Source of the DNA: Bugula neritina
Taxonomy: Eukaryota; Animalia; Bryozoa
Direction: 5' to 3'
Assembly: GCA_964035545.1 (NCBI GenBank)
Contig: OZ037765.1
Span: 22,133,504 to 22,197,503 of the forward strand
Length of the DNA: 64,000 bases
Below the pieces are notes generated by a model. It did no database searches. It was not told the DNA's origin and worked only from the letters and a program-made list of their open reading frames with translations. Shown in pieces: positions 1-64,000 of the stretch (positions within the stretch are counted from its first letter, which is position 1; the number at the start of each line of letters is the position of its first letter). Both the position numbers and the translations under genes were made by a program.

Positions 1-1429
1 TCTCCAAGTCTCACTGATCATTGATGGCAACCTGAGTTTGGTGAAGTTCGCTATTCTAAAAGTATAGCCTTATCAACAAATTTGGTTTTGCAAAATATGG
101 GAAAACTTCGATATATTCAATTATACATAGACATTATTCTTAGACCCAAGAACCCAGGTTAGTGCTTTACCATATCCATTAGTAACATTATAATAAATAA
201 CATGAGAAGACAAAAACGAAGTTACTAAAAGGCGGAATATTAATAATTAAAGGGTGGATGATTTAAGAGCAAAACTACCCCGAGTAATAAAAAAGGTTTT
301 GTTCCCAGCCCTTCTCCATAAATTGGTCACTCGCATATGCTTTTAATGTCGAAGAATAATTGCTTTACATTTTTTAAAGAAAGTGAGTTGTATTTCTTGC
401 ACAAGCAAAGTTTACAGAAAATGAATAATGCACTCTTCAATCACTATAATTGAGAGCAGAAATATATTAGCTACTTGCGTGGCATTGTTTCTGTTGTTAA
501 AAATTCAACATTGTTTTATATTCACATTACAAAACTTGAAAGCTTTAGGCACATAATTAATTTTTATAATTAAAATTTGAACACTTTGTGCGTCATCTGA
601 TAATTTCTTTATTATGATAGAAAAATAAATTAAACAAACATAAAAGCACACCAACAAAATTTCTAGCAATTTTTTGTCAAGAAAATATTATACAATCTTC
701 AAGAGTTGAAACAATAGGAACTCAATCACATTATTGGTGGTAAAGAAATAGTAGCAAAATATATCCATTAACAAATGATATAACCTAACAGAATTGTCCA
801 AAACTTCAAATCAATACATTTGTAGAAATTATTTAATATAATTGAGGTTATAGTTAGCTACACAGCGCACAAAATATCCTGTTGGCAACAGTTGAAAACA
901 AAATAGTAACACAAAATTACCTATAACATCAGTATATCATCAGATGCAGAAATAATGTGGAATACTCAAACAATTAACACGAACTTTATACAACTAATGT
1001 AATGTTTAGGAATATATTTCAAACATTAAAAACTTATACGTAATAAATAGACTGTGACAAGTTACATTGCTAAAGGGAGTTTTTTTACAGTATTAAAATA
1101 TAACTCAAAGATTGTAGCACTACTAACATACTAGGTAAATATGCAATTTCTCCATACCCTAGGAGAGGCTCTTACACGCACTTTCTGTGTACTGATAGGC
1201 GTTTGGTCTTTGAAAACTTAAAAATTTTCTAGTTTCTCTTATTGTTTATATAGACAATAAAAGAAATTAAGCCCACATATATTTTATTTAAAAAATTATC
1301 TAAATTTCAACCCTAAGCAAACAAGTAGGTTGCTATGACTCGTTATATACCACATTGCAAGAGGAGATAATTCTCATATAAAGAGGTAATCTATTAGAAA
1401 CAGAAAGGATACTAATAATTAAATGCAGT

Positions 1430-4400
1430 TTACAAAATGCCATCACATGAAATGCAGTTTGGTGCACATTGCTTCATTTTGGAAGTATAACTCTCAATAC
1501 CTCTAGCAAACAACTTCACCAGCTGACAGTGGACTCTACAAAGAAATTAATATATTTTATATACTAACTTAGCGATAGCCCAAAATAACCAAAAGAAGAC
1601 ATACATCACATAAAAACCATAAACTATATGGTTTTATTTTTTTTCCAGTTGAAGACACCAAATTTGGTAGTAAAATTTGAAAGCATGAAAAACGTTCTAA
1701 TTTAAATGAACATCTCAACATTTACCTAACATCAATATTTGGTTCTTCAATGATTTCCCCATCACAGTTCCAGCTGCTAACTGGTAAGGGAGTTGTTTTC
1801 TCAACGTTTTCTAATCGATGAAATGAGGTGCTGACTTGAGAGCTACCTGTAGTGCCCTGCGCTGGCACTCTCACCTTGAATGCCTTCACTCTCATTACAT
1901 CCACAAATCCAAAGTCAAACTAAAAATCACAAAACGCCAGCTGCTTGAAAAATAACAAAAACAAAATTAAAAGGCTAAACCAGCAAACAATGAAGCCTTA
2001 AAAATGGTGAGTAAAATGTAGAAAGCTAAACATAAAATTATTAAAAGGTCAGTAATATGGATATCTACAAGTTTGTTATGAGTTACATGAAGCTACAATA
2101 TTACAGTGAGACAAAGTATCAATGTGCATTGAACAGGAAGCATTGGCACCAGAACTAAATTAAAATGATTGACAAAATAAGGTTAGCCTGGACATACTTG
2201 ACTTGAGGTTTTAGTGGTAATTCTAATGAGATGTCTGAGGTAATTGAACCTGGATGCATCATAGACAAGAACCAAATCTGTAGAGCCGTCACCAAGGTGA
2301 CAGGCAGGTGATACGCCTTCGGGTACTGTAGAGCACTTGCAGCTTATTGTCAGTGCATTTATACCTGCAACGGCCCAACTAAATAAGTTATAAAAAGTAG
2401 TCGCTATGTTCACCTCAAATAAATTGTATTCGTAATACAACATGAATTTCCACTTATACCTAATGGAGAAGTGACATCTTATAAAACCATTATTCATATA
2501 ATGTCCTTTTCACATCAACACTAAACTGAATTTCATTAAACTTAAAAGTCAATTTAGCAGTAAATGACAGAATGAATACATGATGCAAGCAATATCACTA
2601 ACTGCTAGTAAAAAGTGAATGCTTAACTACACCCTAGATTTCTATGAACTAGTACAGCCTAGTCTAATACCTGAGCATGATAGACTAAAGGTAACACACG
2701 TGATAGATATACAGACGTTGCACTATATCATAATATGTTAGTAATAGAGCTTATATCAGCGGTAGAATGAACTAGAATCTTACCAATAAACTTCCCGGAA
2801 GCCGTTTGCCACGCATCAGGTGACACACCACTGAGCGTGCTGATCGGCCGACTAGCTATACTAATATTAGTCATACTCGTAGATAAAGTTTTATACATCA
2901 CAGATATGTCATCGCCATCCAGTTCTGTACAAAAAAAGTCACCGAATTGAACCAAAAATAATTTTTTAAAGAGAAAATTTACACTGACTTTTCTTTCCAA
3001 CAGCTATTAATATTTCCTGCTTTGAACTAACTTTTCAAAAAAGATTTCCACATACTATTCAACATGTGTCTGAGCAAGACATTGACAGAACCACATTAAT
3101 CTCAGCCAAAAATGAGTAATTAATCTTAATCTTAATGCAAAAGAAACATAACAATAAGTACCAGGCGTTGTTGGGATCAAACTGCATGCTGTATCACTTA
3201 TTGCTGATGGATCCAGACTCAGGGAACCATTTAGATCCAGCAGTGAGGCAGATTTGCACACCTGGCAGCTACCAAAAGCACAGCCAATACAATTCAAACA
3301 TGACTAACAAAATACTTAGCAGAGAAGAAAATGCTTGCCTCTTTTAAATTTGAATTTGCAGTTTTCACCATTCTAGCTGTACTACCTGGTACATGCAACA
3401 ACTGACCAGTGCCTGGTTTTAGAAAAAGGTGGTATAGTGCAGAATAAGATCTTTTCAGATTTGATTCAATGTTGCTTGATAAATGTAAACTAAGGGTTAA
3501 AACTTGATTTAAATGTAAATATTGCAAAACAAATAAGAGCAGCTATAAAATAAAATTATATTTAAAGTATTATACTGAGTGTAAGTGATGCTTTTACAGA
3601 GTAAATCTACTGCTAAAAACAAGGAGAAGTAAATATATAGATTATACTTTATTATGAGAATTTGTTTGAAATAGTGGGTGCTTACTATAAAATTAGTCCA
3701 ATGCATTACTCAATTCATTAAAATTGTAAACCAGGATTAAAAACTCACTATGCATATTTATTTTAGATAAACTTTGGTTAAAAACAACTTTAATTCTTAC
3801 AGAGAAAATAAATTTGGTCAATAATTTTTCCAACTGGCATTTATTTCCTTCACTGACATGTATATTTTAAACTTTTAGAATCCCAACTCATCTCCTAATA
3901 TTAGAATGCACTAAATTGCAGTTAATGGCTTTCCATTTTTAGAAGTTCATTTAGAATTAGATCAAACCGCCAAAATAAAGCAAAGTGAGCCATATAAACC
4001 CAAACTCGTCCTTATATTGTCTGTAAAAAGCAAAAAGTCACTTTTATTGTTCAAAATATGAATACATTTAGCATCTAAATCTAATGAAATATTATATTAC
4101 ATTGAGTGTGAGTAATTTGAGACATAGAATAAGACATGGACTTAAAAAAACAGGTGATTTGAAATCTAACCCATTATATTATAGTTATGAAATTGGTGAG
4201 GAAATAACATACCCTGAATAGCACCTTAATCCATCTTCCAGGCCAGGGTGATGGTTGTCTTGTAGAGACTGGGACGGTAAATAACTTATCATAGCGTCAT
4301 ACGAACGGTTTTTCAGAAACGTTCTGAAGCCGCTATAATCATATCTATAAATAAATCATGAAATATTGAAAAAATGAATTGCAGATAACACACGACTATA

Positions 4401-7400
4401 TTGAGAACCATATCAAACCATGAAACTAGATGACTGCTATAGCAAGGGTAAATTCATACGAGATGTTTGCCAAATCAGGTTGTTACAGTGAAATGAGTTA
4501 TTAGCAAATAGTAATTAGTTATCAGTTAAATGAGTTGTGAGCGAGTAGTAATTAGTAATCAGTCAAACCACTGTTACCTCACAGGACCCATCCATCTCAG
4601 GTTCTCGCTGTCTCTCAGTACATCTCCATAGAAACCATATCCCAACATAGACACACAGAAACGTATAAGTTTGCCAGTCAGTCCATTTCTCACGGAGCAG
4701 ACGTCAATGGCCATACTGTCACCAACAACGATGTGTAATGCAGACGTTACTGCATCGTTAATACCAGTTGTGCAGTATGCTACAGTGTCAGTTGAGCCTG
4801 AAATTTATTGAGTAATTCATTATCAGACAATCACTCTAATGTCAAATATTTCTAGCAGCACTTGAATGTTTATATAAATCTGCAAACAGTATATCGCTGC
4901 AACGGTATATTTGTTTACTATTCTCAGCTGCATTTTAATATTTGTTTTACAAGCCCTGCATCATTTTCATTCTACACAGGTGAATTATGGAACAACTTCA
5001 ACTCCACTGACAAAAGCTTCCTTCCCAAAACTTTTCCTATGATTAAATGTTGTGTTAAATGCTGTCTGTATATAGCAAAAAGCACCCCCACCACCACTCC
5101 CCCCCCCCCCCGTATATGATAGCCAATATATGAAGAGATGAAGGCTACTATGGCACTACCACTGCATTGACATACAGTAATATGGATAAAATATGCCAAT
5201 CAATAGCTAATTCTTGTATTGTAAGCTGTCCTGGTGCTACTAGTTCTTGACTATCAGGTGACTTGTCACTGGAAGAAGGAGAAGACAACACAAATACTTG
5301 ACTGGAATATTTTCCATATTACTGCAAAAGAGTGTTTCTCAAAAAATTAAAGTCTAGAGAAAAAAGACGGAGATCAGGAAAGATTTAGACTAACAGCACC
5401 CAAGTAAGCGGGGGGGGGGGAGTCTATGTGAGTCTAACAGATATATGGTGCTAGGAGGTGAGAACTTATGGAAATCGCTTGAAGCACCGCAAAGTTGGGG
5501 TCACTGAGTGCAGTGGAGTTCGGAGAACTATGCGTATACAAACACTTCTCTCATTGACCCCGAGCTTTGTGCTGCATCTAGCAATTCTCGAGAAGCTGTA
5601 GGGCTGGGAAAGACAACAGAGGAAACTGGCTACAAACCGGCAGGGATTACTCCTATTCGCATGGGAGGCTGCATTAACCTCGAGTTACAGTCATCTAGAT
5701 CAACTCTCATCCGAGTGTTGTGTAGATTAATTACTCCGTTCAGAAGTTCGGCAAACATCCCGTCACCACCAACACAAACTATTCTGTAACCACAAATAAC
5801 AAATAATCAAACAATTAAAACAATGAACAGTAGATTATTTAATAAAATACTCCCATGCAAGCAATATCCCATCTGCATAGCAATGTTGCCTGGAAGGAAC
5901 TGCTTAATACGGAGAATTGCAATGTAGATATGTCTTGTATATCATAGCATTGTTGAACAAGCACACTGTCTTAGACTTATTTACAGTGAAGACTATAATG
6001 TAGATGTTTAGAGTTACTAGAAGTAGTAACTAAGAGATTATATCTCCTCACCCATCATATCTGTTGAGATCACGTGACTGTATATATTCCTTGGCGTGGT
6101 CAGCTCTTTCAGTAACTGTATAATAATAGAGGGATGAGCATTGCCAGTAGGAGCCATGCAATGCATAAGGTACAACGCAATTATCATTACATTAACTACT
6201 TGCCCAACCTCTTTAGTAAAACCTGCTTCCTTATATTTCATTTATTAATTCATCCAGTTAATCACAGGCACAGTGACTGGGTAGTTATAATTAGGGAATA
6301 ATATTAGTCAAAAACAACTATTAATCAACTACTTCAGCTAGTCTTTATACTGCAATGTTTCCCAGAGGAGGTGCTTATGTATCCATAGCAGTAATTGATG
6401 ATAATATAAAGAGATAGCCTCATGCTATAATATGATCATTTACTGCATTTAGTAAATCAATTACATAGCGAGACACAACGACATCATACACATTTATACG
6501 TTGATAACACATACATACAGGCAGATGTGAATAACATGATAGTAAATGAACTGCCCTATTGACCAGCATTGGTCACTAAAGAACTACAATGACCCTTGCA
6601 AGCATGGTTATCAAGGGATGAGAGCAGTGTGTGTCTGAACAAGTGGTACATACTAATCACGTGACTGGTGATGCCGGCCAAATCAAAGATGGCAGCTACT
6701 TTCTCATCAAATATCTTCTTAGCTTTTCTTTTCCCACCGTAAGGATTGATAAAAACTAGGAGTGACTTTGGTCTGTTGGTGTCTAAAAATAAACAAACAT
6801 TATGTAGCAGCTGCTGACAAACAAAGTATATACATTGCCTAAAGAATATGTTATAAAGCCATTACTACTGGTAGCTGCTGAATTAAACTGCAATAGATGT
6901 AATTAATCATCTAATAATTCAAGTGTCAACACTGTATTATGGCTAATGCTCTCCTTTTTGGTAGTACAATAACTAGGAAAATGCACCAGCAGAAAAGCTT
7001 CATAAATAGATGGCACTTTGCCAGAAGCATGGCAGCTCAACAATATTTACTTGGCACAAACACCTATAGTAGAAGGCAAATGCTGATCATGATATACCTA
7101 ATACAACAAGTAGGTACGTGACTGTGAAATGAAACGCAAAAATGTATCCCATGATTTTACCTTCAGCAACTCTACTTTACAACATACTGTGTTTTATCTA
7201 GGCAACCAACTTTCAGTTTACAGTATAAATTGTCCAACTCCTCTAATGACTATATAAAACTTTTTTTTTTCAAATAGTAAAGAAGCTACTTAAAACTTAT
7301 TAATTTAGCTTTCCTCTTGTGATATTTTTAGATGATGCACAACTAAGCTGATGGCAAATTTATAGTAATAATATTTCATTACAAAAGAATATTTGACCAG

Positions 7401-8054
7401 TAAATTAATATGGTTTAGCATTGCTTACATTTCTCTAGTAGCGAGCGAATAGTGTCGACCCAAAGGGCACACTGTGCACTGTTAGAGCAGTGCAACTCCA
7501 CAGCTTTCATTCTCCAGACGTATTTAGGAACTCGCTTTATGATGTAGAGCCTGAAGATGGAGGAGTTGAGAGAAACCATTTCCATGTCACCATCTTCTGT
7601 CTGTTTGGACGCTCTCTCCACATACTCGACAGCGATGACTTCTTCTATTGGGACTTTGTTTTCTGTAAAATATTGAATAATCATTAATTTTATGCAAAAT
7701 GCCCATTCAAAAATGTTTTGTAATTTAAGACAACCATGCAAAAATGCATGACTCACAATGAGAAACCTAATATTTCATTTCATGCAATGGTATGCATGTA
7801 TAATGCAATATTTATGGTGCTTTTACAGAATCCTAATGACATTGTTACAAGTACAAACTTATGTCATTAACAAATTGCAAAGACTTACTACATGTCCAAT
7901 TTTTCTTTTCCTTGTTACTAAACGGCTGTTTCTTTTTGTAGTTCCACGAAATATGTTTATTATTCAACTTGACGTTAAAAGGTTTGTTGGCGAGTGTGAG
8001 GACATCCTCTAAATTGACCTCTGAACTTGAGACTCCCTCTAGACTAGGGGCCAT
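1430..8054 (-). CDS. CERK: Ceramide kinase (N-terminal PH-like region + DAGK-type catalytic domain), ~601 aa, 12 coding exons
   Basis: Exons (minus): 7889-8054, 7429-7662, 6654-6782, 6052-6115, 5638-5783, 4578-4797, 4213-4344, 3162-3268, 2784-2924, 2198-2364, 1726-1919, 1430-1535. All introns GT-AG, phases consistent, total 1806 nt. CERK motifs: RPKSLLVFINPYGGK, VCVGGDGMFAE, RIGVIPAGSTD, GYGFYGDVLRDSENLRWMGPVRYD, CQVC, SPACHLGDGSTDL, SSWNCDGE, RVHCQLVKLFARGIE. Confidence 0.95.
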
Positions 8055-8701
8055 GTTTATAAGTGCTGTACATTAGACATACAGCTAAGAAGTGGCTGGA
8101 GGTTCACTTACTGCAAATAAAGTTATATTCATGTAGGAAGAGTTATGCATCTGGATGGTTTGAATGAAATAACTATTTTTATTGCAATGTTGAAAAAATA
8201 TTTTGAAAAAAGTCTTTTTTTAAATTAATGGAACGGTAAATAAGTACTTAAAGTAGCAATATTGAAAAAAATAATTGTGTGAATGTATTTTTTGTTGGAT
8301 GACTTGTCAATTTTATTATATATTTTAAAATTCAAAATAAACATATTGGTAAGCAATAATGTGAACAAAATAAGTAAGTACAATGGAAAAAGAGGCTTGT
8401 TTGATTTGATTTACGGTCAGTGAAGGTAATAAACAAACAAATTACATTGAGAACATAAAAGTTTCAAAGCAGATTAATAGATAATCATCCATATTGATAT
8501 ATTTTGCAGGCCTAAAAATTACTAAAAGTTTAAAACTAAAAAGTAGATTTAATTATAACTTAAACTGAGTATCTATACAAAATCCTTAAATTTTCAAATT
8601 AAAGTTACTTACTAACAGTAACAAGGATTCAAATTTATTTAATGCAATATATAATCATTCAATCACAGTTACTGGTAATAAACACACGACATACACTATA
8701 C

Positions 8702-9031
8702 CAGGGGTGTTCAACCTGTTCAGAGCGAGGGCCACTGAATAGGAATATTCTATGATGAGGGCCCATTGTGAAATTTATCTTGGGCTAGGGGAGGGAGGCC
8801 ACACCATCAGTAATTTTCAAATAACTTAATTCTAAATTCCTATGAATAATCACACAATGAAGTCCCAAGAATTACTGCATGGCTGCATGTTTTAGCACAT
8901 ATTATATAATATAAAATTGAGACATTTAAAAGGTGTATTTCCCACTTTAATTCATTTACATGCTTTTGAGGGCCACATAAATGTAGGCTGGGGCCACATC
9001 CGGCCCTGGGGCCGCCTGTTGGACAGCTCTG
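8702..9031. mobile_element. Non-autonomous hAT (Charlie-like) DNA transposon / MITE, 330 bp
   Basis: Imperfect TIRs CAGGGGTGTTCAAC ... GTTGGACAGCTCTG, with a GGCCC-TG-GGGCCGC subterminal motif. Exact 8-bp target-site duplication CACTATAC at 8694-8701 and 9032-9039; 8-bp TSDs are a hAT hallmark. Confidence 0.9.
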
Positions 9032-10497
9032 CACTATACAGATAGAATTTTTAAAAAGTTTTAGAAAAGAGTTACTATAGCTAAAACTGAAGAAAATATT
9101 TAGCATGCATTTATCTTACATCATACATATTACATGTAAAATTGAAAATACATTTTAGTCCCCACAGGCAGCAGCACTTATAGAAATGCTACAAAACTTT
9201 TGAAGTACTAAACTCTAAAATAATAATCTTTACATTGACGGTATACCTATCCATTATTATGGTATAAATGCTGCATATACTTTATTGGACTTTGAAAAAC
9301 TGATTAAATGACAAAAAAACCATGCTACAGCTTTATGCAAGAAGTATTTTTGATATAAGGTGTACAGCATTTCATACAAACTAATATTATATGTTAAAAC
9401 TAAACTTCTATAAAATGTTAGACATAGAAACTCCCTCTAGTTAATTGAACTTTTTCCTAGTCTGAGAAAACATCTGAAGCAATAGGTATGGCCACTTAAG
9501 AAGCTGGTTTATTACTAATAGCTATAGTAAATATTAATCCTAGTATAAGCATTAAAATATTAACACTGAGGATGCAGTTGTTAATATTAATAGGATGTTA
9601 ATAGGGTAGATAATAGGATGGCTTAAGTCTTTCTTTTGTTAATGATAGACACAGCTTGATTAGTAAAATATGATTAATATCATAGTGATAATGAGAAAGA
9701 AAAAGAAAAGCACTCTGGATAAAAAACTAGTTAACTAGTTACTTAGATGTAAAAATTTAAAATGAACCTCAGCCGCCCACACTTATTTATAAACTAAGAG
9801 TAAATGAAGTGCGCAGACAAAGTTCAAGTTGAAACATTTTAGATTCAGTCTTTCAATAATTAATTTTCATCAATGTTCAGCAACAAAGTTAATATATTCA
9901 TTATGATTAACTACATCAACCAATTTGACCAAAAAAGCAGTCCCCACCCCAAACATTTACACATCACAATAATAAATAAGCATGCGGCAAAATTAAATGT
10001 GCAAGTTACTTGTGAGCAGTACTGTATGGCTCATACATCATGACTAAATAATAAAAAAATTAGATATCAAAAACTATGTCTTCGTTAATTTATGTTGATA
10101 TATACGGAACGACCTATCAGCTGTGTAAAAACGGCTTGAAAAAGAGGGTACAAAGCGACTTGTGTACGAAATGACCTGCAACCGTACTACTCAAGTCTCA
10201 AACCCAAACTGAAATTGACTAAAAATAAAAGTAAATCTAACTTTAAGTCTAAGAGTTAGACTTAGTCAGTTTGAATTAATATTATAATCTGAGCGAGACT
10301 TAGTGTTACTACGATTCACAGTCTAAGTGGTAGTGTTAGTGCTACTCACTACTTAGTGTTGGCCGTTGGCATTAGTGTTAAGTGTTCCTGTTAGGCCTGC
10401 AAATGCCAAATCGAAGGCAAAGCTCAAACTCAAACTGTGCAAAATGAAAGTGAAATTATTGATAAAATTAAATTTTAATCATTATTCAGCACATGCC

Positions 10498-10720
10498 GAT
10501 AGTGATACACATACTGATACTCATACTGATAGTGATAGTCATAGTGATAGTCATAGTGATAGTCATAGAGTGATATTCATACTCATAGTGATAGTGATAG
10601 AGTCATACTGATAGTGATACTGATACTCATAGTCATAGTGATAGTCATACTGATACTGATAGTGATACTCACAGTCACAGTGATACTGATAGTGATACTG
10701 ATAGTGATACTGATATTCAT
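10498..10720. repeat. Hexamer minisatellite (SATAST)n: GATAGT/GATACT/CATAGT/CATACT mixture, ~37 units
   Basis: Directly visible. Units vary mainly by G/C at two positions. It produces the spurious SHSD-repeat ORF 10366-10611. Confidence 0.95.
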
Positions 10721-11220
10721 AAAATGGTAAAGGTTGTAGTATTAGCGTATGTTCAATAGTCCATTACCACAGGATCAAGTACACTCATAGTTCATACTCT
10801 GAAAGCCAAAAGAATATCTTGGCAAACGATAACGACAATAAACAATAAAACAAGCATTAAATTTTATAATAATATGTCCAAAAGTAATGATGAAGGATGT
10901 TATTACTATGTATTGCCGCAGTAGAGCAACAAGCATTCTTGCTGACAAAAATTGTGTATAAAAAATATTCAATATTTTATAACCAAAAATATGGTAACTA
11001 TTTGTTTTTAAAACATTTTAAAATTTTTGAACAGTTCTTCTTTTGATTATTACATATAACTTTCGAAGTAGAGTCTAGCGACAGAGAATTCTTCAGTATT
11101 CCGGATGTTGAGGTGGGAACCTAAGTTTCATTTACAATTACAATAATTATTAGGTTTTTTACATTAGTTGTAACGACAGCTAACATTTTTTGCTGTTCAT
11201 AACAGTTCGACAGCACAAAA
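10721..11220. promoter_or_regulatory. Putative bidirectional promoter and first-exon region shared by CERK and TBC1D22
   Basis: Non-repetitive core between divergent genes. Candidate TBC1D22 first exon ATG TTG AG|gtggga (11105-11112). Candidate CERK non-coding first-exon donor TG|GTAATG at 10768/10767 (minus). Inference only. Confidence 0.45.
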
Positions 11221-14110
11221 CTTGAAGTTGATGTGATTTTTTTAATTTGCAGCTTCATTTTGATTTGCGAAAATTCAGCATAAACTTCAGTTGAAGTTAG
11301 CAGTGGTTTTCAGTTTCACAATCACTTTCAGTTTCAGATTTAATTTTATAATTTGAATTAATTATTAAATTTAATTACTTTTAATAATTATTAATTTAAT
11401 TTTATGCAATTGATATTGGTACTGGTATTTCATTCAACTTTTATGAAAAAATTGAATGTAGCCATAGGTTAACTTTTAAGGTTTGCCTCGGTTTCTGCTT
11501 GAATTTCAACTTCAAGCGTAATTCAAATTCAAATTGGTACCAACAAGTCAAATGTGAGTCGGCGAGCTGACACTCACAGTCGGTGTCACTGTCAACAAGG
11601 GCAGGTGACATTTTACGACCTAGTTTTTTGTGCATAGCATGTCCCAGGACACTGACGGCAACATTGTCAATGGTAGAGTCAAAGTGATACACAGATCAAC
11701 TGCAAACAATTCACCTAATAAACTTAAGAAAGATTGTGTTTCTAACGATTTAGGCATTGATAATTTAACTCTTAATCTTAATAAAAGGGACACTGATAAA
11801 ATATTGAACCTCGCTGCTGCTATAAGTGTAGACATATCACGGTCCATCACGGCCACCTCGTCTAACAGTACTGTTGCTTGTTCTAAGTCGACTATTACAC
11901 CTACCAGCGATAGCTATTTGCATACTAACTCTAGGCATAGGCAAAAACCTGAAGCTGAGCTTTTTGGTTTGGGAAATAGTAGTGTTTGGAAGCCCAATGC
12001 AAAGTCTTTCCCAGGGAGGTTTGTATAAAACTAAACTTAGTATATGTGTGAATGCTTAGAGTTAGCCAGAGTGCAAAATTTTAACTATAACAGTTGTGGG
12101 CTACTGTTTCTGCTAATGTCCTGTTAGATGTTTGATTTTCATTTTTATTTATAATAGTCATTACCAGTGTTTATAGTTCACCACCAAATAGTGTTAGGTG
12201 TGAAAATAGAGCATAAAATATAATTTATTGCTAGTAATCTCTTGCATTGTTAGCATTTTATTATACGACTGTTCTACCATCACATGAAATTATTAGCAGT
12301 AGAGTGTTTTAATTGATCTTTCTTCTGACACCTTTTCTTTCTGTATACCTATGTGTGAGCTGTGAGCTTCAACTAATTTTGTACTCTTGTTTAGTAGGCT
12401 ACTAGAAAACATACAAAGCTATGCACTTGCGTGGTTATTCATATTGTGCTGTTTTTTCCCCGTTTTTGTGGAAGTGTTTAATGCCTGGTTCACACTACAG
12501 CTAAAAGTGAATGTTAGTTGCTGCCATTGAGCTATATGCCCACAACCTATTCCATCGCAGCTATTTGGTTCTGCAGAAGCTGGCATTGCTATGCAGCGTT
12601 ATCAATGATACTAACCAGCATCAATCCTCGGCCCAAAAGCAGTTACTTTTAGCTGTAGTGTGAAGGCAATAAAATTCGCCATGGGTGCAGAAGTTGGAGA
12701 TTGTACATTCCTTATTTAACAAAATATTTTTTGTATTATGTATATATGCATATATTGAATACAAAAAGTCGGCTGCTTGACATGAATGATTATATTGTCC
12801 ATGGGGCTAGTTGTTGTAGCTGAATGCTGCTGTCTCAAAAGTATCACAAAATACAGGTCACATGTCAATTATTAAGTCATCATAGCATGATGTGAACTAA
12901 ACTGTTACTAAAATCGCTATTCTAATAGTTACTTTGAATAAATTAGGTGTTATCATGGTTTTAAATGTTTTTCTCATCAATTTTAAATGTTAAAAATTGT
13001 ATCGGTAGTACAAAAAGCAAGAGTCAGTGCTGCAGCTCTGATGTTATTAAGAAGATGCTGTATGATTTTCAATTGTGTGGGCTGTGACTATGCTTCCCTT
13101 ATGAGAGTTGAAAACTTGAAAGACTTGTGATATGAAAACTTGCCTACAGTCAAAAATTTCACTGCTACATAGATTGTGGGGTTGTCATCATTAATCACCT
13201 GTCTTTGCAGTTCACCTGGAAGCAAGATGCAAAATCTAACATACTGTTGCATACTTCATTTCATATGCTCTATACCACTACTAACGTGAATGTTGTTTCA
13301 ATGTGCTGTACTTAGAAAATACTTTTTCTAAGCAGTTGAAATACTTTTTTTAGCAATTTTAATTTGGGTTGTATATGGTTAGTCTGAGTATTTCACATTT
13401 CTATCTGATGTTAAATGAAACTTCCAAATGTGTTCACCAAGCCTTTAACCACAACCCTTTAACAGTGATCAGTTAATAGTGAATAGATAGTAATATTTTA
13501 TTGTTGTCTCTTTATATTCCAGGGTCCTAAGAGTTGCTCCTACCATTATACCATCAATTGATAGTGAAGAGCCGGAATCACTCCATAATCTCTCACAAGA
13601 GTAAGTGAAAAGCAGTTTTTCTTTGGTCTGTGAAATTATAAGCTGTAACATTGTTGCAGTCTGAGTTGCAATGTTAAATAACTTGTAAAAGCAACACAAG
13701 TTTTATTGAAGATGCTTGTTTGCACATGATTGTAGTGATGTTTTAATCATTCATTGTATCGTTTATATAAGCTTTTTATAGGTCTCAATACATTTTAGTA
13801 AAATTTGTAAAGGTGTTTTATGATTTTAAATGACTCTTCATTAACCTAGTTATACTTGTAGTATGTCTAAGACACCAAAGAAGTCTGGGAAGAGTCCTGG
13901 CATGTTCCATGATAAGTCTTCATTCCAGCAGTATGAGGAGAGCACTCTGGATGCCTGGGATGATGGCGATGATGATTTGTTAGTTCGTCTTAAACTGGAT
14001 GAAGATTATATCAAGTCCACAGCGACTAACATCATTGATCATCATAGTATGTCTACAGCCAAAAATGGTTCTGCAGATGTATCTACTGGTAAAGGTTGGT
14101 TGTTTGTATG

Positions 14111-14177
<67 letters not shown>

Positions 14178-17100
14178 TGTAGCTCTATAAAAAAAAGCCA
14201 CTGTATATACTGAGAGTAAGTATACAGTTTGATGATTGGTTTCAAAATGCAAATTTGGTTGGTATAAAGGAAGTAGATGTAAAAAATATTTGGTTTCTAG
14301 TGAATATATTTGCATAGTTCAAAACATGCAAAGACGTGTATATTTTTCTCACTGGAGAATTGGGCACACTTTGGTATTCTTTCACAATAAAGCCTTCCCA
14401 TGAAAATTACATGTGATTTTAGAAACCCTCTAAATGCATACTGGTCAAAACAAACTTCAATTATGGTGTTGTCTCCTTTGAGTAATTATTGAAGTCAAGT
14501 GCAATGCCTAAGACCTTATTACTAAAGAGATATGATTTTGTGTACTCATCAGTTTGAACTCCCTAAACATTCAGTCATTTAATTACTTTGAGCTTTATAT
14601 GTCACCAACAGCGTCTATAGCAGAAAACCAAGCTACGGGAGAGCCAAGCCCCTCGGTACGAAGACATCAAAGTAACGGTGTTCCTAGTATTAAGAGATCA
14701 ATGTCGGCTGCTCAATCTAGCAGAGAACTTGCAAAGCAAAAGAAATTTGAGGCATTAATTTTGGCACCTTCCAAGAATGGTTTAGGTAAATTTTAATATT
14801 AACAATTTTTTTGTACTTTCTTGTATCTTTTATCACTATTAATTCTTATTTTTATATTTACATATATTGTAGTTAAATTAATTCTTTATGGTAATATCAG
14901 GTTTTTAGTTTATTTTTGTGGTTCCTTTTATTTTTATTCGTTTTGCAGAAGATCTAAGAACTATGAGTTGGCCTGGAATACCAGCTAGCTGTCGACCAAT
15001 CACGTGGAAGATTTTATCAGTAAGTGTCAGCAATTGCATTTTTAGTTTACTCAGTAACCATTTAGTTTGTATCCTTGAAATCTTTTAATTGAAGTATTTT
15101 TATGAGTCGTTGTCCTTGTTTTCTAAACATGGTTAAACGTCATGCATTATAGGGCTTCAAAAGCTACTTCTGGTAATTTATTGTTTTAAGATTTTATTTA
15201 TGTTCTAAGACGTAGCTGTTTATTGTTTTTATAATTTATTTAAAGTACTAGTTGGAAATGTTTAGGAAAAATCAGTATGAATGCATATAAAGGCGAGAAA
15301 AATAGTTAATATAGGCGAAAAGTGTAACGTAACCGTTGGTAACAAATAGTCAAAGATTTTACAGTACTGTAATACTTTTTGTTACAATTACTGACTATAA
15401 TAGAGTAACAGTTGAAATTAATCCTGTGTAATGATCCCAACATTAACTCTACTTAAGCTAAAGAAGGGTTCTACAATCATTCAAATATGCAGATATTTTC
15501 TAAGGTCAATTTTTCACTAATAACTTTCAATCAGGTTGTATTGATAGTATTTATCCGCACACTCTAAACGAATATATGTTATATGATAAATATGTGGTAT
15601 AAACTTGATGCATTGGCAGGTGAATGTCTGCAATAACCTCAATATTTCTTAGACAATTTTTAACTAAGAGGGAGAACATAACTCTTAAAGTTAAGCAGAC
15701 ATGTCGGAAGCACACTGAAACTTTATTAACAAGTAGCTAGCTGGTAAATATTGCTAATAAAGGCATAAGCACACCATCAATCATGCTAATAATTATAATC
15801 TTGTTATTCTAAAGGGTTACTTACCAGTGGCTCCAGATCGGAGAGAGTCAATTCTAGAAAGAAAGAGAAAGGAGTATTTTGGATTTTTAGACCAATACTT
15901 TGGCACAAGGCACGAAGATCAGTATCAGCATATATTCCGTCAGATTCATATAGACGTCCCAAGGATGAATCCACTAATACCATTGTTTCAAACTAAGCTA
16001 GTGCAAGAGGTGAATTGCTATTCTTTAATATCGGTTCTTAACTTTTTGTTTTTATTTTCTGATGGCAGCTACGCGAATGATCGTTGAAAGATTCATCAAC
16101 AACATCATTTTGAAAGGTCTGAGGTGGAAGTTTTATGTTTTTCAAAGATCTAGTATAGCTATCCTGTTTAGTTTAAGTATTTCAGTATTAATCAAAGTTA
16201 TACCCATTACAAAAAGTGCTGACCAAAAAGGCACTAATAAGGTATTATTCAGTCTACTTTAATAATGTGTTTCTCCTGCATCTATATAGTACATATAACT
16301 ATGGTAGTAGTGAGTAAGCTTTACACAAACTCAAAACACAAATGATGATTTCTTTTATCCATTCAGGTATTCTATTTTCGTTCAACAGAAAATTAAAATT
16401 TAATTTTCATAATAATGTGAAACCAAATTTAATATAGTAATATTTTTTCTATAGTATCATGTAATGTAGACTGCAATTTATAGACACTGAATTATTTCAA
16501 TTTGACCTTGTAGATCTTTGAGCGAATACTGTACATATGGGCTATAAGACACCCTGCCAGTGGTTATGTGCAGGGTATTAATGATCTCGTTACTCCATTT
16601 TTTGTTGTCTTCCTTACAGAATTCCTAGATGCAGGTAAGCAACCCTTATAGCCTTTGTTCTTCTTACATTGGATTTGTGTCATCTTGATGCCTCAATAGT
16701 TTTAGTATACAGCTAGAATTTACATACAGGTAGTTCCCAGCTATTAAAGTGGATAATTGATTACCTTAGCTTAGTAAGTTGAAGATTTCTACTAACAATG
16801 AAGTTCCTATATATACTTCCAATATAATCTCTATAACTTTCATCTCATTTACATCTGAATTTGTTGTTAGAGTTGGCTAATTCTAGCCAATGGTCTTTAA
16901 AATCATGGTTTTGCAAATCTTATAGCCTCATCATGGTTTTTATATGTTTTTTTTCAAGTCACTGCTAGGTTTCATTAGGTCTCCTGGTTCCTTTGCCAGC
17001 ATGTCCCTGTTCCTTCTCATGGCAGCTCACATATTTTTGTCTTTTTCTTCTCAAATTTATATCAATGGATGTTTCTCTCACTTTTTCGGACTTTTGCCCT

Positions 17101-20100
17101 GTGTGTGGTTCAGTTAAGGGTTTCCTCTTATTCATCTCAACATCCTAATTTTAATTGTAATTTCTATATTTCTACTCTCTTTACAATCTGACTTTTGTCA
17201 CTTTGTTGGTTCGAAGACATGGACTTTCACTCAGCTCAAGTCCGTTATTTCTGGTTTGCTGTTTAATGTTGGAAGTCTTTGCTTTATTTCACAGGCATGC
17301 AATTCCTTCATGTATTGTAGTTTGTATTTTGATTTTTTTTTGATGTTGCCATTTTTACTTATTTTTCCATTAGTGCCATTATTACCAGACACCAAAGCAC
17401 ATTCATTAGTCAGTTCAGGCTTGGGGTACTTCTATCACCATAACATAGTTATGAGTTTTGACTTATTCTCAGAAATGTGGTGATAACCTTGTAGATGTTG
17501 AGTGTGGAGAAGTGGACATTACAGTTCTAAGCAAAGAGGAGCTGGACATGATAGAGGCAGACAGCTACTGGTGCATGTCTAAACTACTGGACGGCATACA
17601 AGATAATTACACATTTGCTCAACCTGGCATCCAAATGAAAGTGTCTGCACTCAAGGAGCTCACTCAGCGAATTGATTGTAAGTAACTTGCTTCAAACTAG
17701 TCTACTGCTACTACTACTACTGCTACTACTACTACTACTACTGCTACTGCTGCTGCTGCTACTGCTGCTACTACCACCACCACCACCACCACCACCACCA
17801 CCACCACCGCTTCTACTGGTTTAGTAAAATCATTAAATCAACTTGTAGACATTATATAATATGGCAAGCACAATGGAGGCTAAAAAAACTTTTTGCAAGG
17901 TTCTATAGCAACCTAATGGGTCTTCTGGTATTTTTTAGTCAATTACTAATATTGCCTCTGATATTGATTGAAATTTCTGAAACAGAAATGTGTGATTTAA
18001 AAATAAAAAGGATATTTCTCATTGTGATTTTTAAATTTAATAGGTGTTCTTTTTAAATGTGGTTGGAAAATTTATGCATTGCAAGAAATTCTAAAATCAA
18101 ATTGTTTCTACACTTTGATAATTTGCTTCTCATCTATAAAATAAATTGACATTCTAGCAGTGACTAGCTGAATTCTAATCACTTTAGTATCTTGTTCTCT
18201 TGTAGCCCATCTGCACACTCATATTGAAAATCAAGGCATTGAGTTCTTACAGTTTTCCTTCAGATGGATGAACAACCTGTTGATGAGGGAGTTACCGTTG
18301 AGATGTACTATAAGGCTGTGGGATACCTACCTTGTGAGTATCAGTTATTGCTAAACTTTAATGTTGTTACATCTGCTAGGACATGCAGGGTTTACGTCAA
18401 ATTAAATATAATGGAGCTGTAATTTAAGCTATTTATTAAAATGTATAAAAGCTGATTGTATCACTCCTTTATGGGTTTGAACATAAAGTACTACAAATCC
18501 CAAATTATTTTCATCCAAGTGTACATTTCGAAAATAGTAGCTTTTTATCTCCTTAAACACAAATATGTTGTAATGTCTACATAGCTTAGTGACTAGATTA
18601 GATTAGAGGCTGAAGGCTTTATGAAAAATGTTTAAAACTTTGATGGGCCAATTTTCTACCTGCTGAAATAAAGCAGTTGAACTAAATTACATTGGTTAGT
18701 AAAAATTAGTTAGGACGTAACTGCTAGCAGACCGACTATATATTTATGCTCATAATGCATGCCATGATCATTTGATTCTAGAGCAATGAATTGTCTTACA
18801 TGAAATAGTTATACACAAACATTGTGGAGTAGGGGTAAGGGGGGGCACAATGGGCCGATTTTTGAGTTTTTTGCTCTCATTCGTCTGTTTTTCAAGTTAC
18901 TAGTTCAATAATCTCTAGTCTAAATGTTGCATCTGTTGTCTATTACAGGTATCAGTTTGTTGTTTCTATCTCTCTCACAACTTTCAGAATAAGGAAATTT
19001 TCATGGCGAAAAAATCGCCCTTTGTGCCCAGTACCGGGTACAATGGGCCGCTGGGTGGGACACAACAAATATATTGAAAATTTGTTGATTTAGTTGCATC
19101 TGATCTTAATTTAATTAATATACACACATAAATCAAAATACTCTTTCAGATCTACAGGAAAAATCATGTTTTAGCTATACAGTTTGTACCAATACAGGTA
19201 ACAAGGGGAGGCAAAATCAAATGCACATCACTCATTTCTACGGTACCATTTTCATTACTGTTTAGAGATAAAAATGTTTTTTCTATTTCCACTTTACAGG
19301 AACTTTCATCAGAAAAAACTTTAGTTACATGTATTACAAAATTCCGAGTGGACTTTTTTCTATGAATTGTAGCTAAGGCGCATGGCTGAGGTTTGTGACT
19401 GGAATGCGGAAGGGGAGGGGGGAGGAAATGTGCAAATCAGAATTTATTTTAGTCAAATACATGTATAATCCCTCAATGGTATAATGTATAATAAATATCA
19501 CGACTATCCATTAGTAGCAACAGCAGAGTGTTTTGTATGATGCATAAAATGGCAAAGCCATAACCCACCAAATGTATATAGGCCTATTAGGGGAGCTTCA
19601 CCTTGCAGTCTGGTACTCTTACAATGATGTCTTTAATATTTTACAAAAAGGTCAGAAATGGCTATATCTATAGATTTTATTAACATTTCATCTAACTCTT
19701 TGGGCAAACAAACTTATAAAAGTGATCAGGGTGCAAGGATCAGGTGGCCCATTGTGCCCCATGTGGCCAAGTTGAAAAAAAATGTGGCTCAAGGAAAATT
19801 TATTTTAGATTCTGCTGTTATACTAGTTAAGCAATGTAGAGACAAGCAATGGCAACAATATCACTAAAATCTAGGCCTGTTACCTTTGAATGTAAAAAGT
19901 TATAAAGCTTTAACTACATCTTAAAAAATTGACAAACCGTAGGTAAAAACAGTTTTTGACTCGCCTCTTCAACATGTATGCTTCCGCTACAATGGCTGAA
20001 AAATTATTCCAATACCTTTTTATTAAAAAAAATCACAACTCTAAGTCAATAAGTTCTCTCACAGTTTGACCGGCTTTTTGTACCCCTATGACCGTTGTGC

Positions 20101-20504
20101 CCCCCCCCCCCTACCCCTATAGTATGCTGTATACACTATAGTCTATACAGTGTGTAATGTGTCTGTGTTTTAGGCTGAACCAGAAGGATTTGCTGATTAC
20201 CACCTCTACGTCTGTGCTGCTTTCCTAACCAAGTTTTCTAAGCAGCTAAAAAATGAACATGACTTCCAGGTAATGAAAATTGCTTTTTGTTTCAACGTTT
20301 TTTTGGTTTGTATTTTCCAAGCATTGCTTCTGCATTGGTGTTCTATAAGCCATGTCTGTTTGTCTGTTGTAGGGACTGATGACTATGCTACAGAATCTGC
20401 CCACCAAGAACTGGGGAGATGAAGATATTGGAGAGCTGACAGCCGAGGCCTACAGACTCAAGTATACTTTCTCCGGAGCTCCTCAGCATCTGAAAAACTC
20501 TTGA
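11105..20504 (+). CDS. TBC1D22: TBC1 domain family member 22 (Rab GTPase-activating protein), ~470 aa
   Basis: Exons: 11105-11112 (tentative), 13523-13600, 13862-14088, 14612-14785 (alternative in-frame acceptors 14621/14624), 14949-15019, 15815-16009, 16514-16634, 17495-17677, 18206-18333, 20174-20269, 20373-20504. Phases consistent. Motifs: FQQYEESTLDAWDD, SWPGIP..RPITWKILSGYLP, Arg finger IHIDVPR, Gln finger HPASGYVQGINDL, EADSYWCMSKLLDGIQDNY, LQFSFRWMNNLLMRELPLRCTIRLWDTYLAE, LQNLPT..W..EAYRLK. The ATG at 13863 is the alternative start if the first two exons are UTR. Confidence 0.93.
12481..12669. mobile_element. Small MITE, probably PIF/Harbinger-like, ~190 bp
   Basis: Inverted termini ATGCCTGGTTCACACTACAGCTAAAAGT ... 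ACTTTTAGCTGTAGTGTGAA(---)GGCA: 20-bp perfect core, 3-bp deletion in the right end, flanked by TTA/TAA. Superfamily assignment is inferred. Confidence 0.7.
14115..14170. repeat. (TA)n microsatellite
   Basis: Pure TA run just after a TBC1D22 donor site; source of the IYIY ORFs. Confidence 0.98.
17702..17808. repeat. Compound trinucleotide microsatellite (CTA/CTG)n-(CCA)n
   Basis: Directly visible in a TBC1D22 intron. Confidence 0.95.
18832..20117. mobile_element. Non-autonomous Tc1/mariner-superfamily (pogo-like) DNA transposon, 1286 bp, in a TBC1D22 intron
   Basis: TIRs GGGGTAAGGGGGGGCACAA ... TTGTGCCCCCCCCCCCCTACCCC, with TA on both sides (18830-31, 20118-19). Internal copies of GGGCACAATGGGCCG at 18843 and 19036, inverted at ~19016, 19746 and ~20070-20100. 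No transposase ORF. Confidence 0.8.
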
Positions 20505-23460
20505 CATCCTGTCCGTCATTTCGTCTGGTAGCTCTGAAGTTTAGAAGACATTTTTGGCATTTAGAAAAGTGGCTGGTCTTAGATGTGCCTTTTCGTCCTG
20601 GTCATATAATGTTGATTTTCCTACTAAAATTATTAGTATTTATACATTTTAAGTGATGATAGTATTATTCACTAGACATAAATTCAGCATTTTATCAACA
20701 GTAATTAACAAATGTATGCTATAGCTGTAAATAGCTCAGCGTTTTAGTCTCTATTTTTATATTGAGTATGTTGAGAAGTAGATCAGAAATTTTGCTGGTG
20801 CTTGAAATATTGGACTATTCGAAAGTGTTATTTCATAAATTTGAAGTTCAGAACTATAATATTATTTGCTATTTATATAGTTTGTATATAATTTAATGAT
20901 GCAGCTAACTGCATGCTATTAACCAACTAATAAAATACTGTACATATACTATTAGCACTCTTGTGATTCTGGGGCGTTTGTTAATTCCACAGACTCAACA
21001 GCTCTTAAACATTAACAAAAGTAAACTTACTTTACTTGGCTTGAACTCTACTTATGCTTTTGAAATTAATAATAAAGTTACCTTTTTATTTTCTCTAATA
21101 TTTACTAATTATCTAGCAATAATATACTATCGAATTACTAAATAATAAATATCTTTATATTAAACTTATTTAACTTGTAACTCTTGCTTTTTTCAGTTTG
21201 CTTGCTGCATAATTTTAAACCTAGCAAACTTGTAAGTTGACCTATGATTGACTAGGTGGCTATTAATTCTGCAGTCTTATACCCCTTACCCTGACTTCTA
21301 TAACCTTGGGGGCTAAAACTCACGGCAAATAATGTTGATGATCTTAAATTAACAAATTTTGGCAGATTACTTTGCAGGAACAGAGCTTTTTCTGCTTTTA
21401 TTTTTAACTTTTTGGTCTTTTTTCAAACTGCAACTATTTTATTTTCAAGCAAAGTATCTTTAATTACTGAAAACAGGGATCTAAATAACTTACTCATCCT
21501 CTTACATAAGAGAAGGCAACTACGAAAGATCAAACTGATACATAATTGAAAAATGAACACACTTCTGTAACTGAGCTCTATCTACAGAAAGCTGATAATA
21601 AAGCTTCTTGAAAATTTTACTTGTGCTGGCAAAACTAAATAATAGTAGAACCATCTGTTGACGTGAAAATATTTTCGTAATAAACCGATCAATGCAACAG
21701 TAACTATAGTTAAGAATAAGGGTTTGTTTGGAAAGTTTAATAAGTACTGCAAATGACTTTACAAATATTTATCCTTTGGCCTATGCAGTGAAGAAGTAAC
21801 TAGAAAGGTAATAACTTTTAGAAGATGTCAACACTTTTATATATTACAGTTATACCCAAGCAACTACATAACATAGGTTAGTTTCAGATTTACATGTATA
21901 ACACACCTGTTCAGTTTCACAATGAAGCTGTATACTACACATAGTTTCTAAAATTTATATTTTTTTTTATCATGGATAGGCATATGCAGACAATAGGCTT
22001 TAAAACTAACTATGGATCTTTTAATTTAAAAAAAAATCTATTGTTTATCCAGTGACTGGAAATAAAATGATTGTAATAGTTCATTTAGATAACAGCTTTT
22101 AATGTGAAATGAACTGCTTTGTTAAGTAAAATAACTAAATTTTTAAGTTTAATAAGTTTTCAGCTAATTTTGTGTTTAAGGTTTTAAAAAAAATGCAATT
22201 TTTTCTTAGCATTTAAGTATTTTTAGCCACATTTCTTTGCTAAACTCGTGATGTAATAAGATTAATTGTTACTATAATGATGATAAATTATAATTCCTTC
22301 AGTATAACAGTAAAGCCTATGCAAGTCAAACTGCTAAGACTGTTAAGCTTCCATTAAGGCTGAATCCATTACTTCCCATCCTATTATATAATGTTTTAAT
22401 ACAGTATTTCCTGTGGGTTAATACTTGCTAGTACCAAAGACTGTAGGTGGTACCAGCATCAAATATGATTGGGTTCTGCATATGATTGTAATCCAGTGAA
22501 CATTTCATCCATTTGCATATCAACTCTTATTATAAAGTGGAACTTTACATAGGTTGTGGATGAAAATGGCACATTAAAAAGTTGGTGTAAAAAAGAAACC
22601 TCGAGTAATTAAGTAAAAACATACAGCCACTACCTGCTATTAATAGTTGGTCACTATTACATAAAGCTTCGCCTTTCTATCTTAATCTCTAGAAAAAAGA
22701 GTGTAAAAGGCATTAATTCCCAAATTAGTCAAACTAGTAAGTTTTAATCCCTCCAAAAATATGAATATTCATACTGTCATGTATAACTTCAGCAGTTGTA
22801 TTGCCACCCTAGATTCTGAGTATCTTTTAAATAAATCTGATTATAGCAATAAAAATTGTTTTAAACTTTAATAAAGGAGCAGGTTTTGAAAATCCTACTT
22901 TTAAAGACTTATTAACCGTTACGAATGTGGGCTATTCATTATTTGTTTAATTCACCTACACTTATATTGATTTGTCATGTAGTGACATACCATATGGCAT
23001 ATCAATGTGAATATTTCATTTTATATAAAATACAAATTTAGTTAATCATTATTCATTATGTAGTTTGTGGCCACCTCTAATCAGTGTTGCTCTTGTTTGC
23101 AATAAATCAACTTCAATGCTATGTTTTATATACATACGTTGTGGCTATGCACAGTTAATATTACATATCTAAGTTGAATCCTACGATCTACAACTAAACT
23201 TGCCGTATACGTGTACTTTATGATGCAAAATAATAGGACATTTCAAGCAATTCAGCCGGCCAGCCATTGGGCAGTAGCTAGGGGCGGTCATTGTCGTTTC
23301 AAAAGGAAGTGCATTCATCAACAATTAATAATTTATATTATTTAAATTACATTTAAATTTAATTTGACAATATAAAATATTCTATCTTTATAAAAATGTA
23401 AAATTAAAAATAATGTTAATAATTTTATTAAATATATAGTTGCTACTCCTTTACTGACCA

Positions 23461-23481
23461 CATTGGTAGTTGACCTATAAA
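23461..23481 (+). promoter_or_regulatory. Candidate core promoter of bZIP upstream module A (ATTGG and TATAAA)
   Basis: ATTGG at 23462 and TATAAA at 23476-23481, about 90 nt upstream of the ATG at 23570. Confidence 0.45.
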
Positions 23482-23569
23482 TTCGACCAGCGGCAACGTC
23501 TAATAGTGCGTAATTTGGTTATGTCGTAAGGTTGCGAAACAAAATAACTCACATACTTCTGAAGGCGTG

Positions 23570-25945
23570 ATGGAGTTTCTAACTTCAAATGGTCAGTCTG
23601 AAAGTCATGGTCAAGAATTCAACATGTTCTACTTCTCAGGTGGCAGTCCGATTTGCAACACAAGTTACGGTAAGTGTAGGTCACATTTAATTTTATATTA
23701 CGTAAAGTTATGTAACAACTATAGGTTTCTGTTCAGATTAGTGACTGTATCAGACGCCATTGCAATTTTCTTCGAGTGTTATTAAACTTTGGTTATATAA
23801 CATTATAATACACATTCCAGTAATATATTGAATATTGAACCTGGTCTCGTTATGTAATGTGATGTAATAGTTATTAGACGTACTAATACTATATAATACT
23901 AAGATGAGTGAGTACTTATTTTCTAACTTCTAGTCTATCTACTAGGTCTAGTAGCTCTGTCTCTAGTAACATTTGTGTTAGCCAAACGTATAACACATTT
24001 TTTTATTTTACCAAGTCACTTGTGTATAGCGGTGCTGTGAGTATATATTTCATCAAATTAAATCAATTATAAGTTTCTTTTTTAAAAATTGAATCACTAA
24101 AGTATATCAGATTTAATGGAGCATAGCCAAGACTTTAATCAAGAGCAAACAGTTTGTGCAATAAATTTGCATACTAATTTGAGTTTCTTACTGACAAGTA
24201 ACAAAATTATGAATTAAAAGATAAAATATAGTACATGTGATATTTTAGTTCACTTTTGTATTAGTTGCTAATTTAAGAATGGGGTAAAAATGAGGTTTTC
24301 TTGTTTTGAGGTACTGAGGCTTAGATTCATTTGGGTTTTCCAATCAAAACCTAATTTTTTTATTGTAAACGCTGATAACTTCTGGTGTTGCCTATATCCT
24401 ATATGACTACTACTAGTAAAGTACTATTAGAAAATTAGTCCCTCTGCCTAACTTACTGTTTTAGTTTTACTAGATCTGATTGGGCCAGTTAGCTAGTAAA
24501 AGTACTTATAGGAGTGGAGTTTTGTCAAACCTTCCTGTTCCTGGCGTCAGAGCTGAGCTAATAGTTTAAAATTATAGCTTTTAATAACAATCTTCGATAA
24601 TTTACCGTTTATTTTAGCTGTACTGGGTGTTGTAGAATCACTGGTACTAAGGTCTTTTGTGATTAGTATTTAGGCCCCTGTGTGCTATAGTAATGAATAG
24701 AAGAATAAGCTATTTTCTTGTAACTTTAAGTACTTGTTGTCTTGGTAATTATAGTGGACACTAAGGACTTTGTGTTGATTTTCTATAGCTTAAAATAATA
24801 TAAGCCAAGCTTTAAACAATGTTTATTGAAACTTAGTCTTATGGTGGTGATTTTTCCTGAATTTCTATGAATATTTAAAATAAACAACAATATCTAGCCA
24901 TTTATGATCTACAAGAATGGAAATGCCTTGGGTCTGAGTCCATTACACTAAATAATTCGAAGTTGTTTAAACTTTCTGGCCATTTTAAGCAACCAATTCA
25001 TGATTGCTTTCAGTAATCGTTACTTTCTCTTGTGAGCCATTGAAAGCTACACTGCTCTGCTTATACAACCCAACTACATTACATTTCTGGAAAACTCAAA
25101 AGCTTTTAGCTGTAAAAATATTTGCTTTATGTAAAATAGCTTCTTCATCAGTTAAGCTTAGTTTCAAAACCAAATTATCTGGCAAAAGTTTAATATTTGT
25201 CTTCTCATAGTTATTTTATCAACTTGACTTGTGGAAGAGAAGGCAATTCCTATAAGTCTGTAATTCTTGCTTATTTATGCAGGAGAAAGTCAATCGAATG
25301 AGCGTGATTCCCACAGCGTTTACACAGCTTCCGCAGAACTGAATAAAAGCACGGATTATGGCCTTCCTTCGTTGACAGCGTTCAGTGCATTCAGCTTCCA
25401 AGATGACCCAAAACCGATTGACCAGACTCAGTTTTCATCAATGTTGGATGATCTCAACCAGAATGAGCCGGATCTTGATCAGAATGAGTCTGCTGCCCCT
25501 TATTACCCAGGCCCTAAAACACCATCACCCTTTTCAGAGTCATTGGATTCGACTTCATCTCAAAGTACTCCTGAGAGCTTGTCACAATCCGTTCTATATT
25601 TAGAGAATCAGCTTCAGCACGCTAAGAACCCATCTACTAATGTTCCAAGTACCACTTGCTCATATATGAACATGACTCCAAGTGGGTCTCTATACTCACA
25701 GAGTACAACCTTAGGTCAAGCCTGGGCACAAACTTTTGCTCACACTTGGCCACAAGAACAGTCCCAAACCTGGACTCGCCAGCCTCAGACACACAGCTAC
25801 AGCTCTCCGCCAACTTATACTTCCGGCAACTCCTCAACTTGGTCAGCTCAGGGGGAGATCTGGCCTGCAGGCTTTCATGCAAACTCTTTCCAAAACTCAT
25901 CTCAGGGAATACAATCACCATCTTGCCAAGACCTGGATTTATCAG
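23570..25945 (+). CDS. PAR/ces-2-type bZIP locus, N-terminal module A (exons 23570-23669, 25283-25945); S/Q/T/P-rich, activation-domain-like
   Basis: ATG GAG TTT...TAC G|gtaagt, then tatgcag|GA GAA...TCA G|gtaaga. The 663-nt second exon is open and GC-richer. It ends in a phase-1 donor compatible with both downstream bZIP exons, giving 357 or 359 aa. Confidence 0.75.
23697..23868. promoter_or_regulatory. Cluster of PAR-bZIP/NFIL3 D-box sites in bZIP intron 1
   Basis: ATTACGTAAA (23697) abutting GTTATGTAAC (23707); GTTATATAAC (23792); GTTATGTAAT (23849) abutting GTGATGTAAT (23859). Consensus RTKAYGTAAY. Confidence 0.7.
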
Positions 25946-28125
25946 GTAAGAGTTCTCTTGCTTAGTCATTCAAGGTTGTAGCTGACGGTTATATGGCAAG
26001 GAATTTATTGAGCAACAAATATTTTACCCCTAATTCTAAGTTAAAAAAACTTTTTTTAACAATTTTCACACCAGTATTTTAATGTTGTACTAAACTAACC
26101 AAGTATTTCTTATGCCCATCTCTCGTATACATAGAGCTAGTTCTTTCTACACTAATTTGAAATAGCAGAGCCTGAAAACCATCTGCTGTATGGCTACATT
26201 TACTGTAATATTACTGTTCCATGAAGTTATGGCCATCAACATCAAACAACTATAATACCCTTATAAGATGGCCACCAAGATAATCGTAGCATAATAGTCG
26301 GCCATTATCTCTAACACAATGAAAATTATAGTGTCTAATAGTGCTTCTAACTGCAGGTAATACAATATTCTAGAGAACCATAATTTCCTTTAGCCACAAA
26401 CTAATTATTAAAGTGACCCACGGAACTGCTAGTGATATAATTCAAGTGTGTTGCCCAGTCAAGGCATTCATTTAACAGATGTGGTTTTATGCTTCAAGTG
26501 GAAAAGCCACAACAAAGGCTTGTACAGCCAAACAACTAACTTAGGAGGCGACAAAATGTAGAAGCCTAGGTTTTTAAACGTGCAATCAGCATCAAAGCTA
26601 GGTAGCTGATTACCATCTTCATAATAATTTCTCTTCTATTGCCAAGTTTCAACTGTGCATCTATTTATTACAGCCTGTAAAGTTTTCATAAAGAAATATT
26701 TTGCAGTTATAAAACCATAGCTTATTGTATGTTCGGCTGCGAATTTAATACATCATATTTCGCTGCAAAACTATGAAAGAGCTATATGTCTTTAGAGTTT
26801 AGGACAGAATGGTTGCAAAATACTCTGCCATTTATAGATAGCTAGTCTCAATTAAGATGAAGATAGAAATATTAAAGAAATGATGCTCCTTAGCTATACA
26901 TGTTGCGCTGTGTGAATTAAATTACTCAACTCCATTGATCTGGCACAAAAGTGTCCTAGTACTGTTTGCCAGTGACTTACATCCGGGTGTGTTTAGCCCT
27001 ATTCAGGTGTGGTTAGAAGACTTAGGGCTCCAGAACAAATTCACCCTTGAATTATCTGCTATATTTTAATGGATGGCATTTTTAAAAGTATTACCCGTTG
27101 AGTTTCTGAGTGAAAATGGAAAACTACCCTCTTATTTTTTGTTGTTTCTCAGAGCCTATACCTTGTTTACAGGTACTCTTGGTCCCTTATATTATCATCA
27201 TGGCGCCCTCAATGACCTGCTTACATTATTGGTTATCTCAATACCCCAAAGGGCCCCAAAAACCACAAAGTGTTTATTACTCATGTTTGCAGACTCCAAA
27301 TAATCTTTAAAAAAAGTATACAGTCAATGCCCGAGCATGTCCGCTAGTAATAGCAATTATTTATTTGCCTTTAGTGCATCATGTTTGGCATCAGCAACTA
27401 GCTCCGTCAAAATTAAGCTGAGTGACTGTTTTATTCATTTTTTCATTTAAAGTTATTATAGAAGTCTGACATGCTAAGTGAACACATTCTTTCAAACCGA
27501 TTTTCACAAATCTATTTTTACTGTATTTTTCAATTTTTCAACTTATTTCTAGGCAGCTGCCTTAATTTAATAGTTTTGAGTAAATTAGTCAGCTAGAATA
27601 GTGACGGAAAAACTCTAGTACTGAAGCTATAGTCAATAGCATATACATTATATGCAAATATAAATTATATGTACACACCCCCTACCTTGTGCTAATATCT
27701 TCCTTACTAGTTTTTAAGGCATTGACTGTAAAGTTATTTTTTAGTGATGCCAGCCAACCACTGCTTTTTGTTAAGGCCAATTCATATCTGCTTTTAGCAT
27801 TGGATTAGTCAATTGATTTACAACAATTGTGGTTAGAGATTATTGACTCTGTTGTATTGTTTTTGTTAGCCTTTCTCTGGAGTAGCTTCATTTCGCATTC
27901 AGAATTTTTGCATTACACAACATCCTATCAGCAGTGCTCAGTGGTTCATCTGGAATTATTCAGTTTAATAGTAGTAGGTAAAAAGCTCTGCCTCCATATG
28001 TTGTGACATAGGTAGAACTCGTTGACACTCTGGTGCTATAGTCATTCCTTAACAACTAGTAATCTCAACTTCTACATATCAGAGTATTATACAGACAAGT
28101 CAAGAACAACTGGTGCTGAAATTCT

Positions 28126-28133
28126 TATATAAA
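28126..28133 (+). promoter_or_regulatory. Candidate TATA box for the internal bZIP module B
   Basis: TATATAAA about 330 nt upstream of the ATG at 28460. Weak evidence in AT-rich DNA. Confidence 0.3.
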
Positions 28134-28459
28134 TAGTATAACTTAGTCAATCGCTACAAGATAATCTCGCAGTCATCCATTCCTACATTACCTACTGATA
28201 TCTGCAACTACTGAATATTCTGCAAGACTGTTTTCTACATTTGTTACTTGCCAGAAAAGAATAACTTCTAAAAGGAAGTTTGGTCGATGCTGGATCTCAC
28301 CGTTTGAGTATTAAGTTGGGACAATAATCTCTTCATGGTGTCTTTTTGCCGCATTTAAATTATTCACTCTATTTATCCTTCAAGAGGCGTTTATTGCCAA
28401 TATAGTATTACTTTCTGGGACTACTTTATAAACAGACGAATATTTAAATTATAATTACA

Positions 28460-29127
28460 ATGGATCCGACTCAATTTATGTTGCCAATGCCTTCAATGAT
28501 TCCTCAGTTTTTACCTACCATCCCTACCAGCACCTCTGCTGTCACTCCTGCCACACAGTTCAACACGCTGCCAATAGACATACTGGGAATGTGGGCTAAT
28601 GGTGAGTTTATTTCAACAGTTTACTATTTTTCAAAATCCATCTCTTAAGTTGACAATTATTTTTCTATTAAAAAAAACATAATATCTTAATTTCACCCAG
28701 TCGTCAAATTTTTAAAAAACTTGGTTGTTTTTGAAGAATTCTGATGATCAGTGGTGACCATATTCTCCAAATATCATACAAAAGTATAACTAGTTGAAAC
28801 ATCTCACTCTTTATAGGTACTAGCCCAACAGTTGCCAGAGCAATTGCTGCTGCTCAAAATCAAAAACGTCCTCGTAGTGAAAAGAAGCCCATCCCTAAAG
28901 ACCAAAAGGATGTGAAGTATTTTGAGCGAAGAAAAAGAAACAACCAAGCAGCTAAAAAGTCCCGTGATGCTCGTAAGGCTAGGGAAGATGACATAGCTGT
29001 TAGAGCAGAGTTTTTAGAAAAAGAAAATGCTATATTGCGAGCTCAAGCAGCAACTTTAAGAGATGAGGCCGTATCTCTAAGACTTTTAATTCAAGAAAGG
29101 AGGCAGAGGAGTATTCAGAGGAAATAA
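28460..29127 (+). CDS. PAR/ces-2-like bZIP transcription factor: start exon B (28460-28601) + terminal bZIP exon T1 (28817-29127), 150 aa
   Basis: [11 protein letters not shown]...WAN G|gtgagt joins ttatag|GT ACT in frame. T1 encodes [61 protein letters not shown], typical of the PAR/ces-2/giant bZIP group. AATAAA at 29161 and 29824. Confidence 0.88.
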
Positions 29128-30157
29128 CCTTCCTAGCTGCGCTATTGTCTGTTTACAGCTAATAAAAATACTGATGACTGCTGCTCGTAATAGCATTTAG
29201 CTGTCACTGTTGTCTATACAAGGATATTTATTTTTCATTGGTGGTGCAGTTAACTTCAACAGTATTTTCTTGGTTTTTATACATGGAAACAGTTATATGC
29301 AGTGCTACCTCCTATGAGATAACTAAATTATACAAAATCTGCTCTTATGGAGTCCATTATTTAAGTCAGAACACTGGTCACGTATACACAACATTGAATT
29401 TGAATTCCTTAATTTTTAAAGTATTTTATGCATTTAAATCATACCATTTTGATATTTGTTCATACTCCCATTTTTTTCAATTTTACCAAAGGTATTCTAT
29501 TGATGACCAGACCAGTACTGTCTCTCAAAGCTTGTATCTCAATTTGAATTTGTGAAGTTTTCTTAAACATTTGTACATAATTGTATGATATTGTAGTTTT
29601 GAATGAAACTGTTTAGTGTGATTGTTAAAGACTCATGCTGACTATATTGTGGTTTTATCTCTAATAATGCTTATGTATGTTTTATTATTTAATTTTATTC
29701 CCAATGTTATAAATTTTTTACACCTTTTAAGTTGTTGGTTCATGTATTAGCTGTTTAGCTATTTCTAATATCTATTTAACTTTGTTATAATTTTAGCTAC
29801 TTACACCCATAAAAATTTAAAAAAATAAATGTTCATTTTTTGAAATGCGGCCTTTCTAACTTTTTGTTCTACACAAAAAGAGGTAAACATCTAGATTCTA
29901 GCAGATGTATTGCTATATAACCCTTCCTGGCTTTCTTCATGCAATTGAGAAAGTGAAGCTAATGCAGCAAAATATTATATATTATTTTTTTAAAAAAACT
30001 CTTGTATACATTAATGTTTGGTGCACTATAGAGTTTTGATATACCAACAGCATCAGGGCTAAATTACAAAACAAATTAAAGGTTTTTTTTTCAATAAAAC
30101 AACCACTTGTTTTGAATTGCGGTAGTAAAAGGTTATAATTAATATACTTTTCAACAG

Positions 30158-30474
30158 GTAATAGTCTATCTGCTGCCACCTCAGCAGCTACCATCGAGCA
30201 AAATCAAAAGCGTACCAGAAGTGAGAAGAAGCCTGTCCCAGATGAAAAGAAAGATGAGAAATACCATGAGCGAAGAAAACGCAACAATGAAGCAGCTAAG
30301 AAGTCTAGAGATACCAAAAAATCTAAAGAAGAGGCGAATCAAACTAGGCTCGCTCAATTGGAAGCAGAAAACCAAATGCTAATGAGTGAAGCTTGTGTCT
30401 TGATTGAGAGACTCTCTACTCTTGAAGCTGAAATGCATCTTACTAGCAGTAAGCAAAATTACCAAGTTGTATAA
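30158..30474 (+). CDS. Second, duplicated bZIP terminal exon T2 (not in the ORF track)
   Basis: ttttcaacag|GT AAT... open to TAA at 30474: GNSLSAATSAATIEQNQKRTRSEKKPVPDEKKDEKYHERRKRNNEAAKKSRDTKKSKEEANQTRLAQLEAENQMLMSEACVLIERLSTLEAEMHLTSSKQNYQVV*. Same phase-1 acceptor and same N-terminal spacing as T1. Confidence 0.85.
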
Positions 30475-31604
30475 AATGCTGACACATCAGTAGCTAAATG
30501 CTGATACATCAGTAACTAATGACACATTGTGATAGAGTTCAGTCTAGGCACTTTTATTCTATGGCTAGATGCTATCCTATATCCCATCTCTGTTATAAGA
30601 GACATGTTATTACACTCATTTTAGTCCCACTCCTTCAAAGCACAAGTTTAATGCTCCAGATGATCAGTCAGTCAGACCTTAATTTAAAATTTACTGAATC
30701 CTCTCATTGTAACATATTTATTGACATTTTACCTTTCACAAAGTTTCTTGTTGTTTTTGACATAACTTTGCTCTTTAAAGGCCTTTTAGCAAGTTTTGCT
30801 GTCTAATTTGTACATTTATACTTACGAGTGAAACCTAAGTGATTGTGTATTCGAATGCTAATAAGTAGCAGTATAATGACCATTTACATGAAACCCTCAA
30901 AACTTTGATTAAACTGATACTGTATTAGTAGTTCTATGAACACATTTTCAGATCTACTATTTTTAAGTACAGATGATCAGACTAAATACAAATCAAAAAT
31001 AAAAGGAGCCAGTTATAACAGCTTTTTTCTCTTTCATGCACTTCCATCCAACTTCAATGACGATTCTAGCATATGCTTCAGGGTAATAAACTGCATAGAA
31101 ACTGTAATGCACGCCTCCATTACTACCAGCATCCACACAAAAACTTATAATTTATAGAAAATATGCTTTATTAACATTTAAACAACAGTTAATACAGCTT
31201 ATTATAGAAGTACAGAATAAAATGGGTTTTATTTTTTAAAACTTACTAAGGCCTATTTTCTTGTACACATGATGTAAAAGTCACAGCTTTTGATTGTCTA
31301 ATTTTTTGTTGTGAGATTTTTAATTTATAAAAAGAATACAATGGCATTACAAGTGCAGACCTCTATTGAAAAGATAAGGTGATAAAAAACTCACATCAGT
31401 GTTTGATATTCGAAGACAATATCAATTAGGTTTCTCTGCTTACTATACAAATGGTGTTATATATATTATATACAAAATACTATTAAAACATAATGACCAC
31501 TTACAATGATGAACCAGAACAAAAATAAATAAAATATACTGTACAAACTCTGTTAGAGAACTGTGAGTAATAAAATTATGCTTTACAAACTAGGAAGATC
31601 ATTG

Positions 31605-55131
<23,527 letters not shown>

Positions 55132-56611
55132 TGTATATTCAACTTCAATTTAGTAATCAAACACCAGAAGTTCATAGGATAAAATATTTTACAAATACAT
55201 TTTAGCAAAACATAATTCCTCAAAAACTGTAACAGATTATGAAGCGCTGCAAAACTTATACCCAAATTGTAATACAACACATACAGACACAATGAAAACA
55301 GAGTCGTAGTAAAAATCAATTGTATCAACTATCGGAAGCACAATGAGCGCAATATTTTCCTTACTGTGGTAATTCGATAAAAGTTATAAAGCGTCAGTAT
55401 TTATTAAAAATAGTAATTATTTAATAACAGAATTAAATATAAATTAATAATAAAAACAACTTAATATTTTTGTATCAATGGTCAAAAATAGTATTGGCGA
55501 AAAGAGAGAATAAAGCGTGTTGATTGGTGGTGAACTAAAATTTTATTTTGAGAGGAGATAACTCTGTTAAAAACTACAAACTAAATGTCTCAAATTTATG
55601 GTGAATACTTTATTGCCTGTTTCATGAAAATGTTTTTAATTGTTTCCCATAAAACTACATATTTTTTTATTTATTTTCAAATCATATCTCATTCAAGTCT
55701 GAGAGTCCTATCACACAGCTTTATTTAATAACCGTTAGGCTACTATCAAAAGTTTGTGCGAAGCACAGATGTTTGAGTGATTAGCTTCTTGCTTGGCAGT
55801 CACAACCAATGAACTAAAAGTTATAGTTCAATGGTTACAATTTTCTCTAGCTTATACAGTTCAATGTTGAGTTTTCAAAAGAATTAAACAAAAAATGAGT
55901 ATTATATACTAAGTTTTAAGCAAGAGACAAATTATCCTCATTATCATTCATGCATATTTTGATTTCACTTGTAAGATCTTAATTAGATTAACTCTAAACT
56001 AAATCATGCTGAATTGCAGGAAATAAAGATGTTATATACTTCACATAGACACAGTTTATAAGTCATTTTAATCATTATATTTTATATATTATACTGCTTA
56101 CTATTTACCAAGTTTCATAGTATTGTATTGTAGAAAGTTTTGATGAACTAAAGTGTAACTATATCATTTTGTACATTTAAATATTATATGTAGTTGAAAA
56201 AAACAGTATTTAAAGTACATTTACTAAGTAATATATGTTTTAACAAAGGATATGAAATGCTTGTAGAAATTTTCTTGTTGCAAATTCATGATTTTATTAG
56301 TTTACAAAATCTGTATTATTTTGTTATATGTATAAAATTTAAATAGCTGCAGGGAAAGGAATTGTTTCTTAATGAGAAAAAGCGTCTTCACTGTAGCAAA
56401 GTTTTCCCATTCTAAAAATTATGAAGCACTGAGATGTTGTAATAGTATTTCATTTTAACTGACTTATTTCTTTGAAAAAGGAATATTTTACAGAAATTGT
56501 CATGAATTACAGTGTCTATAAACAACATATTAAAATGTACTATAAAGTGATTATTTTAAACTAGTATGGTCACACAATGCTGTTGATTGTCTTAATTGTA
56601 TATCCTGATCT

Positions 56612-62444
<5,833 letters not shown>

Positions 62445-64000
62445 ATTGTTTCTCTGTAATAAGAAGAAAATGATTAGTAGCTGTTGCTACCAAAGTTATT
62501 CAACTAGCAGCTGACCATACCTGGTGCTTTTGCACTGCAACACTATATATTACTCGGTAAAATTATTGTGCAGCAGAAGTAATCAAATTAACAAAAGAAA
62601 ATTTCTCTGGTCATTGATGCTGATTAGTAACAGTTTCTACAAGTTATATGACTCTAGCCTGAGTATTAAATGCTATTATATTTACTAATATCATGTGTTC
62701 AATACAGCATATATAATGTCATGCGTTGCTTAAAGGGTGAAGTTCGATACGCAATTTTCAATGAAGTATATAATTGGTGAAGCGTGCAATCTCATCAAGT
62801 TGAGCTAAAGAAAGCAGTAAGCTTACAGTAGGCTGCTTTAAGGGCAATGACCCGTAACATTTTGTAAATATGTTTTCATGTTATCAATTAATTATATACC
62901 TGCAATTGTACGGCAGGTGTGGCTAGCATATAACAAGTCTATAATTTTACCATTCTAATCCACTCATACAATTTATAATATATTTTAATATAATTGATAA
63001 ACAAGGTCGACTGCATTTTAGAAACATCAAGATATTCCTGGCTAATTACAAATAATCTGATATTCAATTGTTAGAAAATATGTTTACCAACTCAGAGCAT
63101 AGCTACAGGTTTCTCTTTTTGAAAATTATGTTTCTTAAAATTGTACCAAAGACTTTGTTGATAAAAGCCAAGCAACAAAGAAAACACAACTCCAGTAAAA
63201 GAAAATATTTTCCATTATTAACACACCGATGGTTCAAGGCAGCTGAAGCAGGCAAAATGTTGAAATTTATGTCAAACACAGTCTAAAGTTATATACTTGA
63301 ATTGGTTTCGGGTATATTATTGTTTTCTTGGATTCGATTTATTCGATTGGGTAGAGAATAAGCCTTGGAACAAGGATATTCAGATTGCAAATCGAACTCT
63401 TCCATGGCATATAACAGGTTGCAGACCTAATTTATATTAGCTAATCATGCAATGACTTGATTCTTCCATAGGTTTTCAGCTCGGTATATTTATGCTAAAT
63501 GGAGTTATCCATCCTTACTATCATGCAGAATAACAGAATACGTACAGAATTAAATCAAAAATTTCCCTCAAGACATAAGTGCTTTAAGCTTATGCCAGAA
63601 TAAATTCTTATACAATCAAGATCTTTTCTTTTAGACATAGCAACTTAAACCTTCAACTCTTCTACTTAAGTATCTGACTTTTAGATCTAATGATTTGCTT
63701 CGATTTTAATGGTCAGACAACTCTGTGGTTGCGATGATTAGAACTCCTTTATTTGGATTACCTGCAATATTTTTCAGAGTATTTTATGCTTATACAGAGC
63801 TGATTCGCTTTTAACGGCTATTAGATTTTATTGAATAAACAAACCCTTGCTTTCAAAACTTGTGTATTGTTGCTCCACAACAGCTGGCCTATGAAGCTTG
63901 GTTTGTTTATATTTAATTATATACAAAATAGTTAAGTGTCCCGTCTTCTTATAACATGTTATATTTGTGAAGCAATGTTACATGGCCATATTTTAGGTGT

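Follow-up and report, generated by a model that had tools for sequence, protein, structure and literature searches.

PAR-family bZIP genes such as TEF and Pdp1 place variable N-termini on a single bZIP, and the Drosophila loci lola, mod(mdg4) and broad carry a series of tandem 3' exons, every one of which specifies its own DNA-binding module. In CREM, the two DBD exons use a common upstream basic-region exon. Nested genes are a second point of reference: in mouse and human, nested pairs of the same and of opposite orientation are about equally common, and for same-strand host/nested pairs an interplay through premature polyadenylation has been described (PMC11694760). The first-pass annotation of the locus described here knew of no case of switchable bZIP exons, a statement that has to be withdrawn, as PMC4787626, citing Foulkes et al. 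1991 Cell 64:739, already describes DBDI and DBDII as alternative bZIP exons of CREM.

We analysed a stretch of 64,000 nucleotides of Bugula neritina DNA (contig OZ037765.1; hereafter the window), in which two N-terminal modules, A (exons A1 and A2) and B, are followed by two terminal bZIP exons, T1 and T2 (Table 1). The locus probably comprises a pair of paralogous bZIP genes that interleave on the same strand, with B-T1 lying inside the last intron of A-T2. Exon-by-exon translation confirmed that A1, A2, B, T1 and T2 are all open and that every junction is phase 1, including the B donor (GTGAGT) and the T1 and T2 acceptors. The summed exon lengths give the annotated 357, 359, 150 and 152 aa for A-T1, A-T2, B-T1 and B-T2, respectively, and in all four exon combinations the split codon is G+GT (Gly). 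Also borne out was the proposal that B is not internal to A: read from an acceptor at 28436, the A frame hits a TAA just before the B donor, and the B ATG has an in-frame TAA five codons upstream. T2 is without a start exon of its own, as 28602-30157 holds no exon running from an ATG to a usable phase-1 donor; a stop codon lies seven codons upstream of the T2 acceptor.

Table 1 Features of the interleaved bZIP locus, in window coordinates
Feature	Position	Strand	Description
Promoter and 5' leader of exon A1	23440..23569	+	Conserved in comparison with the sibling lineage; promoter role putative
Exon A1	23570-23669	+	100 nt, ATG to GTAAGT donor, phase 1; start codon and 33 codons (translation)
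Exon X	23925..24036	+	Alternative non-coding leader in the A1-A2 intron; cDNA contig L021
Exon A2	25283-25945	+	663 nt, phase 1 in and out; 221 codons, S/T/Q/W-rich
B exon of nested gene	27718..28601	+	5'UTR 27718-28459; ATG 28460; 47 codons and 1 base, 28460-28601 (142 nt coding)
T1 terminal exon of nested gene	28817..29840	+	bZIP coding 28817-29128, stop TAA; 3'UTR; AATAAA 29824-29829
T2 terminal exon of host gene	30158..31008	+	bZIP coding 30158-30474, stop TAA; 3'UTR; AATAAA 30998-31003

T1 and T2 each encode an intact PAR/NFIL3-type bZIP, with the entire basic region and zipper in one exon. Both match Pfam bZIP_2 (T1, 57.9 bits, E 1e-15; T2, 47.1 bits, E 3e-12; curated cut-off 22.3), and they are 54% identical to each other over 80 aa. 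The basic-region contacts N-x2-AA-x2-SR and the PAR-type extension KD-x-KY-x-x-RR-x-x-NN are present in both, giving an extended basic region KDxKYxERRxRNNxAAKKSRD like that of NFIL3, VBP and HLF; the T2 segment reads KDEKYHERRKRNNEAAKKSRD and the corresponding T1 segment has 21 residues. The closest solved relatives are NFIL3 (E 1e-7 for T1 and 1e-8 for T2) and the VBP zipper. A heptad zipper directly follows the basic region; in both exons Leu fills four d positions in a row, and heptad 1 has Asn at its a position. The e and g residues are E,R,R,R and E,Q,E,L in T1, and E,M,I,E and E,E,R,E in T2. By inspection, no proline- and acid-rich (PAR) segment is evident in translated B, T1 or T2, the orthologues are short ces-2-like proteins, and the two domains appear best filed as PAR-related rather than as canonical PAR proteins.

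Bugula neritina is a complex of cryptic species, and we compared the window with the colinear locus (L003) of a sibling lineage at ~92% nucleotide identity. Transcript evidence consists of assembled cDNA-derived public contigs from this sibling lineage only, in which rare variants, expression level, strand and tissue are invisible. Contig L021 comprises X, A2 and T2, lacks the two introns between them, each excised at GT-AG sites, and extends to 31008. It is the one contig that joins A2 directly to T2 (25945>30158 in the window), and its protein P0235 (316 aa) reads ...QDLALS-G-NLSAATLAATSEQNQKR... across the join. B is spliced to T1 (28817) in contigs L007 and L008, which come from two runs, cover 27718/27868-28601 and carry the uninterrupted 150-aa ORF P0120. 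No exon is common to host and nested gene in the four contigs, and the same-strand nested paralog that had been put forward as one of two possible readings is the one supported by these joins. The window's own lineage presumably makes the A2>T2 and B>T1 joins too, since its splice sites are all identical to those of the sibling. Contig L018 of the second run starts at a CAG 3 nt before T2 with a 30-nt (k-1) overlap with the L007 end, and had been predicted from that end point before retrieval; its start fits a path ending ...ATCAG (A2), whereas the end of B (...AATG) predicts a start 2 nt later. A variant at the base that follows could also account for the L007/L018 break.

The other reading offered at first pass was a 2x2 combinatorial gene, in which A and B are each joined to T1 and T2 in regulated, CREM/ICER-like proportions. 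CREM is a real precedent for such a gene, all four joins here are frame-compatible and yield the same Gly codon, and the T1 acceptor is closer to A2 and has a better pyrimidine tract than that of T2, making some A2>T1 splicing mechanically plausible. However, A2>T2 and B>T1 were the only joins found in the two runs, no A-T1 or B-T2 product was present among the contigs or predicted proteins in the size ranges searched, and contigs pass unbroken across the competing sites (L007 and L008 through the T1 acceptor, L021 through the A2 donor and T2 acceptor). By rate of evolution, too, A goes with T2 (dN about 0.03-0.04) and B goes with T1 (0-0.004), and exon duplication automatically yields frame compatibility. 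Contigs cannot prove the absence of cross joins, and minor cross-splicing may occur, but we regard a true 2x2 gene as rather improbable. On the nested-paralog reading, all four combinations are open only because T2 inherited the phase-1 acceptor of T1, and the open combinations are a by-product of duplication, not a combinatorial design.

A further proposal, that A and/or T2 are non-functional, amounting to a dead exon duplicate with transcriptional noise or untranslated RNA, could draw on the nucleotide identity of A and T2 to the sibling (89-92%, about intron-like), on a 1-nt A2 frameshift in the NCBI draft, on the non-coding leader of the sole A2-bearing contig and on the lack of any A2 homologue in 1.84 billion representative proteins. 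A2 also belongs to no Pfam family and occurs just once in its own genome. Substitution patterns against the sibling lineage argue otherwise. Synonymous changes are in excess in A2 (dN/dS 0.18, p = 2e-6), in its first 52 codons, which precede its first in-frame Met (dN/dS 0.06, p = 3e-5), and in T2 (dN/dS 0.14, basic region 0.04, p = 3e-5); for T1, dN/dS is 0.05. The indels are in frame (3 and 12 nt in A2, one in T2) and the splice sites are conserved, including the T2 acceptor. Two independent contigs, L001/P0001 and L021/P0235, do not have the frameshift, which is therefore probably a draft assembly error. By these patterns A2 is coding, and its S/T/Q/W-rich orphan region is probably an activation or regulatory region. 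The first-pass annotation would have taken T2 for a dead duplicate had it been unspliced, or disrupted or absent in close relatives; in the sibling lineage it is instead intact, under purifying selection and spliced. Non-functionality of A and/or T2 is very improbable.

The N-terminus of the A-T2 gene would come from A1 or the non-coding leader X, followed by A2. Upstream of A1, the block 23440-23575 is identical to the sibling at 132 of 136 positions, compared with about 90% in introns, and contains TATAAAT (23476-23482) ~90 nt before the A1 ATG, which is kept in the sibling. The A1 donor is likewise identical there, both A1 indels are 3 nt, and A1 is included in the NCBI model EB796_008776 (P0002). 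Exon X is preceded by TATATAAT (23890-23897), and its donor at 24037 is GTGAGT; TATA box and donor are conserved in the sibling. Stops lie just upstream of A2 in the A frame, and three out-of-frame AUGs come before the first in-frame AUG. No contig contains an A1-to-A2 join, the sole one bearing A2 beginning with X. Because the first 52 codons of A2 are so strongly constrained ahead of its first in-frame Met, we infer that A1 is in use and supplies the start codon.

The coding sequence of B-T1 is split over two exons by a 215-nt intron and flanked by long UTRs that are strongly conserved. Its conserved exon blocks (27700-28601 and 28817 to about 29830) fall between the donor and acceptor joined by the host. 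The B block is 97-100% identical to the sibling and the T1 3'UTR 97.6%, down to 78% past about 29800. A B-T1 mRNA start near 28150, as first proposed, lies too far downstream, as the B exon begins at or before 27718 according to both cDNA contigs and conservation profile. L008 and L007 run past the T1 poly(A) signal, to 29979 and 30187, respectively. L007 is unspliced from the T1 3'UTR into T2, and the B-T1 and A-T2 units may overlap rather than strictly nest.

At their 5' ends, L007 and L008 start exactly at acceptor-like sites (TTTTTAG/G and TTTTTGTTAG/CC), and just upstream of 27700 conservation falls to 86%, versus 97% at the A1 promoter block. The B exon may have an unseen upstream leader, possibly common with the A promoter region, and to speak of two independent genes would then overstate the case. 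Taken further, this would make the locus one complex transcription unit, whose B-T1 mRNAs also start upstream, at the A promoter or another leader, and splice into ~27719 or 27870, giving two proteins through alternative last exons; islands of conserved non-coding sequence (26280-26640 and 27100-27420) are candidate leader exons. Yet no contig has such a join, translation in the A frame from the ~27719 and 27870 acceptors ends at stops 8 and 45 codons on, giving no A protein extension, and B-T1 with homologous 5'UTR pieces occurs alone in Watersipora and another cheilostome, where there is no A gene. We see a slim chance that a single unit is correct.

Comparison with other bryozoans bears on the age of the two genes. 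The T1 exon protein is 83-86% identical to 'ces-2-like' bZIPs of other bryozoans, and proteins of the B-T1 type, 100-180 aa long, are found throughout the protostomes, the Watersipora 'ces-2-like' protein among them, with orthologues labelled ces-2-like, HLF-like or D site-binding protein. At the syntenic locus in Watersipora, B-T1 stands between TBC-RabGAP and a minus-strand ArfGAP; it is the only one of the two genes there, with no A or T2 within 10 kb. On a contig of another cheilostome, the 2.1 kb that follow T1 contain no T2. Pieces of the B-T1 5'UTR are about 80% conserved in Watersipora, a genome without the A gene, which suggests that B-T1 is regulated independently of A. B-T1 thus appears to be the ancient, ancestral gene, a small PAR-related 'ces-2-like' bZIP, and A-T2, seen only in the Bugula lineage, appears younger and lineage-restricted. 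The nearest paralog of T2 in its own genome is T1, and T2 contains the bryozoan T1 motif QNQKRxRSEKKPxP. The tree does not place T2, which has a very long branch, and its putative origin from T1 rests on the common motif, exon phase and adjacency.

On the molecular level, we envisage the nested paralogs as follows. T2 would be a diverged copy of T1 that kept the basic region, the four zipper leucines and the a-position Asn and changed the e and g residues. The A2 donor reaches T2 over 4.2 kb, which encloses the entire B-T1 unit in the last intron. The short B-T1 intron may be removed by intron definition, taking the T1 acceptor out of the A pre-mRNA, and T2 would be reached only by A transcripts that read through the T1 poly(A) site. 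The A-T2 protein is predicted to bind PAR-type sites (TTAYGTAA) with partner preferences unlike those of B-T1. An extension of this scheme, which we hold to be unlikely, is that splice-partner insulation between the frame-compatible same-strand paralogs is enforced, or its breakdown regulated, the A2 donor bypassing the nearer, stronger T1 acceptor and a functional poly(A) site on its way to T2, with relaxation in some tissue or stage giving A-T1 and/or B-T2. Such insulation could work through the 215-nt B-T1 intron leaving first, and if it relaxes, the locus would be a conditional 2x2 bZIP gene, caught while a new gene forms around its parent.

Set against the known systems, T1 and T2 share the extended basic region of the PAR bZIP proteins, but in contrast to TEF and Pdp1 the locus has a second bZIP exon with its own N-terminus. 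In lola, mod(mdg4) and broad the N-terminal BTB region is common to all isoforms, whereas here the N-termini are separate. For CREM/ICER, PMC4787626 describes two tandem 3' bZIP exons, like T1 and T2, and a long activator-type N-terminus from an upstream promoter next to a short, near bZIP-only form that starts downstream. However, promoters and DNA-binding exons combine in CREM, whereas two fixed pairings are seen here, and CREM belongs to the CREB subfamily, whereas the PAR/ces-2-like T exons each hold a whole basic region and zipper. With same-strand host/nested pairs the locus shares a complete unit (B-T1) in an intron and a host that must read through the poly(A) site of that unit. It differs from them in that the intron is merely 4.2 kb, the genes are paralogs, the host terminal exon copies the nested one so that cross-splicing would be in frame, and the host is the younger gene, which appears to have formed around its parent.

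The whole locus spans less than 8 kb, and its splice phases permit every pairing of N-terminal and terminal exons: the donors of A2 and B and the acceptors of T1 and T2 are all in phase 1, the split codon is always G+GT (Gly), and the lengths of 357, 359, 150 and 152 amino acids given in the first-pass annotation for A-T1, A-T2, B-T1 and B-T2 agree with the summed exon lengths. That annotation had left two readings, either a 2x2 combinatorial gene or a paralog nested on the same strand. Its description of the exons held in each respect: B is not an internal exon of A, as reading in the A frame from the acceptor at 28436 reaches a TAA just 5' of the B donor; B has its own start, with an in-frame TAA 5 codons 5' of its ATG; and T2 lacks a start exon of its own, none being found in a scan from the B donor to T2 (28602-30157), with a stop 7 codons 5' of the T2 acceptor. 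Searched with each exon separately, Pfam returned no family for A1, A2 or B, and matched bZIP_2 to both T1 and T2, which are 54% identical to each other and have NFIL3, the VBP zipper and C/EBP-beta as their closest solved structures.

Features of the locus in window coordinates, with nucleotide identity to L003, the orthologous locus of the sibling B. neritina lineage
Feature	Position	Properties	Basis	Identity to L003
A1	23570-23669	100 nt, GTAAGT donor	translation	89%
A2	25283-25945	663 nt	translation	92%
B	28460-28601	142 nt, GTGAGT donor	translation	99.3%
T1 (coding)	28817-29128	terminal TAA	translation	98.1%
T1 3'UTR	29129-29830			97.6%
T2	30158-30474	terminal TAA	translation	91.8%
Introns				87-92%

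Splicing was followed in assembled contigs and open reading frames from public runs, all of the sibling lineage, and the joins seen there are those of the nested-paralog reading, A2 to T2 and B to T1. The 150-amino-acid B-T1 protein P0120 is unbroken on contigs L007 (run SRR4020085) and L008 (run SRR4125604), which match the window from 27718 or 27868 to 28601 and then from 28817 onward, the 215-nt intron having been removed. In P0235, a 316-amino-acid member of the 90% cluster of the A2 match, the sequence ...SCQDLALS-G-NLSAATLAATSEQNQKR...QVV passes from A2 directly into T2; the contig that carries it, L021 (SRR4125604), consists of 23925-24036, 25283-25945 and 30158-31008, with both introns removed at GT-AG sites. 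The sequences flanking the A2-to-T2 join share at most 4 nt, and a 31-mer assembler therefore needed spanning reads to produce it. Contig L007 ends 27 nt inside T2, where a merging A2 end (...ATCAG) predicts a contig start at the CAG 3 nt before T2, and the B end (...AATG) would instead predict a start 2 nt later. Contig L018, retrieved by look-up of the exact sibling T2 product after the start had been predicted from the L007 end, comes from the same run as L007, starts exactly at the predicted CAG and overlaps the L007 end by 30 nt (k-1). This start is supportive of the A2-to-T2 join in a second run, though a variant at the next base could give the same break. L018 is also spliced within the neighbouring ArfGAP gene, so the run contains cDNA. 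The cross-spliced products of a combinatorial gene, A-T1 and B-T2, appeared neither in the A2 search (121-385 aa) nor in the T2 search (57-182 aa), and neither in the 90% cluster listing nor in the representative protein library. Furthermore, L007 and L008 cross the T1 acceptor unbroken and L021 crosses both the A2 donor and the T2 acceptor unbroken, the contig ends being no more than negative evidence on an A2-to-T1 path. Since contigs can drop rare forms, cross-splicing is bounded by these data rather than excluded.

The B. neritina assembly tzBugNeri2.1 comprises 216.00 Mb (PMC11480708), and an older draft, GCA_010799875.2, is also available (PMC7576161). L003, in the latter, aligns colinearly with the window over exons and introns alike, at about 92% nucleotide identity, and can therefore serve as a close yet distinct relative. 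A and T2 change at about the rate of the introns, and the changes are mostly synonymous, with a dN/dS of 0.18 for A2 (21 synonymous, 15 non-synonymous; p = 2e-6) and of 0.14 for T2 (14 synonymous, 9 non-synonymous; p = 3e-5), the ratio for T2 being 0.04 over its basic region and 0.22 over its zipper. The first-pass annotation had named disruption or absence of T2 in a close relative as the sign of a dead exon duplicate. The sibling T2 retains its frame, stop codon and acceptor, with a single indel of 3 nt, and together with the mostly synonymous changes this rules out a dead duplicate. A2 differs by indels of 3 and 12 nt and is 87% identical to a Bugula neritina hypothetical protein. A further 1-nt A2 indel in GCA_010799875.2 (L003 about 12300, orthologous to window about 25863) shortens the annotated EB796_008776 to 258 amino acids, without a bZIP; as it is missing from two independent contigs, it is probably an assembly error that hides A-T2 from that annotation.

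The 5' end of L021 is a non-coding leader exon, X (23925-24036), which lies inside the A1-A2 intron, has a GTGAGT donor and is preceded, at about 30 nt, by a conserved TATATAAT. In the mRNA with this leader, A-frame stops precede A2, and the first in-frame AUG, which would give a 275-amino-acid product, follows three AUGs that are out of frame. The 52 A2 codons 5' of that AUG have a dN/dS of 0.06 (9 synonymous, 2 non-synonymous; p = 3e-5) and are therefore translated, so that some mRNAs must use a coding start exon. The candidate for this exon is A1: 97% conservation in the sibling covers its ATG and donor and a promoter/leader block of 136 nt containing TATAAAT, and both A1 indels keep the frame. 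An A1-to-A2 join was not seen in the sibling contigs.

Between the cryptic lineages, the UTRs of B-T1 (27718-28459 and 29129-29830) show 97-99% identity, above most coding sequence here, and two pieces of the B 5'UTR, 27805-27894 and 27998-28067, retain about 80% conservation in Watersipora and in another cheilostome. Conservation so far above the neutral level suggests that B-T1 is under strong post-transcriptional control. L007 and L008 start at acceptor-like sites (27710-27719 and 27860-27870), TTTTTAG|G in the sibling (AAG|G in the window) and TTTTTGTTAG|CC, and sequence 5' of 27700 is conserved at only 86%; B-T1 may therefore have a further 5' leader, which would make the B exon an internal one. 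At 27652-27669, about 50 nt 5' of the L007 start, an octamer-like ATGCAAAT adjoins a TATA-like ATATAAATTATA; the site is only partly conserved in the sibling, and AT-rich sequence matches such motifs easily. Two non-coding islands in the A2-T2 intron, 26280-26640 and 27100-27420, are 96-98% identical to the sibling (neutral about 90%) and matched neither Rfam nor Watersipora; they could be enhancers, or the promoter and leader exons of B-T1. Rfam returned nothing over 23000-32500. At the other end of the locus (30475-32415), L018 continues from T2 past its 3'UTR and enters the terminal exons of the ArfGAP/ankyrin gene, a convergent gene on the minus strand whose intron at about 31819-32248 is removed in the contig; the 3' ends of A-T2 and this gene probably overlap or abut.

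Judged by sequence comparison, B-T1 is an old gene. Other bryozoans have small bZIPs to which T1 is 83-86% identical, such as the 147-amino-acid 'ces-2-like' protein of Watersipora subatra, and T1 is 70-78% identical to 100-180-amino-acid proteins of molluscs, annelids and arthropods. The Watersipora locus has the same neighbours, TBC-RabGAP upstream and the convergent ArfGAP downstream, with only B and T1 between them; within 10 kb there is neither a T2-like exon nor a detectable A. On the contig of the other cheilostome, the 2.1 kb 3' of T1 contain no T2. A2 occurs once in its own genome, and a search of 1.84 billion representative proteins gave no homologue of it, the two weak matches being multi-stretch low-complexity. 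In the search for T2 in other bryozoans (57-182 aa), all matches were generic PAR bZIPs, at most 58% identical over most of the exon; the best full-length match, P0003, adjoins trypsin genes on an unrelated contig. The closest paralog of T2 in its own genome is T1, and T2 carries both the bryozoan T1 motif QNQKRxRSEKKPxP and the exon phase of T1. The T2 stem, at 2.75 changes per site, is too long for placement in a tree, and a Bugula T1+T2 clade is compatible with the tree test (p-AU 0.29). T2 most likely derives from T1. In the most economical history, a duplication would have placed a copy of T1 about 1 kb downstream, and a new unit with orphan exons upstream of B would then have taken up this copy as its terminal exon.

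The locus most likely encodes a 150-amino-acid PAR-related bZIP from B-T1 and, from A-T2, a 359-amino-acid protein with an S/T/Q/W-rich N-terminus. T2 keeps the DNA-contacting positions of the basic region unchanged and retains the four d-position leucines and the a-position Asn of the zipper, with changed e/g residues; A-T2 would therefore be expected to read PAR-type sites with altered partner choice. We propose that splicing removes the 215-nt B-T1 intron first, by intron definition, which would take the T1 acceptor out of the A pre-mRNA and explain why A2 skips this nearer, better acceptor. A transcripts cleaved at the T1 poly(A) site would be unproductive, so that the nested gene would attenuate its host, an interplay of a sort described for host/nested pairs (PMC11694760).

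Such a history would amount to gene birth in compact form, in which the copy of a DNA-binding terminal exon comes to close a new gene; the orphan N-terminal exons of that gene are located upstream of the parent, and the parent is left nested on the same strand. To bryozoan biology the locus contributes a PAR-type bZIP that is lineage-restricted and has an altered zipper, next to a very conserved ces-2-like gene whose UTRs are unusually conserved. The locus also cautions annotators that phase-compatible duplicated exons alone do not indicate combinatorial splicing, and it could be used for asking how a host transcript ignores a nearer in-frame acceptor and poly(A) site. As a system, the locus belongs to a kind already known. 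The first-pass annotation knew of no switchable bZIP exons; CREM has two, DBDI and DBDII, and several promoters besides (PMC4787626, citing Foulkes et al. 1991). In mammalian annotations, genes nested on the strand of their host are common (PMC11694760). The distinctive point of the present pair is that the two genes are paralogs, that their exons are frame-compatible, and that the host is the younger of the two.
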